64,000 nt of DNA, taken from contig OZ241979.1 of the NCBI GenBank assembly GCA_965204235.1, forward strand, positions 2,638,103-2,702,102, in the 5' to 3' direction. Under the pieces are notes generated by a model. It had not been told where the DNA came from. It did not search any database and was given only the letters and a program-made list of their open reading frames with translations. The stretch's first letter is position 1. Each line of letters starts with the position of its first letter. Origin of the DNA: an uncultured Candidatus Binatia bacterium. GTDB taxonomy: Bacteria > Desulfobacterota > Binatia > UBA9968 > JAJDTQ01. A program made the translations under genes and the position numbers. This document shows, piece after piece, positions 1-64,000 of this stretch.

Positions 1-1079
1 GCCAGCAACGCCCGGTAAGCCGAGTTGGACTTGGGAGCGGTGGCCAGGTAGATGGCGGCCTGGGTCATGGGTATGCGGCCTTCGGGCAGTCCGACGAAAT
101 GGACCGCGTCCTTGGCGGCTACCGCCACCTGAAGGGCCTGGGGGTCGGCGTTGCCCACGTCCTCCGCGGCGAATATGACCATGCGGCGGGCGATGAAGAG
201 CGGTTCTTCGCCGGCCTCGATCATCCGCACCATCCAATAGACCGCGGCGTCGGGGTCGCTTCCCCGGAGGCTCTTGATGAAGGCCGAGGCCAGGTTGTAG
301 TGCTCCTCGCCGGCCCGGTCGTAGCGCAGGGGTCCGAGTTGCAGCGCCTGTTCCACGTGGGCGAGGTCGATGGGCGCGGTCCCGGAGGAGTTGCGGGCCA
401 GCGTGACTGCGCTCTCCAGGGCGTTGAGGGCCACCCGGGCGTCTCCGTGGGCGCGCCGGGCCAGCGCCTGCCGGGCCTCTGCGGTAATGTCCGGGCTGGC
501 GTCCCAGAGTCCCCGTCCCCGTTCGGCCAGGGCCCGGTCCACCACTTGGGCGAGGGTCTCCTCGGTCAGGGGATGCATCACGCATACCCGGCAGCGGGAG
601 AGCAGCGGGGAAATGAGCTCGAAGGAGGGGTTCTCTGTGGTTGCGCCGATGAGGGTCAGGAGGCCCGCCTCCACGTGCGGAAGGAAGGTGTCCTGCTGCG
701 ACTTGTTGAAGTGGTGGATCTCGTCCACCAGGACCGCCACCGGCACGGAGCCGCGCTGCAGGCGTCTGGCGTCGGGAAGGATCTTCCGTATGTCGCCGGC
801 GCCGGAGGTTACCGCGGAGAGCTGGATGCAATGGGCATGGCAGGCGTCGGCCATGAGCCGGGCCAGGGTGGTCTTGCCGCATCCGGGCGGACCCCAGAAG
901 ATGAGCGACTGCAGGCGGCCCGTGTCCGCCATGCCCCGCAGCAGCTTGCCCGGGCCGAGCAGGTGCTCCTGTCCCAGCACGTCGTCGAGCCGGGCCGGTC
1001 GCATGCGCTCCGCCAGGGGCGTGTTCTTCCCGCCCGAAGGCGGCTTCCCGGAAGGGTTCCCGGAGTCGAACAGTTCCAC
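1..1079 (-). CDS. rarA: Replication-associated recombination protein A (AAA+ ATPase), 3' end outside window
   Basis: Own translation from GTG 1079: PLAERMRP..GQEHLLGPGK..LIFWGPPGCGKTTLA..DEIHHFNKSQQD..IGATTENPSF..HYNLASAFIKSLRGSDPDAA. Confidence 0.93.
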   Translation of the reverse strand, partial: MELFDSGNPSGKPPSGGKNTPLAERMRPARLDDVLGQEHLLGPGKLLRGMADTGRLQSLIFWGPPGCGKTTLARLMADACHAHCIQLSAVTSGAGDIRKILPDARRLQRGSVPVAVLVDEIHHFNKSQQDTFLPHVEAGLLTLIGATTENPSFELISPLLSRCRVCVMHPLTEETLAQVVDRALAERGRGLWDASPDITAEARQALARRAHGDARVALNALESAVTLARNSSGTAPIDLAHVEQALQLGPLRYDRAGEEHYNLASAFIKSLRGSDPDAAVYWMVRMIEAGEEPLFIARRMVIFAAEDVGNADPQALQVAVAAKDAVHFVGLPEGRIPMTQAAIYLATAPKSNSAYRALL

Positions 1080-1144
1080 GTCGTCACACGTTCCGGGCCC
1101 GCGCCGAGCCGGAGGCGTCCGCAAGTCCGGGGCCGGCGGCTCGA

Positions 1145-1301
1145 GGAACCTCTGATCCATTCTGGTTCGAGGCGCCTCTCCCCATGGGAAAGCGCGTCCT
1201 TCGACTTCGCTTCGCTCAGGATGAACGGAGGACTCCGCTCCGCGTCCTTCGACTCCGCTCCGCCACGCTCAGGACGAACGGGGCAATCGGCCGGAGTTTC
1301 C
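1145..1301 (+). mobile_element. MITE copy A (terminal IRs, internal REP-like palindromes)
   Basis: GGAACCTCTGA...CCGGAGTTTCC ends, core CTTCGACTTCGCTTCGCTCAGGATGAACGG, flanks TCGA/TCAA. Confidence 0.75.
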
Positions 1302-1658
1302 TCAACGTGACGCGCGCGGCCTGCGGTCTTCCTCCAGCCGGGCGCGTTTCCCCGAGAGTCGCCTCAGGTAGTACAACTTGGCCCTGCGCACCCGTCCCCG
1401 GGTGACCACCTCGACCTTCTCGATGCGCGGCGAGTGGCGCGGAAAGATGCGCTCCACGCCCACGCCGTAGGACGTCTTGCGGACCACGAAGGTTTCGCGC
1501 ACGCCGCTGCCGGAGATGGCGATGACCACGCCCTCGAAGACCTGGATCCGCTCCTTCTCGCCTTCCACGATGCGGACGTGGACGCGCACCCGCTGCCCCG
1601 GCTTGATGTCGGGCGCCTCCCGCGCCTGCTCCCGTTCGATCCGGTCGATGACGTTCAT
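1302..1658 (-). CDS. rplS: 50S ribosomal protein L19
   Basis: [40 protein letters not shown]. Confidence 0.97.
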
Positions 1659-2926
1659 TTGACGCTCCCTTCCATCACCCGTCCCAGTATCCGGTCCAGC
1701 ATGACGGCGGACGCAGCTCGTACGGAGAGATGGTTGTAATCGTCCCGGCCCGCGATGGGCTCCAGCACGAAGTCCGAACGGTCGAAGACCTCGTCGGCCA
1801 ACCCCCAACCGGCGCCCAGCAGGATCATGTACGGGACAGGCTCCCTTATTAGCATTTCCCGCATCTTTCCAAAAGTTATCGTGTTCGTTGCAGGACGGGA
1901 ACGTGCGGAAGTCGCCACCAGCCGGGGGGCGGTCCCGCATTCCCGCCGCACGCCCGCCACCGCGGCGTCCAGGTCGTCCGAGAGCCTCGCCAGGGCGAGG
2001 GCCTCCCGGCGGCTGCTGTTGCAGGAGCCGCCGTACCCGCGCTCCCGGTGGTCGATGGTCCGGGCGGCCAGCTTCCGGAGCGTCTTTGCCGGGTTGACCA
2101 CGTAGAAACCGGCCGCCCCGTAGGTGCGGCAGGTGCGGGCGATGTCGTGGACGTCGAGGTTGGTGATGGACGAGGCGACGGTCCGGCCGAGTCGGTCGGA
2201 CACGGGGTGGTGCAGCAGCGCCACATAGACCTTTCCCGCGGGCGCCGCAGCCGCTTTCGCCAACAGGTCCGGCCGGAGCCGGGCGGTGGTCTCGACGCTC
2301 ATCCTGCGGCGCCATCGCCGGATCTCCTCATGGTCGCCCGAGAGCAGGACCTCCGGCACCTTCACGCCCCGGTATTCCGCGGGCCGGGTGTATTGCGGAT
2401 GCTCCAGCAGGCCGTCCACGAAAGAGTCCTCCCGGGCCGAGCGGTCGTTCCCGAGCACGCCCGGCACCAGGCGGGCGACGCCGTCGATGACCGCGAGGGC
2501 GGGGACCTCGCCGCCGCTCAACGTGTAGTCCCCGATGGACAGGAGTTCGTCGGCGTACCCCACCACCCTTTCGTCCACCCCTTCGTAACGGCCGCAGACC
2601 AGCACCACGTCCTGATGGCGCGAGACCGCCAGGGCGGCTTCCTGGTCGAAGACCCTCCCGCGAGGCGAAAGCAGTATGACGTGGGGATCCTTCAGCCTGC
2701 TTCGACTGTCTTCGATGGCTTCGATGAGCGGCTCGGGCTTGAGCACCATCCCCTGGCCGCCGCCGTAGGGGTAGTCGTCGGTGGTGCGGTGCCGGTCCCG
2801 GGCATACCGGCGCAGGTCCACCAGATCGACGGAGACGAGGTTCCTCTCCCGGGCCCTCTTGAGGATGCTGTGGTCCAACGGAGACGCGAAGATCTCCGGG
2901 AAGAGCGTGATGACCGAAAAACGCAT
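1655..2926 (-). CDS. trmD: tRNA (guanine37-N1)-methyltransferase fused to a second SPOUT (DUF2168/Tm1570-like) domain
   Basis: [32 protein letters not shown], then [28 protein letters not shown]. Confidence 0.93.
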
Positions 2927-2985
2927 GGCAGCCCATGGAGGGACGGACGTCCTTGCAGGCGGTCCGTCGGTTACGGGCCGCTATG

Positions 2986-3094
2986 GGAACCTTCGAACAA
3001 CGGAGACACACCCTCCCATCCCGTTCGTCCTGAGCGTAGCGAAGCGGAGTCGAAGGGCGCGCTCATGTCCCTGTCCCGATGGATCAGAGGTTCC
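2986..3094 (-). mobile_element. MITE copy B
   Basis: GGAACCTTCGA...GGATCAGAGGTTCC with CCGTTCGTCCTGAGCGTAGCGAAGCGGAGTCGAAGG core; flanks TATG/TATA. Confidence 0.7.
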
Positions 3095-3606
3095 TATAAT
3101 TCCAGCAGCCCGTCGGGGGCATCCACGGTGACGGTGCCGTTGACCAGGTCCACCTGCCGGACGAACTCCCTGACCGCGGGGATCAGGTGTTCCTTGCCGG
3201 ACCCGGCGACCACCAGCAGGTCGCCGTCCCGCCGGGGCCATACGCCGGTGACCGTGCCGATGCGCTCCCCGTTGGCGTCCACCACCTCGAAGCCCACCAC
3301 TTCCTGGTAGTAGTACTCGGACGGACCCGGGGGCGCGAGCGCGTCCAGCGGCGCCGACAACCGGAAGCCCACCAGTCGTTGGGCCTCTTCCATGCGGTTG
3401 ACGCCTCCCAACTTCACGAGGGCGAACCCCCGGTGAGGTTTGACCTGCTCCAGCGGAAGCGTAAGCCGGTTGTCGCCCCGGGCCAACTCCACCTCTCCGG
3501 TGGAATGGAGGGTGCGGCCCTGGGGGTTGAACAGCCGGAGCCTGAGCCAGCCGGCCACGCCGTGCGCGGCTACGACGTCACCCAGGGCGATCCGGTCGGT
3601 GGACAA
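3094..3606 (-). CDS. rimM: Ribosome maturation factor RimM
   Basis: G..AAHGVAGWL, EYYYQEVVG, LIPAVREFV; position in rpsP operon. Confidence 0.92.
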   Translation of the reverse strand: MSTDRIALGDVVAAHGVAGWLRLRLFNPQGRTLHSTGEVELARGDNRLTLPLEQVKPHRGFALVKLGGVNRMEEAQRLVGFRLSAPLDALAPPGPSEYYYQEVVGFEVVDANGERIGTVTGVWPRRDGDLLVVAGSGKEHLIPAVREFVRQVDLVNGTVTVDAPDGLLEL

Positions 3607-3620
3607 GGGGAGGAAGGCGG

Positions 3621-3860
3621 CTATTGCTCGTCGACGATCTCCAGGACCACCTTCCGGTTGGCCCTGGCCGCGGCGGCGTTCAATATCGTTCGCAGGGACT
3701 TGGCGGTGCGCCCCTGCTTGCCGATGACGCGGCCGCGGTCCTCCGCGGCCACCTTGAGCTCCACCACGACGGAGGCTTCGTCGTCCTCCGTTTCCCTGAC
3801 CTCCACGGCGTCGGGTTGGCTGACGATGGACTCCGCGAGATACTGCACCAGTTCCTTCAA
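3621..3860 (-). CDS. khpA: KH-domain RNA-binding protein
   Basis: MKELVQYLA..DRGRVIGKQGRTAKSLRTIL. Confidence 0.93.
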   Translation of the reverse strand: MKELVQYLAESIVSQPDAVEVRETEDDEASVVVELKVAAEDRGRVIGKQGRTAKSLRTILNAAAARANRKVVLEIVDEQ

Positions 3861-3920
3861 GAAGTCCGTCTCCTGTGGCCGGGGCCGCCGCGCGCCAAGC
3901 CCGGGGATGCTACAGGCCCG

Positions 3921-4202
3921 TCAGCCCTCCGAGCTCTCCGGCGCCGGCGCGTCCGCGCCCGCTTCCTTCGCCGCCCGCTTCATGAGGCTTCGCACGGTCT
4001 GCGTCGGTTGCGCCCCCTGCTTGAGCCATGCGTCCACCTTGGCCCGGTCCATCCGCAAGGCCGCGGAAGGGCTCCGGGGGTCGTAGGTGCCCACCTGCTC
4101 GATGAACCTTCCGTCCCGGGGGTCCCGTGCGTCCGCGACGACGATGCGATAGTAGGGCCGCTTCCTGGCCCCGTGCCGACTCAGTCTGATCTTCACGCTC
4201 AT
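3921..4202 (-). CDS. rpsP: 30S ribosomal protein S16
   Basis: [39 protein letters not shown]. Confidence 0.97.
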
Positions 4203-4231
4203 GGGGGTCTTCTTTCCTCCGGGTTCCTAGT

Positions 4232-5578
4232 TCATTGGAACGGTATTGGCAAACGGTTCCGCACGCCGCGCCGCTTGCGGTCCGACTTCTTCATCCGGGA
4301 CATCATCTTCTTCATCTCCAGGAACTGTTTCATGAGACGGTTGACGTCGGTGACCGTGGTCCCGCTGCCGTTGGCGATACGCAACCGCCGGCTCCCGTTC
4401 AGCACCGTCGGGTTCCTTCGCTCGTGCAGAGTCATGGAGTTGATGATGGCATCGATGCGCTTGATCTCCGTTTCCGCGCGGGACATGTCCACCTGCTGGC
4501 CCAGCTTCCGCCCGCCGGGCACCATGTCCAGCAGGCCGCCGATGGACCCCATCTTCCTGACCGCCTGCATCTGCGTCTGGAAGTCTTCCAGGGAGAACTC
4601 CCCCTTGCGCATCCGCTGTTCCAGCCTGGGCGCGGTCTTCCTGTCCAGGGCCTGCTCGGCCTTCTCGATCAGCGACAGGACGTCGCCCATGCCGAGGATG
4701 CGAGACGCCATGCGGTCCGGAAAGAAGGGTTCGAGGGCGTCGGTCTTCTCCCCGACCCCGACGTAGAGCACCGGTTTGCCCACCACCGCCCGCACCGACA
4801 ACGCGGCCCCGCCCCGGGCGTCGCCGTCCATCTTCGTCAGGACCACCCCGGTCAAGTCCAGGACCTCGTCGAAGCCCTGGGCCTGGTTGACCGCGTCCTG
4901 CCCGATCATGGCGTCCACGGTCAAGAGGATGTTGCGCGGCTCCAGGGCCGAACGGATGGCCGCGAGCTCCTGCATCAGGTCCGAGTCCACCTGCATCCGT
5001 CCCGCGGTGTCCACGATCAACACGTCGCAGAGGCGCTGGTCCGCCTTGTGGAGCGCCTCCCGGCAGATCTCCACCGGCGCGGCGCGGTCGCCGGAGTCGA
5101 ACACCGGGAGGCCGTGCTCCTCGCACAGGATGCGAAGCTGCTCCCGCGCCGCGGGCCGATAGACGTCCGCGGACACCAGGTAGGGCGTCCGCTTCTGCTG
5201 CTTCTTCAGGTGCAGGGCGAGCTTCACCGCGGTGGTGGTCTTTCCCGACCCCTGGAGCCCCGCCAGCATGAGCACCACGGGCTGCCGCCCCTTGAGGTCC
5301 AGGCCGGCGGCTTCGCCGCCGAGCATGGCCACGAGCTCTTCCTTGACGATCTTGATGAGTTGCTGCTCCGGGGTCAGGCTCTGGAGCACCTCGCGTCCGA
5401 GGGACTTGCTGCGGACGGCCTCCACGAAGCTCCGGACCACCTTGACGTTGACGTCCGCCTCCAGCAGGGCGAGCCGGAGTTCGCGCAGCGCATCGGCGAC
5501 GTTGGACTCGGTGATCCTGCCGTGCCCGCGGAGGCGCTTGAAGGTCAGTTCCAGCTTGTCGGTAAGGTTCTCGAACAT
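4232..5578 (-). CDS. ffh: Signal recognition particle protein
   Basis: MFENLTDKL start, GLQGSGKTT, DTAGR, TKMDGDARGGAALS, M-domain. Confidence 0.97.
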   Translation of the reverse strand: MFENLTDKLELTFKRLRGHGRITESNVADALRELRLALLEADVNVKVVRSFVEAVRSKSLGREVLQSLTPEQQLIKIVKEELVAMLGGEAAGLDLKGRQPVVLMLAGLQGSGKTTTAVKLALHLKKQQKRTPYLVSADVYRPAAREQLRILCEEHGLPVFDSGDRAAPVEICREALHKADQRLCDVLIVDTAGRMQVDSDLMQELAAIRSALEPRNILLTVDAMIGQDAVNQAQGFDEVLDLTGVVLTKMDGDARGGAALSVRAVVGKPVLYVGVGEKTDALEPFFPDRMASRILGMGDVLSLIEKAEQALDRKTAPRLEQRMRKGEFSLEDFQTQMQAVRKMGSIGGLLDMVPGGRKLGQQVDMSRAETEIKRIDAIINSMTLHERRNPTVLNGSRRLRIANGSGTTVTDVNRLMKQFLEMKKMMSRMKKSDRKRRGVRNRLPIPFQ

Positions 5579-5676
5579 GGGGCGGAAGGCCGGTAACGGA
5601 TCAGCCGAAAGGATCGGTTTGCGGGGCGGATCCGGAGATCGACGAGAGCAATATAGTCCGCCCCGGCGCATAAAGC

Positions 5677-5719
5677 AAAAAGGGCCCGGAACGCCTCCCG
5701 CGGGAGACGCCCCGGGCCC
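5677..5719 (-). terminator. Rho-independent terminator after groEL
   Basis: Minus strand GGGCCCGGGGCGTCTCCC GC GGGAGGCGTTCCGGGCCC followed by TTTTT. Confidence 0.8.
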
Positions 5720-5740
5720 CTGGGACGGCTGCGCGGCCGG

Positions 5741-7432
<1,692 letters not shown>

Positions 7433-7723
7433 TTACTTCTCGACGATGCCGAGGATGTCGTCCTCTCGCATGATGATGTGCTCTTCGCCGTCCAGGTTGA
7501 TCTCGCTGCCGGCGTACTTGCCGAAGAGCACCCGGTCGTTGACCTTCACGTCCAGCGGGGTGACCTTGCCGTCGTCGTTGGCCTTGCCCTTGCCCACTGC
7601 GACGACCTTGCCCTCCTGGGGCTTTTCCTTGGCGGTGTCGGGAATGATGATCCCCCCCGCGGTCTTCTCCTCTTCCTCGATCCGTTTGACGATGACCCGG
7701 TCCTGCAAGGGCCTGATGTTCAT
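7433..7723 (-). CDS. groS: Co-chaperonin GroES
   Basis: [25 protein letters not shown]; AAAGGAGG RBS. Confidence 0.98.
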
Positions 7724-7801
7724 GTTGTCTCCTCCTTTTCCAATGTCGTCGTGACGTCGTTCCGAACGGAAGGACGGCCTGCCTGTCGAGGTGTGGCGCA
7801 C

Positions 7802-7829
7802 AATCTAAGCACGGTCTCGCCGTTGTCAA
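7802..7829 (-). promoter_or_regulatory. Putative sigma70 promoter of groESL
   Basis: TTGACA-N16-TAGATT on minus strand. Confidence 0.55.
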
Positions 7830-7928
7830 GGGGCCTCGGCAACTTTTGTGGAAAATCGGCCAAGTCCGCCGCCGCAGGGCGGAGGGAAAGTTTGCCGTGG
7901 GGCGGAAATCCTGCCAGAATCGACGTGG

Positions 7929-8852
7929 ATGGACGTCCTCGTACCGCCGCCGCTGAGGCCCGGAGACACCATCGGGGTGGTTGCCCCCGGCGGGAGCGTG
8001 TACGAGGACCGCCTGCAACGGGGCGTGCGCGCCCTCCGGGCGCGGGGGTTCGGCGTCGAGTTGGCGGAAGGCATACTCGACCGCAAGGGTTACCTGGCGG
8101 GCGCCGAGCAGCAGCGCGCCCGGACCCTGGAGCGTTTCTTCGTCCGGGACGACATCCGGGCGGTCTTCTGCGCACGGGGAGGTTTCGGCTCCATACAGCT
8201 CCTGCCCGGCCTGGATCCCCGGCGCATCCGCGCCCATCCCAAGATCTTCGTGGGCTTCAGCGACGTCACCGCGTTGCTGAACTGGATGTCCCAGAGTTGC
8301 GGCTTGGTGGCCTTCCACGGTCCCATGGTGGCGGTGGAGTTCGCCGGGGAGCTCGGCGGCGGGGTCGGCGGCGGTTTCTGGGACGCGTTGACGGGAAGGC
8401 GGCGGCGTTGGCGGATCGAAGGCAGCGGAGTCCTTCGGGAAGGCCGCGGCCCCGCCCTGGGGCCGGTGGCCGGAGGATGCTTGTCGGTGCTGGTGACCAC
8501 CCTCGGAACGCCTTACGAGATCGAGACCGCGGGCAGGATCGTGTTCCTGGAGGACGTGGGCGAGCAGCCGTACCGGATCGAACGGATGCTCACCCACCTC
8601 CGCATGGCGGGCAAGCTGGACCGGGTGGCGGGGGTGGCCACCGGGGCGTTCAACCGGTGCGAGTCGGGAGCGGAAAGGGACGTACGGCAGGTCCTCGCGG
8701 AGGCGTTCCGGGACGCTCCCTACCCGGTGGTGACGGGCCTCCCCTGCGGCCACGGTACCGCCAACACCCTGCTCCCCATCGGCCTCAACGCCGAGCTGGA
8801 CGGCCGCAACGCGGTGCTGAAGCTGGTGGACCCGGCCACCGGGGCCGCGTGA
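7929..8852 (+). CDS. ldcA: LD-carboxypeptidase (peptidase S66)
   Basis: RGGFG, GFSDVT (Ser), LEDVGE (Glu), GHG (His). Confidence 0.88.
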   Translation: MDVLVPPPLRPGDTIGVVAPGGSVYEDRLQRGVRALRARGFGVELAEGILDRKGYLAGAEQQRARTLERFFVRDDIRAVFCARGGFGSIQLLPGLDPRRIRAHPKIFVGFSDVTALLNWMSQSCGLVAFHGPMVAVEFAGELGGGVGGGFWDALTGRRRRWRIEGSGVLREGRGPALGPVAGGCLSVLVTTLGTPYEIETAGRIVFLEDVGEQPYRIERMLTHLRMAGKLDRVAGVATGAFNRCESGAERDVRQVLAEAFRDAPYPVVTGLPCGHGTANTLLPIGLNAELDGRNAVLKLVDPATGAA

Positions 8853-9976
8853 TGCGCACCGACGCCCTGGACGAGACGTGCCGCCGCGGCGTGGCCGAAG
8901 GCGCTTTCCCGGGCGCCGTGGTGCTGGTGGGGCAGCGTGAGCGCGTCCTCTGCCACCGGGCCTACGGCTATCGGTCGCTGGTCCCCGAGAGGCTTCCCAT
9001 GACTCCGGACACGGTGTTCGACCTGAGCTCCCTCACCAAGCCCCTGGCCACCGCCACCGCCATGATGCTGCTGGTGCGGGACGGTCGCGTCCGGCTGGAC
9101 GATCCGGTGGGCGCGGTGGTGCCGGAGTTCGGCCGCGGCGCCAAGGCCGCGGTCACGTTCCGCCACCTGCTGAACCACTCCTCGGGCCTCCCGGCCTGGA
9201 AACCCTACTACGCGGAGGCGGCCCGGGAGGACGAAAGCGTCGAAGGCGTCGCGGGCGGGGAGCGCAAGCGCCGCTGCTACCGCCGGGTCCACGACGAAGA
9301 GCTGGCGACCCCGCCGGGCCGGAAGGCCCTCTACAGCGACCTGGGCTTCATCCTCCTGGGGGAGGCGGTGGAGCGGCTCGCGGGCGCGCCGCTGGACCGG
9401 TTCTGTGACCGTGCGGTATTCGCGCCCATGAAGCTGTCGGCGACCTTCTTCGTCGATCTGGGCCGGTCTTCCGGGGAGCCGCGGACGAGTCCCGGACATC
9501 CGGTGGCCGCCACCGAGGAGTGCGGTTGGCGCGGGAAGGTCCTCTGCGGCGAGGTCCACGACGACAACGCCTTCGCCATGGGCGGCGTCGCGGGCCACGC
9601 CGGCCTGTTCTCGTCGGCCCCGGACGTGCATCGTTTCCTCGGTTTCCTGGGACGGTGCCGACGCGGCGCCGAGCCGGGTTTCCTGCCCCCCGCGGTGGTG
9701 CGCGAGTTCCTCGAAGCCGACCGGCGCCCCGCGGGCCAGACCCACGTGCTGGGCTGGGACACGCCGTCCCCCGCGGGCTCCGCCGCGGGCCGCGGCTTCT
9801 CTTCCAGGACCGTGGGCCACCTGGGTTTCACCGGCGTCTCCCTGTGGTGGGACCTGGAGCGGGACGTGCACGTGGTGTTCCTGACCAACCGCGTCCACCC
9901 CTCGCGGGACAACGAGGCCATCCGGGAGTTCCGCCCGCTGGCGCACGACGCGGTCATGGAGGGGTTGTCCGCGTGA
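8852..9976 (+). CDS. Serine hydrolase, beta-lactamase/AmpC-like family
   Basis: FDLSSLTK (SxxK), YSDLGF, GHAGLFS, GHLGFTG, LTNRVHP. Confidence 0.88.
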   Translation: MRTDALDETCRRGVAEGAFPGAVVLVGQRERVLCHRAYGYRSLVPERLPMTPDTVFDLSSLTKPLATATAMMLLVRDGRVRLDDPVGAVVPEFGRGAKAAVTFRHLLNHSSGLPAWKPYYAEAAREDESVEGVAGGERKRRCYRRVHDEELATPPGRKALYSDLGFILLGEAVERLAGAPLDRFCDRAVFAPMKLSATFFVDLGRSSGEPRTSPGHPVAATEECGWRGKVLCGEVHDDNAFAMGGVAGHAGLFSSAPDVHRFLGFLGRCRRGAEPGFLPPAVVREFLEADRRPAGQTHVLGWDTPSPAGSAAGRGFSSRTVGHLGFTGVSLWWDLERDVHVVFLTNRVHPSRDNEAIREFRPLAHDAVMEGLSA

Positions 9977-11403
9977 GCCCGGAGCTTCGCCCCGGGGCGC
10001 AGGTCCATTTCGTCGCGGTCTGCGGCGTGGGCACCGGTTCGCTGGCCGTGCTGCTGAAGGAGCGGGGTTACCGGGTCACGGGCTCGGACGAGGACGTCTA
10101 TCCCCCCATGAGCGACTTCCTGGCGGGGGCCGGCATCGACGTATGGCCAGGGTTCCGCGAGGCCCATCTGGACCACGGCCCGGACCTGGTGGTCATCGGC
10201 AACGCCGTGTCCCGGGGGAACCCCGAGGCCGAAGCGGTGCTGCGCCGGGGCGTCCCGTACCTGTCGCTGCCCGAGGCCCTGGGGCGGTTCCTCGTGGCCG
10301 GGAAGCGCTCGGTGGTGGTGGCCGGGACCCACGGCAAGACCACCACCGCTTCGTTGCTGGCGTGGGTGCTGGTGGCCGCGGAGCAGGACCCGAGCTTCTT
10401 CGTCGGCGGCATCCCTGTGAACTTCGGCAGCGGGTTCCGCTCCGGCGCGGGTCCCTGGGTGGTCATGGAGGGAGACGAGTACGACAGCGCCTTCTTCGAC
10501 AAGGGTCCCAAGTTCCTCCACTACCGTCCCGAACGGGTGGTCCTCACGAGCCTGGAGTTCGATCACGCCGACATCTACCGGGACCTGGAGCACGTCAAGG
10601 AGTCGTTCCGGCGCCTGGTGGAGATGATCCCCTCCCGCGGCCGCCTGCTGGTGTGCGACCGGGCGGTCCACGCCGCGGACGCGGTCCGGGGCGCAGCCTG
10701 TCCGGTCTCGTACTACGGCCTGGGCGGGTCCGCGGACTGGCAGGCGCGGGGGGTCCGCACCCGGGCGGGCCGGACCGCCTTCGTCCCCTGTTACAAGGGC
10801 GGCTGCGAAGACCGCGTGGAGGCGCCCTTGATCGGCCGCCACAACGCCGGGAACGCGCTTGCCGTTTACGCCGCGGCGCGGGACATGGGCCTGAGTCCCG
10901 CGGCCATACGCGCGGGCATGGAGACGTTCCGCGGGGTGCGCCGTCGGCAGGAGGTGGTTGGCGAGGCAGGCGGCGTCCTGGTCATCGACGACTTCGCCCA
11001 TCATCCCACCGCGGTCGGGGACACCATCGCGGCGGTCAGGGAGGCTTGGCCCGGACGGCGGCTATGGGCCGTGTTCGAGCCCCGCAGCCAGACGAGCCGG
11101 AGGCGCGTCTTCCTCGCGGAGTTCGCCCGGGCCCTGGCCCGGGCCGACAGGGCGGTCTTGTCCGACCTGCACCTACCGGAGAAGGTCCCCGAGGAGGAAC
11201 GCCTTTCGCCCGGGGAGCTCGTGGGCCTCATCAACCGGGAACGGGGGGACCGGGCCGCCTGCCACCTCCCCGGGGTCGAAGACATCGCCGGGCTCGTGGT
11301 CCGGGACGCGGCGGACGGGGACGTGGTGCTGGTGATGTCCAACGGCGGCTTCGGCGGTCTGCCGCGGAAGGTCCTGGCGGGGCTCGGTCAGCGGGAATCT
11401 TGA
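9973..11403 (+). CDS. mpl: Murein tripeptide ligase (MurC/Mpl family)
   Basis: VYPPMS, AGTHGKTTT, EGDEYDSAFFDK, EFDHADIY, DDFAHHPT, FEPRS, MSNGGFGG. Confidence 0.9.
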   Translation: MSPELRPGAQVHFVAVCGVGTGSLAVLLKERGYRVTGSDEDVYPPMSDFLAGAGIDVWPGFREAHLDHGPDLVVIGNAVSRGNPEAEAVLRRGVPYLSLPEALGRFLVAGKRSVVVAGTHGKTTTASLLAWVLVAAEQDPSFFVGGIPVNFGSGFRSGAGPWVVMEGDEYDSAFFDKGPKFLHYRPERVVLTSLEFDHADIYRDLEHVKESFRRLVEMIPSRGRLLVCDRAVHAADAVRGAACPVSYYGLGGSADWQARGVRTRAGRTAFVPCYKGGCEDRVEAPLIGRHNAGNALAVYAAARDMGLSPAAIRAGMETFRGVRRRQEVVGEAGGVLVIDDFAHHPTAVGDTIAAVREAWPGRRLWAVFEPRSQTSRRRVFLAEFARALARADRAVLSDLHLPEKVPEEERLSPGELVGLINRERGDRAACHLPGVEDIAGLVVRDAADGDVVLVMSNGGFGGLPRKVLAGLGQRES

Positions 11404-11428
11404 CTTGCAGGGAACCGTTGACTAGACT
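11400..11428 (+). promoter_or_regulatory. Putative sigma70 promoter, leaderless iscA
   Basis: TTGACT-N17-TAGACT, 7 nt before the GTG start. Confidence 0.55.
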
Positions 11429-11435
11429 CCCGGAT

Positions 11436-11777
11436 GTGGACAGCCACGAACAAGCTCTTCGCCTGACCGACGCCGCGGTCGCCCACGTCAAGAAGATCCG
11501 CCAGCGGGAGAACCTCGCCGACCGGGGACTGCGGGTGTCCGTGGCCCCCGGGGGCTGCTCCGGCTACTCCTACAAGCTGGATTTCGACGACGGCCCCCGG
11601 CCTGAAGACATGGTGCTGGAGATGGACGGTCTCCGGGTTTACGTGGAGACCGCGGTCCTGCAGCAGCTCCAGGGCACCGTCATCGACTACGTCAGCGAGC
11701 TCCAGGGCGCCAGCTTTCGCTTCACCAACCCCAATGCCACGGGCACTTGCGGATGCGGCACCTCCTTTTCGGCGTGA
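11436..11777 (+). CDS. iscA: A-type Fe-S carrier (IscA/HesB)
   Basis: GGCSGYSY, FTNPNA, CGCGTSF. Confidence 0.9.
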   Translation: MDSHEQALRLTDAAVAHVKKIRQRENLADRGLRVSVAPGGCSGYSYKLDFDDGPRPEDMVLEMDGLRVYVETAVLQQLQGTVIDYVSELQGASFRFTNPNATGTCGCGTSFSA

Positions 11778-11897
11778 CGGCTCGCCGCGGGACGGCGGGC
11801 CGCGGCCGAGCGGCAAGGCGCGGCCGGCCGCGGTTCCTCCGACGACGCCCTTGAGCCGTCCCGTCCGCCAAGCCGAAACTTCTCCGAGGCCACCGAC

Positions 11898-12932
11898 TTG
11901 AAAGCAGTCCGGATCCATGAGTACGGCGGGGTCGATACGCTCCGCTACGAGGATGCGCCGGACCCGGTCCCGGGCTCCCCGAGGGACGTGGTGGTGCGCC
12001 TCCGGGCCGCGGCGCTGAACCACATCGACCTGTGGAACCGCAAGGGACTCACCGGCATGAAGGTCGAGTTCCCGCACATCCTCGGCGCCGACGGCGCGGG
12101 CGTGGTGGAGGAGGCGGGAAGCGAGGTGACCCACCTGAAGGAGGGCGACGCCGTTTGCATCTATCCTCCGGTGGGGTGCGGCGGCTGCGAGTTCTGCCGC
12201 ACCGCGCGGGACTTCATGTGCGTGCGGCTTCGCGTCCTGGGCGAGGGCATGAAGGGGTCCTATGCCGAGTACGTGACGGTCCCTGGCGTCAACTGCTTCC
12301 CGGCGCCCGAGGGCTACGGGTTCAAGGAGGCCGCGGCGTTCCCGCTGGTGTTCGTCACCGTCTGGCGCATGCTCGTCACCAACGCCCGACTCGCGCCCGG
12401 GGAGAAGGTGCTCATCCTGGGCATCGGCGGCGGCGTGGCCATGGCCGCACTCCAGATCGCCAAGGCCATGAACGCATGGGTGGCGGTCACCTCGAGCAGC
12501 GACGAGAAGGTCGAAGGGGCCCGGCGTCTGGGGGCCGACCACGGCCTGAACTACCGGACCCGCGACTTCGTCCGGGAAATCAGGGACGTCACCGGCAAGA
12601 GGGGCGTGGACGTGGTGGTGGACTGCGTGGGCGGCGATAGCTGGGCCAAGAGCCTCGCGGCCCTCGTCAAGGGAGGCCGTCTGGTCACCTGCGGCGCGAC
12701 CACGGGGGCCAACCCGCCCACGGACATCCGCCGGATCTTCTGGAACCACCTCAGCATCTTCGGATCGACCCTGGGCAGCCGGCAGGAGTTCGAGCAGGTG
12801 CTGCGGTTCGTGGAAGCGGCGAAGATCAAGCCGGTCATCGACAAGAGCTTCCCTCTGGCGGACGCCCGGGCGGCGCAAACGAGGCTCGAGACCGGGCAAC
12901 AGTTCGGGAAGATCATACTGGTTCCGGGGTAG
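11898..12932 (+). CDS. Zn-binding medium-chain dehydrogenase/reductase
   Basis: LNHIDLW, GADGAG, CGGCEFC..C, GIGGGVA. Confidence 0.88.
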   Translation: MKAVRIHEYGGVDTLRYEDAPDPVPGSPRDVVVRLRAAALNHIDLWNRKGLTGMKVEFPHILGADGAGVVEEAGSEVTHLKEGDAVCIYPPVGCGGCEFCRTARDFMCVRLRVLGEGMKGSYAEYVTVPGVNCFPAPEGYGFKEAAAFPLVFVTVWRMLVTNARLAPGEKVLILGIGGGVAMAALQIAKAMNAWVAVTSSSDEKVEGARRLGADHGLNYRTRDFVREIRDVTGKRGVDVVVDCVGGDSWAKSLAALVKGGRLVTCGATTGANPPTDIRRIFWNHLSIFGSTLGSRQEFEQVLRFVEAAKIKPVIDKSFPLADARAAQTRLETGQQFGKIILVPG

Positions 12933-12944
12933 CGTCCTCCGATT

Positions 12945-12980
12945 CCCTCCCCCCTTGAGGGGGAGGGTCAGGGTGGGGGA
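12945..12980. repeat. REP-like palindromic extragenic element
   Basis: CCCTCCCC..CTTGAG..GGGGAGGG hairpin followed by TCAGGGTGGGGG. Confidence 0.5.
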
Positions 12981-13079
12981 CGACGCGGACGGACCAACGG
13001 GTTGCCATCGGCTGGGAGTCCGTCCGTGTGACGGTCCTGCTGCGGAACGGGCCAGCTTCACGTGCGGCGGGATGGGGCC

Positions 13080-13670
13080 ATGCGCATCATTGGCGGCGCC
13101 GCCAGGGGAAGGCGGATCAGGGCGCCCAGGGGGAGCGCCATCCGGCCGACGGCCGACCGGGTGAGGGAGGCGCTGTTCGACATCCTTCCGCGGGACTTGG
13201 CGGGGGTGCGGGTGCTGGACCTGTTCGCAGGGAGCGGAAGCCTGTCGCTGGAGGCGTTGAGCCGGGGGGCGGAGTCGGCCCTGCTGGTGGACGAGTCCGC
13301 GGAGGCTGCGAGGCTGATGCGCCGGAACGTGGAGGCGCTCGGCTTCGCGGACCGAGCGCGGGTATGGCCGCAGCCCGTGGGCAAGGCGTTGCGGCGGCTG
13401 TCCGACGAAGGCGCGGCGTACGACGCGATCTTCCTCGACCCGCCCTACGACCGGGGCTGGGTGGACAAGGCGTTGACCATGATCGGCAGGAACCGGACGC
13501 TGCGGGCGGAGGGCGTTGCCGTGGCCGAGCACAGCGCGAGGGAAAGGGTCGGAGAGCAGTACGGCGAGCTGGTGCGCCGGGACCTTCGCCGGTACGGCGA
13601 CACGGTGCTTTCCTTCTTCGAGTTCGGCTGCCGGGAACAGGGTTCTCCTACATGGCGGAAATCAGCGTAG
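13080..13670 (+). CDS. rsmD: 16S rRNA m2G966 methyltransferase
   Basis: MRIIGG..RPTADRVREALF, LDLFAGSG, DPPY. Confidence 0.93.
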   Translation: MRIIGGAARGRRIRAPRGSAIRPTADRVREALFDILPRDLAGVRVLDLFAGSGSLSLEALSRGAESALLVDESAEAARLMRRNVEALGFADRARVWPQPVGKALRRLSDEGAAYDAIFLDPPYDRGWVDKALTMIGRNRTLRAEGVAVAEHSARERVGEQYGELVRRDLRRYGDTVLSFFEFGCREQGSPTWRKSA

Positions 13671-14200
13671 CAGTCTATCCCGGGTCCTTCGACCCCATCA
13701 CCAACGGCCACGTGGACCTGGTGAGGCGGACGCTCCGGATCTTCGACCGGGTGATCATCGCCATCGCGCGCAACCAGGACAAGGGCCGCGCCCTCTTCAC
13801 GGTGGAGGAGCGCATGGCCACGGTGCAACGGGTGTTCGAGTCCGAGGAGCGCGTGCGCGTGGACAGCTTCGAGGGGCTGCTGGTGGACTACGCGGAGACG
13901 GTGTCCGCCAAGGTGTTCATCCGCGGGCTGCGGGCGGTGTCGGACTTCGAGTACGAGTTCCAGATGGCCACCATGAACCGGCGGCTCAAGCGCGACCTGG
14001 AGACTTTCTTCATGATGACGGGAGAGTCCTCTTTCTACATCAGCTCGCGGCTGGTCAAGGAGGTGGCGGAGTTGGGCGGCGACGTGGCCGCGTTCGTCCC
14101 GGAGGTGGTCCTCGCGCAGCTTCGGGAGAAGTTCCCTCGGCAGGGGGCGGGCGTCGAGCAGGGGGCGGGCGCGAAGGGGGTCCGTTCCCGGACGGGTTGA
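13652..14200 (+). CDS. coaD: Phosphopantetheine adenylyltransferase
   Basis: YPGSFDPITNGH, RGLRAVSDFEYE, ISSRLVKE. Confidence 0.96.
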   Translation: MAEISVAVYPGSFDPITNGHVDLVRRTLRIFDRVIIAIARNQDKGRALFTVEERMATVQRVFESEERVRVDSFEGLLVDYAETVSAKVFIRGLRAVSDFEYEFQMATMNRRLKRDLETFFMMTGESSFYISSRLVKEVAELGGDVAAFVPEVVLAQLREKFPRQGAGVEQGAGAKGVRSRTG

Positions 14201-14225
14201 CAGCGCCCCGGCGACGGGCTACAAA
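14197..14225 (+). promoter_or_regulatory. sigma70 promoter of tRNA
   Basis: TTGACA-N17-TACAAA. Confidence 0.6.
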
Positions 14226-14230
14226 CATCC

Positions 14231-14307
14231 TGCGGGGTGGAGCAGCCCGGTAGCTCGCAAGGCTCATAACCTTGAGGTCGGTGGTTCAAATCCACCCCCC
14301 GCAACCA
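14231..14307 (+). tRNA. tRNA-Met(CAT), initiator type
   Basis: Full cloverleaf, CAT anticodon, A11-U24, GTTCAAATC T-loop, encoded CCA; close to the E. coli tRNA-fMet sequence. Confidence 0.93.
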
Positions 14308-14344
14308 CCACTCCTCGAACCCGCGCCCTGAACGCATCCACCGC

Positions 14345-15097
14345 ATGAAAGTCCACGAACGAGTGCTCACGCCCGAAAGGGACGGGATCTACGGTTACTT
14401 GGCTCATCCGGAGCGGGATCGGCCGGGTCCGGCCCTGCTCATGATCCACCAGAACACCGGGCTGACCGACTACCAGAAAATCGAGGCGCTCAAGTTCGCC
14501 CATCTCGGCTACACGGTGGTGGCGCCGAACGTGTATTCGCTGCTCGGCCACCCGGCCGAGACCCACATCCACACGGGCCGCCAGATCCAGGCCCGCACCA
14601 GCGACGCCGACTTCGTCCGCGTCATCGGACAGGGCTGGGACTACCTCACTTCCCGGAGCGACGTGGACCCCGGCCGCGTGGCCGTGTCCGGCTACTGCAT
14701 GGGCGGGCGCATCGCCATCCACTTCGTTGCGGCCACGCCCGAGGTCCGGGCCTTCGTCGGCTACTACCCCACGGTCCGCGACGAGCTCGCCACGGAACTG
14801 CGGCCCGTGCATCCCTGTGACGCCGCGCGCAACATCCGCTGCCCGTCCATCATCCTGTACGGGGTGGACGACCGCATCTCCACCGTGCCCATCCAGCAAC
14901 GGGTGTGGGAGAGCTTCCTCGCCAACGGGCAGAGCCTGGAGTGGCACTTCTTCCCCTTCGGCGGCCACGGGTTCGTGGACCCGGGCACCCAGGGCTACCA
15001 TCCCCACGCGGCCAAGCTGTCATGGCCCTTGGTGGTGGACTTCATGGCGCGGGAGCTCGACAACGAAGCCCACGGCCTGACCTTCTCCGAAAACTGA
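14345..15097 (+). CDS. Dienelactone hydrolase family protein
   Basis: GYCMGG nucleophile elbow, HGF motif. Confidence 0.88.
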   Translation: MKVHERVLTPERDGIYGYLAHPERDRPGPALLMIHQNTGLTDYQKIEALKFAHLGYTVVAPNVYSLLGHPAETHIHTGRQIQARTSDADFVRVIGQGWDYLTSRSDVDPGRVAVSGYCMGGRIAIHFVAATPEVRAFVGYYPTVRDELATELRPVHPCDAARNIRCPSIILYGVDDRISTVPIQQRVWESFLANGQSLEWHFFPFGGHGFVDPGTQGYHPHAAKLSWPLVVDFMARELDNEAHGLTFSEN

Positions 15098-15131
15098 ACG
15101 GAAGCGGGAGTCGTGGGGACGGGGCGGTCGG

Positions 15132-15644
15132 TCAGAGCTTGGCCAAGCGCTCCTGGCGCACGCGCTCGGCCTTGGAGAGCCTTCGGGGGTTGCCCTTCTT
15201 GCGGTCGCCGGCTCTCCGGAGGGTCGGTTCGGGTTCCTCATCGCTCCGGGGCGGGTCGGTCGCCGGGTCCGTCCGCATCTTCTCGATGAACTCTCCCACG
15301 TACACCGCCACCGCGCCGCCGGACTCGACGCTCCTGCGCAGGTCCCGGTCCGAAGTGACCACCACGCACGCGGAACCCATCTCCCGGGCAAGGCGCTCGA
15401 TCACCGCGTCGGCCTTCTCCCCGTAGCGGGAGAACACCACAGTGACGTTCCCCACCCGTTGCGTCGTCTCGTCCCGGCGTCCGGCGCGCCAGCCGTCGAA
15501 GACCGCGGTCAGGACGTGGCCGGTGCGCGCCTGGTACCGCGCGACCTCCTCGATGAGCTCGGCCCGCTTCCGTTCCAGGTCGCCGCGCAATCCCTGTTCA
15601 CTGCCGATGACGTTGTAGCCGTCAACCACGATCTGGAACGGCAT
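15132..15644 (-). CDS. NYN-domain (YacP/Rae1-like) ribonuclease
   Basis: IVVDGYNVI, VFDG, ADAVI, VVTSDR. Confidence 0.85.
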   Translation of the reverse strand: MPFQIVVDGYNVIGSEQGLRGDLERKRAELIEEVARYQARTGHVLTAVFDGWRAGRRDETTQRVGNVTVVFSRYGEKADAVIERLAREMGSACVVVTSDRDLRRSVESGGAVAVYVGEFIEKMRTDPATDPPRSDEEPEPTLRRAGDRKKGNPRRLSKAERVRQERLAKL

Positions 15645-15847
15645 GGGTCCTTTCTCCGTCGTGCGTTTCCATGGGTCCGGTTCGTCCATGGATCGTAGCC
15701 AATAACCGTTCCAAAGCCAAGGGTTCACTACGGGAAGAAATGATGGCGGTACGAGATGGGGGACGGTCGAGTCGGGCTGGAAACGCAAGCCGTTCGGTGT
15801 TTCACGCCGCCTTCACGCCGCCGCATGGAGACGGCGCAGTCTGAAAG

Positions 15848-15876
15848 TTGATTGCGTTTCCGGTCCGTGTTACTGT
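15848..15876 (+). promoter_or_regulatory. Putative promoter of parA-like operon
   Basis: TTGATT-N17-TACTGT with TGn extension. Confidence 0.45.
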
Positions 15877-15957
15877 CCATTACCTTGGCGCTTCTCCTTG
15901 CGGCCGTCGCCCGCGGCGACCCGCAATCCGCGCTCGCTCAGTTGAATCGGTTGGGAG

Positions 15958-16833
15958 TTGAAGGTGGCGACTCGCGGTCCGGTGTGCATATCGGTCATCA
16001 ACCTCAAGGGCGGTGTGGGCAAAACCACCGTCGCGGCCCTTCTCGGTCGCTATGCGTCCATCCGTCTCCGTCTGGATGTGCTGGCCATAGACCTCGACCC
16101 GCAGGCAAACTTGTCACAGGCGCTCATGGGCGACCGATATAAACGGTTCCTGGCTGACAGGAACCCGTCTATCGTCGAGGTATTCAAGGGGCATGGACCA
16201 CCGAGCGATGAGAAGCCGGGTCCAAGCCGCCTCAACCTCAAGGACGTTGTTGTGGGAGACACCCAGCTCGGAGGCAAAAGGCTGAAGTTGATCCCTTCGA
16301 GGTTCGATTTTGCCGACAAACTCATGGGTGCGACCCATGATGCTGGCGAAGGGATCCTGGCTGATGTCATTGCGAAAGGCTTTCAAGCAAAGGACGTCAT
16401 AATCATCGACTGCGCTCCTACCGAATCGATCCTGACGCGCATTGCATATCAGGCATCTCGTTACGTCCTGGTGCCCGTTCGTCCAGAGTTCTTTGCCACC
16501 ATTGGTTTCCCGCTCCTGCGGGATTCCCTTGCCGATTTCAAGCAGCACAATAGAGGCCATAGGATAGACGTGATAGGGGTGGTCATCAACAACTCCTCAT
16601 ACCACTATAGCGGAAACAGGGGAGGGCCGGAACGAAGACGTTCCATGAACGAGATAAAGGAAGAGGCGTCGGCCAACGGATGGCGCATATTCGAAACGCA
16701 GTTACCATTCTCTCGGGGATTTCCCAAGATGATGCGCGGCGACTTCGGATCGCCAGGAGATGCTTTGCAATTCCGGTACTTCGCAGAGGAGTTCTTCAAG
16801 AGGCTCGGGATTCAAGCGGACGAAACGACATGA
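15958..16833 (+). CDS. ParA/Soj-family ATPase (orphan)
   Basis: NLKGGVGKTT deviant Walker A, DLDPQANLS, IIDCAP; lower GC than flanks. Confidence 0.88.
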   Translation: MKVATRGPVCISVINLKGGVGKTTVAALLGRYASIRLRLDVLAIDLDPQANLSQALMGDRYKRFLADRNPSIVEVFKGHGPPSDEKPGPSRLNLKDVVVGDTQLGGKRLKLIPSRFDFADKLMGATHDAGEGILADVIAKGFQAKDVIIIDCAPTESILTRIAYQASRYVLVPVRPEFFATIGFPLLRDSLADFKQHNRGHRIDVIGVVINNSSYHYSGNRGGPERRRSMNEIKEEASANGWRIFETQLPFSRGFPKMMRGDFGSPGDALQFRYFAEEFFKRLGIQADETT

Positions 16834-17384
16834 ATGAAAGGAATCTCAAGTCCGAGCTCTCGTCGATGGTGCGTATTTACGGCATCGACAGGGTCTTTCG
16901 CTCTCTGGAGGAAATCCGGACGTCCAACGTCACGGCGGACGTCGTCGATCCCGAGCGTTCCAGGGAACGACGACACCCGAAAACCGGGAGAAGCAGAGCA
17001 AGACCCACGGCTCTTGACTATATCGACAGGATGGACGTGGCAACCACCAAGAAGGCGGCGTTGGTCGAGCTGGGCAGGCGCTTTCAGAACAAGACATTTC
17101 TACCGAATTTCGGGGACATCAGGAATTTCTGCCAGATTTACGGTATCGAGGAGCCGGCCTCCAAGTCGCGTACAAGCGCAATGCCAAGGATCTTCAAGTT
17201 CATTGCAGCCATGAGTGTAGGGGACATAAGGAAGATGGTGGACGAGGACCTGTTCTCGGGGCCGTCGCAGCTAGGCCCCATCGCGGAGGCGATCCGCAGG
17301 AGCGGGCGAGCGTCCAAGCGCCGGGAGACGGGCGACGCGAGTGGAGGCTTGAAGTTCGGATTAACCAAGGAAAGCGAGTTCTGA
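16830..17384 (+). CDS. Hypothetical protein (184 aa) coupled to ParA
   Basis: ATGA overlap with the ParA stop; MNERNLKSEL...; same composition as the ParA gene. Confidence 0.7.
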   Translation: MNERNLKSELSSMVRIYGIDRVFRSLEEIRTSNVTADVVDPERSRERRHPKTGRSRARPTALDYIDRMDVATTKKAALVELGRRFQNKTFLPNFGDIRNFCQIYGIEEPASKSRTSAMPRIFKFIAAMSVGDIRKMVDEDLFSGPSQLGPIAEAIRRSGRASKRRETGDASGGLKFGLTKESEF

Positions 17385-17387
17385 GCG

Positions 17388-18551
17388 ATGTTCAACCCGG
17401 CTCGACGCATCAGCGAGTTGCCGCCGTATCTGTTCGCCGAGATCGACCGCAAGAAACGCGCGGCCCTGGAAAAGGGAATCGATCTCATCGACCTGGGGAT
17501 CGGGGACCCGGACATTCCCACGCCCGGAAGGATCATCCAGGCGCTTTCGCAGGCCGCGGTCAAGCCGGTCAACCACCGTTATCCGAGCAGCGCGGGAATG
17601 ATGGCGTTCCGCCGGGCGGTGGCCGACTGGTACGGGCGGCGCTTCGGCGTCGCGCTGGACCCCGCTTCGGAGGTGGTCTCGCTCATCGGGTCCAAGGAAG
17701 GCGTCGCCAACATGGCGGTGGCCTACGTGGACCCCGGGGACGTGGTCCTCGTGCCCACGCCTTCCTATCCGGTGTATGAGATCGGCGCCAAGTTCAACGG
17801 CGGCGAGGTCTTCTTCCTGCCGCTCCGGCGCGAGAACGGGTTCCTCCCGGACCTTTCGAGCATCCCCCCGGACGTGCTCGGCCGCGCGAAGATGTTATGG
17901 CTCAACTACCCCAACAACCCCACCGGCGCGGTAACCGACGAGGGCTTCTTCCGGGAAGCGGTGGAGTTCGCCCGCCGCAACAAGATCATCCTGTGCCATG
18001 ACGCCGCATATACGGAGGTGGGCTTCGACGGGTACCGCCCCCCGAGCCTGTTGGAAGTGGAGGGGGCGAAGGAAGTCGCCATCGAGTTCCATTCGCTGTC
18101 CAAGACCTTCAACATGACCGGCTGGCGCATCGGCATGGCCGTGGGCAACCGGGATCTCGTGGGAACGCTGGGGCGGGTGAAGTCCAACGTGGACTCCGGG
18201 GTCTTCCAGCCGGTGCAGGAAGCGGGCATACTCGCCCTGGAGCACGCGGAAGAGTTCCTCGCGCCCATCCGCGAAGTCTATCAGGAGAGGCGGGATACGG
18301 TGGTGGACGGCTTCCGCCGGGCGGGCTTCGAGCTTCCAGCGCCCCGGGCGACGTTCTACGTTTGGCTTCCCGTGCCCCAAGGATGGACTTCGGCCGACTT
18401 CACCGCCCGGCTCCTGGACGAGGCCGGCATCGTGACCACTCCCGGCAACGGCTTCGGCGAACCCGGGGAAGGCTTCATCCGGCTCACGCTGTGTTCCCCC
18501 GCGGACCGTCTGCAAGAAGCGGTGGAAAGGGTCCAGCGCGTGACCCTCTAG
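17388..18551 (+). CDS. dapL: LL-diaminopimelate aminotransferase (class I/II PLP)
   Basis: LPPYLFAEID, LGIGDPD, LNYPNNPTGA, HSLSKTFNMTGWRIG. Confidence 0.85.
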   Translation: MFNPARRISELPPYLFAEIDRKKRAALEKGIDLIDLGIGDPDIPTPGRIIQALSQAAVKPVNHRYPSSAGMMAFRRAVADWYGRRFGVALDPASEVVSLIGSKEGVANMAVAYVDPGDVVLVPTPSYPVYEIGAKFNGGEVFFLPLRRENGFLPDLSSIPPDVLGRAKMLWLNYPNNPTGAVTDEGFFREAVEFARRNKIILCHDAAYTEVGFDGYRPPSLLEVEGAKEVAIEFHSLSKTFNMTGWRIGMAVGNRDLVGTLGRVKSNVDSGVFQPVQEAGILALEHAEEFLAPIREVYQERRDTVVDGFRRAGFELPAPRATFYVWLPVPQGWTSADFTARLLDEAGIVTTPGNGFGEPGEGFIRLTLCSPADRLQEAVERVQRVTL

Positions 18552-18556
18552 CGTCC

Positions 18557-19060
18557 GTGCCGCATCGCGCCTACATCGGGGTCGGGTCGAACCAGGGGGA
18601 GAAAGAGGAAAACTGCCGCCGCGCCGCAAGGGAGGTCGGTGGGCTCCCGGAGACCCGGGTGCGAGAGGTCTCGGCCTTGTACGCCACCGAACCCTGGGGT
18701 CCGGCGTCGGAGTGGTACGTGAACGGCGTCCTCGGGATCGAAACGGGCTTGGGACCGCAGGACCTCTTGAAGCACTGTCAACGGGTCGAAAGGAAGATGG
18801 GACGCCGGCCCGCCGCGGTGCGCTGGGCCGACCGGATCATCGACCTGGACATTCTCTTCTTCGATGATATGATCCTGGAAGTACCCGATTTGATCCTTCC
18901 CCACCCGGAGTTGCACCGGCGCCGGTTCGTGCTCGTCCCGCTGTGCGAGGTGGCGCCGGACCGGAAGCACCCCCGGCTGGGCTTGGACGTGCGGTCTCTG
19001 CTGGCCCAGGTGGAAGACGGCAGGCGGGTCCATGAGACCTCTCTCCTGCGAGGCGCATGA
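18557..19060 (+). CDS. folK: 6-hydroxymethyl-7,8-dihydropterin pyrophosphokinase
   Basis: AYIGVGSN, RWADRIIDLDIL, LPHPELH.RRFVLVPL. Confidence 0.93.
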   Translation: MPHRAYIGVGSNQGEKEENCRRAAREVGGLPETRVREVSALYATEPWGPASEWYVNGVLGIETGLGPQDLLKHCQRVERKMGRRPAAVRWADRIIDLDILFFDDMILEVPDLILPHPELHRRRFVLVPLCEVAPDRKHPRLGLDVRSLLAQVEDGRRVHETSLLRGA

Positions 19061-19092
19061 GTTGCGGCGGTCATCCACGGCGGTAATGTGAC

Positions 19093-19323
19093 ATGATCCT
19101 CAAGCTGCTCATACTGGCCTTGCTCGTCTATCTGCTGCTGGTGGTGGTCTATTCGAGCGTGAGAGGACGAAAGAGCGGGTCCGCGGATTCTTCCCGCGGA
19201 GAAACCATGGTCCTCGACCCCCACTGCAAGAGCTACGTCCCCCGGAACGAGGCCTACCAGTCCCGGGGCCACTATTTCTGCAGCGAGGAGTGCGCACGGG
19301 CCTACGTTTCGCAGGAGGCGTAG
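19093..19323 (+). CDS. Small membrane protein with TRASH/YHS-like metal-binding tail
   Basis: N-terminal TM helix; MVLDPHC..YVP..YFCSEEC. Confidence 0.75.
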   Translation: MILKLLILALLVYLLLVVVYSSVRGRKSGSADSSRGETMVLDPHCKSYVPRNEAYQSRGHYFCSEECARAYVSQEA

Positions 19324-19397
19324 GGGATGCCGGTTCGAGAGGAAGTGCAGTCCGGGATCTTGCCAGAGGACGCGACGCGCGTGCCAGGGTTCTGAGC

Positions 19398-20225
19398 ATG
19401 TGGTCAAAATCCGAGTTCAAAGCTGAATTGCGCGAACTGGCTGCGAGTCTCACGGATCACGCAAGCACCAGCGACGGCCAGTGGACGGTAAAGGGATTCA
19501 TCGACACCTTCAAGAACGTCTATACCATTTCGTCGGACACCAAGGTCGTCTCCAAGATTCTGGAAATTCATCTCTTCCCCAGGATCCATGCTTTTGCGGA
19601 ACAGCATGGATTCGCCGTCGTCTTTGCAGAGCATCAGAATTACTATCCTGACATATCGTTCGTCTCGAAGGATGATGAATCCATCAAATTCGCGTTGGAC
19701 TTCAAGACGACCTATCGGATGCCTGATAGACCGTGGCTTTGCAACGGCTTTACACTCGGTTCCCACGGCAGGTATTTCAAGGAACGGGCGAGCACAAAGA
19801 ACATCCAGTTCCCTTATGGTTCCTATTCAGCCCATTTCTGTCTCGGAATCATCTATGACCGCACACGAGGCGCCAGAGTTGACGAGACGAAGTGTCACGC
19901 GATTGGAGAACTCCATTCCATCACTTCGGTCATCTCGAATATCCAGTTTTTCGTAGCCGAGAAGTGGAAAATCGCGGGAGACAAGGGCGGCTCGGGCAAC
20001 ACTGCGAATATCGGAAGCATCCAACGAATTGGCGACATCCTGTCAGAGAACGGGATGTTCGCCAACCTGGGAGAAGAATGGTTCAACGACTACTGGATGA
20101 ACTTCGGCAAGATTACTGTCCATGATGAATCTGGACGGACAAGGAAGATCACGTCCCTGGAAGAGTTCGTCGTTTATCGCGGCGGTGACGTTTCTCTCAT
20201 CATCCCGAGGAACAATCTCGAATGA
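19398..20225 (+). CDS. Type II restriction endonuclease, EcoRV family
   Basis: SDTKVVSKILE, QNYYPD..ALDFKTTY, FTLG, KW.IAGD..GSGNTANIGSI match R.EcoRV motifs as recalled. Confidence 0.85.
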   Translation: MWSKSEFKAELRELAASLTDHASTSDGQWTVKGFIDTFKNVYTISSDTKVVSKILEIHLFPRIHAFAEQHGFAVVFAEHQNYYPDISFVSKDDESIKFALDFKTTYRMPDRPWLCNGFTLGSHGRYFKERASTKNIQFPYGSYSAHFCLGIIYDRTRGARVDETKCHAIGELHSITSVISNIQFFVAEKWKIAGDKGGSGNTANIGSIQRIGDILSENGMFANLGEEWFNDYWMNFGKITVHDESGRTRKITSLEEFVVYRGGDVSLIIPRNNLE

Positions 20226-21169
20226 GCACGTATCGAACCATCGTTCCGCCAATCAAATGCCAGGGTATCAAGACCAGGCTCGTGCCCTGGATTCGGGCAG
20301 TGATTCCGTCCGATTTCGATGGAAGGTGGATCGAGCCTTTCATGGGGTCCGGAGTCGTTGCGTTCAACGTCCGTCCAAGTCAGGCAGTTTTGGCGGACTC
20401 GAATCCCCACCTGATCAACTTCTATAGGGCAATCGCAGACAGGAAGATTACTTCCACTTCAGTACGCAGGTTTCTGAAGAAGGAAGGTTCTGCGCTACTG
20501 CGCTCCGGAGAGCAACACTACTACACGATCCGCGATCGGTTCAATCGTTATCATGATCCGATGGATTTCCTGTTCCTGAACCGAGCCTGTTTCAACGGAC
20601 TGATTCGCTTCAACCATGACGGCCAGTTCAATGTTCCGTTCTGTCGCAAGCCGGGTCGTTTTTCCCAGGCGTACATCACGAAGATCTCCAACCAGGTCCG
20701 GGCGGTTTCGGACATACTGAGCCTTGGAGATTACGAGTTTGTCTGTCGGGATTTTTCCAACACGCTTGCCGCTGCCAGGTGTGGAGATTTCCTCTACTGC
20801 GATCCTCCGTACATTGCGCGTCATTCCGACTATTTCAATGGGTGGGACGAACAATGCGAAAGAGAGATGGCGGCCTTGCTGTCCTCTGCGCCATGCAGGT
20901 TCATTCTTTCAACATGGCACAGCAACGATTTTCGAGAAAACGAGTTCATAGACAGCCTGTGGTCGGATTTCCATCTCCTGACCAGGGAGCACTTCTACCA
21001 TGTCGGGGCCAAGGAGGATAACCGAAACCTAGTGATCGAGGCGCTGCTCACGAATTTCCACGTGACGCTGTACGAAGCGCCTGAAGAAGCGGTGGAGCAA
21101 CTGATGCTTCTCGAAACCGGCGCAAAGTACGATGATGCGCCAAGTCTTGGTCCAAGTCCGGTCGAATGA
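20222..21169 (+). CDS. Dam/D12-class N6-adenine DNA methyltransferase, M.EcoRV-like
   Basis: VPPIKCQGIKT.LVP, EPFMGSG, FLFLNR.CFNG..RFN, DPPY. Confidence 0.9.
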   Translation: MSTYRTIVPPIKCQGIKTRLVPWIRAVIPSDFDGRWIEPFMGSGVVAFNVRPSQAVLADSNPHLINFYRAIADRKITSTSVRRFLKKEGSALLRSGEQHYYTIRDRFNRYHDPMDFLFLNRACFNGLIRFNHDGQFNVPFCRKPGRFSQAYITKISNQVRAVSDILSLGDYEFVCRDFSNTLAAARCGDFLYCDPPYIARHSDYFNGWDEQCEREMAALLSSAPCRFILSTWHSNDFRENEFIDSLWSDFHLLTREHFYHVGAKEDNRNLVIEALLTNFHVTLYEAPEEAVEQLMLLETGAKYDDAPSLGPSPVE

Positions 21170-21184
21170 CGTGGGAAGCAGGCA

Positions 21185-21433
21185 ATGCACGAAAAGATAC
21201 AGGTGGAAGTGGACGCCAATTTTGAAGCCTTCCAGGAGGTGCTCCCGGACTTGATGTCCAAGCAGGCCAATCGCTGGGCATTGATGAGGCACGGCGAGTG
21301 TATCGGGTTCTACGACACGTTGCGTGACGCCCACGTAGCCGCTCGGGCACTGTACGACGACGGTTTGTTCTCCGTGCAGCAGGTGTCGTACGCCGTGGTG
21401 GACTTGGGTTGGTTTTCGCATGGCGTGTATTAG
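21185..21433 (+). CDS. Small hypothetical protein (DUF5678-like)
   Basis: 82 aa, N.EAF...LP.L....RWALM.HGE..GFYDT..DA; GGAAGCAGG upstream. Confidence 0.6.
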   Translation: MHEKIQVEVDANFEAFQEVLPDLMSKQANRWALMRHGECIGFYDTLRDAHVAARALYDDGLFSVQQVSYAVVDLGWFSHGVY

Positions 21434-21595
21434 CGGCGCGTACGATTCAGTCGCGGATTGGAACAGGGATATGAGGCGCTTCAGCAATTCGTGTGGGTAA
21501 TGGATCTTTGGGCAACGCCATGGGAGACAAGGGCGTGGGCACCCACGCCGGTATCGGCAGCGGCGAGAAATAAACATTCTTGGAAACCAAGTCCA

Positions 21596-23632
21596 TCAAC
21601 TGGGAAGTTCCAGTTCGTGAATGAAAGGGCTTAGCGGCGCTTGATCTGGGCCGATCAGCATAATGACTTGTTCTTTCGCCCTCGTAAAAGCTACATAGAA
21701 TAAGCGGCGTTCCGCTTCTAGCTGCGCTTCTGTTTCCGTTCTGGAATGAGGCCATACTTTGTCTAAAGCGCTGAGAATTACGACGGTTTCGAATTCCTTG
21801 CCTTTGGAGCGAGTAGCTGTCATCAAGTGTAGAGGCCGTTGGTTCAATCCTTCTGGGCCATTGTTGTCCTCGCTTTGTGCGTTGAACTCCTTGATGCGGT
21901 TCTGTGCCTTTTGTATCATCTCAGCCAATTGAATACCAGTCCAACCCTCTTGTTCAACTAAAGTCGCTAATTGCTGCAACGGTGGGTCTGCAAAAAATAT
22001 TTCGTTCTCGGCCCGCTCGAAGTCGTAACTCAAGCCGTCAAATTTCTTGTCCAAGCAGAGCAAAGCTTCCGATACACTGTCCGTGTTCAGGAAGTTGATT
22101 GCCGATTCATGCAAACGGGCTGCCGTCTTGCCACTAAGCGAGTTAGGGTAGTTTGGTATTGCTTCAATTGCTGATCGAGTAGTGGGGGGCGCTACTGAGT
22201 TGAGGTAGGCGGTCATACCATCGCGGTCTTTTTTACCGAAAGGCCGTTTTCGTATCAGGTCACATATTGCAATAGCTGATCTCACGGCTTGACCGGGCCA
22301 ATTTTGCTCGTCTTTCCGGTCCAGGATTTCGAGCAGTTGGGTTATATCCTGGAAGGCTTTGTTTTGGAACAGGTCCAAATCGGTAGCTGTCTCGAATTCC
22401 ACTTCGTTGGATGCGAAGTGGATTTCATAAGGGATGAGCTGTGCGCGCATACGGCCAATAACAGCTACTCGTCCAGGCCTGGTTTCACGGACGATGTTGG
22501 TTACATAATCCAGTTCAGTTTTGATGTCACTGGTAGGTACTATTTCAATTCGCGCATCGCCGTTTGTGGGCAAACCTCGTACAATTTTACTAACGCGCCG
22601 CTTGTTGTGGGCGATCAACTTTTGGGAGTGATGGACGATGTTACGGGGTGAACGATAGTTCACTTCTAGCGTATGACTCGTAAAACGCTGGGCAAAGTGA
22701 GCTTCAGGTTCCAATATGAACTCGGGACTAGCACCCCGCCATTCAAAGATCGCCTGGTCGTCGTCGCCAACAATGGTTAAGGCGGCATCGTTAGCCTTGA
22801 CAATCAGGTCGATCAGAGACAAGTCTAGCGGATTGATGTCCTGAACTTCATCGACTAAGACGTGGTGGAATCGGCTTGGCGACGGAATCGGATTTGCTGT
22901 GGGCAGATCCAGGTAATTCCAGTATTTCTGGTCTTCAAAGGTGAAGGTCAGTTCGCCATGCAGCCGTTCCACTACCTGGCACCAGAAAAGAAAAAAGTTG
23001 TCGTAGAGCTGGCGACGACTTTCGGAAACACTTTCATCGTTGTCACCAGTGCTTTCCAGCACTCCTATTCTGGTCAGTTCCTCGAATTGCTTGGCTATCA
23101 GGCTCCATAGGCCTCGATCTTTCAGCTCATCGACGTGGCTGTTGAAATTCTCAAAGTCGGTGTGCTGGATGTGGTTAAAACGCAAAGATTTCAACGCGTC
23201 AATGATCGTCATGAGGTCGCGCGGCCCGCTTGGTTTGTTGAGAAATGGGGCTATATTGGAATGCTGTCTTACGATTGGTGCTAGCTGGTTTTTGAAGGCG
23301 AAAAACCGGCTGGAACTGTCGGTGAGCAGCTTGGCGTTGCCGTGGCGGTTACGCAGTCTGCGCCATCCCCACGCGTTTAAGGTAGTGGCCTTAACCGCAT
23401 TCCGGAGTTCGGCAAAGTTCGCATCGTTGTCCAGCCGTTCTCGTATTTCGGCCGCCGCCGCGTTGGTGAAGCTGAGCAATAGAAAGCGCTGTGGCTCGTC
23501 GCTCTTTTCCAGCAAGTAGCGACAGCGGTAGAGCAGGGAGTTAGTTTTTCCGCAACCGGCCGGGGCGAGCAAGCGGTTGTTCCGGCTATTCGATAGGCAG
23601 AAATCAAGTTGAGATTGGTCAAGGGTAATCAT
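21596..23632 (-). CDS. UvrD/Rep-family SF1 helicase (horizontally acquired)
   Basis: APAGCGKT, VDEVQD, VGDDDQAIFEWRGA, NYRSP, SKGKEF, ERRLFYVAFTRAK; markedly lower GC. Confidence 0.9.
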   Translation of the reverse strand: MITLDQSQLDFCLSNSRNNRLLAPAGCGKTNSLLYRCRYLLEKSDEPQRFLLLSFTNAAAAEIRERLDNDANFAELRNAVKATTLNAWGWRRLRNRHGNAKLLTDSSSRFFAFKNQLAPIVRQHSNIAPFLNKPSGPRDLMTIIDALKSLRFNHIQHTDFENFNSHVDELKDRGLWSLIAKQFEELTRIGVLESTGDNDESVSESRRQLYDNFFLFWCQVVERLHGELTFTFEDQKYWNYLDLPTANPIPSPSRFHHVLVDEVQDINPLDLSLIDLIVKANDAALTIVGDDDQAIFEWRGASPEFILEPEAHFAQRFTSHTLEVNYRSPRNIVHHSQKLIAHNKRRVSKIVRGLPTNGDARIEIVPTSDIKTELDYVTNIVRETRPGRVAVIGRMRAQLIPYEIHFASNEVEFETATDLDLFQNKAFQDITQLLEILDRKDEQNWPGQAVRSAIAICDLIRKRPFGKKDRDGMTAYLNSVAPPTTRSAIEAIPNYPNSLSGKTAARLHESAINFLNTDSVSEALLCLDKKFDGLSYDFERAENEIFFADPPLQQLATLVEQEGWTGIQLAEMIQKAQNRIKEFNAQSEDNNGPEGLNQRPLHLMTATRSKGKEFETVVILSALDKVWPHSRTETEAQLEAERRLFYVAFTRAKEQVIMLIGPDQAPLSPFIHELELPS

Positions 23633-24144
23633 CTTTTATCCTCCGCAAGCCGAAGCTTATCTTCCACTCGCCACGGCGCCTCGATCTCTGGTATCCTCGC
23701 GTACTTTTCCTTCCTACCCTATCCACACGAAAGCCGGAAGAGATTCTTTTTAGCCGCCTAGTACCGAACCTTTACATATAAGGATGGGCGGCGCAACCCC
23801 TGCTAGCCCGGGAAGGCGGATATCAAGATGATCGCCATTCTCCCCGGGCTTTCGGTGATCTCTGGCTTCTCTGGTTGCCTGCGAACAGCCACCGGCAGAC
23901 TTGGTGTCGGCGGTGGGTTCTCGGCTCGGTGCTGGACGCTACATTCTCGACCACCGACTTCGAGCCGCGCCCTTTGTCTGGCCCGCGGCCCGGCCCGATG
24001 AGGCGACCGATGATCTTCATCGACGCACTTGGACGCACGATCACGAGCAACGTCGGTTTCACCCCATCCCGCGCCAACCTAGCCCGAACGGTGATGCCAA
24101 GGTAAGGAACTTCGGATCAATTCTGGCTTGAACTCCCTTCCCCC

Positions 24145-24714
<570 letters not shown>

Positions 24715-24715
24715 G

Positions 24716-26206
24716 TCAGCGGTCCCTCTCCCAGGATTCGGCGAGCTCGATGGCCTTGAGCATTCCCCGCGCCTTGTTGAGGGTCTCCTGGTATTCGTTC
24801 CGCGGGTCGGAGTCCGCCACGATCCCCGCTCCGGCCTGGATGACAGCGGTGTCTCCTTGGAGGGTGATGGTGCGGATGGCGATGCAGGTGTCCAGGTTGC
24901 GGTTGAAGCCCAGGTAGCCGATGGCGCCGGCGTAGAGCCCCCGTCGTTGCGGCTCCAGTTCGCTGATGATCTGCATGGCCCGGACCTTGGGCGCGCCGGA
25001 GACCGTCCCCGCGGGGAAACAGGAGACGAACAGGTCCAGCGGCGTCCTTCCCCGGGCCAACTCGCCCTTGACGTTGGAGACGATGTGCATGACGTGGGAA
25101 TAGCGTTCGATGGTCATGAGCTGATCCACCTCCACCGAACCCACCTCCGCGACCCGCCCCAGGTCGTTGCGGCCCAGGTCCACCAGCATGATGTGCTCGG
25201 CCCGCTCCTTGGGGTCGGCGAGGAGGTTCTCCTCCAGGTCCTTTTCTTCCTGCGGGTTCCTGCCCCGGGGCCGAGTCCCGGCAATGGGCCGGAGCGCGAT
25301 GTTGCGCCCTGTGAGGCGAACGAGGATCTCCGGCGACGAGCCGATGATCTTGAGGTCGTCCAGCTCCAGGAAGAACATGTAGGGGGACGGGTTGGTGAAC
25401 CGCAGCGCGCGGTAGATCTCGAAGGGTTCCGCCCGCGTCCGGGCCTCCAGCCGCTGGGACAGCACCACCTGGATGACGTCCCCGGCCGCGATGTACTCCT
25501 TGCCCTTGCGCACCATGTCGTGGAAGGTCCCGGGCGTCACGTTGGACCGGAACCGGACCTTCGCAAGGGACCGGGGGAGGCGTCTGGCTTCCAGGCTCTT
25601 GGACGATTTCCGCAGGGAGGACCGTAGCTTCTCGATCCGTGCGTGGGCCTCCTGGTAGAGGTCGCGCAGGCGCTTGCCTTTCTCCACGTGGACGTTGTCG
25701 ATGATGGTGATGGTGTGCTTGAGGTTGTCGAAGCTCACCAGGGTGCGCACCAGCAGGAAGAAGACGTCCGGCGCCCCGGCGGCGCGTCCCGCGGCGTTGG
25801 GCGCCCGGTGCAGCCTCTCCACCGCGTCATACGCCACGTAGCCCAAGGCCCCGCCGGTGAAGGGAAGATCCGGCACGGTGGTCGCCGGCCGGTATCCGTC
25901 GAGGATCTCTTCCAGGGCCTGCAAGGGGTTGTCGCAGGTCCGGGCCTCCGTCTTCCGGCCTCGGGTGACCCGGACCTCGCGCCCCCAGGCCTCGAAGACC
26001 ATCTCCGGCGCCGTCCCCAGGAACGAATAGCGCGCCCACCGCTCGCTGCCCTCGACGCTTTCGAGCAGGAACGAATAGCGGTTCTTCCTGAGCCGGTTGT
26101 AGAAGGAGACCGGCGTTTCCAGGTCCATGAGGATCTCCTCGTACACCGGGATCAGGTTTCCCCGTTTGGCGAGGGCGGTGAAGTCGCGGTATGAAGGCAG
26201 GATCAT
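24716..26206 (-). CDS. trpE: Anthranilate synthase component I
   Basis: FLLESVEG, QVVLSQR, NPSPYM, PIAGTRPRG, FPAGTVSGAPK. Confidence 0.95.
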   Translation of the reverse strand: MILPSYRDFTALAKRGNLIPVYEEILMDLETPVSFYNRLRKNRYSFLLESVEGSERWARYSFLGTAPEMVFEAWGREVRVTRGRKTEARTCDNPLQALEEILDGYRPATTVPDLPFTGGALGYVAYDAVERLHRAPNAAGRAAGAPDVFFLLVRTLVSFDNLKHTITIIDNVHVEKGKRLRDLYQEAHARIEKLRSSLRKSSKSLEARRLPRSLAKVRFRSNVTPGTFHDMVRKGKEYIAAGDVIQVVLSQRLEARTRAEPFEIYRALRFTNPSPYMFFLELDDLKIIGSSPEILVRLTGRNIALRPIAGTRPRGRNPQEEKDLEENLLADPKERAEHIMLVDLGRNDLGRVAEVGSVEVDQLMTIERYSHVMHIVSNVKGELARGRTPLDLFVSCFPAGTVSGAPKVRAMQIISELEPQRRGLYAGAIGYLGFNRNLDTCIAIRTITLQGDTAVIQAGAGIVADSDPRNEYQETLNKARGMLKAIELAESWERDR

Positions 26207-26289
26207 GGGTGGGCGCGGACGTGCGGGTTTCCAGGGAGACTTTCAGGGAGACGTTCGACCGCGCTCATTCTAACCCAGAAACCCTCGCA

Positions 26290-26355
26290 GGGAAACTCTG
26301 GACGATTGCCGCCGTTCGTCATGAGCGTAGCGAAGCGAAGTCGAAGGACGCGCCT
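26290..26355 (-). mobile_element. MITE copy C (partial), overlapping the DUF192 gene start
   Basis: GGAAACTCTGGACGATTGCC..CGTTCGTCATGAGCGTAGCGAAGCGAAGTCGAAGGACGCGC. Confidence 0.65.
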
Positions 26356-26815
26356 CTCGGCCTTCGTTCGGAGCGTCCTGGCCGGCCCGTTGCTGCTGGG
26401 CTGTGTGTTCCTGCTCGGGGTCCAGGCGGGCTGCGAAGCTGCGCCGTCCGTGGTGATCGAGGGTCCGCAGGGAACCAGGGCCAGGTTCACGGTCGAGGTC
26501 GCCCATACGGTCCGGAAGCGGCAGTGGGGATTGAAGCACCGGCGCGACCTGCGGGAGGACCAGGGGATGCTGTTCGTGTTTCCCGACGAGCAGGAGCAGT
26601 GGTTCTGGATGAAGGACACGCCCCTGTCCCTGGACATCATCTTCATGAACCGCGGCCGCGAGGTCGTGGGGATCCTCCACGACACCGTCCCTTTCTCGAC
26701 TCGTCCCCTGACCGTCGGCGTTCCCAGTCGGTACGTCCTGGAGGTCCGAGGCGGGGTGGCGCGCCGGAAGGGCATCGCAGTGGGCGACTCCGCCCGCTTC
26801 AGCGGCATTCCGTAG
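26321..26815 (+). CDS. DUF192 family exported protein
   Basis: VEVA....R..GL, GMLFVF, FWMKDT.LSLDIIF, YVLEV; start uncertain. Confidence 0.85.
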   Translation: MSVAKRSRRTRLSAFVRSVLAGPLLLGCVFLLGVQAGCEAAPSVVIEGPQGTRARFTVEVAHTVRKRQWGLKHRRDLREDQGMLFVFPDEQEQWFWMKDTPLSLDIIFMNRGREVVGILHDTVPFSTRPLTVGVPSRYVLEVRGGVARRKGIAVGDSARFSGIP

Positions 26816-26834
26816 GCTGGCCTCCCAGGCCTGC

Positions 26835-26942
26835 TTGCATAGGACCGGTTATCTCCGTTGCATCTGCCCGGTTATCCTTGTTGCATATGGCCGGTTGTAT
26901 TGGTTACATATAGCCGGTTACTTCCATTGCATATGCCCGGTT
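26835..26942 (+). repeat. Array of five phased direct repeats, period 23 bp
   Basis: TTGCATAGGACCGGTT / TTGCATCTGCCCGGTT / TTGCATATGGCCGGTT / TTACATATAGCCGGTT / TTGCATATGCCCGGTT at 26835, 26858, 26881, 26904, 26927; 7-bp variable spacers. Confidence 0.9.
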
Positions 26943-26954
26943 CAGGCAGATGAC

Positions 26955-28217
26955 ATGATGGCAAGCGGCGCGTACCACTCCCGGATAGGCGATGCAGAGC
27001 TCGCCCGCCGGCTGCAATCCGCGGGCGCGGTGCTCATCGAGGGCCCCAGGGCCTGCGGCAAGACGGCCATGGCCCGCGAGGTGGCGGCCAGCGAGGTCTT
27101 GTTGGACGTGGACGAGAACGCGCGCCGCGCGGCCGCGGTGGATCCGATGCTGGTGCTGGCGGGGGACGCGCCGCGGCTCATCGACGAATGGCAGGTGGAA
27201 CCGGCGCTGTGGAACCACGTCCGGCGGGCCGTCGATCGGGGCAGGCTTCCCGGACAGTTCATCCTGACCGGCTCGGCGGCGCCCGCGGACGACCTCACGC
27301 GCCATACCGGGGCGGGGCGCATCTCCCGGCTCCGGTTGCGCACCATGACCTTGCTGGAGACCCGCCTGTCCACCGGCGAAGTCTCGCTGCGGGACCTGCT
27401 GCACGGCCGTTTCGAGGGCTGTGCGGATCCCGGCCTGACGCTGCGGGAGGTCGTCGCGCAACTTTGCCGGGGCGGCTGGCCCGGTGACCTGGACCTCTCC
27501 GATGAAGCCTGCCTGACTGCTCGCGCCGATTACCTGGAGGAAATCCGCCGCGTCGATATCTCCCGCCCGGATGGGGTCCGGCGCGACCCGGAAAACGTCG
27601 GCCGGGTGCTCCGCTCGCTGGCCCGGAACGTGGCCACCACGGTCAGCGCGCGGACCCTTGCAGCGGATGCCGGCGGCGAAGGCGGCCCGCTGGACGGCGA
27701 CACGGTGCGCGGCTACCTGGAGGCCCTGCGTCGGCTCATGGCCTACGAGGAGCAGCCGGCCTGGTCGCCGCACCTGCGCTCCCGGTCCTTCCTGCGTCGT
27801 GCTGCGAAACGGCATTTTGCCGATCCCTCCCTGGCGGCGGCCGCCCTCGGTGCGACTCCCGCCCGGCTGTTGGCGGACCTGGAGCTTCTGGGCCTGTTGT
27901 TCGAGTCCCTGGCCTACCACGACCTCTCCGTCTATGCCCGGGCCTGCGACGCGGCCGTCTATCACTACCGGGACAATACCGGCCTTGAAGTGGATACGGT
28001 GGTGGAGAACCGTCAGGGCGACTGGTGCGCCTTCGAGGTAAAGCTGGGCGCCGGGCAGACCGATGACGCCGCCCGGACCCTGCTGAGGTTCCGCGACCGG
28101 GTGGATGCGGCCAGGACCGGCGCGCCGCGGCTCCTGGGCGTCCTCGTCGGTTCCGGCTACGGCTACCTCCGGGACGATGGCGTAGCGGTCATACCCATAG
28201 GCGCGCTGGGACCCTGA
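26955..28217 (+). CDS. AAA+ ATPase (AAA_14) with C-terminal DUF4143 PD-(D/E)xK-like domain
   Basis: IEGPRACGKT, LIDEWQ, FILTGSA, GGWP, K.HFADPS, LFES, YHYRD..GLEVD..EVKLG. Confidence 0.88.
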   Translation: MMASGAYHSRIGDAELARRLQSAGAVLIEGPRACGKTAMAREVAASEVLLDVDENARRAAAVDPMLVLAGDAPRLIDEWQVEPALWNHVRRAVDRGRLPGQFILTGSAAPADDLTRHTGAGRISRLRLRTMTLLETRLSTGEVSLRDLLHGRFEGCADPGLTLREVVAQLCRGGWPGDLDLSDEACLTARADYLEEIRRVDISRPDGVRRDPENVGRVLRSLARNVATTVSARTLAADAGGEGGPLDGDTVRGYLEALRRLMAYEEQPAWSPHLRSRSFLRRAAKRHFADPSLAAAALGATPARLLADLELLGLLFESLAYHDLSVYARACDAAVYHYRDNTGLEVDTVVENRQGDWCAFEVKLGAGQTDDAARTLLRFRDRVDAARTGAPRLLGVLVGSGYGYLRDDGVAVIPIGALGP

Positions 28218-28265
28218 CGCGGTCTGCCGGGTTTGGCCTGCTTCCGTTCTCTCTCCCCCTGGAAG

Positions 28266-28312
28266 AGGGCGTCCTCCGCCTCCGCTTCGCTAGGCTCAGG
28301 ACGAACGGGAAT
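28266..28312 (+). mobile_element. MITE/REP core copy D (partial)
   Basis: GCGTCCTCCGCCTCCGCTTCGCTAGGCTCAGGACGAACGG. Confidence 0.55.
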
Positions 28313-28329
28313 GGAGGAAAGACCGGCGG

Positions 28330-29394
28330 TCAGATCTCCCGGAAGAAGTAGGGCCTGATGGATTGCAGGCGGTCTTCGTAGGTGTCCGGGTTCAGCAGCC
28401 ACAGGGTCGCCGCGATGCTGCTCAGGAGCGAGTTCCCGTCCTGGGAGGTGAAGCACATGCCCACCACCTCCCGTTCCCCCCTCAAGGCGAGGCTCTGGGT
28501 GACGATGGCGGTGTGGTTCAGGATGCGGCCGAACAGCCCGTGGTCCCGGCCGAACGAGAACACCGACGCCGAGGACTTCTTGTTGGTGACCGCGATGCGG
28601 GGGTTCGACCGCAGCCGCTGCACGAGCTGGTCCATGCCCACGGCCCGTTTGAGGATCAGGTTGAAGTGGATGGTGTGCATGTACTGGGTGTTGATCTTGA
28701 GGGCCGACGAGTAGATGTTGAGGTCCAGCCCCAGGGACTGGAACAGGTAATAGGCGTCCCGTCCCTGGTGGGTCCCGAACCGTTCGTCGTCGTGCCGCCC
28801 CACTTCGGGGGCCGGAATGAACTCCCCCTCCTGGCTGATGTCGTTGGCCCGGCGCATGCAGACGAACCTTCCGGCTTCGAGGTTGTCCTCCTTCTCCGGG
28901 CCCAGGGCCAGGGTGTCGATGAGCACCGCCAGGTTGTGGGTGTTGCAGCTCACCACCTGGATGAAACGGTCTTCCTCCCGGCGGAGCGCGGCGTCGTTGA
29001 TGCCCCGCGCGTACATCTTGCCGAAGCCGAACTCGCTTCCCTGCGCGATGAAGCCCTTGCCGTTGCCGGCGTACCGCTTGTAGTACTTCTCCTTGTTCTC
29101 GTTCCCCACCGGCGTGCAGTCGATGACCACGGTGGCCCGCTCGATGGCGGCCTCCGACTCGTAGGCGGGCTCCATCCCCAACTCCACGAACCGGTCCCAG
29201 TGCTCCCTGTCCGCGCTCAGTCCGGCCCCCTTGTCCCTGAGGGCCGTCACCTTCGACCGGTCGGTCACCCGGGGAGTCTGCTTGTTGAACGTCACCTCGT
29301 CGATCCCGAACGCCTCCCTGAAGGTCGATAGAATACCGATGAGGGGCTCACCGATGGTGCCCGTGCCGACAACGTGAACGATCTTCCGGTCCAT
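28330..29394 (-). CDS. Archaeal-type (class II) glyceraldehyde-3-phosphate dehydrogenase-like protein
   Basis: GTGTIG Rossmann motif, VIDCTP, AQGSE, VVSCNTH catalytic Cys, RRAND. Confidence 0.7.
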   Translation of the reverse strand: MDRKIVHVVGTGTIGEPLIGILSTFREAFGIDEVTFNKQTPRVTDRSKVTALRDKGAGLSADREHWDRFVELGMEPAYESEAAIERATVVIDCTPVGNENKEKYYKRYAGNGKGFIAQGSEFGFGKMYARGINDAALRREEDRFIQVVSCNTHNLAVLIDTLALGPEKEDNLEAGRFVCMRRANDISQEGEFIPAPEVGRHDDERFGTHQGRDAYYLFQSLGLDLNIYSSALKINTQYMHTIHFNLILKRAVGMDQLVQRLRSNPRIAVTNKKSSASVFSFGRDHGLFGRILNHTAIVTQSLALRGEREVVGMCFTSQDGNSLLSSIAATLWLLNPDTYEDRLQSIRPYFFREI

Positions 29395-29610
29395 GGCCTC
29401 GACTCCTCACGACTCGAAGCAGGTTCCGCGCCGCGCCCTTCCATGCCGCGGGAAAACCGACGCGCTCTGCGTGTCTCCCGCGGCGCGGCCCTGCAAGAAC
29501 CCTCCCTCATACCACACAAATCCTGTTCGGGAAACGGGGAGGAGGCGGTGCGGAAGGGCGTCAGATGGATGTGGACTGGGGTCCAGGGTCAAGGGGACCG
29601 TGGACTGATG

Positions 29611-30291
29611 CTACAGCAGCTTGGCCGAGGCGATCATCAGGGCGGCGAAGGCGATGACCACGCCGATGTTCCATCTGATGATGTCCACCTTGAGGTCAAC
29701 GAGTTCAGCTTTGGTGGCCATGTTCTTCTCGATGTTCTCTACCCTTCCGGTCAAGGATTGCACCTCGGTGGCCAAATCCTTGAGTTCGGCTTTGGTAGCC
29801 ATGTCCTTCTCGACCTTCTCGAGGGCGGCTTTGGTCGCCAATGCGGCCATGTCCTTCTCGATCTTCTCGACGGCGTCCTTGGTGGCCAGTGCGGCCATGT
29901 CCTTCTCGATCTTCTCGAGGGCGGCTTTGGTGGCCAGTGCAGCCATATCCTTCTCGATCTTCTCGACGGCGTCCTTGGTGGCCAATGCGGCCATGTCCTT
30001 CTCGACCTTCTCGAGGGCGGCTTTGGTGGCCAATGCGGCCATGTCCTTTTCGATCTTCTCGACGGCGGCTTTGGTGGCCAGTGCAGCCATATTCTTTTCG
30101 ATCTTCTCGAGGGCGTCCCTGGTGGCCAGTTTTTCCTGTTTTTCGGTCAGGGTGTCCACCTTGGATATCAGATCGGCGGTAGCGACGTTGGAGGCCGTGT
30201 CGAAAATTTCGACCACCGCTTCTGCGGTCTGACGGGACAAACCAGCGGTCTCGAGGCGGGTTACCGCCTTGTGTGTGTCAAGGGCGTGCAT
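29611..30291 (-). CDS. DUF1640/CCDC90-like membrane-anchored coiled-coil protein, paralogue 1
   Basis: Head LDTH..V.RL..AG....QAEA-type, ATK neck motifs, C-terminal IIRW + TM helix. Confidence 0.8.
   Translation of the reverse strand: MHALDTHKAVTRLETAGLSRQTAEAVVEIFDTASNVATADLISKVDTLTEKQEKLATRDALEKIEKNMAALATKAAVEKIEKDMAALATKAALEKVEKDMAALATKDAVEKIEKDMAALATKAALEKIEKDMAALATKDAVEKIEKDMAALATKAALEKVEKDMATKAELKDLATEVQSLTGRVENIEKNMATKAELVDLKVDIIRWNIGVVIAFAALMIASAKLL
29800..30126 (-). repeat. 48-bp coding tandem repeat (6 x 16 aa plus a 13-aa copy)
   Basis: ATK(A/D)A(L/V)EK(I/V)EKDMAAL units. Confidence 0.9.
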
Positions 30292-30297
30292 GTTCCT

Positions 30298-30326
30298 ACT
30301 CTACACCTTGTCTCGAATTCTGGAAA
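30298..30326 (-). promoter_or_regulatory. Putative leaderless sigma70 promoter, paralogue 1
   Basis: TTTCCA-N17-TAGAGT-N6-ATG. Confidence 0.55.
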
Positions 30327-30416
30327 GAGCCTGGCAGTGGCGGCGCCAGGGAGGACGCGCCTCGGTCGCTCCTCCGGGGACGCCGGCAGGGACGAGAGAG
30401 TCGTCCTTTCCCACCC

Positions 30417-30445
30417 TTTCCAAACTCCCCGGCAAGGTGTAGGAT
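30417..30445 (+). promoter_or_regulatory. Putative leaderless sigma70 promoter, paralogue 2
   Basis: TTTCCA-N17-TAGGAT-N6-GTG. Confidence 0.55.
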
Positions 30446-30451
30446 CGGAAC

Positions 30452-31057
30452 GTGCACGCCCTTGACACACACAAGGCGGTAACCCGCCTCGAGACGACCG
30501 GCATGTCCCGCCAGACTGCGGAAGCCGTGGTCGAAATCTTCGACACGGTGGCCAACGCAGCCGCCACCGACTTGGCGACCAAAGCCGACCTGGGGGCCGT
30601 GGCTGCCAACGTGCAGCACCTGGACGACAGGGTGCAGGACCTGGGCAACACGGTGCAGCACCTGAACGACAGGGTGCAGCACCTGGACGACAAGGTACAG
30701 CACCTGGACGACAGGGTGCAGGACCTGGGCAACACGGTACAGCACCTGAGCGACAGAGTGCAGCACCTGGACGACAGGGTGCAGGACTTGGGCAACACGG
30801 TACAGCACCTGAGCGACAGAGTGCAGCACTTGGACGACAGGGTGCAGGACCTGGGCAACACGGTACAGCACCTGGGCGACAGAGTGCAGCACCTGAACGA
30901 CCGGGTGGTAGTCCTGGAACAGACCATGGCAACCAAGTCCGACTTGGCAGAGGTCAGGTCCGACCTGGCCGAGGTCAAGACCGACATCATCAGATGGAAC
31001 GTCGGCTTGATACTCGCCGTGGCCGCGGTGATGATCGCCGCGGTCAAGCTGCTCTGA
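30452..31057 (+). CDS. DUF1640/CCDC90-like membrane-anchored coiled-coil protein, paralogue 2
   Basis: Same head, LATKADL neck, heptad stalk, MATKSDL, IIRW + TM helix. Confidence 0.8.
   Translation: MHALDTHKAVTRLETTGMSRQTAEAVVEIFDTVANAAATDLATKADLGAVAANVQHLDDRVQDLGNTVQHLNDRVQHLDDKVQHLDDRVQDLGNTVQHLSDRVQHLDDRVQDLGNTVQHLSDRVQHLDDRVQDLGNTVQHLGDRVQHLNDRVVVLEQTMATKSDLAEVRSDLAEVKTDIIRWNVGLILAVAAVMIAAVKLL
30611..30904 (+). repeat. 21-bp coding tandem repeat (14 heptads; 63-bp higher-order unit)
   Basis: VQHLDDR / VQDLGNT / VQHLSDR units. Confidence 0.9.
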
Positions 31058-31263
31058 CGCGCCGGTCCTCGCCTGCGGGGTTGTTCGGGCAGGGTTGGCC
31101 CGCTTCTTCGCGGGCTCCCGCGAGGTTCTCTCTTTCTTGGGCGGTGGATCGGGTTTCGGCGGGAGGGCGTTCCTTGTGGACGTCCACGGGTCGAGTTGGG
31201 GCGACTGGCCGGTCGTCCTCCGAAATCCGTGGGGTATCATGAAATCCATCGAAGGGAGGTCAC

Positions 31264-32751
31264 GTGGACAAGGTTCCTTCGAGTGAGCGCGAGTTCTCGC
31301 CCGCGGCCTTTTTCGACCGGCGCTTCGGAGTCACTGCGCGGGACCTGGACCGGGTCCTGGGACGGGCCGTCGCGCGGAAGGCGGACTACGCGGACCTCTA
31401 TTTCGAGTACCGGACCCGGGACCAGGTCCAGCTCGAAGAGGGGCTGGTCAAGCATGCGTCGGTCTCCACCGCCAACGGCGTGGGCGCGCGGGTGCTGGCC
31501 GAGGCCCGGACCGGGTACGCGTTCACGGACGACGTGACCATCGAGAACCTCGATTCCGCGGCCAGGACGGCCAACGTCATCGCCCACGACCGGGGGTCGG
31601 ACGCGCCGGCGCGGCTCCCGGCTGCGCCCGTCCCGCGGCACGACCTGTATCCGGCGGCCCGGTCCGTCTCCGACGCGCCGCTGGAGAGGAAGGTCGGCCT
31701 GTTGCAGGACCTGGACCGGTTCGCCCGGAAGGCCGACCCCAGGATCAAGGGAGTGTTCGCCTCCCTGGCCACAGAGGATAAGGTCGTCCTCGTGGCCTCG
31801 TCCCAGGGATGGGTGCTGGGAGACTTGCAGCCCCTGGTGCGCATCAACGTCCGGTGCATTGCGGAGTCCGGGGGCAACCGGCAGGCGGGCTATTTCGGAT
31901 GGGGCGGACGTCTGGCTCTGGACGAGTGTGCGGCGCCCGACCAGTTGGAGTCCCACGCGCGGGAGGCGGCTCGCCGGGCGCTGGTGAACCTGGAGGCGGT
32001 GGCGGCGCCGGCCGGCCCCATGGACGTGGTGCTGGGGCCGGGTTGGCCCGGGATACTGCTCCACGAGGCCATCGGGCACGGCCTGGAAGCCGATTTCAAC
32101 CGGCGCAAGACCTCCGCCTTCTCCGGTCGCATCGGGGAGCGGGTGGCCACCGAGCTCTGCACGGTGGTGGACGACGGCGCCATCCCCCGTCGGCGCGGGT
32201 CCCTAAACCTCGACGACGAAGGGACGCCCACGCAGCGGACGGTGCTGATCGAGAAGGGGGTCCTCCGGGGTTACCTGCAAGACCGGTTGAACGCGTCGCT
32301 CATGGGCATGGATCCCACCGGCAACGGCCGCCGCGAAAGCTACGCCCACGTCCCCATGCCCCGGATGACCAACACCTTCATGCTCGCAGGGGAGGACGAC
32401 CCGGAAGACGTCATCCGCTCGGTGAAGGATGGCATCTACGCGGTCTCCTTCGGCGGCGGACAGGTGGACATCACCAGCGGCAAGTTCGTCTTCTCGGCCA
32501 ACGAGGCGTACCGGATCGAGGACGGGAAGGTGACGCGCCCGGTGCGGGACGCGACCCTCATCGGCAACGGACCGGACGTCCTCCATCGCGTCAGCAGGGT
32601 GGGCGCGGACCTGGCCCTGGACGACGGCATCGGGACGTGCGGCAAGGACGGCCAGGCGGTCCCCGTGGGCGTCGGGCTTCCCACCATCCGGATCGACCAG
32701 CTAGTGGTGGGCGGCACCTCGGTGCGCGGACCGGGCAGTTTCCAGGCCTGA
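31264..32751 (+). CDS. tldD: Metalloprotease TldD
   Basis: GWPGILLHEAIGHGLEADF, PRMTNT, CGKDGQ.VPVGVG.PT. Confidence 0.95.
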   Translation: MDKVPSSEREFSPAAFFDRRFGVTARDLDRVLGRAVARKADYADLYFEYRTRDQVQLEEGLVKHASVSTANGVGARVLAEARTGYAFTDDVTIENLDSAARTANVIAHDRGSDAPARLPAAPVPRHDLYPAARSVSDAPLERKVGLLQDLDRFARKADPRIKGVFASLATEDKVVLVASSQGWVLGDLQPLVRINVRCIAESGGNRQAGYFGWGGRLALDECAAPDQLESHAREAARRALVNLEAVAAPAGPMDVVLGPGWPGILLHEAIGHGLEADFNRRKTSAFSGRIGERVATELCTVVDDGAIPRRRGSLNLDDEGTPTQRTVLIEKGVLRGYLQDRLNASLMGMDPTGNGRRESYAHVPMPRMTNTFMLAGEDDPEDVIRSVKDGIYAVSFGGGQVDITSGKFVFSANEAYRIEDGKVTRPVRDATLIGNGPDVLHRVSRVGADLALDDGIGTCGKDGQAVPVGVGLPTIRIDQLVVGGTSVRGPGSFQA

Positions 32752-32760
32752 CACTGACAC

Positions 32761-34116
32761 ATGGAGCGTCTGCCCATGGACAGGGAACTGGCGGCCGGGC
32801 TGCTGGTTCGGGCCGGGAAGCGCGGCGCCTCGCAGGGCGACGTGACGGTGATGGAGCACGAGGGCGTGCGGGTGACGGTGCGGCTCGGCGAGGTGGAGAA
32901 CGTCAGCCAGGCCCGCGAGACGAGGCTCGGGCTGCGACTCTTCTTTGGACGGAGCTCGGCCGCCACCGCCACGTCGGACCTCTCCCGGGCGTCCCTGGAC
33001 CGCCTGCTGGAGCAGACCTGCGCCATGGCCCGGGCCACGGCCAAGGACGAGTTCAGCGGCCTGCCGGACCCCGGGGACCTCGCCGGAGAGCTGCCCGACC
33101 TGGACCTCATGGACGAGACAGCCCGCGGCATGACGATGGAGGAGAAGATCGAGGCCGCGCGTCTGGCGGAGCAGCACGCGCTCCAATACGACCCCCGGAT
33201 CACCAACTCCGAGGGCGGGGAGTTCGGCAGCTCCTTCAACCGGATGCTCTACGCCAACTCCGAGGGTTTCACCGGAGAGTACGCGGCCTCCGTCTTCCGG
33301 CTTTCCGCGGCGCCGGTGGCGGCGTCCAACGGCTCCATGGAACGCGACTACTGGTTCTCCGCGGCCCGCGCGCGTGGGGGGCTGGATCCTCCCGAAGCGG
33401 TGGGACGGGAAGCCGGCCGCCGCGTGGTCCGCCGCATCGGCGCCCGCAAGGCGCCCACCGGAGAGTTTCCTGTGGTGTTCGACGCCAACGTCGCAGGGTG
33501 GCTGGCCCGGCACGTGGCCCAGGCCGTGTCCGGCTATGCCCTCTACCAGCGCGCCTCCTTCCTGTGCGACCGGATCGGGCAACGGGTCGCTTCCGACCTC
33601 GTCAACCTCATCGACGACGGCGCCATACCTTCGGCCCTGGGGTCGCGGCCCTTCGACTCCGAAGGCGTGGGGGTCCGGCGCAAGCACGTGGTGGAAGCCG
33701 GGGTGCTGCGCAGCTACCTGCTCGACGCCTACAGCGCACGCAAGCTCGGGGGCGCGCCCACCGGGAACGCCTCCCGCGGCGTGGGCGACGCGTCGAGCGT
33801 GGCGCCCATGAACTTCTACCTGGCCCCGGGCGTCCACTGCGTGGAGGAGATCATCGGCTCGGTGGAACAGGGTCTCTACGTCACCGACCTGATGGGCTTC
33901 GGCGTCAACCTGGTGACCGGCGACTATTCCCGCGGCGCCGCCGGCATATGGATCGACAAGGGAGAGCTGGCTTGGCCGGTGGCCGAGCTCACCATCGCGG
34001 GGAACCTCAACGACATGCTGGACCGCATCGAGATGGTGGGCAACGACCTCCGCAGACAGACCGCGGTCGCCTCGCCCACCGTCAAGGTCTCGCGCATGAC
34101 CGTGGCCGGTGTTTAG
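32761..34116 (+). CDS. pmbA: TldE/PmbA protease modulator
   Basis: PFDSEG, TGNASR, GVNLVTGDYSRGA, TIAGNL; start may be 32776. Confidence 0.93.
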   Translation: MERLPMDRELAAGLLVRAGKRGASQGDVTVMEHEGVRVTVRLGEVENVSQARETRLGLRLFFGRSSAATATSDLSRASLDRLLEQTCAMARATAKDEFSGLPDPGDLAGELPDLDLMDETARGMTMEEKIEAARLAEQHALQYDPRITNSEGGEFGSSFNRMLYANSEGFTGEYAASVFRLSAAPVAASNGSMERDYWFSAARARGGLDPPEAVGREAGRRVVRRIGARKAPTGEFPVVFDANVAGWLARHVAQAVSGYALYQRASFLCDRIGQRVASDLVNLIDDGAIPSALGSRPFDSEGVGVRRKHVVEAGVLRSYLLDAYSARKLGGAPTGNASRGVGDASSVAPMNFYLAPGVHCVEEIIGSVEQGLYVTDLMGFGVNLVTGDYSRGAAGIWIDKGELAWPVAELTIAGNLNDMLDRIEMVGNDLRRQTAVASPTVKVSRMTVAGV

Positions 34117-34285
34117 GAAACCCCTGATCCATTCCGGCTCGAGGCGCCTCTCCCCATGGGAAAGTGCGTCCTTCGACTTCGCTTCGCTACGCTCAGGATG
34201 AACGGGGTCCTTCGCTTCGCTACGCTCAGGATGAACGGGGTCCTTCGCTTTGCTACGCTCAGGACGAACGGGAGCAATCGTTCAG
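34116..34285 (+). mobile_element. MITE copy E with three tandem core units
   Basis: GGAAACCCCTGATCCATT start; CTTCGCTACGCTCAGGATGAACGGG x3. Confidence 0.75.
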
Positions 34286-34348
34286 TGGAACGACCCTGTT
34301 CCGGACAGGATCCTGAAACGGGGAACTCGACGGTCCGGTGACCCCGAC

Positions 34349-34516
34349 ATGTGGAAGATCCTGGCTCACGCCGCCGCCCTGGCGGGTCTCTACCTGGCCG
34401 TTTCCGGGGCCATGTTCCTGGGGATCCAGGTCGATCCCCTCTACGGCAACATCGGCATCGTGGTCTCCGCGGTCCTGGTTGCGCTCTACGTCTATGTCGG
34501 CTTCGTCAGGAAATAG
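34349..34516 (+). CDS. Small two-TM membrane protein (55 aa)
   Basis: MWKILAHAAALAGLYLAVSGAMFLGIQVDPLYGNIGIVVSAVLVALYVYVGFVRK; high GC3. Confidence 0.65.
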   Translation: MWKILAHAAALAGLYLAVSGAMFLGIQVDPLYGNIGIVVSAVLVALYVYVGFVRK

Positions 34517-34544
34517 CCGTGTGCCGGAGTCAGGAGGCTTTCCC

Positions 34545-36290
34545 ATGTACGGAAACCCTGAACGATTGCCCCCGTTCGTCCTGAGCGTAGCAAAGCGAAG
34601 GACTCCGTTCATCCTGAGCGTAGCGAAGCGAAGTCGAAGGACGCACTTTCCCATGGGGAGAGGCGCCTCGAGCCGGGATTGCCCAGAGGTTCGGTACGGT
34701 TGTCCCCGCCCGTTCCGCGTCCTGCTGTGTGCGCTGGCGCTTGCCTTTGCCGCGGCGCCGGCCCGGGCCGCGGCCCCGGACGACACCTTCGTGATGGCCA
34801 AGGACATGGCCGATGTCGCGACCCTGGACCCGGCCGAGGCCTTCGAGTTCACCACCGGCGAGCTCGTGGCCAACCTCTACGACCGGATCCTCATGTTCGA
34901 GCCGGAGAACCCCGAGGTCCTCGTGGGCGGCGTGGCCGAGAGCCATGCGGTGAGCGAGGACGGCAAGGAACTCACCTTCCGGATTCGCCGGGGCCTCAGG
35001 TTCCACTCCGGCAACCCGGTGCGTCCGGAGGACGTGGAGTTCTCCCTGGAGCGGGTGGTGAAGCTCGACAAGACACCGGCCTTCCTCCTCACCCAGTTCG
35101 GCTGGAACGCGGACAACGTGGAGGATCGGGTCGAGGTGGTGGACCCTCGCAGCGTCCGCCTCACCATCGTCGAGGACTTCTCCCCCGGTCTGGTGATGAA
35201 CGTGCTCTCGGCCGGCGTCGGCTCGGTGGTGGACGAGCAACTCGTGCTCGCCCACGAGAAGGACGGCGACCTCGGCCACGGGTGGCTGAAGTCCCACAGC
35301 GCGGGCTCCGGTCCGTTCCGGCTCGAAAGCTGGACCGCGGACGAGTCCGTGGTCCTCGAAGCCAACCCCGACTACCGCCGCGGCCCGCCGGGGATGAAGC
35401 GCGTGGTCCTGCGTCACGCGCCCGATCCCGCGGCGCAGAGGCGGATGCTGGAGCAGGGCGACATCGACTTGGCGCGCAACCTGGACTCCGGCCAGGTAAA
35501 GGCCCTCCGGGGCCGCCCGGACGTGGTCATCGACGACCGTCCCACCGGCACCATCGTCTATTTGGCGGCCAACGCATCCCACCCGATCCTCGGCAAGGCC
35601 AAGGTGGCGCAGGCCCTGCGGCACGCGGTGGACTACCAGGGCATGGCGGAGTCCTTCCTGGCGGGTCAGTTCACGGTGCACCAGGCGTTCTGGCCCAGGG
35701 GGTTGTGGGCGTCCTATACGGAGACGCCGTACCGGCTCGACGTGGAGAAGGCGAGGTCGCTGCTGGCCGAGGCAGGTCACGGAGACGGGTTCGAAGTGCG
35801 CATCGACACCCTCACCACCCCGCCGTTCCCGCGGATCGCGCGGTCGGTCCAGACGACCCTTGCACGGGTCGGGGTCAAGACCCGGATCGCGGCCCGGGAG
35901 GGCAAGGTCCTGTGGCCCAGGTACCGCGGGCGCAAGCACGAGTTGATCCTGGCCCACTGGTCGCCGGACTACCCGGACCCCCACTCCAACGCCGACGCCT
36001 TCGCGCACAACCCGGACAACCGTCCCGAGGCCGGGCTCACCGGCGTGCTCGCATGGCGCAACGCATGGGCGCAGGACGACCTGAACGACATGGTGGTCCG
36101 GGCGCGCGACGAGCCGGACCCGGCCAAGCGCAGGCGGCTCTACCTGCGGCTACAGGAGCGTCTCCAGACCGAGGGACCCTACGTGGTCATGTTCCAGCAG
36201 ATCGAGCAGGTGGCGCGTCGCGGCAACGTCCGTGGGTTCGCGGCCGGCTCGAACTTCGACCAGGTCCATTACCGCAACGTGACCAAGTAG
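34545..36290 (+). CDS. ABC peptide/nickel substrate-binding protein (DppA/DdpA-like) with in-frame MITE after the start
   Basis: AGGAGG RBS before ATG 34545; signal peptide; LDPA, GSGPF, WSPDYPDP motifs. Confidence 0.88.
   Translation: MYGNPERLPPFVLSVAKRRTPFILSVAKRSRRTHFPMGRGASSRDCPEVRYGCPRPFRVLLCALALAFAAAPARAAAPDDTFVMAKDMADVATLDPAEAFEFTTGELVANLYDRILMFEPENPEVLVGGVAESHAVSEDGKELTFRIRRGLRFHSGNPVRPEDVEFSLERVVKLDKTPAFLLTQFGWNADNVEDRVEVVDPRSVRLTIVEDFSPGLVMNVLSAGVGSVVDEQLVLAHEKDGDLGHGWLKSHSAGSGPFRLESWTADESVVLEANPDYRRGPPGMKRVVLRHAPDPAAQRRMLEQGDIDLARNLDSGQVKALRGRPDVVIDDRPTGTIVYLAANASHPILGKAKVAQALRHAVDYQGMAESFLAGQFTVHQAFWPRGLWASYTETPYRLDVEKARSLLAEAGHGDGFEVRIDTLTTPPFPRIARSVQTTLARVGVKTRIAAREGKVLWPRYRGRKHELILAHWSPDYPDPHSNADAFAHNPDNRPEAGLTGVLAWRNAWAQDDLNDMVVRARDEPDPAKRRRLYLRLQERLQTEGPYVVMFQQIEQVARRGNVRGFAAGSNFDQVHYRNVTK
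34551..34693 (-). mobile_element. MITE copy F, GTAC target-site duplication
   Basis: GTAC[GGAAACCCTGA...CCCAGAGGTTCG]GTAC. Confidence 0.85.
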
Positions 36291-36307
36291 CCGGCCATTG
36301 CCTCGTC

Positions 36308-36417
36308 CGCGTCTCGTGGAGGGAAACCCCGCCCTGCGGTTCAGAGGAATCTCCTGACTGGGGCGTGGTTGACAATGCGCGTCTCGTGGACGGGAACCCA
36401 CCCTGCGGTTCAGAGGA
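36308..36417. repeat. Two approx. 41-bp imperfect direct repeats separated by 29 bp
   Basis: CGCGTCTCGTGGA..GGAA.CC..CCCTGCGGTTCAGAGGA at 36308 and 36378. Confidence 0.7.
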
Positions 36418-36619
36418 CCTTGTAGCCGTTGGACAGGACGACGCGCGTGAGCCCTTCGACGCTCGTGGTCTCCGGGTCGAACTCCACCACCACGACCTTT
36501 CGCTCCAGCGAGAAGTCCACTTCGGTGACGCCCGCGGCGTCCCGGAGCGTCTTCGACAGTTCGTCTGCCGTGCCGGGGGTCATGTCGTCGATGGACAGGA
36601 TCGCGGTCTTGGTGTTCAT
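36410..36619 (-). CDS. HMA-fold small protein lacking CxxC
   Basis: LSIDDMTPGTA..GV.EV..SLE..V.FDP......L...V...GYKV. Confidence 0.7.
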   Translation of the reverse strand: MNTKTAILSIDDMTPGTADELSKTLRDAAGVTEVDFSLERKVVVVEFDPETTSVEGLTRVVLSNGYKVL

Positions 36620-37116
36620 GACGACTCCGGCGGGCCGGGGTCTCGGGACGCGGCGCGGCTCCCTTCCAGGATTCGCCGCAACTCCCGGCCGGCCCGGTCG
36701 GCTGCCTCCGGCGGTACGAGCTTCTCGAAGGCAGGGAAGAGGCCGCGCTCTTCGCTCCGTATGTGCCGCTCCAGCAGGTCGCCGAAGTCGAAGAGGAACT
36801 TCCGCAGGCCGCGGGGGTCCCCGGCTCGCGCCACCAGACCGTGGAACTCCCGGTGCTCGCCCTGGAGCCTGGCCACGAGTTCCCGGCTCTCCGGATATTC
36901 CGCCATCAGTGGAAACAGGACCGTCTCTTCGGCCTCGAAATGGCGTGTCAGGCTCTCGTCGAAGAAACGGGACGCTTCCGCGGCGCAGGCCTGGAGGGAT
37001 GCGGCGTCCCCGGGGTCGAGTTGCCCGAGGGCGTGCTTGCGGCAGCGCAAGGCCAGGGCCAATCCGTGGTGGTGGTCGTGCGAAAGCGGGATCAGGGCTG
37101 CGTGTCGCCGGGCCAT
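36616..37116 (-). CDS. Hemerythrin-like domain protein
   Basis: LS.DHHHGL, HF..EE..LFP, EH, HIRSEER.LFP. Confidence 0.85.
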   Translation of the reverse strand: MARRHAALIPLSHDHHHGLALALRCRKHALGQLDPGDAASLQACAAEASRFFDESLTRHFEAEETVLFPLMAEYPESRELVARLQGEHREFHGLVARAGDPRGLRKFLFDFGDLLERHIRSEERGLFPAFEKLVPPEAADRAGRELRRILEGSRAASRDPGPPESS

Positions 37117-37172
37117 GACGGTGTTTCGTGCAGCCGGGTCAATTGACGGTGTTCGGCTGATGGGTTACCTTT

Positions 37173-37277
37173 GGAACCCGTGATCCATTCTGGTTTGAGG
37201 CGCCTCTCCCTATGGGAAAGCGCGTCCTTCGACTTCGCTTCGCTCAGGACGAACGGGGACAATCGTTCAGAGTTTCC
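37173..37277 (+). mobile_element. MITE copy G, CTTT target-site duplication
   Basis: CTTT[GGAACCCGTGATCCATT...TCAGAGTTTCC]CTTT. Confidence 0.8.
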
Positions 37278-37309
37278 CTTTCGGAAAACGCAACCCTGGA
37301 GGGTGATAT

Positions 37310-37795
37310 ATGGCTGAAGACGTGACCGTCAAGCGGGACATCGTAATCGAGGCCGACGCCGAGGCATTGGCGCGGCAGAAGAAGCACGGGGCGGCGCGCG
37401 GGTTCACCGTCCTGTGCGACGAGGCCGAGCGGACCGGCGGCGACAACACCGCGCCGCCGCCGTTGGCGTACTTCGCGCTTTCCCTGGGTTTTTGACTGCT
37501 GACCCAGGTTTCCCGGTACGGGGAAATGATGAAGGTGAAGATCGGCAAGGCCCGGGTCCACGTGACCGCGCGTTTCAAGAGCCGGGGGTCGGTGCTGCGG
37601 GAAACCGTGGAGGCCCAGGGGGTGGGGTTCGAGACCAGGCTCGACCTGGAGTCCGACGAGCCCGCGGAGCGGGTGGCCGCGGTGGTCCGCAACGCCGAGA
37701 ACGGGTGCTACGTCATGCAGACGATCCTGAAGCCGACCCCGGTGGAGCGCCGGTTCACGCTCAACGGGTCGGAATTCGACCCGCTTGGCCAATAG
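37310..37795 (+). CDS. OsmC-like protein, probable selenoprotein (TGA at 37493-37495)
   Basis: Track ORFs 37310-37495 and 37526-37795 share a frame; DE....GG...P.PL.YF..SLGF-TGA-LLTQ ... AENGCYV. Confidence 0.8.
37508..37527 (+). other. Putative bacterial SECIS hairpin
   Basis: GTTTCCC-GGTAC-GGGGAAAT; apical loop starts with G, 19 nt after TGA. Confidence 0.6.
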
Positions 37796-37829
37796 CGGGA
37801 CGCGCGCGTCCGTGCTCGGTCCGGCTTCG

Positions 37830-37938
37830 GGAAATCCTGGACAACGACCTCCGTTCGTCCTGAGCGTAGCGAAGCGGAGTCGAAGGACGCGCTCTCCCGG
37901 GGAGAGGGAACTCCGAGCCGGAATCGAACAGACGTTCC
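37830..37938 (-). mobile_element. MITE copy H
   Basis: GGAAATCCTGGA..CCGTTCGTCCTGAGCGTAGCGAAGCGGAGTCGAAGG..CAGACGTTCC. Confidence 0.7.
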
Positions 37939-37962
37939 TTTACGGAAAGGTCCCGGAATACC

Positions 37963-38814
37963 ATGGAATCGCTGGTTTTCGACGTTGGCGACGCCGAGTT
38001 CGAAGCGGAAGTGCTGAAGCGTTCCGAAGAAACGCCGGTGGCGGTGGACTTCTGGGCGCCGTGGTGCGGCCCGTGCAGGGTCCTGGGTCCGGTGCTGGAG
38101 CGGGTGGTGGAGGAATACGGGGGCAAGCTCCTCCTGGCCAAGGTCAACGTGGACGAGAACCCCGGGCTTGCGTCCGACTTCGGCATACAGGGGATCCCCG
38201 CGGTCAAGGTCTTCAAGGACGGCGCCGTTGCCGCGGAGTTCACCGGGGCGCTCCCCGAAGCCGGCGTCCGCGAGGTCCTGGGCGCGGTGGCGCCCTCGCG
38301 CCAGGACGAGATGGCCGCGGAGGCGGATGGATTGTCGTCCCGGGGCGCCGCGGAAGAGGCGCTGGGAATCTACCAACAGGTGCTGGACGAGTCGCCGCAA
38401 CACCCGGGGGCGCTGTTCGGCATGGGACGCATCCTGCTCGATACGGACCCGGAGCGCGGCTTGGCGCTGCTCGAGCGGGTGCCTCTGGGCTCGCCCGATC
38501 GCAGGGAGGCCGACCGGTTGATCGCCCGGCAGAAGCTGAGCCAGGGGGACGGCGCGGACGTGGATTCCCTCCGGCGGCAGTTGTCTTCGGCCCCGGACAG
38601 CGTCGAGTTGCGTTTCCGGCTGGCCCAGGCCCTTGCCGCGGAAGAGCTCTACGAGGCCGCGTTGGAAGAGTTCCTGACGGTGCTGCGGAAGGACCGCGCC
38701 TTCGAGGACGACGGCGCCCGCAAGGCCATGGTGCGGATCTTCGAAGTCCTGGGGCCGGGAAGCGAGTTGGCGGACCGGTACCGGTCGGAGATGGCCAAGG
38801 TCCTGTTCCGTTGA
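37963..38814 (+). CDS. Thioredoxin-TPR chaperedoxin (YbbN/CnoX-like)
   Basis: DFWAPWCGPC, TPR region, ARKAMV.IF. Confidence 0.9.
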   Translation: MESLVFDVGDAEFEAEVLKRSEETPVAVDFWAPWCGPCRVLGPVLERVVEEYGGKLLLAKVNVDENPGLASDFGIQGIPAVKVFKDGAVAAEFTGALPEAGVREVLGAVAPSRQDEMAAEADGLSSRGAAEEALGIYQQVLDESPQHPGALFGMGRILLDTDPERGLALLERVPLGSPDRREADRLIARQKLSQGDGADVDSLRRQLSSAPDSVELRFRLAQALAAEELYEAALEEFLTVLRKDRAFEDDGARKAMVRIFEVLGPGSELADRYRSEMAKVLFR

Positions 38815-38856
38815 CCGAGGACCGGAACTTGCCGAAGGGACCGTGAGGACGGAGTC

Positions 38857-40584
38857 GTGATGGCGAGACTGCGACTGTTCGGACGGTTCGTCGCGGCCGC
38901 GGCGGCCTTGGCGGCGTTCGCGTCCCCGGCGCAGGCCGGCCGCGGGGCCGACGGCGAGTTGAAGCTGCTCTACTGGCAGGCGCCGTCGATCCTGAACCCG
39001 TTCCTGTCGGGCGGCACCAAGGACATCCATGCGGCCGCCCTGGTCCTGGAGCCGCTGGTGCGTTACGACGAGGACGGCAACATGGCGCCGGCCCTGGCGT
39101 CGGAAATCCCCACCGTCGCCAACCGCGGAGTCGCCGCGGACCTCAAGTCCATCACCTGGAAGCTCAGGAAGGACGTGGTGTGGTCGGACGGCACGCCGTT
39201 CACCGCGGCGGACGTGGCGTTCACCGCGGCGTACTGCATGCACCCCGAGGGGGGGTGCAACGCGGCCAGCCGGTTCCAGGACGTGGCGTCCGTGGAGGCG
39301 GTGGACGACCATACGGTGCGGATCTCCTTCGCCGTCCCCATGCCGTTCCCCTATGCCCCGTTCGCCGGTTCGGTCTGTCCGGTCATCCAGAAGAAGCAGT
39401 TCGAGAAGTGCCTGGGCGCCAAGGCGCCGGAGTGTACGAAGGAGAACTTCGGTCCCGTGGGCACCGGCCCCTTCAGGGTGCAGGAGTTCCGGGCCAACGA
39501 CGTGGTCCGCTACGTCGTCAACGACCGATACCGCGACCCCGACCGACCGGCCTTCTCCTCGGTCCTGTTGAAGGGCGGCGGGGACGCGGTCTCGTCGGCT
39601 CGCGCGGTGCTGGAGACCGGCGAGTTCGACTACGCCTGGAACCTCCAGGTGGAGCCGGAGATCCTCGCCGCCATGGCCAGGGCGGGCAAGGGCCAGGTGC
39701 TGTCCGCCTTCGGCACCCTGGTGGAGCGCCTGGTGGTGCAGCTCACCAACCCCGACCCGGCCTTGGGCGCCAAGCGGTCCACCTACCAGAGCGGCAGGAA
39801 CCCCCACCCCTTCCTCTCGGACCCCGCGGTGCGGCGCGCCCTGTCCATGTCCATCGATCGGGAGGTCCTGGTGGACGCGGGTTACGGTCCCGCGGGTCGG
39901 GTCACCTGCAACGTGCTTCCGGCCCCCGCGGTCTATGCCTCCGCGGCCAACGACTGGTGCAGGACCCGGGACGCGGCCGGCGCCAACCGGCTGCTCGACG
40001 AGGCCGGCTGGCTGCCCGGTCCGGACGGCGTCCGCGCCAGGGACGGTGTGCGGCTTTCGATCCTCTACCAGACCTCCACCAATTCGGTCCGTCAGGGCAC
40101 ACAGGCGTTGATCAAGCAGATGTGGCGGGAGATCGGCGTCGAGACCGAGTTGAAGAACATCAGCGGGTCGGTGTTCTTCGGCAGCGATCCGGCGAGCCCG
40201 GACACCTACCAGAAGTTCTACGCGGACATCCAGATGTACACCAACAACTTCGACGGCACGGATCCCCAGGCATACCTGCAGGGTTGGCTGTGCGAGGAGA
40301 TCCCGGGGCCCGGGAAGCAGTGGATCGGCCGCAACATCTCACGCTACTGCAACCCGGAGTACGACCGGCTTGCGGCGTTGCTTGCCAAGACCCCGGGGAT
40401 CGAGAGACGCGCGGGCATCGCCAAGCGCATGAACGACATGCTGGTGGGCGACGGAGCGGTGATCCCGCTGGTCCATCGCGGCGAGGTGGCCGCCCGGGCG
40501 CTGTCCCTCGGGGGGGTGCGCCACAACGCCTGGGACGCCACCCTGTGGAACGTCCAGGAGTGGCATCGCCGGCCGCAGCGCTGA
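38857..40584 (+). CDS. Peptide ABC transporter substrate-binding protein
   Basis: Signal peptide; YWQAPSILNPFLSGGTKD; WSDGTPFTAADV; GTGPF. Confidence 0.92.
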   Translation: MMARLRLFGRFVAAAAALAAFASPAQAGRGADGELKLLYWQAPSILNPFLSGGTKDIHAAALVLEPLVRYDEDGNMAPALASEIPTVANRGVAADLKSITWKLRKDVVWSDGTPFTAADVAFTAAYCMHPEGGCNAASRFQDVASVEAVDDHTVRISFAVPMPFPYAPFAGSVCPVIQKKQFEKCLGAKAPECTKENFGPVGTGPFRVQEFRANDVVRYVVNDRYRDPDRPAFSSVLLKGGGDAVSSARAVLETGEFDYAWNLQVEPEILAAMARAGKGQVLSAFGTLVERLVVQLTNPDPALGAKRSTYQSGRNPHPFLSDPAVRRALSMSIDREVLVDAGYGPAGRVTCNVLPAPAVYASAANDWCRTRDAAGANRLLDEAGWLPGPDGVRARDGVRLSILYQTSTNSVRQGTQALIKQMWREIGVETELKNISGSVFFGSDPASPDTYQKFYADIQMYTNNFDGTDPQAYLQGWLCEEIPGPGKQWIGRNISRYCNPEYDRLAALLAKTPGIERRAGIAKRMNDMLVGDGAVIPLVHRGEVAARALSLGGVRHNAWDATLWNVQEWHRRPQR

Positions 40585-40662
40585 TCCGGGACCCGCGCGG
40601 CAACTCCGCCCGCGCGCTTTCCTGCGGGTGATCGCAAGGGTCCCGTCCATGTCGAGCCGTCC

Positions 40663-41676
40663 ATGTCGAGGTATGTGGCCAGGCGCCTGCTGTTCTCGGT
40701 CCCGACGCTGCTCGCCATCAGCTTCATCGTCTTCGCCCTGCTCGACCTCGCCCCCAACGACCCCACGGCCCAGCTTCCGCTGACCATCCCTCCGGAGACC
40801 CGGGAAGCCATCCGGGAGAGCCTGGGACTCGGGCAACCGTTCCACGTCCGCTATCTCAAGTGGCTCGGCCAGTTCATGGTCAACGAGCCCCTCAACCTGA
40901 TGGAGCGCCTGTGGGGGATCGAGGTCGGCGACTCCGCGGAGCGCCTGCGCGTGCGCTCCTGGTCCACCCGGGCGCCGGTGGTGGACCTGATCGCGGACCG
41001 GCTGCCCCAGACCCTGACCGTGGTGGGCGTCTCCTACCTCGCGGCCGTCCTCCTGGCTGTGCCGGTGGGCGTCCTCTCCGCCTACCGGCAGTATTCGGTC
41101 TTCGACCAGGTGGGCGCCTTCGTCACCATGGTGGGCTTCTCGATCCCCACCTTCTTCACCGGAACGGTACTGATCGTGGTCTTCAGCGTCAGCCTCGACT
41201 GGCTGCCGTCCATCTACGACACCACCCACCGAGTGACGGACCTGGAGAGCTTCGGCTACCAAGTCAAGCAGATGGTCATGCCGGTGACGGTGCTGGGTCT
41301 GTTCAATGCGGCGCAACTCAGCCGGTTCACGCGCTCCGCGGTCCTGGAGAACCTCAACCGGGACTACGTGCGCACCGCCCGGGCCAAGGGGCTGACCGAG
41401 CGTGTGGTGGTCCTGGTCCACGTGCTGCGCAACAGCATGATCCCGGTGGTCACGGTGGCGGCCCTGGGACTGCCGTCCACCTTCGCAGGGGCCATCATCA
41501 CCGAGCAGATATTCCGCATCAACGGGGTGGGCCAGTTGCTCATCGGCGCCATCGAGAGCGGGGACATCCCCACCGTCCAGACCGTGACCTTCCTCTTCGC
41601 GGTGCTGATCGTGGCGTTCAACCTGGCCGCGGACGTGCTCTACGGCGTGCTGGACCCGAGGATCCGGTATGACTGA
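40663..41676 (+). CDS. Peptide ABC permease (OppB/DppB-like)
   Basis: DYVRTARAKGL, LDPRIRY. Confidence 0.93.
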   Translation: MSRYVARRLLFSVPTLLAISFIVFALLDLAPNDPTAQLPLTIPPETREAIRESLGLGQPFHVRYLKWLGQFMVNEPLNLMERLWGIEVGDSAERLRVRSWSTRAPVVDLIADRLPQTLTVVGVSYLAAVLLAVPVGVLSAYRQYSVFDQVGAFVTMVGFSIPTFFTGTVLIVVFSVSLDWLPSIYDTTHRVTDLESFGYQVKQMVMPVTVLGLFNAAQLSRFTRSAVLENLNRDYVRTARAKGLTERVVVLVHVLRNSMIPVVTVAALGLPSTFAGAIITEQIFRINGVGQLLIGAIESGDIPTVQTVTFLFAVLIVAFNLAADVLYGVLDPRIRYD

Positions 41677-41788
41677 GGGCTTGGACGTGACGTTCCTGGG
41701 GTTCCTCTTCGCGGTGCTGGTCGCGGAGTTCCACCCCGCGGCGGAGATCCTCCACTGCGTGCCGAAACCGAGGAACCGGCATGACTGA
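41669..41788 (+). other. Degenerate duplication of permease 3' end forming a 39-aa mini-ORF
   Basis: MTEGLDVTFLGFLFAVLVAEFHPAAEILHCVPKPRNRHD; ATGACTGA at both ends. Confidence 0.6.
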
Positions 41789-42707
41789 CGGTGTCCCGGA
41801 GTCCGCCCGGGGACCGGCTACGACATCGGCTCGCCCCTCGCCGGCCCGGGACGTGTGGCGCCAGTTCCTGCGACACAAGGGCGCCCTGACCGGCGCCGCC
41901 GCGTTCTCGGTGGTCGCGTTGGCGGTGCTGCTCGGGTCCGCGGTCCACGGCGTGGACCCGCAATACCTCGACTACGCGGCCAGGAACCGGGGCATGTCGC
42001 TGGCTCACCCCATGGGCACGGACAACCTGGGCCGCGACATGTTGGCCCGGGTGCTGGCGGGCGGACGGGTCTCGCTTGCGGTGGGAGTCGGCGCAATGGC
42101 GCTGTCGCTGACCCTCGGGACCTTCGTCGGCGTCACCGCGGGCTTCTTCCGGATGTTCGACGGTCCGCTCATGCGGCTCACCGACCTGTTCCTGGCCCTG
42201 CCGGTGCTGCCGCTGCTGCTGGTGGCCATCATGCTGTTCCGGGACCCGTTGCGCGCCGCCCTGGGACCGGAGCTCGGGATATTCGTCCTGGTGGTCGCGG
42301 TCATCGGCATGACGAGCTGGATGCAGACCGCGCGCATCGTTCGCGGAGAGGTGCTCGCGGTCAAGCAGCGGGAGTTCGTGCTCGCCGCCCGGGGCATGGG
42401 CGCGGGGCCGCACCACGTCATCGTGAAGCACGTCCTCCCCAACGCCCTGAATCCCATCACGGTGGCGGCCACCCTCGGCATCGCCCAGGCCATCATCACC
42501 GAAAGCGCCCTGAGCTTCCTGGGCCTCGGTTTCCCCTCCGATTTCCCCACCTGGGGCCGGTTGCTCTACGACGGCGTGCCCTTCCTCGGCATCACCCCCG
42601 CCCGGGTCGTCTGGCCGGGTCTCGCCATCTCGCTCACGGTCCTGAGCGTGAACTACATGGGCGACGGCCTGCGCGACGCCCTGGACCCGCACATGCGGCG
42701 GCGGTGA
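41781..42707 (+). CDS. Peptide ABC permease (OppC/DppC-like)
   Basis: HPMGTDNLGRD, EFVLAAR..GA, LSFLGLG, GDGLRDALDP. Confidence 0.93.
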   Translation: MTDGVPESARGPATTSARPSPARDVWRQFLRHKGALTGAAAFSVVALAVLLGSAVHGVDPQYLDYAARNRGMSLAHPMGTDNLGRDMLARVLAGGRVSLAVGVGAMALSLTLGTFVGVTAGFFRMFDGPLMRLTDLFLALPVLPLLLVAIMLFRDPLRAALGPELGIFVLVVAVIGMTSWMQTARIVRGEVLAVKQREFVLAARGMGAGPHHVIVKHVLPNALNPITVAATLGIAQAIITESALSFLGLGFPSDFPTWGRLLYDGVPFLGITPARVVWPGLAISLTVLSVNYMGDGLRDALDPHMRRR

Positions 42708-42800
42708 CGTTCGGCGCCGGCGGGGAGGCTTCGGACGATGGATTCAGAACCACTTTACCGTTCGACGGCCTTCCGGTACAGATCGGAATGTGCCGGCGGT

Positions 42801-43925
42801 TCAGTTCGGTTCGTCGTCGCGAATGACGTTCTCCAGGCGTGGATTCCGCAGCCACCACCGCTGACCCATGCGATCGAGGTCACCCGCCAAGACGACCAGC
42901 GCCCGGTCATGGTGGGCCTTAAGCGTCCGCTCGTAGTCCTCGCGCTCCAGAAGCGCCGCGACCGACTGCCGCTGGCCATCGATGTCGGTCACCAGGCCGA
43001 CCGCGCCGTCGTCGTCCGTCTGTCCGCGTTTCAGGAGTTGAACGAAACCGTGAAGGCGCACATCCGGCCGTGGCGCGCGATCGCGGAGCAAGCGCGCGGC
43101 TTCCTGCAGAACGGCCGTATCCGCCCGGCCAAACCGAACGACGGCCCTCGATGCCGTCATTGGCCGGGTGCGCGCCCACGAGACCTCCACGTCCAGCGTC
43201 GGGAACGGTTCGATGATCCGGACCAGCGCCTCGCACAGATTCGCGCTCACGCCTCCGGCCAGCGACTCGCGGAACGCGTCTTTATCGCCGGCGGCCGTGC
43301 GTTCCACCGCTCCACGGGCCGCGTTGAGGGCTTCGACCAGACGCCGTGTCATCCGCCGTTCGATCGGGGCGTTCCGATCGTCCGAGTCCGGGAGCAGCGC
43401 AGGCATCGGTGGCGGCACCACCGGCGTCAGCAACGTCACCACGAAGCTGCCCTGATCGGTCTGTCCCAGACGCATCCGCTTCAACAGGGCCGTCGCCTCC
43501 CGGTTCGCGCCCGCGCGATAGACCGGCCGCGGATCGTACAGCGAGCACGCCACCGACAACAGCATGTCCCGGGCGCCGCCGATCAGGTCCACGCCGTCGT
43601 TCAGCGTCACGCTGCCGTCGTCGCTCTCCGCGGCCCGCACGCGAACGACGTCGCGGTCCGCGACCACCAGAGAGCGATAGATCGTCAACTCGTCCTGACC
43701 GGAGACCTGTGCGAACGTCTCGATCAGCGCCGCCACGACGTTCGCGTAGTCACCGAGGCGCTCCGTGCGCGGGACGATGATCTCCGGCCGAGCCTCGCCC
43801 ACATAGACGTCCGAGTGCACGCGGTATTGCTCCCGCAGGCTCCACCCAGTGGCGCGGGCGTAAGCGGACAGCGCCGCCGGCGAGACCGCTCGCAGGGCGT
43901 CCGTATCGCGGATGCTGACCTTCAT
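42801..43925 (-). CDS. Hypothetical protein (374 aa), partner of DUF4365 gene
   Basis: TGATG overlap with upstream gene; GQTDQGSFVV, GVSANLCEAL blocks. Confidence 0.75.
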   Translation of the reverse strand: MKVSIRDTDALRAVSPAALSAYARATGWSLREQYRVHSDVYVGEARPEIIVPRTERLGDYANVVAALIETFAQVSGQDELTIYRSLVVADRDVVRVRAAESDDGSVTLNDGVDLIGGARDMLLSVACSLYDPRPVYRAGANREATALLKRMRLGQTDQGSFVVTLLTPVVPPPMPALLPDSDDRNAPIERRMTRRLVEALNAARGAVERTAAGDKDAFRESLAGGVSANLCEALVRIIEPFPTLDVEVSWARTRPMTASRAVVRFGRADTAVLQEAARLLRDRAPRPDVRLHGFVQLLKRGQTDDDGAVGLVTDIDGQRQSVAALLEREDYERTLKAHHDRALVVLAGDLDRMGQRWWLRNPRLENVIRDDEPN

Positions 43926-44425
43926 CAGATTTCCCCCTTCCGGGACCGCTCCATGAGTTCTCGCAGGGCCTCGACGTCGAACACGTTGCGTTCCGGAATG
44001 CGCACGGTGACGGTTTGCTGCCCGGCGTCTTCGGCATATCCCTGCTGCAGGCTCAACCAGTAGGCCCTGCGCCGCAGGACAAGTTCTTCCGCGGTCACCG
44101 TCATCCAGCGCGACTCGTCCCTCGGCAACTCGAACACCACGAGCAGCCGCGGCGTCTGCGTTTCGCCGCGCAGATCGCTGTAGTTCTTGATCGTCAATCG
44201 AAACGGTACGAAACCGGCGTGTGGCTCATCGAGGACGGACGTGGCCTTCAGTTGCAAATCGAGCGCCGGCCGACGCGGCCCGCCCGCATGAATGCACAGA
44301 TCGACGCTGTCCCGGTCCAGCTTCGGCGCCGATGTCCCAAAGCCCGCCCGCGCCGCCAAGGCCTTGACGTACAGGAGAGACAACTGCTCCTTCTGATCCG
44401 GAACGGTGAGCAACGTCCCTGTCAT
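43925..44425 (-). CDS. DUF4365 PD-(D/E)xK-like nuclease domain protein
   Basis: KEQLS..YV.A.AA.AG, DRDSVD, QLKAT, PRLLVV, AYW.SL. Confidence 0.8.
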   Translation of the reverse strand: MTGTLLTVPDQKEQLSLLYVKALAARAGFGTSAPKLDRDSVDLCIHAGGPRRPALDLQLKATSVLDEPHAGFVPFRLTIKNYSDLRGETQTPRLLVVFELPRDESRWMTVTAEELVLRRRAYWLSLQQGYAEDAGQQTVTVRIPERNVFDVEALRELMERSRKGEI

Positions 44426-45228
44426 GCGAGCTCCCCGACGATCTTCTCGGCGTCGCTCATCCGCATCTCTCCGGAGATCAGTTTCGGAAGCAGGGCATCC
44501 CGCATTCCGGCGAGGGTGCGAGACTCGAGAACCTTGGCGATAATCTGTTCAACCACGGAGTGCATGGCGTTCTGAAAGGCCTCCACAGCGGGCGGGGTCG
44601 GCAGGCATGTTCGATAATCTCCCATCATCGTCCAGTTCGTACGCGGCATTTTCGTGCCCGTGGAGCCCTGATCCGTATAGCTGACGAATTCGGTGGATGA
44701 AACACAGGCCAGGACGAAGGCGGACCACTCAGTGGATTTTGAAGTGATCACTGCGATGTCCGTGGAACAGGCGCCATTGATCGGCGCGACACCGACTTTG
44801 TGGAAGTAAGGTCTTAGCCTGCCGAACAGCACTTCGCCTTTTTTGAAGATAGAAAAAGAAGGTGGTATCAATTCCTCTGGAAGGAGTAACGCGAAAAACA
44901 TGTTGATTCAACCAACCTTCCGGACCATGCCACTAGAACGCATCAATGGAAGTTTCCGGCTGTCCAGACCAGGAAAACAATAGATCACCTGCACGCACGC
45001 GCACGGATTCATGGAAGTTTTGATATGTGAACCTGCTTTGATCTCTGCGATCTTGATAATCGGACGTCCCGCCGTACTGAACTCGATATTCCGATAGGCC
45101 AGTCCGTTGACCCATTGCGCCATGGAATAGAGGGGTCTGCGCTTCCAATGAGCAGGAAACGCTGGACGATAGAGCCAGCCAGCCGGCGTTTTTCTACTGG
45201 ATGCGGAGTTGGTATCCAACGCGGTCAT
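44422..45228 (-). pseudogene. hsdS: Type I R-M specificity subunit, disrupted
   Basis: Fragments in several frames: NGLAY..IIKIAE, GDLLFSWSG, GWLNQH.FRV, KKGEVLFGRLRPYF, RDALLPKLISGE; internal stop, frameshift and deletion. Confidence 0.85.
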
Positions 45229-45458
45229 TCCTTGCACGCCCCCTCGGCGATGGCGCGTTCCATGTCCTCCAGTGTCACCCGCGGGCCGTCATGTTTCAGC
45301 GCGCCGAACAATCGTCCGATGGGCCGCATGGGCAGAACCCGGACCTCGTTGTCGAGGATGACGTAGCGCACGCGATCCCCGGCCCCTACTCCGAGGGCCT
45401 CCCGGACCTGTTTGGGCAGCGTCGTCTGTCCCTTCGAGGTAATCGTGGACGTGATCAT
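45225..45458 (-). CDS. AbrB/MazE/SpoVT-family antitoxin-like protein
   Basis: STITSKGQTTLPK.VREALG...GDRV. Confidence 0.85.
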   Translation of the reverse strand: MITSTITSKGQTTLPKQVREALGVGAGDRVRYVILDNEVRVLPMRPIGRLFGALKHDGPRVTLEDMERAIAEGACKE

Positions 45459-45477
45459 GGCGAAATCTCTCCCCCCT

Positions 45478-47238
45478 CTACTTCCCTTGGCCCGGCTTCG
45501 CCGCCGGGCGGTACTCCACCAGCGACGACCGGCCGGTGACGGAGACGATGCGCGCCCACGCTTCGTTCCCGTCGGCGTCCGTGAGGCGCAGGTCTTCTCC
45601 GGGAATGAAGTGCACGGGCTGGGGTTGGCCCTGGTTGACGGCGATGTTGGAGGCGTACAGCCAAGTGCGGTCGAGGGCGTCGCGAACGGGGTTCAGGCTG
45701 CCCCTGAGACCCGGGATCGTTCCGGTGTCCTCGGGGAAGATGACTGCGCCGCCTCCGGGCAAGGCGTCCGGTTCGAGAAGGAGACGGCCCTCCTCCGCGG
45801 GCAGCCAGTCGAGACGGACGCACGCGGAGAAACCCGTTGTTGCGGCGAACACCGTCATTGGCAAGTGGCCGGAGTGCAGGTCCAGGTTCGCCTCTCCGTG
45901 TTCGTCGGTGGCCGCTCGTTTCCATGTGTCGTTGGGGAACAGCGCCAGCACGTCCACATCGGCCAGCGGCTCCCCGGCGCACCGCACGCTGACGACGGCG
46001 CGGACGGGGCTCGGCTCCTGCGGCGCCGCGGGGATGACGAGGCAGACTTCCGCGTCGTCGATCACCCGGTATTCGGGCGGTCTCCCGCAAAGCCCCCGGG
46101 TTTCGCGCAGGATGATCGGGACGCCGTCCCCGCGCCGTTCCATGAAATACCGTCTTTCCTCAGATCCCCGGATTCCTCCCACCGGCATCCGCCCGAGCAC
46201 GGAGGTCAAGGTCTGGTTGCGGGCGGCCTGCCGCGTCGCCATGCTGTCCACCGTCAGGTTGTTCGGCAGCGAGCCGGGCGACTGGATCTCCAGTCGGTCT
46301 TCGAACATGGCCAGCCGGATGCGGCTGCCTCGCATCGAATAGTCGCGATGCGCCACTGCATTGACCAGGGCCTCGAACAGCGCGCGGTCGCTGTATTCCG
46401 GCACGTCCACGCGGGCCGGCTCCTTGCGCGCCGCCACCCGCATGTTCCGCGCCACGAAGACCATCGCGTCCGCAACCTGCTGGTTCAGCGGGCCGCCGAT
46501 CTCGCGTGTGTCGATCTGGCCGGAGGCGCGGTCCCTTCCCCGGTAGTGCGTCGCGGTAATGCCGACGTTGGGCAGCCGCTCCTCGGGGTTCCGGGTGCAC
46601 AGCAACACGCCGGTCACGGTGGCCCGCATGACCCCTGCTTCGTCGGGTGCCAGGAGCGCCAGCTTCTCGAGCGCCGCCTCGGGATTCGCCGCGCCCTCGG
46701 CGCTGAGCAGAGGCCGCCACAGAGACTCGTCCAGCGTTCGGAAGCCCGTGTTCGGGACGGTCTGTTCGTCGAACCCGCGGAACCGCGCCTGTCCCCGCCG
46801 CTGCGCCAAGCGCAACCGCTCGTCGTTCGTCATCCTGCGCTTCGAAGCGCCTACTCGAAGGTAGCTTCCACCGGGACTGTCATGCTGCGAGTCGCCTTCC
46901 GGGACTTCGAGCAGCAGCACCCGCCTGCCCTCCGGCAGCATCTTGTGCCAAGTCCGGATGCGCACGGGCGGTTTGATGGAATCGGTGCTGACTTCCACGA
47001 GCAAGGCGTCCAGTGCGGCGATCTGCTCCCGCGACATGCCCTGCGCCCGTCCATCGTCGGTGACGCCGCAGAGCAACACGCCGCCGCGCGCATTGGCGAA
47101 CGCCGCGATCTCGTCCGCCCAGTCGTCCCGTCCCGGGCGGTTCGGACGGTTCCCGGCGAATTCGACCTGCTCGAACTCCCAGGCGCTGTCCTCGCCCGCC
47201 TGGATCTGGCGGATGATGTCCTCGGCGCCGTAACTCAT
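45478..47238 (-). CDS. Schlafen/AlbA_2 plus RecG-C-like (HATPase_c_4) protein with extra C-terminal domain
   Basis: GEDS.WEF, AFAN.RGG.L..GVTDDG, EALVNAVAHRDY, IQSPG.L, MERRGDG. Confidence 0.85.
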   Translation of the reverse strand: MSYGAEDIIRQIQAGEDSAWEFEQVEFAGNRPNRPGRDDWADEIAAFANARGGVLLCGVTDDGRAQGMSREQIAALDALLVEVSTDSIKPPVRIRTWHKMLPEGRRVLLLEVPEGDSQHDSPGGSYLRVGASKRRMTNDERLRLAQRRGQARFRGFDEQTVPNTGFRTLDESLWRPLLSAEGAANPEAALEKLALLAPDEAGVMRATVTGVLLCTRNPEERLPNVGITATHYRGRDRASGQIDTREIGGPLNQQVADAMVFVARNMRVAARKEPARVDVPEYSDRALFEALVNAVAHRDYSMRGSRIRLAMFEDRLEIQSPGSLPNNLTVDSMATRQAARNQTLTSVLGRMPVGGIRGSEERRYFMERRGDGVPIILRETRGLCGRPPEYRVIDDAEVCLVIPAAPQEPSPVRAVVSVRCAGEPLADVDVLALFPNDTWKRAATDEHGEANLDLHSGHLPMTVFAATTGFSACVRLDWLPAEEGRLLLEPDALPGGGAVIFPEDTGTIPGLRGSLNPVRDALDRTWLYASNIAVNQGQPQPVHFIPGEDLRLTDADGNEAWARIVSVTGRSSLVEYRPAAKPGQGK

Positions 47239-47423
47239 CCTGGATCTCCAAAGCCCGGACGCTTCACGTTCCCGGCGATGGCGGCGTCGATGACGTCGGC
47301 CATGAGGACGCACATACCGAGTTGGTCAGCAGCGCGGCATTGCGTGCGCCGGAATAGATCTTGCCCCTCGGCCGGGTCGGCGAGAAAGACATTGAGCTTG
47401 TTGTTGTCCACGATGATGCACAT
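47235..47423 (-). pseudogene. Chimeric remnant: PIN-like N-terminus fused to HsdM-like C-terminus
   Basis: MCIIVDNN start; ends IDAAIAGNVKRPGFG, resembling HsdM termini (LDAAIA.NL..LGF/Y). Confidence 0.5.
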
Positions 47424-47435
47424 CCCCGGAGGCCC

Positions 47436-48791
47436 TCAGTCCGCAAACCCCAGCAGCCTGTCGGTTTCCTTCAGGAAGAAGTCACGGTATTCCCTCGGCG
47501 CGTCAAGGAGGTTGCCATGCTCGTCCAGGGTCATGTTGTGGATCGCGACGGCGTTGCCTTCGGGCTCGAAGTAGAGAACGGATACGTCGTCGGGCTTCAG
47601 AAGCCCCGTTCTGACCGAAATACGCACGCGGTCGATCATGTAGTCGCTGTGGGTCTCGATCAGGAAACTGTTTCCACTCCGCTTGAACGCCTGGACGAAC
47701 AGACTGGCAAGTTCCGCCTGGCCTCGGGGGTGCAGGTGAACCTCCGGCTGCTGGAGCAGGAACGCACATTTGCGCCCGCGGCTGCGGTCGGACCCTTCCA
47801 GCACGTCCACGAGAATCGGCAGGCTCTGGCTGACGCCGTAACCGACGTCCATGATGTTCGCATGGGATCCGGATCGCACCTTGACCTGTAGCTGAAAAGG
47901 GTCGCTCATCTGCTTGCCGTGACGTTTCACCTTGATGTCCGCGAACAGTCCGGAGTCCCGGCCGAACTTCACGAGATCGTCGTGGAGCGATTTCCATTGG
48001 GTCATGTCCGTGCGGTCGAGCCGCATCATCAGCATCGGGACGTGTTCGCCTTCCGGAGAAGCGGTCTCTCGGATCGGATCGTAGGTGCGCTTGGGTTTCG
48101 ATCGAAGGGGCGCAACCGGGATCAGTTCGGGCAGGTACGGAAGTCCGACGGCCACACCTCGGCGATCCGCCGCCCGGCGGCTTCCTTTTGTGGCTCCTCG
48201 GCGGAGGAACATACCTTGGAGATAGTCGGTTATGGGCTTCAGTTTTGGCCATCTGGGAGGAACCCGTATCCAATCCGGGGCATTGAACAGGATATTCGGT
48301 ATGACCATGGCGTGAAAGAACGGAACAGCGATTTCCTCGGTACGGCCCGGAATCTGCACGATGGTTCCATCCTTGCCCGGGATCAGCTCCAGAAATGCCT
48401 CGGAGTTGAATTGAAAACGCAAGGACGAGGCGACGGGTTCCGATCCCTTTTCGTGAAAGGTGACCGACAGCTCATACGGGGACATGGCGTCGTCCGGCGC
48501 CTGATCGACCCGGAGGCCGATCTTGAACTCGTCGATACGGCCGCCCGAACCGCGCCGCGACCGGACGATGTCGCGGAACGACCCCATGGCGAAGGGCTCC
48601 TCGTTGAAATCCAGGGATTCGTCGATCCCTCGCCCGGAAAACATCCGATGCAACACCCTGTAACAGCCCAGGAAGGTGGTCTTGCCGGTACTGTTCTCGC
48701 CCACGAGGAGCGTGATGGGCCGCAAGCGGCCACGCTGCTCGTCCTGAAAGCAGCGCACGTCCTGCAAGATCAGTTCTCTCGCGTCGTCCAC
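47436..48791 (-). CDS. ABC-type ATPase (AAA_21/AbiEii-like, DUF3696 tail)
   Basis: LVGENSTGKT, GYGVSQSLP, LLQQPEVHLHP, IETHSDY. Confidence 0.88.
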   Translation of the reverse strand: MDDARELILQDVRCFQDEQRGRLRPITLLVGENSTGKTTFLGCYRVLHRMFSGRGIDESLDFNEEPFAMGSFRDIVRSRRGSGGRIDEFKIGLRVDQAPDDAMSPYELSVTFHEKGSEPVASSLRFQFNSEAFLELIPGKDGTIVQIPGRTEEIAVPFFHAMVIPNILFNAPDWIRVPPRWPKLKPITDYLQGMFLRRGATKGSRRAADRRGVAVGLPYLPELIPVAPLRSKPKRTYDPIRETASPEGEHVPMLMMRLDRTDMTQWKSLHDDLVKFGRDSGLFADIKVKRHGKQMSDPFQLQVKVRSGSHANIMDVGYGVSQSLPILVDVLEGSDRSRGRKCAFLLQQPEVHLHPRGQAELASLFVQAFKRSGNSFLIETHSDYMIDRVRISVRTGLLKPDDVSVLYFEPEGNAVAIHNMTLDEHGNLLDAPREYRDFFLKETDRLLGFAD

Positions 48792-48794
48792 GAC

Positions 48795-48859
48795 GGAACC
48801 CTCCTTTCCTTCGTCTTCGCTATGCTCAGGACGAACGGGGGCAATCGTCCAGAGTTTCC
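48795..48859 (+). mobile_element. MITE copy I (internally deleted)
   Basis: GGAACCCT..CTTCGCTATGCTCAGGACGAACGGGGGCAATCGTCCAGAGTTTCC. Confidence 0.65.
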
Positions 48860-48923
48860 TTTACATTTCGGGAAATGGCAAGGAGAAGGACCGCGTGCCG
48901 GGTGGGCGAGGGGCGCCGGAGGG

Positions 48924-49589
48924 TCAACCGAGCGTATGCTTGCGGGGAAGCAGCGACCTCCGGCTCCGGGCACGGAGGCCGGGCTCGTCCTGCACGGCGT
49001 ACCAGAAGCGTTCGTCGTCCAGTGTGAGGCATGCCGGGCGGAAGGGCACGGGGATGCGCTCCGTCACCCGCTCGCGCACCGGGTCGTAACGGAGGAACGC
49101 ATAACCCGCCTGGCTCTCGTGGCTCCAGTCTCCCAGGGGGCCGGGGTCGCATTCGACGCACCAGAGATCGCCCCGGTGCGAAGTGGGGCTGAAGATCTGG
49201 TTCTCGGTGCGGATGGTCCATAGTGTGCGGCCGCTCCGGGGATCCATGCAGAACAGCTTGCGGTTGCGCCGGTGGCTCAGCCACAGCTTGTCGTTCAGCA
49301 CGGTGGCGCCGGACGCGGCGCCGTCGGGACAGTCGAAACGCCGGATCGCCCGGTTGGTTTCGAGGGACCACAGGAGCAGTTGTTGCCCCAGCCGTCCGCC
49401 GCGGGTGACGAGCCAGACGCCTTCGCTCGACGGACAGGCGTGCCGGACCCCCGGAAACGAAAGGACCGGGTCGCACGATCCGCTTGCGGGGTCGTACGCG
49501 GCCACCACGGACTCGTCCGCGGACGTGAGCCACAGTCGGCCCGTGCGCCACTGCATCCCCGTGACGGGAAGTGACCGGACGTCGATCAT
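48924..49589 (-). CDS. Hypothetical beta-propeller-like protein
   Basis: Repeated G.LW / YDP..G / D...FW strand motifs. Confidence 0.6.
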   Translation of the reverse strand: MIDVRSLPVTGMQWRTGRLWLTSADESVVAAYDPASGSCDPVLSFPGVRHACPSSEGVWLVTRGGRLGQQLLLWSLETNRAIRRFDCPDGAASGATVLNDKLWLSHRRNRKLFCMDPRSGRTLWTIRTENQIFSPTSHRGDLWCVECDPGPLGDWSHESQAGYAFLRYDPVRERVTERIPVPFRPACLTLDDERFWYAVQDEPGLRARSRRSLLPRKHTLG

Positions 49590-49680
49590 GCGCGTTCCAC
49601 AGGAAACGGGAGACCCCGTTCCCGTACCATGAAGCAGGCCAGCGGGTCCATTTTCCCTGCCTTCAGGGAGGGCGTGCGGT

Positions 49681-49709
49681 TTGACTCACGGGTGGCCTTG
49701 CGTTATCAA
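49681..49709 (+). promoter_or_regulatory. Putative sigma70 promoter of Mo-hydroxylase operon
   Basis: TTGACT-N17-TATCAA. Confidence 0.5.
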
Positions 49710-49727
49710 CGGCCGGTCCCATGAAAA

Positions 49728-49925
49728 AGCGCGTCCTTCGACTTCGCTTCGCTACGCTCAGGATGAACGGGAGTTCTTCGCTACTCTACGCTCAGGATGA
49801 ACGGAGTTCTCTGCTTCGCTACGCTCAGGACCCCGGGCGGCTTCGACGGGCCGGTCACTGGGGATGAACGGAGTTCTCCGCTACGCTTCGCTCAGGACGA
49901 ACGGGGGCAATTGTTCCGGGTTTCC
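49728..49925 (+). mobile_element. MITE copy J with multiple core units, in operon leader
   Basis: Four or more CTACGCTCAGGATGAACGG-like units; ends TTGTTCCGGGTTTCC. Confidence 0.7.
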
Positions 49926-49965
49926 CGAAGCAGGTCCGTAACGCGCTTTCGCCACTGTCCGCGCC

Positions 49966-50868
49966 ATGTACCCCGCCGCCTTCGACTACGCCGTCGCCGA
50001 TTCCGTAGATCACGCCATCGACCTGCTCCACGGTTCGGGGGAAGGGGCCAAGCTGCTGTCCGGCGGACAGAGCCTGGTGCCGCTCATGAAGCTGCGGCTG
50101 GTCCGGCCGACCCGGGTCATCGACATCGGACGGGTTCCCGGGCTGGCGCACGTGCGGGAGGACGGAGACGCGGGTCTCCTGCTCGTGGGCGCTCTGGCCA
50201 CGCACGCGCAGGTGGGCGCATCCCCCGTGGTCCGGGAGAAGCTGGGGTTGATGGCCGAGGCCGCGGGGGTCATCGGCGACGACCAGGTGAGGGGTTGGGG
50301 GACCCTGGGCGGGGCGTTGGCCGAAGCGGACCCCGCGGGCGACTGGGGTCCGGTGGTGCAGGCCCTCCGGGGGCGGGTGGTGTGCGTGGGACCGAGCGGG
50401 AGCCGTGTGGTGGACGCGGCGGAGTTCTTCGTGGATGCTTACACCACGGTCCTGGCCGACGACGAGTTGATTACGGAAGTCCGGGCGCCTGTGCCTCCGG
50501 CCGGCAGCGCGGGCGCCTACCTCAAGCTGGAGCGCCGGGCCGGGGATTTCGCGGTGGCCAGCGTGGCGGTCCAGCTCGGTCTGGACGAAGCCGGACGCTG
50601 CCGGGACGCCGGCGTGGCCCTGGGCGCGGCCGGCCTCACGCCCATCCGGGTGACCGCGGTCGAGGAGACCCTCCGCGGCCAGGGCATCGAACCGGACGTG
50701 GTCGCGGCCGCGGCCCGGCTCGTCCGCGACTCCGCGAGCCCGCTGGCCGACGTCCGCGGTTCGAGCGACTACAAGCGGGCCGTATGCGGCGCGTTGTTCG
50801 AGAAGGCGGTGGACGTGGCCCTGCGGCGCCACCGCGGCGAAACGGTGGAGGGGGGGCATGTCCGCTAA
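49966..50868 (+). CDS. Xanthine dehydrogenase-family FAD subunit (CoxM-like)
   Basis: LSGGQSLVP.MKLR, GD.QVR..GTLGG, DPAGD. Confidence 0.9.
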   Translation: MYPAAFDYAVADSVDHAIDLLHGSGEGAKLLSGGQSLVPLMKLRLVRPTRVIDIGRVPGLAHVREDGDAGLLLVGALATHAQVGASPVVREKLGLMAEAAGVIGDDQVRGWGTLGGALAEADPAGDWGPVVQALRGRVVCVGPSGSRVVDAAEFFVDAYTTVLADDELITEVRAPVPPAGSAGAYLKLERRAGDFAVASVAVQLGLDEAGRCRDAGVALGAAGLTPIRVTAVEETLRGQGIEPDVVAAAARLVRDSASPLADVRGSSDYKRAVCGALFEKAVDVALRRHRGETVEGGHVR

Positions 50869-51355
50869 GCGGAAGGTCGCGGTCACGGTCAACGGGAGGC
50901 TCCACCAGGGCGAGGCCGAGCCGCGCATGCTGCTGGTGGACTACATCCGGGACGTCATCGGCCTCAAGGGCGTCCGCTACGGGTGCGACACCAGCAACTG
51001 CGGCTCGTGCACGGTGGTGATGGACGGCAGGAGCGCCAAGTCCTGCACCTTCCTGGCGGTGCAGGCGGACGGGCGCGAGCTCACCACCATCGAGGGCCTT
51101 GCCGCGGAAGGCAGGCTCCATCCCCTGCAGGCCGCCTTCCAGGAGGCCCACGCGCTCCAGTGCGGCTTCTGCACTTCCGGCATGGTCATGTCCGCCCATG
51201 CGCTGCTCGCCCGGAACCCGGACCCGTCCCGGGACGAAATACGCAAGGGGATCATCGGCAACCTGTGCCGCTGCACCGGATACCTGCCGGTGGTCGAAGC
51301 GGTGGAGGCCGCGGCCCGCGGGCGCAAGGCCGGCGGCGAGGGAGGGACCCCATGA
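50858..51355 (+). CDS. 2Fe-2S subunit (CoxS-like)
   Basis: GCDTSNCGSCTV, QCGFCTSG, NLCRCTGY. Confidence 0.93.
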   Translation: MSAKRKVAVTVNGRLHQGEAEPRMLLVDYIRDVIGLKGVRYGCDTSNCGSCTVVMDGRSAKSCTFLAVQADGRELTTIEGLAAEGRLHPLQAAFQEAHALQCGFCTSGMVMSAHALLARNPDPSRDEIRKGIIGNLCRCTGYLPVVEAVEAAARGRKAGGEGGTP

Positions 51356-53811
51356 TCTCCGCAGAGCGCCGGACCCTGGTGGGGCAACCCGTCGTGCGCA
51401 AGGAAGACCCGGACATCCTCCGGGGCGAGGCCCGTTACACCTTCGACGTGGAGTTGCCGGAGATGCTCCACGTGGCGGTGTACCGGAGCCCGGCCGCCCA
51501 CGCGAGGATCCGGCGCGTGGACCTCTCCCGGGCGTTGGAGCTGCCCGGCGTGGTGGCCGGCCTGACCGGCGAGCAGGTGCGGCAGCTCGGATACGTCAAC
51601 CCGCTGTCGCCCTTCCCGTTCCAGAGCCGGGACCCGTTCCGCCGCGGCAACCCCACCATCAAGTTCTTCGACCACTACTGCCTCGCCTGGGACAAGGTGC
51701 GGTTCGTGGGCGAGCCGGTGGCCGCGGTGGCGGCCGTGGACCGTTACGTGGCGGAGGACGCCCTGGACCTGGTGGAGGTGGACCTGGAGCCCCTGCCGCC
51801 GGTGGTGGATTCCGCCGCGGCCCTGGATCCGGAGGCCGAGCGGCTGTACGAGGACTGGGACGACAACGTCATGCTGACGTTCCAGGTGTCCGGCGGAGAC
51901 GTGGAGGCCGCGTTCCGGCAGGCGGACGTCATCGTCCGGGAAGAGATCCACAGCGGCCGCTTCACCGGCACCCCCATCGAGACCCGGGCGGTGGCGGCCA
52001 GCTACGACGCCGGCGTCAAGACGCTGAGCGTGTGGACCACCACCCAGATCGGGCACGCCATCGGAACGCTGATCGAGAACACCATCGCGCTCCCGGACCT
52101 GAAGGTCCACGTGATGTTCCGGCGCATCGGCGGCGGTTACGGGCAGAAGTGGGCGTTCTACCCGGAGGAGATCCTGCTGCCGCTGCTGTCCATCCTCACC
52201 CACCGTCCGGTCAAGTGGGTGGAGACCCGGCGCGAGCACATGACCGGCACCATCCACGCCCGGGAGCAGACCCACCACATCGAGGCCGCGGTGCGCCGGG
52301 ACGGCGCCATACTCGGGGTGAAGGACCGGATCGTGGCCAACATCGGCGCCGCCTATCCCACCGGCGGCTTGGCCTCCATCGTCACCACCGGCATGTTCGT
52401 GCCCGGCGCCTACCGGATCGAGAACTACCAGGGGGAGGTGCTGGGGGTGGTCACCAACAAGACTCCCTACGGCGCGCACCGGGGCTTCGGGAAATCGGAA
52501 GCCTGCTTCGTCATCGAACGGCTGGTGGACCGCATCGCCGCGCATCTCGACATGGAGCCGGTGGAGGTGCGGCGGCGCAACTTCATCCCCCCGGACGCCT
52601 TTCCCTACCGGTCCGTCACCGGCCCGCGATACGACAGCGGCCGCTACCGGGAAGCGCTGGACAAGGCGCTGGAGCTGCTGGACTACGACCACTGGCGGAA
52701 GGAGCAGGCGGCGCTCGCGGCCCGGGGACGCTACGTGGGCATCGGGACCTGCCTGGTGATCGAGCCGTCGAGCTCCACCCGCATGGGTTCCTACAACGCA
52801 GGCTACTACAGCGTCCGCATGCGCATGGACCCCAACGGCAGGGTTTACGTGTTCCCGAGCGGCAGCGACGACGGCCAGGGCCACGCCACCTCCATCTCGC
52901 AGCTCGTGGGGGACGAGCTCCATGTCTCCTTCCACGACGTCATGGTGGTGGAGGGGGACAGCCTCGCCTGTCCCTACGGATCGGGCTCGTATTCCAGCCG
53001 CTTCTCCGTGGTGGGGACCACCGCGGTGACCCTGGCCGCGCGGACGCTGCGGGAGAAGGTCACCCGGATCGCTTCGGTCATGCTGCGGCATCCTCCGGGG
53101 GGCCTCGAATTCTCCGGCGGCGGGGTGTGCGTCGAAGGCCGCCCGGACCGGTCCGTGTCCCTGTCGGAGATCGCCCGCACCGCCTATTTCTACCCGTTCC
53201 AGTTGCCCGAGGGCATGGACCCGGGGCTGGAGGTGCTGTACCACTTCCGCGACCCCAACATCGAGTTCGAGGCGGACGAGCGCGGTCGCGTGGCCATGTT
53301 CAGCAGCTTCCCCTACGACGCCGAAGCCGCGGTGGTGGAGGTGGAGCCTGATACCGGCCTGTTGAAGATCCGGAAGTTCGTCTCCGTCCACGACTGCGGC
53401 AACATGCTGAACCCGCTCATCGTGAGAGGCCAGCACGTGGGCGCCCTGGCCCACGGTTTCGGCGGGGCGCTCTACGAGGAGTTGCCTTACACGGAGGACG
53501 GCCAGCCCATGGCGGCGAGCTTCAAGGATTATTTCCTGCCCACCGCCATGGAGATCCCCGAACTGGTGCTGGGGCACATGGAGACCCCCAACCCCTTCAC
53601 GCCCGGAGGCTTCAAGGGCGCCGGCGAGACCGGCACGGTGGGTCCGCCCGCGGTGCTGGCCAACGCGGTGGAGGACGCGCTCAAGCCCCTGGGCATCGCC
53701 GTCCGCCGCCTCCCGCTCACGCCGCAGTACCTCTGGTCGCTCATCCGGGAGGCCCGGGGCGCGAGCCGCGGCGCGGTCGAACGGGGAGACGCCGCATGTC
53801 CGACAAGGTGA
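51352..53811 (+). CDS. Molybdopterin-binding large subunit (CoxL-like, not form I CODH)
   Basis: IGGGYGQK, active-site loop AHRGFG, GQGHAT, KGAGE.G. Confidence 0.9.
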   Translation: MISAERRTLVGQPVVRKEDPDILRGEARYTFDVELPEMLHVAVYRSPAAHARIRRVDLSRALELPGVVAGLTGEQVRQLGYVNPLSPFPFQSRDPFRRGNPTIKFFDHYCLAWDKVRFVGEPVAAVAAVDRYVAEDALDLVEVDLEPLPPVVDSAAALDPEAERLYEDWDDNVMLTFQVSGGDVEAAFRQADVIVREEIHSGRFTGTPIETRAVAASYDAGVKTLSVWTTTQIGHAIGTLIENTIALPDLKVHVMFRRIGGGYGQKWAFYPEEILLPLLSILTHRPVKWVETRREHMTGTIHAREQTHHIEAAVRRDGAILGVKDRIVANIGAAYPTGGLASIVTTGMFVPGAYRIENYQGEVLGVVTNKTPYGAHRGFGKSEACFVIERLVDRIAAHLDMEPVEVRRRNFIPPDAFPYRSVTGPRYDSGRYREALDKALELLDYDHWRKEQAALAARGRYVGIGTCLVIEPSSSTRMGSYNAGYYSVRMRMDPNGRVYVFPSGSDDGQGHATSISQLVGDELHVSFHDVMVVEGDSLACPYGSGSYSSRFSVVGTTAVTLAARTLREKVTRIASVMLRHPPGGLEFSGGGVCVEGRPDRSVSLSEIARTAYFYPFQLPEGMDPGLEVLYHFRDPNIEFEADERGRVAMFSSFPYDAEAAVVEVEPDTGLLKIRKFVSVHDCGNMLNPLIVRGQHVGALAHGFGGALYEELPYTEDGQPMAASFKDYFLPTAMEIPELVLGHMETPNPFTPGGFKGAGETGTVGPPAVLANAVEDALKPLGIAVRRLPLTPQYLWSLIREARGASRGAVERGDAACPTR

Positions 53812-54518
53812 TCCTCGAAAAGGCGGGCGGCGTGGCGAGCCTCACGCTGAACCGCCCGGAGAAGGGCAACTCGGTGGACTCCGAGACCATGGCCCTGCTG
53901 ACCGACGCCTTGGCCGAGGCGGCCGCGGACGAGGGGCTCCGGCTCCTGGTCATCGAGGGGAGGGGAGACCACTTCTGCTCCGGGCGCGAGCCGGATGCGC
54001 CCAGGCCCGGGAGCGCCGCCCGGTGGGCCGAGGCGCTCGGGCGGATCGTTCGCGTCAACGAGCTGCTGCAATCGTTCCCGGGCGTCAGCCTGGCGGTAGT
54101 CCGGGGCAAGGCTTTCGGGTTCGGCTGCGGACTGGCGGTGCAGAGCGACGTGACCATCGCCGCGGCCGACGCGAGGTTCGCCTTCCCGGAGATCCGCGCC
54201 GGGTTCCCGCCCACCGTCGTCATGTCCTACCTGAGCCGATGGATGCACCGGAAGAAGGCCCTGGAGCTGGTCCTGACCGGAGGCGAGATCAGCGCACAGG
54301 AGGCCGAGCGGCAAGGTCTGGTGAACCGGGTGGCGCCGCCGGACCGGTTGGCGGAGGAGAAGATGCGCTGGACGGAGACGTTGGCGGGCCGCGACCTGGA
54401 GGGGCTCCGGGCCGCCAAGGCGTTCTTCCGGGACACCGCCGAGTGGTCCACCGGCGCCGCGGCGCAGTACGGGGTTACGCGGTTGGCGAACTTCTTCGCG
54501 AGCCGGGACAAGGTTTGA
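53796..54518 (+). CDS. Enoyl-CoA hydratase/isomerase family protein
   Basis: LNRPEKGN, FCSG, A.GFGCGL, FAFPE, GLVNRV. Confidence 0.88.
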   Translation: MSDKVILEKAGGVASLTLNRPEKGNSVDSETMALLTDALAEAAADEGLRLLVIEGRGDHFCSGREPDAPRPGSAARWAEALGRIVRVNELLQSFPGVSLAVVRGKAFGFGCGLAVQSDVTIAAADARFAFPEIRAGFPPTVVMSYLSRWMHRKKALELVLTGGEISAQEAERQGLVNRVAPPDRLAEEKMRWTETLAGRDLEGLRAAKAFFRDTAEWSTGAAAQYGVTRLANFFASRDKV

Positions 54519-54590
54519 CGGTTGGCCTGACGGTCCGGGGCCTGACGGTTCGGCCCCGCGGGGCGGCCGCGTCCGGCGGGCCGTCCCGCG

Positions 54591-54773
54591 CTAGCGCTTC
54601 AGGTCGATCTTGCGCCCGAAGCTGACCTCGCCCTTGTCTATCCTGAGGGAGAACCCGCAATCAGGGTTGGTGCAGACCCAGGCCTTGTACATCACGGAAG
54701 CGCCGTCCTGGCCGTAGTCCGACAGGGGGATCAACGTGCCATTGCCGCATTTCTGACATTTCGGCAACTCCAT
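54591..54773 (-). CDS. Small zinc-ribbon protein (60 aa)
   Basis: CQKC...WVCTNPDC; AAGGAGG RBS 7 nt before ATG 54773. Confidence 0.8.
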   Translation of the reverse strand: MELPKCQKCGNGTLIPLSDYGQDGASVMYKAWVCTNPDCGFSLRIDKGEVSFGRKIDLKR

Positions 54774-54942
54774 CTCCACTCCTCCTTGGCAGCGCGCGCC
54801 GATCGTGCACGGGAGTCTTTGCGGACCGCGCCGTGCGGCCCGGCAAGTTGACGGATGGCCGCATGATATGGAAAATCCTCGTCGAAATCAAGTTGATTCC
54901 CCGCGCCCGAACCGCCGGACGGGATCTGCGGACTTCGTTGGT

Positions 54943-54972
54943 TTGACAGCTTCCACGGGCCGGGGATATGAT
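54943..54972 (+). promoter_or_regulatory. Putative sigma70 promoter of kdsB operon
   Basis: TTGACA-N18-TATGAT. Confidence 0.65.
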
Positions 54973-55039
54973 GGCTTCGGACCTTCGGCGCAGCCGGCGT
55001 CGGGGCGTCCCCTCGCTGCCTCATGTCGCGTCAAACCTC

Positions 55040-55795
55040 ATGTCCGTTGTGGCGATCATACCGGCGCGTTACGGATCGACGCGGTTTCCCGGAAAACCCC
55101 TGGCCAGGATCGGCGCGAAGCCGATGATCCAGCACGTGTACGAGAGCACGGCCAGTGCGGCTCTCGTCCATCGCACGGTGGTGGCCACCGACGACCCGCG
55201 CATCCTCCACGCGGTGCGGGCCTTTGGCGGAGAGGCGGTAATGACCTCGAAGGACCACTCGAGCGGCACCGACCGCCTGGCCGAGGTCGCCGGAGACCTC
55301 CGGGAGGAGTGGATCGTCAACGTGCAGGGGGACCTTCCGTTCATTCGGACGGAGACCATCCGCGAGAGCGTCGATTGCCTGGTGCGGGACGCGGCCGCGC
55401 CCATGGCGACGGCGCGCACCCCCATCGCGTCGGAGCGCGAGTTCCACGACGTGAACGTGGTCAAGGTGGTGACCGACCGGGACGGCTTCGCGTGCTACTT
55501 CTCCCGGGCGCCGATCCCCTGTCACCGGACGCCGCCGGCGGAACCCGTGTGCTGGGGTCATCGTCACTTGGGCATCTACGTCTATCGGCGGGAGTTCCTG
55601 TTGCGCATCGCCTCCATGCCCGCCGCGGCGCTGGAGCTCGCCGAGGGGTTGGAGCAGTTGCGCGCCCTGCACTACGGTTTCCGGATCCGGGTCGTGGACG
55701 TGGCGGAGACGGGCGTGGAAGTGGACACGCCGGACGACCTGGAACGGGCGGAGGCGTACTGGAGCCGACTCCGGGCAAGCGAGGGCCATGGCTAA
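55040..55795 (+). CDS. kdsB: CMP-KDO synthetase
   Basis: [33 protein letters not shown]. Confidence 0.95.
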
Positions 55796-57446
55796 CCTGC
55801 GGCAGAAGTTCATTTTCGTCACCGGCGGGGTCATGTCGTCCCTCGGCAAGGGACTCGCCTCGGCCTCCATCGGCGCGCTGCTCGAAAGCCGCGGCCTCAA
55901 GGTGACGCTGGTGAAGATGGACCCGTACATCAACGTGGACCCGGGCACCATGAGTCCTTACCAGCACGGCGAGGTGTTCGTCACCGACGACGGCGCGGAG
56001 ACCGACCTGGACCTGGGACACTACGAGCGCTACGTCTCCTCCGCCACCGGACGAGCCAACAACTTCACCACCGGGCAGGTGTACGACACGGTCATCGCCA
56101 AGGAGCGGCGCGGAGACTACCTGGGAGGCACGGTCCAGGTGATCCCCCACATCACGGACGAGATCAAGCGCCGGATCATCGCCGCGGCCGAGGACTACGA
56201 CATCGCCATCTGCGAGGTGGGCGGCACCGTGGGCGACATCGAGAGCCTTCCCTTCCTGGAGGCCGTCCGGCAGTTCGGCCGGGACTACGGCAGGGAGAAC
56301 GTCATCTACGTCCACCTGACGTTCGTCCCGTACATGGCCCCCGGCGGCGAGCTCAAGACCAAGCCGACCCAGCACAGCGTGAAGGAGCTGACCGGCCTGG
56401 GGATCCAGCCTGACTTCCTGCTGTGCCGGACCGACCGCCTGCTGAGCCGGCAGCTCAAGGCGAAGATCGCCAGTTTCTGCAACGTGGACGAGAACTCCGT
56501 GATCACGGCCAAGGACGTGGAGTGGATCTACGAGGTGCCGCTGGTCCTGCACCAGGAAGGCCTGGACGACAGGATCGTGGAGAGGCTCCAGATGTGGACC
56601 GGCGCCCCCAACCTGCGCAAGTGGCAGAAGACCGTGCACATCCTGAAGAACGCCCGGGAGTCGGTGCGGGTCGCGGTGGTGGGCAAGTACATGGAGCTCA
56701 AGGAGTCCTACAAGAGCCTGATGGAGGCCCTCGTCCACGGAGGGATCGCCAACGGCGTCCACGTGGAGATGGAGTGCATCGACGCGGAGAAGATGGAGAA
56801 GCAGGACGTGCAGAAGCTCCTGGGCAACGTCCAGGGGATACTGATACCCGGCGGGTTCGGCGACCGCGGCGCCGAAGGCAAGGTCCGGGCCGTGCGCTAC
56901 GCCCGGGAGAACCGGACGCCGTTCTTCGGCATCTGCCTCGGGATGCAGATCGCGGTGGCCGAGTTCGCCCGCAACGTCTGTTCCCTCAAGGGCGCCAACT
57001 CGGTGGAGTTCGACGCCGGGACGAAACACCCGGTGATCCATCTGATGGAGGAGCAGAAGGACGTGGACCGGATGGGCGGGACCATGCGGCTGGGGGCGTA
57101 TCCTTGCGTGCTGGCGTCGGACTCGCTCGCGGCCAGGCTGTACCGGAAGAAGCGCATCTCGGAGCGCCACCGGCACCGGTACGAGTTCAACAACCGGTAC
57201 CGGGACGCCATGCGGGACAAGGGGTTGCGGATCAGCGGCCTGTCCCCTGACGGCAGCCTGGTGGAGATCGTCGAGTTGACGGACCACCCCTGGTTCGTGG
57301 GTTGCCAGTTCCACCCGGAGTTCAAGTCCCGGCCCACCGAGTGCCATCCACTGTTCAGGGGGTTCATCCGCGCCGCGGCGCAGCAGCGTTCGTCGGCGGG
57401 GGAGGTCCCGCGGATGCGCATCGTCGCGGACTCGTCGAGGCCATGA
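55788..57446 (+). CDS. pyrG: CTP synthase
   Basis: [33 protein letters not shown]. Confidence 0.98.
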
Positions 57447-58279
57447 GCGCCGGCGAGGTCCGTATCGGCGGCGTCCGGGTCGGAGGCGGCGGGCCGCTGG
57501 CCCTGATCGCCGGTTCGTGCGTCATCGAGGACCGGGACTCGGCGTTCCGGCACGCGTCGCTCCTGGGCGAGTTGACCCGGCGCCTGGGCATGCCGTTCAT
57601 CTACAAGTCGTCCTACGACAAGGCCAACCGCACGTCGCTGGAATCGTTCCGCGGTCCGGGGCTCGAAGAGGGACTGCGCATACTGCAAGACGTGAAGCGG
57701 GAGGTCGGGGTCCCGGTGCTCACGGACGTGCACGAGCCCGACCAGGTGGGTCCGGCCGCGGAAGTCGTGGACGTGGTCCAGATCCCCGCGTTCCTCTGTC
57801 GGCAGACCGATTTCGTCGCGGCAGTGGCCCGGGCCGCCAAGGTCGTCAACGTGAAGAAGGGCCAGTTCCTCGCTCCCTGGGACGTGGAGAACGTGGTGGC
57901 CAAGATCGTGGCCGCGGGCAACGCCAACGTGCTGCTGACCGAGCGCGGGGTCTCCTTCGGCTACAACAACCTGGTGTCGGACATGCGCTCGCTGGTCATC
58001 ATGCGGGACACGGGTTTCCCGGTGGTGTTCGACGCCACCCACAGCCTGCAGCTTCCCGGCGGCCTGGGCCGGGCGTCGGGCGGCGACCGGCGGTTCATCG
58101 CGCCGCTCGCCCGCGCGGGAGTGGCGGTGGGGGTGGACGGCCTCTTCATGGAAGTGCACGAGGACCCGGACCGGGCGCTGAGCGACGGACCCACATCCTT
58201 CCCCCTTTCCGGCCTGGAGGAGTTGCTCCGGACCGTCAAGGACATCGACGACCGGGTCAAGCGGCGCGGGAGGGAATGA
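57443..58279 (+). CDS. kdsA: KDO8P synthase
   Basis: [31 protein letters not shown]. Confidence 0.96.
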
Positions 58280-58280
58280 C

Positions 58281-59267
58281 ATGGGCGGGGCGCCGGACGC
58301 CGTTCGCAAGGCCCGTGACGTGCTGGACATCGAGATCGGAGGGATCGCCGCGGCCAGGGACCGCATGGGCGGCGAGTTCGCCCGGGCGGTGGAGGTCCTC
58401 CACGGCTGTCCCGGCAAGGTCATCGTGACGGGCGTGGGCAAGTCGGGCCTGGTCTGCCGCAAGATCGCCGCCACCCTGGCGAGCACCGGCACCCCCGCCT
58501 TCTTCCTCCACGCCGGGGAAGCCAGCCACGGGGACCTGGGCATGGTCATGCGGGACGACGTGGTCCTGGCGGTGTCGAACAGCGGCGAGTCCGAAGAGGT
58601 GCTGAAGGTCCTGCCCCTCATCAAACGTTGGGGGCTCCGGCTGATCGCCATGACCGGCAACGGGCGTTCGGCCCTGGCCCTGGCCGCGGACGTGGTCCTC
58701 GACGTGGGAGTCCCCGAAGAAGCCTGCCCCCTGGGGCTGTCGCCCACCGCGAGCACCACCGCGGCCCTGGCCATGGGGGACGCCATTGCGGTGGTGCTGC
58801 TGGAGCGCCGGGGGTTCGGGAGGGAGGACTTCCTGCTCCGGCACCCCGGCGGCGCGTTGGGCCGGAGACTGCTCCTCCGGACCGGGGACCTGATGCACTG
58901 CGGCGAGGAAATACCCCTGGTTTCCGAAGACGCGCCGCTCAGGGACGTGCTCCTGGAGATCACGTCCAAGCGTCTGGGGATCACCGGGGTCGCGGCCCGG
59001 GACCGGACGCTGGTGGGGGTCATCACCGACGGGGACCTGAGGCGCTGCCTCGCCGGGAGCGACGGCAAGGCGGACATCCTCGACCGCACGGCCGGGGAGA
59101 TCATGACCCGCGACCCCAAGACCATCGGCGGCGATTCGCTGGCCGCGGAAGCGGTGGCGTTGATGGAAAGGTTCTCCATCACCTCCCTCTTCGTCAAGGC
59201 CCCCGGCTCGGACCGGCTCCAGGGGATCATCCACCTCCACGACCTCCTCAAGGCCGGCGTCGTCTGA
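58281..59267 (+). CDS. kdsD: Arabinose-5-phosphate isomerase (KpsF/GutQ)
   Basis: GVGKSG, HGDLG, PTASTT, HPGG.LG, CBS pair. Confidence 0.95.
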   Translation: MGGAPDAVRKARDVLDIEIGGIAAARDRMGGEFARAVEVLHGCPGKVIVTGVGKSGLVCRKIAATLASTGTPAFFLHAGEASHGDLGMVMRDDVVLAVSNSGESEEVLKVLPLIKRWGLRLIAMTGNGRSALALAADVVLDVGVPEEACPLGLSPTASTTAALAMGDAIAVVLLERRGFGREDFLLRHPGGALGRRLLLRTGDLMHCGEEIPLVSEDAPLRDVLLEITSKRLGITGVAARDRTLVGVITDGDLRRCLAGSDGKADILDRTAGEIMTRDPKTIGGDSLAAEAVALMERFSITSLFVKAPGSDRLQGIIHLHDLLKAGVV

Positions 59268-59389
59268 CCCGCGGCGCCGACCCGGAGCGTTCAAGCAAAT
59301 TCCATGCCCGTTGCTTTACACCCCGCGGCGGAACTGTTATCCCGGAACGAGCAGGGCGCGGCGAGGGGGGACGCCCGCAGGTCGAACGT

Positions 59390-59983
59390 ATGCGCTCCGT
59401 AAGGATAGGGCTCTTGCTGGTCGTGGTCCTGGGCGTGGCCTTCGTCGGCGTCGAGGTCGCGCGGCACATGGGGGGACGGGCGCTTCCGAATCCCCAGGTC
59501 CTGTTGCAGCTCACCCCGGGAGCGGCCTTGCACGTCAAGGATTTCCACCGGAGCATGATCGAGGACGGACGGAAGACCTGGGAGGTCAAGGGCGCCGAAG
59601 GCGCCTGGTTCAAGTCCGAGGAAAGGGCGGTGATACTGCGCCCGGAACTGGTGTTCCACCATCGGGACGGCAGGACCCTGGAAGCCGCGAGCCCGGAAGG
59701 GAAGGTGTTCCTTCCCGGCGGACGGCTGGGACGGGCGGTGCTGGAAGGTCCGGTGGACGTCACCTACGACAACGCGCGGTTTCGGGCCGACCGGCTCATC
59801 TACCTTCACGCCGAGGACCGCGTGGTCTGCCCCGGCAAGGTATGGGCCAGGGTGGACGGCGTCGAGTTCGAGGGCGAGGACATGAGCTATTCGCTCCGGG
59901 ACGAGGTCCTGGAGGTCCGGAGCGCCGTCAGGACCACCATCCCGCCGCGGCGCCCGGGTCCGGCCAAGGTGGCCGGCAGTTGA
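59390..59983 (+). CDS. lptC: LPS export protein LptC
   Basis: N-terminal TM, beta-jellyroll-like body, position before lptA. Confidence 0.75.
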   Translation: MRSVRIGLLLVVVLGVAFVGVEVARHMGGRALPNPQVLLQLTPGAALHVKDFHRSMIEDGRKTWEVKGAEGAWFKSEERAVILRPELVFHHRDGRTLEAASPEGKVFLPGGRLGRAVLEGPVDVTYDNARFRADRLIYLHAEDRVVCPGKVWARVDGVEFEGEDMSYSLRDEVLEVRSAVRTTIPPRRPGPAKVAGS

Positions 59984-60008
59984 CCGGAGGGGGGCCGGGT
60001 ACGGTTCG

Positions 60009-60575
60009 ATGAAGCGCCTTGGGACTCACGAGAAGCCGCCCTGCCCGGGATGGCGATGGCGGTGGACGTGGCTTGCGGTCCTGGCGGCGTTCCACGCCGC
60101 GAGTCCCGCGGGCTGGGCCGCGGGCGACGGCCCGGACGCCGCGAAGCCGACCCCGGGCCAGGCCGCCGCGGACCGGGGGGCGCCCCTGGTGATCACCGCG
60201 GACCGCATGGAGCTCCGCCGCAAGGAGAACCTCATCGTCTATAAGGGGAACGTGCTGGCGGAGCGGGGCGACCTCAGGATACGGAGCGACGTCCTGTCGG
60301 CGCGCTACGACGCCGGGGACGGCGCGTTGCAGACGGTGGTGGCCGAAGGGAAGGTGCGGGTGAGCCAGGGCGCGCGCGAGATGACCGGCGACAAGGCCGT
60401 GTTCGACGACTCGAAGGAGACCATCACCGTGTCCGGGAACACCGTCGTGCGCGACGGCGACAACAGCGTCTCGGGCGGCCGCGTCACCATCTACATGAAC
60501 GAGGACCGCAGCGTCATCGAGAACCGCGGAGGCCGGGTCAAGGCGGTCATCTTCCCCGGACAGTGGAAGCGTTGA
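60009..60575 (+). CDS. lptA: LPS transport periplasmic protein LptA
   Basis: ITADRM, Y.GNV, GRVKAVIFP. Confidence 0.85.
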   Translation: MKRLGTHEKPPCPGWRWRWTWLAVLAAFHAASPAGWAAGDGPDAAKPTPGQAAADRGAPLVITADRMELRRKENLIVYKGNVLAERGDLRIRSDVLSARYDAGDGALQTVVAEGKVRVSQGAREMTGDKAVFDDSKETITVSGNTVVRDGDNSVSGGRVTIYMNEDRSVIENRGGRVKAVIFPGQWKR

Positions 60576-60595
60576 GGCCGCCGGGTAGCGCCCCC

Positions 60596-61318
60596 ATGAG
60601 CGTTCTCCACGCGGAAGGAATCGTCAAGGCATACCAGGGGCGGCGTGTGGTGGACCGGGTCACGCTGGAGGTCCACGGCGGCGAGGTGGTCGGCCTCCTG
60701 GGTCCCAACGGGGCGGGCAAGACCACCCTGTTCCACATCGTGATCGGTCTGGTCCGCGCCGACGAAGGGAAGGTCACCCTCAACGGGACCGACCTGTCCA
60801 CTGCGCCCATCTACCGCCGGGCCAGGGCCGGCATCAGTTACCTGCCCCAGGAGTCTTCGGTGTTCCGGGGCCTGACGGTCAGGCAGAACCTGTTGGCCAT
60901 ACTGGAGACCCTGCGGCTCGGCAAGGACGAGGAGGAGGAACGGAGCCGACGGCTCCTGGGGATGTTCGGCCTCGTCCATCTGGCCGACCGGAAGGCCGAC
61001 ACCCTGTCCGGGGGCGAGAGGCGGCGCGTCGAAATCGCCCGGGCCCTCGTTCTGTCCCCCTTCTTCGTGCTCCTGGACGAGCCCTTCACGGGGGTCGATC
61101 CCATCGCCCTGGCGGACGTCGAGTCCGTCATCCGACGGCTGACCGAGTCCGGCATCGGCATCCTCATCACGGACCACAACGTGAGGGAGACCCTCCGGAT
61201 CTGCACCCGGGCCTACATCCTGAGCCAGGGGGTGGTGCTCGCCGAGGGGACCCCGAGCCATATCGCCTCCAGCCACGAGGCCCGCAAGGTCTATCTGGGG
61301 GAAGGGTTCAGCCTGTAG
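60596..61318 (+). CDS. lptB: LPS export ABC ATPase
   Basis: GPNGAGKTT, YLPQE.S.FR, LSGGERRRVEIARAL, ITDHNVRETL. Confidence 0.96.
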   Translation: MSVLHAEGIVKAYQGRRVVDRVTLEVHGGEVVGLLGPNGAGKTTLFHIVIGLVRADEGKVTLNGTDLSTAPIYRRARAGISYLPQESSVFRGLTVRQNLLAILETLRLGKDEEEERSRRLLGMFGLVHLADRKADTLSGGERRRVEIARALVLSPFFVLLDEPFTGVDPIALADVESVIRRLTESGIGILITDHNVRETLRICTRAYILSQGVVLAEGTPSHIASSHEARKVYLGEGFSL

Positions 61319-61336
61319 CGGAAGCGGGACACCGGG

Positions 61337-62779
61337 ATGGCCCTCGAGATCAAGCTCTCCCAGAAGCTCGCGCCGCAACTGGTGATGACTCCCCAGTTGC
61401 AGCAGGCCATCAAGCTCCTCCAGTTGTCCCACCTCGACCTCCAGCAACGGATCTCCCAGGAGCTGCAGGAGAACCCCGCACTGGAGGAAGCCCCCGGCGA
61501 GTACGACGGCGCTCCGGACACGGTCCGGGAGCCCGAAGCGACTCCCGACGCCACGGTCGCCGACCGCATCGCGGACTGGCAGGACTACCTGAACGCCAAC
61601 TCGCGCCACGACATGGGGAGTCCCGAGGCGGCCCGGGAGGAAGAGGGTTCCCCGTCGCCGGAGAACACCGTCACCCGCAAGGAGACGCTGCAGGAGCACC
61701 TGTTGTGGCAGCTCCGCATGGCCGGACTGGACCACGAGGGCGAGAGCATCGGGATGTTCATCATCGGCAACCTGGACGAACGGGGCTACCTGGAGGCGTC
61801 CCTGGAGGAAATCGGCGAGTTGGCTCGCGCGGCCCCGGAGGCCGTGGAGGACGTCCTGGCCCGCATCCAGTCCTTCGACCCCGTGGGCATCGCCGCACGG
61901 GATCTGCGCGAGTGCCTGCTGGTGCAGCTCCGCAACGCCGGAATGGAGGAGAGCCTGGCCGCCGGCATGGTGGCGAACCACCTGCACGAGCTGGAGTACC
62001 GGCGGTACGAGAGGATTGCCGACAGCCTGAAGGCGAGCCTGGAGGAGGTGGCGGAAGCGGCCCGTCTCATCGCCTGCCTCGAACCCAGGCCGGCTCGCGG
62101 GTTCGACGACGGCGAGGTCCGCGCGATCATCCCCGACGTGGTGGTCCAGAAGGTGGCGGGCGAGTACGCCGTTTCCCTGAACGACGACGGCGTCCCGCCC
62201 TTGCGGGTGAGTCCGCTGGTGCGGCGTCTGGCCCGGGAGAAGGGGGAAGACGCGCGCAAGGCCAGGGAATACCTGGAGGCAAAGGTCCGTGCGGCCATGT
62301 GGTTGATCAAGAGCATCCACTGGCGTCAGCAGACCCTCTACCGCGTGAGCGAGAGCATCTTCGGCTTCCAGCGCGAGTTCCTCGACCGCGGCATCGCCCA
62401 TCTCAAGCCGTTGGTGTTGCGCGACGTAGCCTCCGAGATCGGCATGCACCAGTCCACGGTCAGCCGCGCGACCTCCAACAAGTACGCGTTTACCCCGCAG
62501 GGCGTTTTCGAGTTGAAGTTCTTCTTCCAGAGCGGGATACCCCACAACGGCGGCGCCGAGGTGCTCTCCTCGGAGTCGGTCAGGGACCGGATCAAGACGA
62601 TGGTGGAGTCCGAGGACCACGGGAAGCCCTTGAGCGATCAGGAGATAGCGAGTGCGCTCGCGGACATTGGCATCGGCATTGCGCGCCGCACGGTGGCAAA
62701 GTACCGCGATCAACTGGGGATCCTGCCTTCGTCCCGGAGACGGGAGCCGTTGGCGAACCATCGAGTCCGCTCCGGCTGA
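61337..62779 (+). CDS. rpoN: RNA polymerase sigma-54 factor
   Basis: MTPQLQQAIKLLQL, H.STVSR, RpoN box ARRTVAKYR. Confidence 0.97.
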   Translation: MALEIKLSQKLAPQLVMTPQLQQAIKLLQLSHLDLQQRISQELQENPALEEAPGEYDGAPDTVREPEATPDATVADRIADWQDYLNANSRHDMGSPEAAREEEGSPSPENTVTRKETLQEHLLWQLRMAGLDHEGESIGMFIIGNLDERGYLEASLEEIGELARAAPEAVEDVLARIQSFDPVGIAARDLRECLLVQLRNAGMEESLAAGMVANHLHELEYRRYERIADSLKASLEEVAEAARLIACLEPRPARGFDDGEVRAIIPDVVVQKVAGEYAVSLNDDGVPPLRVSPLVRRLAREKGEDARKAREYLEAKVRAAMWLIKSIHWRQQTLYRVSESIFGFQREFLDRGIAHLKPLVLRDVASEIGMHQSTVSRATSNKYAFTPQGVFELKFFFQSGIPHNGGAEVLSSESVRDRIKTMVESEDHGKPLSDQEIASALADIGIGIARRTVAKYRDQLGILPSSRRREPLANHRVRSG

Positions 62780-62841
62780 CGCAGCGGGCCGGGCGCGGCG
62801 GCGCCACGCTGGGGGGCAGCCCCGGAAAAAGGGGGTAGCGA

Positions 62842-63303
62842 TTGCGAATCACGGACGTTCTGGATACGGAAGCGGTCATTCCGAGCCTCGAGGCCCGGGA
62901 CAAGGCCGCGGTCCTGGAGGAGATCGTGGCGCGGGTGTCGAGACACTACGGGTTCGAGGACTCGCAACGGTTGCTGGAGGTGATCCATGCCCGGGAGAGG
63001 ATATGCAGCACCGCCATCGGGGAAGGGGTCGCCATACCCCACGGCAAGCTCCCGGGACTGGAGCGCGTGTTCGTCGCTTTCGCCCGCAGTACGGAAGGGG
63101 TCGATTTCGACGCCCAGGACGGCACGCCGACCCACCTCTTCTTCCTGCTGGTCGCGCCCGAAGGATCGACTTCCGAGCATCTCAGCGCCCTGGCGCGGGT
63201 GTCGCGGCTGGTGAAGGACGCCGCGCTGAGGGAGCGCCTCATGCGCGTCGAGACCCCGGAGGAAGTGGTGAGCCTGATCGAGGAGAAGGAACGGGACCTG
63301 TGA
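62842..63303 (+). CDS. ptsN: PTS IIA-Ntr-like protein
   Basis: RE...STAIGEGVAIPHG, DFDA.DG, HL.ALA. Confidence 0.9.
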   Translation: MRITDVLDTEAVIPSLEARDKAAVLEEIVARVSRHYGFEDSQRLLEVIHARERICSTAIGEGVAIPHGKLPGLERVFVAFARSTEGVDFDAQDGTPTHLFFLLVAPEGSTSEHLSALARVSRLVKDAALRERLMRVETPEEVVSLIEEKERDL

Positions 63304-63388
63304 CGCGCGGTTTCTTCCCGCCCCGTTTTTTGCTAGTGGGTTGGAGGCCGCGGCGCGTTCGGGGCGCCGGGACTTTGGCCCATGATCC

Positions 63389-63664
63389 ATGCACCGCGTT
63401 AAGAAGAGGATCGAGATCAAGAACCGCCTCGGGATGCACGCCCGGGCGTCCGCGTTGCTGGTGCAGACCGTGAACAGGTTCTCCTCGGAGGTGAAGATCT
63501 CCAAGGACGACAACGTGGTGGACGCGCGCAGCATCATGGGCGTCCTGACTCTGGGAGCCGCCAAGGGGAGCAGGATCCGCGTCGAAACCAGGGGGGACGA
63601 CGCCCGGGAAGCGATGCTCGCCATCGAGCAGCTCATCGACGACAAGTTTCGCGAGAGTGACTAG
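63389..63664 (+). CDS. ptsH: HPr phosphocarrier
   Basis: LGMHARAS, DARSIMG. Confidence 0.9.
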   Translation: MHRVKKRIEIKNRLGMHARASALLVQTVNRFSSEVKISKDDNVVDARSIMGVLTLGAAKGSRIRVETRGDDAREAMLAIEQLIDDKFRESD

Positions 63665-63703
63665 CGGCCCTTCCGGGAAGGAAGGGCCGGACAGGGAACA
63701 TCC

Positions 63704-64000
63704 ATGACGAACAAGGATTTTGTCTTTACCTCGGAATCGGTCTCGGAGGGCCATCCCGACAAGATGTGCGACCAGATATCGGATGCGGTCCTCGACGCCC
63801 ACCTGGCGGAGGATCCCGACAGCCGGGTCGCGTGCGAGACCCTGGTCAAGAACGACCTGGTCGTGATCGCCGGGGAGATCACCAGCAAGGGCAAGGTCGA
63901 TTACGAGGGCGTGGCGCGCCGGGTGGCGCTGGACATCGGCTACGATGATCCGGCCAAGGGATTCGACGGCAACACGTGCGAGGTCCTCGTGCGGCTGGAG
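63704..64000 (+). CDS. metK: S-adenosylmethionine synthetase, 5' part
   Basis: Own translation [37 protein letters not shown]. Confidence 0.96.

Follow-up and report, generated by a model that had tools for sequence, protein, structure and literature searches.

A phased 23-bp repeat array accompanies AAA+/nuclease genes of the PDC-S01 family and most likely holds docking sites of the encoded protein

The 23-bp direct repeats that lie directly upstream of a gene for an AAA_14 and DUF4143 protein, a member of the PADLOC family PDC-S01, are a conserved partner of that gene and no local accident. Many unrelated bacteria have the same pairing of repeats and gene, and for this reason the repeats most likely serve the protein itself as sites for docking and control. 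The period of the array is fixed, each core sequence is private to its own array within the genome, promoter-like hexamers or the start codon are embedded in the last units in many relatives, homology between non-syntenic loci stops at the edges of array and open reading frame, and the encoded protein joins an ATPase to a nuclease domain. We suggest that the cores are probably cognate sites for a winged helix-turn-helix (wHTH) in the protein, on which the AAA+ protein would assemble and repress its own promoter, and that array and gene travel together. The account below concerns one such gene in the window, that is, the whole stretch of 64,000 nucleotides that was analysed, together with its relatives and paralogues.

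The array and the encoded protein

Five copies of a 16-bp motif had been described at exact 23-bp spacing with unrelated 7-bp spacers, and sequence reading, TRF and shuffling all bear this out (Table 1). The core is TTGCATnnnnCCGGTT in four of the five units and TTACATATAGCCGGTT in the fourth, which has TTACAT as its box A, while the 7-nt spacers (ATCTCCG, ATCCTTG, GTATTGG, ACTTCCA and CAGGCAG) are mutually unrelated. TRF placed the array at 26835-26942 with a period of 23, 4.7 copies and a score of 97. Allowing at most one mismatch, the core matches six times in the window against 0.12 expected, a count reached by none of 100 shuffles; across the 4.0-Mb genome its exact sequence occurs four times, always within the window array, and the one-mismatch matches elsewhere are single sites, none of them an array, of which three fall within repeated coding sequence. 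GC content is 50% in the array against 69-71% in its flanks. The last core ends at 26942, leaving 12 nt before the ATG at 26955, just as the earlier note had it; the same note had the array filling the intergenic gap, which holds for most of the 139 nt from the DUF192 stop codon (26815) to the ATG, but not for all of them. DNA contigs from four runs, belonging to two studies, span this stretch and carry the array without insertion or deletion, and the array is stable in the samples of those four runs, to which the statement is confined.

Table 1. Features of the array, the gene and its product, with positions in the window
Feature	Position	Strand	Basis or remark
Segment in this genome and G010, missing from 18 of 20 congeners	26816..28329	.	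between convergent DUF192 and GAPDH-like genes
Five-unit array of 23-bp units	26835..26949	+	sequence reading, TRF
Array unit starts	26835, 26858, 26881, 26904, 26927	+	exact 23-bp spacing
Unit: 16-bp core (box A TTGCAT, 4 variable nt, box B CCGGTT) and 7-nt variable spacer
Degenerate sixth box A, TGACATgATG	26950..26960	+	sequence reading; contains start codons ATG 26955 and 26958
Gene for 420-aa AAA_14 and DUF4143 protein (PADLOC PDC-S01)	26955..28217	+	ORF list, Pfam, PADLOC profile
Walker A GPRACGKT, residues 30-37	27042..27065	+	alignment
Walker B D77-E78	27183-27188	+	alignment
Predicted wHTH, residues 212-290	27588..27824	+	AF2 model pLDDT 93; class-specific residues 246-252
Putative recognition helix, residues 248-260, followed by wing HLRSRS..KRHF	within predicted wHTH
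PD-(D/E)xK nuclease-fold domain, residues 291-415	27825..28199	+	Pfam, alignment, AF2 model
Nuclease residues E317; D347; E361; K363	27903-27905; 27993-27995; 28035-28037; 28041-28043	+

Two other readings of the repeats were set aside. A mechanical open reading frame of 460 aa, opening at a TTG at 26835, would make the array a coding sequence; this was rejected because the alignments of relatives begin only at residues 1-7 of the 26955 start, and the array is not coding. CRISPR arrays consist of repeats of approximately 23-50 bp with unique spacers of similar length; such an array was ruled out here, the spacers being 7 nt long and Rfam returning no match up to an E-value of 1.

The product had been read as an AAA_14 ATPase with a C-terminal PD-(D/E)xK-like motif (EVD..EVK), and Pfam gives matches to AAA_14 (E 1.7e-10; 41.5 bits against a curated cut-off of 27) and DUF4143 (E 3.4e-31; 108.6 bits against 28.1), beside which there is one sub-threshold match to AAA_16. 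The motifs EVD and EVK occupy residues 345-347 (E345-V-D347) and 361-363 (E361-V-K363), and D347, E361 and K363 are invariant across 44 sequences, as are G30, G35, K36, D77 and E78. The PADLOC PDC-S01 profile PDLC04790 matches residues 6-386 (E 4.8e-65). The view that the family has no established function needs to be updated, in that the family is the PADLOC candidate PDC-S01.

An AlphaFold2 model built from a 44-row alignment (mean pLDDT 93, pTM 0.92) is laid out by secondary structure as an AAA+ core (residues 1-135), a helical lid (approximately 145-200), a wHTH (212-290) and a nuclease fold (291-415), so that the central wHTH-like region proposed from the sequence is predicted with high confidence. 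The best Foldseek matches are the archaeal AAA+ ATPases SSO1545 (2fna) and PABY2304 (2qen), followed by STAND NTPases (NRC3, CED-4 and Avs3), RuvB, DnaA and Orc1/Cdc6, with TM values of 0.25-0.42 over all of them. Searching solved structures by sequence gave no meaningful relative (the best match, E 0.019, is an unrelated P450), and in Pfam and NCBIfam the window protein has no match to the Orc1/Cdc6 or DnaA families, nor to a Rep family. Prediction of a homodimer complex from two full-length copies ended without a verdict (score 0.00).

Arrays across the family and divergence of the cores

A search with the window's single protein yielded 80 loci at 55-95% protein identity from about ten phyla, their records naming Binatia, Latescibacterota, Spirochaetia, Alpha- and Gammaproteobacteria, Actinomycetes, Elusimicrobiota, Gemmatimonadota, Nitrospirales, Bacteroidota and others. 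The earlier note had proposed looking for arrays of this period upstream of homologues, and there they were found. In a lag scan of the upstream regions, lag 23 was the best of 33 lags at 70 of the 80 loci; 60 of the 80 beat all 40 shuffles, and another lag rose above the null in four. TRF called a period-23 array, or its 46-bp double, at 33 of the 80. By a simple extension rule the arrays hold 2-11 units (median 4), and 55 of the 80 upstream array regions end no more than 25 nt from the start of the protein match. Up to 11 units are present in L110, where TRF finds 9.9 near-identical copies, a number exceeding the needs of simple autorepression and to be counted against it. Plasmid-borne homologues at 36-44% identity, from the cultured hosts Collinsella aerofaciens ATCC 25986, Bacteroides ovatus and Prosthecochloris aestuarii DSM 271, carry 23-bp arrays of 3-4 units in all three cases.

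A quick IQ-TREE phylogeny of 63 rows, comprising the 25 paralogues of the window genome, 29 sequences from five other genomes and nine relatives, places the arrays in particular clades. They are present in 14 of the 15 rows of the window's clade (support 100) and in all eight rows of a second, clade P (support 99), where the period is 22-23 bp; one three-row clade gives weak signals of two or three units, and the remaining rows of the tree have no clear upstream array. About two thirds of the sampled family paralogues are without an array, and the array is therefore not required by the protein fold. Clade P was also sampled across the phylum, where 301 genomes were searched, 17 had a match and 17 foreign loci were usable: a lag of 21-24 exceeded all shuffles in 7 of the 17, one of which, at lag 21, resembles purine-rich low complexity, and lag 22 or 23 ranked first or second in 14 of the 17 by manual reading. 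The presence of the array is clade-specific and heritable within the PDC-S01 family.

The 25 DUF4143 paralogues of the window genome lie on one chromosome. TRF finds arrays of period 22/23 upstream of six of them, each of a different sequence, and in a scan of lags 8-40 five of the paralogue upstream regions score 48-54 against a shuffled null maximum of 32-34. Genome-wide there are only six period-22/23 arrays with at least 2.7 copies, and five of the six precede DUF4143 genes; the sixth, of period 22 (G000:C1:1113474), precedes an unrelated gene and lies beside REP-like elements. The five array-bearing paralogues have five different cores, and the exact sequence of each is confined to its own array in the genome, which answers the concern that the motif might stand before unrelated genes genome-wide.

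Unit anatomy was compared over 34 loci, each with three or more box-A-anchored units. Conservation within the arrays ranges from 0.75 to 0.99 over positions 1-16 and falls to 0.59-0.70 over positions 17-23, from which it follows that the pattern of a conserved core and a free spacer, noted at first for the window alone, is general; the cores are under selection. Box A (TTRCAWWT) is common to all core classes, and box B, about one helical turn away, sets the class: CCGGTT, CTATCGCTGA, GTGCCGCTG, ATCCCCAT, CACCCGCTGGA or GTGGTC. One core class is found in hosts from different phyla. Core distance follows protein distance closely (Mantel Spearman r 0.76, a value reached in none of 2000 permutations), a correlation that, because the rows are related, expresses co-inheritance and co-divergence and not by itself co-adaptation; the corresponding correlation for the spacer consensus is weak (r 0.22). 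It counts against a reading of the cores as sites of the encoded protein that the core-protein correlation may be plain co-inheritance. In the protein, the third wHTH helix opens with residues that vary by core class (246-252), and the wing HLRSRS is almost constant. Since the cores of paralogues are private, a core class recurs across phyla and the core tracks protein distance, whatever reads the cores must, on these comparisons, travel with the unit of array and gene.

Unit boundaries and overlap with the promoter

Of 41 related genomes, 40 have the GAPDH-like gene that lies downstream here. At 18 of the 20 congener loci fetched it is directly convergent with DUF192, at a distance of 1 to about 270 nt, and the AAA gene is absent; only this genome and G010 have an occupied site. 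A gene of clade W occurs in 16 of the 28 genomes of the genus, and at the window's site in G010 alone besides the window genome. When the window was compared by blastn with the 80 loci, alignment extended beyond the gene only in L037. In the others homology starts inside the array or the open reading frame and stops at 28207-28242, the stop codon being at 28217, and at non-syntenic loci it covers array and open reading frame only, ending 0-25 nt after the stop codon. Pairs of foreign loci that are 87-95% identical and stand in different contexts likewise begin to align in the first units and continue for 2-25 nt beyond the stop. The close relatives of the window protein, at 78-82% identity, come from genomes recorded under four other groups. 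The proposal of a self-contained system of array and protein thus agrees with both the homology boundaries and the empty sites, and the comparison supports the view that array and gene form a self-contained module of 1.4 kb that appears to have been exchanged between genomes.

The same observations bear on a rival explanation, in which the array is the cis-acting end, or a recombination site, of a minimal mobile cassette, and array and gene are moved together by the AAA+/nuclease protein or, in trans, by a recombinase. Sharp boundaries that persist even at 87-95% identity, the empty sites, the close relatives in other groups and the scattered sites within the genus are all as such a cassette would leave them, and two loci, L101 and L103, have perfect direct repeats of 42-44 nt, representing the 3' half of tRNA-Arg(TCT), around a 1.55-kb segment that consists of array and gene only (in L082 the same tRNA-Arg(TCT) half repeats surround 2.48 kb that additionally holds an acetyltransferase-like open reading frame). 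These tRNA repeats, however, point to an integrase in trans, for which the array would be unneeded. The unit, with its one open reading frame, contains no transposase or integrase gene. The earlier suggestion that the array is one end of a single-gene mobile unit also lacks its second end, since a copy of the unit (at most four mismatches) was found within 200 nt downstream of the gene at none of 31 loci, equal to three control regions. Near-identical copies are absent within the genome, where six aligned paralogues are approximately 27-30% identical to the window protein. Taken together, we consider an array that serves as the end of a cassette unlikely. A 9-bp direct repeat, GGCCTGCTT, flanks the window insert at 26828-26836 and 28235-28243; it was set aside as a target duplication because G010 does not keep it.

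The last units of the array overlap the signals that start the gene in many relatives. A TAnnnT hexamer ending 5-9 nt before the predicted start is present at 24 of 81 loci against 16 of 800 control positions. In the actinobacterial class the last unit supplies this hexamer as its box A (TACAAT followed by 7 nt and ATG, for example), a geometry that matches the promoters of actinobacterial leaderless mRNAs. Several proteobacterial-type loci have a partial box A as their final element, with the ATG forming its end (for example TTGCAAATG), and many relatives (such as L038-L043) have the start codon within a last unit that is incomplete. Within clade P the ATG is likewise placed in the last unit, and in the last two units the nominally variable sequence is TTGCAT/TAGCCT or TTGTCA/TAGGCT, resembling -35 and -10 hexamers 17 bp apart. 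That the 23-bp period, being a hexamer plus 17 bp, overlays the promoter was therefore a sound suggestion for the relatives; in the window itself a simple promoter scan found no sigma-70 consensus site in the array.

It could be argued from this that promoter elements or host-factor sites are stacked in the array, and that its reader is RNA polymerase or a host regulator and not the encoded protein. Box A (TTGCAA, TTACAAT) does resemble -35 and -10 hexamers, the period spaces such hexamers 17-18 bp apart, and box A is common to the core classes while box B varies; given the resemblance, part of the conservation of box A may indeed serve RNA polymerase. Against this, box B differs among the paralogues of one genome, with each core private to its own array, a core class persists in hosts of different phyla, and it is hard to see what purpose five to eleven promoters in tandem would serve. 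We accordingly regard a stack of host-read elements as quite unlikely.

Proposed mechanism and comparison with known systems

Two further explanations carry little weight. The array might consist of iterons belonging to a replication origin, with the AAA+ protein as initiator: the 22-23-bp phasing is like that of plasmid iterons, AAA+ and wHTH are the make-up of Orc1/Cdc6, DnaA and Orc1 are among the fold matches, and some homologues are on plasmids. The unit in the window is nevertheless chromosomal and stands between housekeeping genes, it has 25 paralogues in one chromosome, its flanks (69-71% GC) offer no AT-rich unwinding stretch beside the array, the protein has no Rep family match, and a nuclease domain is unexpected in an initiator, all of which makes an origin very improbable. 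That the array is a functionless, neutral product of replication slippage is scarcely credible: unit number does range from 2 to 11, with near-identical copies in L110, but the idea is contradicted by a period kept at 36-95% protein identity across phyla and by conservation within the arrays, where cores are conserved and spacers diverge, and the arrays are strongly concentrated before one gene family. These rivals are not exclusive of a reading in which the cores are the protein's own binding sites.

Recognition of the cores by the neighbouring protein is the best supported reading, because that protein alone travels with the array, because each paralogue has its private core and the cores stay stable across phyla, and because the protein has a wHTH and an ATPase of a putatively oligomerising type while the array covers the promoter or start codon. 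In the mechanism that we propose, one AAA+/wHTH/PD-(D/E)xK protomer would read each 16-bp core, the cores recurring every 23 bp, and ATP-dependent contacts between AAA+ domains would arrange the protomers on the DNA as a short nucleoprotein complex, typically of 3-6 protomers. As the promoter, and often the start codon, lies within the last units, occupancy of the array would switch off the gene's own expression. Such repression could keep a potentially harmful nuclease low, buffered and parked on its own DNA, and array and open reading frame would form the whole functional unit, the thing that is exchanged between genomes. A defence output of the protein is presumptive. A more elaborate version, which we offer tentatively and regard as doubtful, is that the two PDC-S01 clades are DNA-templated switches, in which a private 22-23-bp promoter array nucleates a spiral of approximately five AAA+/wHTH/nuclease protomers, sets expression, holds the nuclease inactive until the state of the ATPase or competing DNA releases it, and bounds a 1.4-kb single-gene cassette moving between phyla; the figure of about five units per turn comes from arithmetic, since 23 bp would turn successive protomers by approximately 68 degrees if 10.5 bp per turn is assumed.

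PDC-S01 is abundant and little understood. The available text of PMC12988326 ranks it as the fourth most common 'defence system' of prokaryotes, for which about 39,000 instances have been detected and no mechanism is known, and describes it as an untested single-gene candidate. A rumen survey, in the portion accessible, places it among the most abundant defence systems and as the most frequent individual locus (PMC13356809). The origin of the PDC candidate set is described, so far as the excerpt extends, in 10.1101/2024.01.29.577857, the consulted part of PMC3424549 tabulates DUF4143 with the function 'Unknown', and in the section available of 10.1101/2024.09.26.614923 four candidates gave E. 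coli B protection against T4, T5 or T7, the one PDC-S01 gene tested not being among them. The window protein is itself a member by its PDLC04790 match, and it differs in that the published descriptions, to the extent of the passages available, give a single gene with ATPase and PD-(D/E)xK domains and no upstream array. The literature on DUF4143, COG1373 and PDC-S01, as far as its listings and available passages go, describes no upstream repeat array.

What appears to be new here is the conserved, private cis-element that accompanies members of this very abundant candidate family. The array offers the first concrete, testable handle on PDC-S01, in the form of a defined candidate DNA ligand for binding, structural and regulatory work, and array carriers are available in cultured bacteria, namely the three plasmid hosts named above. 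PDC-S01 constructs cloned with and without the native array may behave differently. Tight boundaries of array and open reading frame, together with empty sites, also make a clean case for the movement of a single accessory gene between phyla.

By analogy, the arrangement appears to work like iteron/Rep systems, DnaA-box clusters and centromere-operator arrays, yet it falls outside each of these classes by the features that define membership. Plasmid iterons of the RepA, pi and TrfA type are phased direct repeats of approximately 22-23 bp beside a Rep gene, and they overlap its promoter and so cause autorepression. In common with them, the present units are tandem direct repeats of about that length beside the gene of the presumed reader, each with two conserved halves that are separated by about one helical turn, and they overlap the gene's promoter. 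The difference lies in the protein, which has an AAA+ ATPase, one wHTH and a PD-(D/E)xK nuclease where Rep has two winged helices, and in the setting, a chromosomal insert between DUF192 and GAPDH-like genes without an AT-rich unwinding element and with up to 25 paralogous versions per genome. DnaA with its box clusters and Orc1/Cdc6 with its ORB elements are AAA+ proteins with an HTH or wHTH that assemble on repeated boxes, often near their own gene. The window protein shares an AAA+ ATPase with a winged helix beside repeated boxes, on which it may assemble, and both proteins are among its fold matches; it differs from them in having no Pfam match to either (TM 0.25-0.28), a strict 23-bp period, a fused nuclease and no signs of an origin.

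ParR-parC and the heptads of the omega protein place direct repeats around the promoter of the binder's operon, for autoregulation and a higher-order complex. Many direct repeats around the promoter of the putative binder's own operon are found here as well, whereas the binders of those systems are small ribbon-helix-helix proteins that lack both ATPase and nuclease, and the repeat units measure 7-11 bp. Transposons of the Tn7 and Mu type have repeated terminal binding sites at both ends, unlike the present unit, in which there are no downstream repeat copies at the 31 loci and no transposase or integrase. STAND regulators and immune sensors (MalT and AfsR, and among the fold matches NRC3, CED-4 and Avs3) come with the same core of NTPase, helical region and wHTH and with a fused effector domain, and oligomerisation, their switch, may be that of the window protein too. 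It departs from them in that the C-terminal sensor repeat domain is absent and a DNA array in the protein's own promoter is the candidate for trigger or scaffold.

Direct repeats flanking the array and gene

Direct repeats of two kinds enclose the array together with its AAA gene. In the window the repeat is a 9-bp sequence, GGCCTGCTT, which is not retained in G010, the closest relative. In three loci of related genes the array and gene (about 1.55 kb in L101 and L103) lie between perfect direct repeats, 42–44 nt long, that correspond to the tRNA-Arg(TCT) 3' half. An integrase is absent inside these three segments, and that of L082 includes an additional acetyltransferase-like ORF.

The REP-like element and the downstream neighbour

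Between the AAA gene and its conserved GAPDH-like neighbour lies a REP-like multi-copy element containing CGCTTCGCTAGGCTCAGGACGAACGGG, at which contig depth spikes in 4/4 runs, and 33-bp tandem versions of it are found near other paralogues. The neighbour has no Pfam match at E up to 0.01; in NCBIfam it matches type II glyceraldehyde-3-phosphate dehydrogenase, at sub-threshold level only.

Arrays and paralogues

Recent unit amplification is suggested in the relative L110 because its ~10 23-bp units (TRF score 454) are near-identical. Within G000, the genome of the window, two DUF4143 paralogues stand tail to tail with a gap of 35 nt, one with a 23-bp array and the other with none. AT-rich inverted repeats at the start codon, such as TTGAGTAAAATTACTCAA, are frequent in array-less paralogues, and may represent a different operator style belonging to other clades.

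DUF4143 paralogues number 25 in the window's 4.0-Mb genome and, among five other genomes with relatives of the window's AAA gene (G041–G045), 13–28 each in four and 1 in the fifth; this is a large expansion of a single candidate defence family.

Locations of repeats, genes and flanked segments
Feature	Location	Strand	Remark
9-bp direct repeat	window 26828-26836 and 28235-28243		
REP-like element	window 28247-28312		
GAPDH-like gene	window 28330-29394	-	
tRNA-half-flanked segments	L101:930-2519; L103:929-2516; L082:913-3433		
23-bp units	L110, about 923-1149		
Tail-to-tail pair	G000:C1:1050054-1052539		
Start-codon inverted repeats	upstream of G000:C1:3714365		p3713295r; also p1902714f

Follow-up and report, generated by a model that had tools for sequence, protein, structure and literature searches.

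Two divergently transcribed paralogues of the DUF1640 family, joined head-to-head so that the beginnings of their coding regions form a perfect inverted repeat, most probably reflect ordinary gene-family evolution, in which a second subtype (W_minus) lies next to the resident gene of the site (W_plus) and a tract of about 50 bp has been homogenised between the two. We assign this reading a probability of about 0.75. The original prediction had regarded the same arrangement as a possible invertible or gene-converting cassette.

The window, which denotes the whole analysed stretch of 64,000 nucleotides, originates from an uncultured Binatia bacterium. In its coordinates, the features of the locus are:

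29611..30291, minus strand: W_minus gene, 226 aa, ATG start (ORF call and PF07798)
30452..31057, plus strand: W_plus gene, 201 aa, GTG start (ORF call and PF07798)
30248..30290, minus strand: left arm of the perfect 43-nt inverted repeat, nucleotides 2-44 of the W_minus coding sequence
30453..30495, plus strand: right arm of the perfect 43-nt inverted repeat, nucleotides 2-44 of the W_plus coding sequence
30291..30452, no strand: 162-nt centre between the perfect arms, with both promoter-like regions and an 88-nt unique spacer
30298..30327, minus strand: W_minus promoter-like region, TTTCCA, 17 nt, TAGAGT, 6 nt to the ATG
30416..30445, plus strand: W_plus promoter-like region, TTTCCA, 17 nt, TAGGAT, 6 nt to the GTG
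29798..30130, minus strand: stalk array of W_minus, 48 nt x 6.9 at 88%, 16-residue unit with L-A-T-K
30611..30907, plus strand: stalk array of W_plus, 21 nt x 14.1 (equal to 63 nt x 4.7 at 89%), heptad stalk
29615..29706, minus strand: anchor DNA of W_minus, 92 nt, 78% complementary to 30962-31053 of W_plus
31106..31125, plus strand: terminator-like hairpin with T-rich tail, downstream of W_plus

In the W_minus protein, seven 16-residue units make up the stalk between the head and a hydrophobic anchor at the C-terminus, and W_plus carries the same kind of head and anchor on a heptad stalk. Reading frames and coordinates agree with the earlier description of divergent genes with nearly identical heads and a perfect 43-nt inverted repeat, of similar C-terminal anchors, which constitute a second inverted repeat (92 nt at 78%), and of unrelated stalks, whose arrays have periods of 48 and 21 nt. 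The imperfect homology, which had been taken to extend for about 50 bp beyond the repeat, in fact continues for about 90 nt further into the coding sequence. The perfect repeat is nested in a longer one, which covers 174 nt at 79% (30154-30327 and 30416-30589), with 88 nt separating its arms. The 162-nt centre takes in the initial bases of both start codons (A vs G), and its DNA fold z-score of -3.98 is explained mostly by base pairing between the mirrored boxes. Both the long inverted repeat with its mirrored promoter boxes and the C-terminal anchor repeat are plain paralogy, the latter without a homogenised patch.

As had been proposed from their layout, both genes are predicted to encode DUF1640/CCDC90 paralogues with an N-terminal head, a β-layer neck, a coiled-coil stalk and a C-terminal membrane anchor. 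W_minus and W_plus score 35.0 and 42.1 bits with PF07798 (cut-off 33.5), and in a genome-wide search with this model W_minus exceeded the cut-off only with its pieces summed (34.6 bits). At the sequence level, the family profile A2 matches the head of CCDC90B (PDB 6h9m, E 9.3e-7, profile positions 4-81), and the α/β coiled coil of Tcar0761 is found with a family profile as well (PDB 5apz, E 6.9e-8). Residues 41-46 of W_plus (L-A-T-K-A-D) fit the β-layer motif [aliphatic]-A-T-K-[polar]-[D/E], the neck of W_minus (L-I-S-K-V-D) is a weaker match, and M-A-T-K recurs ahead of the anchor in both proteins, whose last 2-3 residues are preceded by a hydrophobic stretch of about 20. The AlphaFold monomer model of W_minus is poor (mean pLDDT 47.2, pTM 0.23). 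Among NCBIfam models, there was no match for W_minus and for W_plus only matches far below cut-off to unrelated coiled-coil proteins; in PHROGs, the recurrent match in all four scanned proteins was phrog_17872 (function unknown), and W_plus also matched many unrelated coiled-coil entries. 6h9m and the β-layer constructs appear with three chains in the PDB or as trimers in the source of the β-layer consensus (PMC4786415). By analogy to the family, each protein would assemble into a trimeric rod, with the conserved head kept at a fixed distance from the membrane, so that a cell would contain two rods with one head but different length and periodicity, both of them presumably translated from leaderless mRNAs.

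The comparison with relatives distinguishes the resident from the added gene. The genes flanking the pair are about 100-360 bp apart in 16 of 18 genomes of the same genus. A single W_plus-type gene occupies the site in two genomes (G002 and G010), and two genes are found only in the genome that holds the window (G000). W_plus is thus the resident gene of this intergenic site. The 47-aa head is present in 3 of 28 genus genomes, once each in G010 and G002 and four times in G000, where the search for further copies that had been advised revealed two tandem copies at 770 kb (A770 and B770) in addition to the window pair. These are the nearest kin of W_minus, which is a second subtype. BLAST against the locus of the closest relative, G010, and a junction alignment define the stretch that is absent there:

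29543..30376, minus strand: stretch absent from G010

The W_minus gene, its own promoter and about 45 nt of 3'-flanking DNA all fall within this stretch, and 29566-30336 of the window is homologous to the 770-kb copies. Insertion in this lineage and loss in G010 could each account for the difference. Since W_minus differs from A770 at 12/91 and W_plus from its G010 orthologue at only 3/91, the W_minus subtype is older than the corresponding species split, and it may have come from another strain. The arrangement as a gene pair is unique to this lineage among the 28 genus genomes, and no further head-to-head pair was seen in 81 genomes of the class (match table inspected by eye, E <= 1e-6). A search for related loci returned only G010 and G002, a degenerate 40-nt head pattern had 0 matches in genome contigs and 0 in metagenome contigs, and BLAST of the intergenic DNA of the empty site in G009 against the window flanks gave no alignment.

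Against this background of two distinct subtypes, the identity of the 43-nt block stands out. In the flanks, 25 informative sites group W_minus with A770 and W_plus with G010 and 0 group the two window genes with each other, whereas between positions -5 and +44 both informative sites, the only two on which the mosaic signal within the block rests, join W_minus with W_plus (Fisher p = 0.0028). The two genes differ at 1/49 positions in the block and at 42/131 in the flanks, and at the cross-type rate measured within the block itself, at most one difference among 49 positions has a probability of 0.0017. Other cross-type head pairs of the family are identical over no more than 17 nt in a row, the window pair over 43 nt. 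Constraint accounts for some of this identity, as no other part of the head is as conserved as the block. At codon 4, leucine is found in both window genes, in 2/2 W_minus-type proteins and in 4 near-identical full-length W_plus-type proteins; P0013, 17 A-type proteins and the 8 W_plus-type proteins that are more distant have isoleucine. The CTT codon for Leu4 and the A at position -3 are derived states common to both window copies and absent from the closest kin of each. We thus interpret the perfect block as a tract of about 50 bp (-5 to +44) that was homogenised between the copies once they had become neighbours. The exchange between the heads that the original prediction had postulated is in this respect borne out by the mosaic and by its short tract, but there is no need to consider it ongoing, as one event common to related strains suffices. 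RecA-type gene conversion, known from the inverted genes tufA and tufB, could have produced such homogenisation; alternatively, replication may have switched templates from one arm of the imperfect palindrome to the other, which would lead to the same outcome in sequence.

As had been noted, the boxes upstream of the two starts are mirrored, with CTTTCCA-N10-CAAGGTGTAG-N4-GGAAC-start on both sides, and differ in that one side has TAGAGT where the other has TAGGAT. The promoter-like region of W_minus is of the type found upstream of the 770-kb copies and that of W_plus of the type found upstream of the G010 orthologue. Between -45 and -6, 8 of 9 informative sites indicate that each gene keeps the promoter typical of its own subtype, and both promoters are still with their ancestral partners. 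In a consensus promoter scan neither box was flagged (the W_minus box reaches 8/12 positions by count, at a scan threshold of 9). From their spacing to these boxes, we read both starts as probably leaderless. The genome-wide search for CAAGGTGTAG that had been suggested does not reveal a general box: the genome has 6 copies where base composition predicts 4.3, and 4 of the 6 belong to this gene family, so that a role as regulon motif is ruled out.

Several other explanations of the perfect repeat were considered. We attach next to no credence to the idea that it reflects a simple recent inverted duplication or a false palindrome created during assembly. Long-read assemblies are known to contain artefactual inverted duplications and the two heads are near-identical as proteins, but the flanks of the block differ at 42/131 positions, the stalks have different repeat periods, and W_minus is closer to the copies at 770 kb than to W_plus. 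Moreover, a 222-nt contig spanning both starts (30261-30482) is found in sequencing runs from two studies and organisms (X1 and X3 from one, X9 from the other), and the head-to-head join is therefore real. Recent duplication, which the original prediction had named as a possible source of the identity, is hence contradicted by the data. It is also unlikely that the block was preserved by selection on the nucleic acid, as the 5' end of a leaderless mRNA or as binding site of a regulator, instead of by exchange. Such selection would agree with a block that begins at the presumed 5' end of the transcript and that is the most conserved DNA of the family (cross-type divergence of 12-18% vs 28-32% in the flanks), yet A770, B770 and the genes of G010 and G002 differ from the window copies at 6-9 of its 49 positions, synonymous sites included, and the derived Leu4 codon and -3 A are shared by the window copies and not by their own closest kin.

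Quite improbable, too, is an invertible promoter cassette, in which recombination within the arms would flip 30291-30452, swap the promoters together with the A or G of the start codons and thereby toggle expression. The perfect arms do bracket both promoter-like regions and these first bases, recurrent exchange would leave a homogenised arm, and with 43 nt their length exceeds the minimal identity usually quoted for RecA-dependent exchange. However, no recombinase or invertase was identified among 28 ORFs between about 14 and 47 kb that were compared with Pfam, in line with the earlier remark that no such gene is adjacent; part of these ORFs were chosen by length and GC3, a selection that small or atypical genes could escape. 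The promoters are still those of the respective subtype at 8 of 9 informative sites, and the pair is confined to this lineage among the genus genomes, without a second case seen in the class. In either orientation a near-identical promoter-like region would be located 6 nt upstream of each start and neither gene would be silenced. A flip would exchange only TAGAGT/ATG for TAGGAT/GTG and would not be an on/off switch, because both genes would be left with near-equivalent promoters. The contigs of four sequencing runs (X1, X3, X5 and X9, examined as Logan contigs, k=31) contain no joint or change of strand, but they break inside the repeat and are hence uninformative: the 222-nt unitig ends 30-31 nt into each perfect arm, and orientation is unreadable from it because it stops within the repeat, while in X5 there is no cover on 30294-30364. 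A flip of the 162-nt centre is physically possible but needed for nothing that is seen here. We also regard as improbable a toggle that would operate without recombinase in a minority of cells, combining TAGAGT and a leaderless ATG or TAGGAT and a leaderless GTG with 16-residue or heptad stalks, with the patch as the footprint of repeated flipping. If true, this toggle together with changes of stalks by whole units would provide a sponge-associated Binatia population with a heritable and reversible mix of rods, which carry one head at different heights.

In the preferred reading, that of paralogues with a short homogenised tract, the variable part of the proteins is the stalk. The alleles of relatives differ by whole repeat units: W_plus-type proteins range from 117 to 201 aa (145 aa in the G010 and 128 aa in the G002 orthologue), their internal gaps being divisible by 7 in 12 of 13 comparisons, and W_minus-type proteins measure 162, 178 and 226 aa, the two shorter ones being database alleles of W_minus, with gaps of 16, 32 and 48. 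Slippage or unequal exchange inside the repeats could account for such shifts in length. Four stalk periodicities, of 7, 11, 13 and 16 residues, occur in one genome, and two of them are built around β-layer motifs (LATKDA/LATKAA in the 16-residue and MATRDD in the 13-residue unit). With the same DUF1640 head and anchor on four periodicities, this genome offers a ready-made series to study stalk length and α/β periodicity, and mitochondrial DUF1640 members are reported to be sensitive to the length of the stalk. The locus also calls for caution, as a perfect inverted repeat joining divergent genes resembles a DNA switch and yet is here a product of paralogy and one short homogenised patch.

The systems fimS/FimBE, hin/hix and the hsdS shufflons are invertible promoter switches and shufflons, and they share with the window pair inverted repeats that bracket a short segment with promoter-like sequence. 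Unlike in these systems, no recombinase was found near the pair, the repeats lie within paralogous genes as coding sequence, and both genes would still have a promoter after a flip. A precedent for the homogenisation is provided by tufA and tufB of Salmonella, for which gene conversion between inverted paralogues is described (PMC5485169), and where a contiguous tract is likewise homogenised non-reciprocally between two inversely oriented copies on one chromosome; the tuf copies are 762 kb apart, whereas those of the window are separated by 162 nt, are only about 70-80% identical outside the tract and share a tract of only about 50 bp. On the protein level, CCDC90B and MCUR1 represent a head-neck-stalk-anchor family found in prokaryotes and organelles (Adlakha et al. 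2019, as summarised in PMC8224590), and for MCUR1 the same review states that stalk length matters. Both window proteins resemble them in the head motif, the A-T-K β-layer at the neck, the coiled-coil stalk and the C-terminal hydrophobic anchor, but they are bacterial and lack a transmembrane or targeting segment at the N-terminus, and the tandem DNA repeats that encode their stalks are recent and differ by whole units from strain to strain. Finally, α/β coiled coils with MATKDD β-layers are exemplified by Tcar0761 (PDB 5apz; Hartmann et al. 2016, eLife, PMC4786415). Here the motif [aliphatic]-A-T-K-[polar]-[D/E] marks the neck, precedes the anchor and is repeated in every 16- and 13-residue unit, although with a spacing of 13 (readable as 6+7) and 16 (9+7) instead of pure nonads, with β-layers that are predicted from sequence, and with a W_plus stalk that consists of plain heptads.

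The two divergent genes at the centre of this analysis, W_minus and W_plus, and the repeats that connect them occupy the following positions of the window:

29611-30291, minus strand: W_minus gene, an open reading frame of 226 amino acids with an ATG start
30452-31057, plus strand: W_plus gene, an open reading frame of 201 amino acids with a GTG start
30154-30327 and 30416-30589: inverted repeat of the two 5' ends (174 nt, 79%), with 88 nt between its arms
30248-30290 and 30453-30495: perfect 43-nt block inside this repeat, covering nucleotides 2-44 of each coding sequence
31106-31125: terminator-like hairpin downstream of W_plus

The encoded proteins are nearly the same in their first 41 and last ~25 residues, with an overall identity of 34% (BLASTP), and a further inverted repeat (92 nt, 78%) is formed by the DNA coding for their anchors. 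Both sides carry the mirrored upstream box CTTTCCA-N10-CAAGGTGTAG-N4-GGAAC-start, with TAGAGT on one side and TAGGAT on the other, whereas the stalk-coding arrays are unlike, consisting of 48 nt repeated 6.9 times in W_minus and of 21 nt repeated 14.1 times (or 63 nt repeated 4.7 times) in W_plus. The open reading frames, repeats and arrays thus confirm the original prediction of a head-to-head pair with a perfect 43-bp inverted repeat, similar anchors, mirrored boxes and unrelated stalks. At both starts, TTTCCA is followed after 17 nt by a TAnnnT hexamer and after a further 6 nt by the start codon; in another compared genome, G002, the ATG of the homologue likewise lies 6 nt after the hexamer. 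No Shine-Dalgarno sequence is found at the usual distance upstream of either start, and we infer that both transcripts would be leaderless. A consensus promoter scan flagged neither site, with a match of 8 of 12 positions by hand count at a threshold of 9.

Both proteins exceed the Pfam cut-off of 33.5 bits for PF07798 (CCDC90-like, formerly DUF1640), with 35.0 bits for W_minus and 42.1 bits for W_plus, in line with the predicted DUF1640/CCDC90-like layout. A family profile built from ten members matches the solved head of CCDC90B (6h9m, E 9.3e-7) and the α/β coiled coil of Tcar0761 (5apz, E 6.9e-8). The β-layer consensus described by Hartmann et al. (PMC4786415), [aliphatic]-A-T-K-[polar]-[D/E], is found at the neck of W_plus, in front of the anchor in both proteins and in every 16-residue unit of W_minus. 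A monomer structure model was of low quality (pLDDT 47.2). For MCUR1, a review (PMC8224590, citing Adlakha et al., 2019) describes a head that binds MCU and a stalk whose length is crucial. By analogy with the family, each window protein would form a C-terminally anchored trimeric rod whose stalk determines how far from the anchor the conserved head is displayed.

A protein search restricted to the head retrieved 33 proteins. The 13 of W_plus type are 117-173 residues long compared to 201 for W_plus, and in 12 of them the internal gaps relative to W_plus are multiples of 7. The exceptions within this type are a gap of 9 residues in P0005 and the additional absence of 17 N-terminal residues in P0033. 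In the nearest W_plus alleles, the aligned columns are 98-100% identical. Relative to the 226 residues of W_minus, two W_minus-type proteins lack 16+48 residues (162 residues long, 160/162 aligned residues identical) and 32+16 residues (178 residues long, 176/178 identical), and A-type proteins differ by 7, 13, 20, 26 or 47 residues. Unit-sized gaps among near-identical alleles show that close relatives differ in stalk length by complete repeat units.

The source genome, G000, is a single contig of 4.0 Mb with the window at G000:C1:2638103-2702102; several sequencing runs containing the stretch are labelled as sponge or marine metagenomes. The proposed genome search for further heads revealed four copies of head and promoter, namely the window pair and two tandem genes, and another family member was located elsewhere:

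769.6-771.2 kb: A770, 170 amino acids, in tandem with B770, 13-residue stalk unit
769.6-771.2 kb: B770, 144 amino acids, in tandem with A770, 13-residue stalk unit
G000:C1:3807208-3807765 (L001), minus strand: another family member, the genome's best match to PF07798 (77.5 bits)

The heads of A770 and B770 share ~80% DNA identity with those of the window. At their locus (G000:C1:769636-771163; L002 1492-3019), A770 and B770 lie in a tandem duplication of ~1.09 kb; their heads and promoters are identical, and their 13-residue stalk units are of the MATRDD type. A small and more distantly related gene of the family (88 residues) is divergent from B770, and a truncated copy of it precedes A770. 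The stalk of the member at 3.807 Mb is encoded by a 33-nt array of 10.6 copies, and its 11-residue units bring the stalk periodicities of the genome to four (7, 11, 13 and 16 residues). The search for the CAAGGTGTAG box, likewise proposed, located it at the four family genes, but the genome-wide total of six copies compares to 4.3 expected from composition. We thus rejected a regulon motif, and the box appears to be a promoter feature of the gene family.

The pair is flanked by tldD and, on its left (28330-29394), by a gene that weakly resembles archaeal-type (type II) glyceraldehyde-3-phosphate dehydrogenase (NCBIfam 82.9 bits, cut-off 185), has no Pfam match and is kept beside tldD across the genus. 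The gap between these flanking genes is ~100-360 bp in 16 of 18 same-genus genomes, 569 bp in G002 and 643 bp in G010, the closest relative, compared to 1872 bp in G000. In a comparison with these relatives, G002 and G010 each harbour a lone W_plus-type gene at the site (128 and 145 amino acids) directed toward tldD. The stretch 29543-30376, which is extra relative to G010, comprises W_minus, its own promoter and ~45 nt of 3' flank, and is homologous to the 770-kb copies over 29566-30336. Together, the lone genes and the absence of this stretch from G010 identify W_plus as the resident of the site, with W_minus either added in the G000 lineage or lost from G010. The 47-residue head is present in 3 of 28 genomes of the genus. 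Of 81 genomes sampled across the class, 11 have PF07798 matches at E ≤ 1e-6, as many as nine in one genome. Inspection of this class table by eye showed no other head-to-head pair; matches some hundreds of bases apart on one strand occur, for example, in G045 (G045:C1:3866882-3867930) and at several places in G077. The family appears to be expanding repeatedly in the class.

The origin of the perfect block was addressed in an ungapped alignment of W_minus, W_plus, A770 and the G010 orthologue over positions -45 to +135. In the flanks, W_minus goes with A770, and W_plus with G010, at 25 informative sites; a single site has the third pattern and no site joins W_minus to W_plus. In the block (-5 to +44), by contrast, both informative sites support the pairing of W_minus with W_plus (Fisher p = 0.0028). 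Over the 49 positions of the block, a single difference separates W_minus from W_plus, namely the A or G in the start codon, compared to 42 differences over 131 positions in the flanks; the latter led us to reject a recent duplication as source of the identity. Cross-type pairs show 6-9 differences in the same 49 positions, and the longest identical run among the other such pairs is 17 nt. With the A770-G010 rate, at most one difference would be expected with a probability of 0.0017; with the lowest cross-type rate, this rises to 0.013. Constraint alone would not explain the block, since other copies vary at its synonymous sites. Codon 4 encodes Leu in both window genes, in both W_minus-type database proteins and in four W_plus-type proteins of full length with 98-100% identity to W_plus. 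In the eight W_plus-type proteins that are less closely related, in P0013 and in the A-type proteins (17 of 17), it encodes Ile. This distribution points to one change copied from neighbour to neighbour before related strains diverged. The block is thus best described, from these comparisons, as a homogenised patch. Of the predicted gene-converting cassette, mosaic sites and codon 4 support one short patch but nothing beyond it.

The prediction had also considered a DNA switch, in which the centre would flip between the 43-nt arms. A functional switch is very improbable. No recombinase was found among 28 ORFs (6, and 22 selected with a GC3 filter) covering ~14-47 kb, as the prediction had stated for the adjacent genes. 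Upstream, each gene has kept the sequence type of its subtype at 8 of 9 informative sites between -45 and -6, indicating that the assembly shows the unflipped state, and a flip would merely trade near-equivalent promoter-like regions and the first base of ATG and GTG, silencing neither gene. The head-to-head join is real, because a 222-nt centre contig (30261-30482) occurs in runs X1 and X3 (one organism, one study) and X9 (another organism, another study). Each end of this contig lies 30-31 nt inside an arm, which is what k=31 predicts for a perfect inverted repeat of 43 nt, and the contigs, for which no joints were reported, fit either orientation. An invertible cassette is unlikely, and of little consequence if true. 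Runs X5 and X9 each contain a contig over 30379-30640 with a W_plus-like head carrying ~10 differences, including Leu4 to Ile, which turns unlike the window upstream of 30379/30381, almost exactly at the G010 junction (30377). Since X9 also contains the window's own centre contig, two strains or else an additional copy must be present in this run.

Elsewhere in the window, an EcoRV-like restriction endonuclease (PF09233, E 8e-115) adjoins a D12-class adenine methyltransferase (19290-21169), both with a third-position GC of 0.63-0.64 compared to 0.8-0.9 in their neighbours; the two genes probably form a restriction-modification pair that was acquired. An ATPase gene with AAA_14 and DUF4143 domains (26835-28217) probably starts downstream of its listed TTG, because the resulting leader of ~40 residues is oddly rich in Cys and Tyr.

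The homogenised patch could have arisen by RecA-type conversion between W_minus and W_plus or, alternatively, by replication template switching in an imperfect palindrome. The pair falls under two things already described, namely DUF1640 proteins and conversion of paralogues that lie inverted to each other. With respect to the former, the β-layer motif at the neck of W_plus is placed as described for DUF1640 membrane proteins, where it sits at the beginning of the stalk (PMC4786415). With respect to the latter, the tuf genes of Salmonella, which lie in inverse orientation to each other (PMC5485169), provide a precedent for RecA-type conversion of the kind considered here for W_minus and W_plus.
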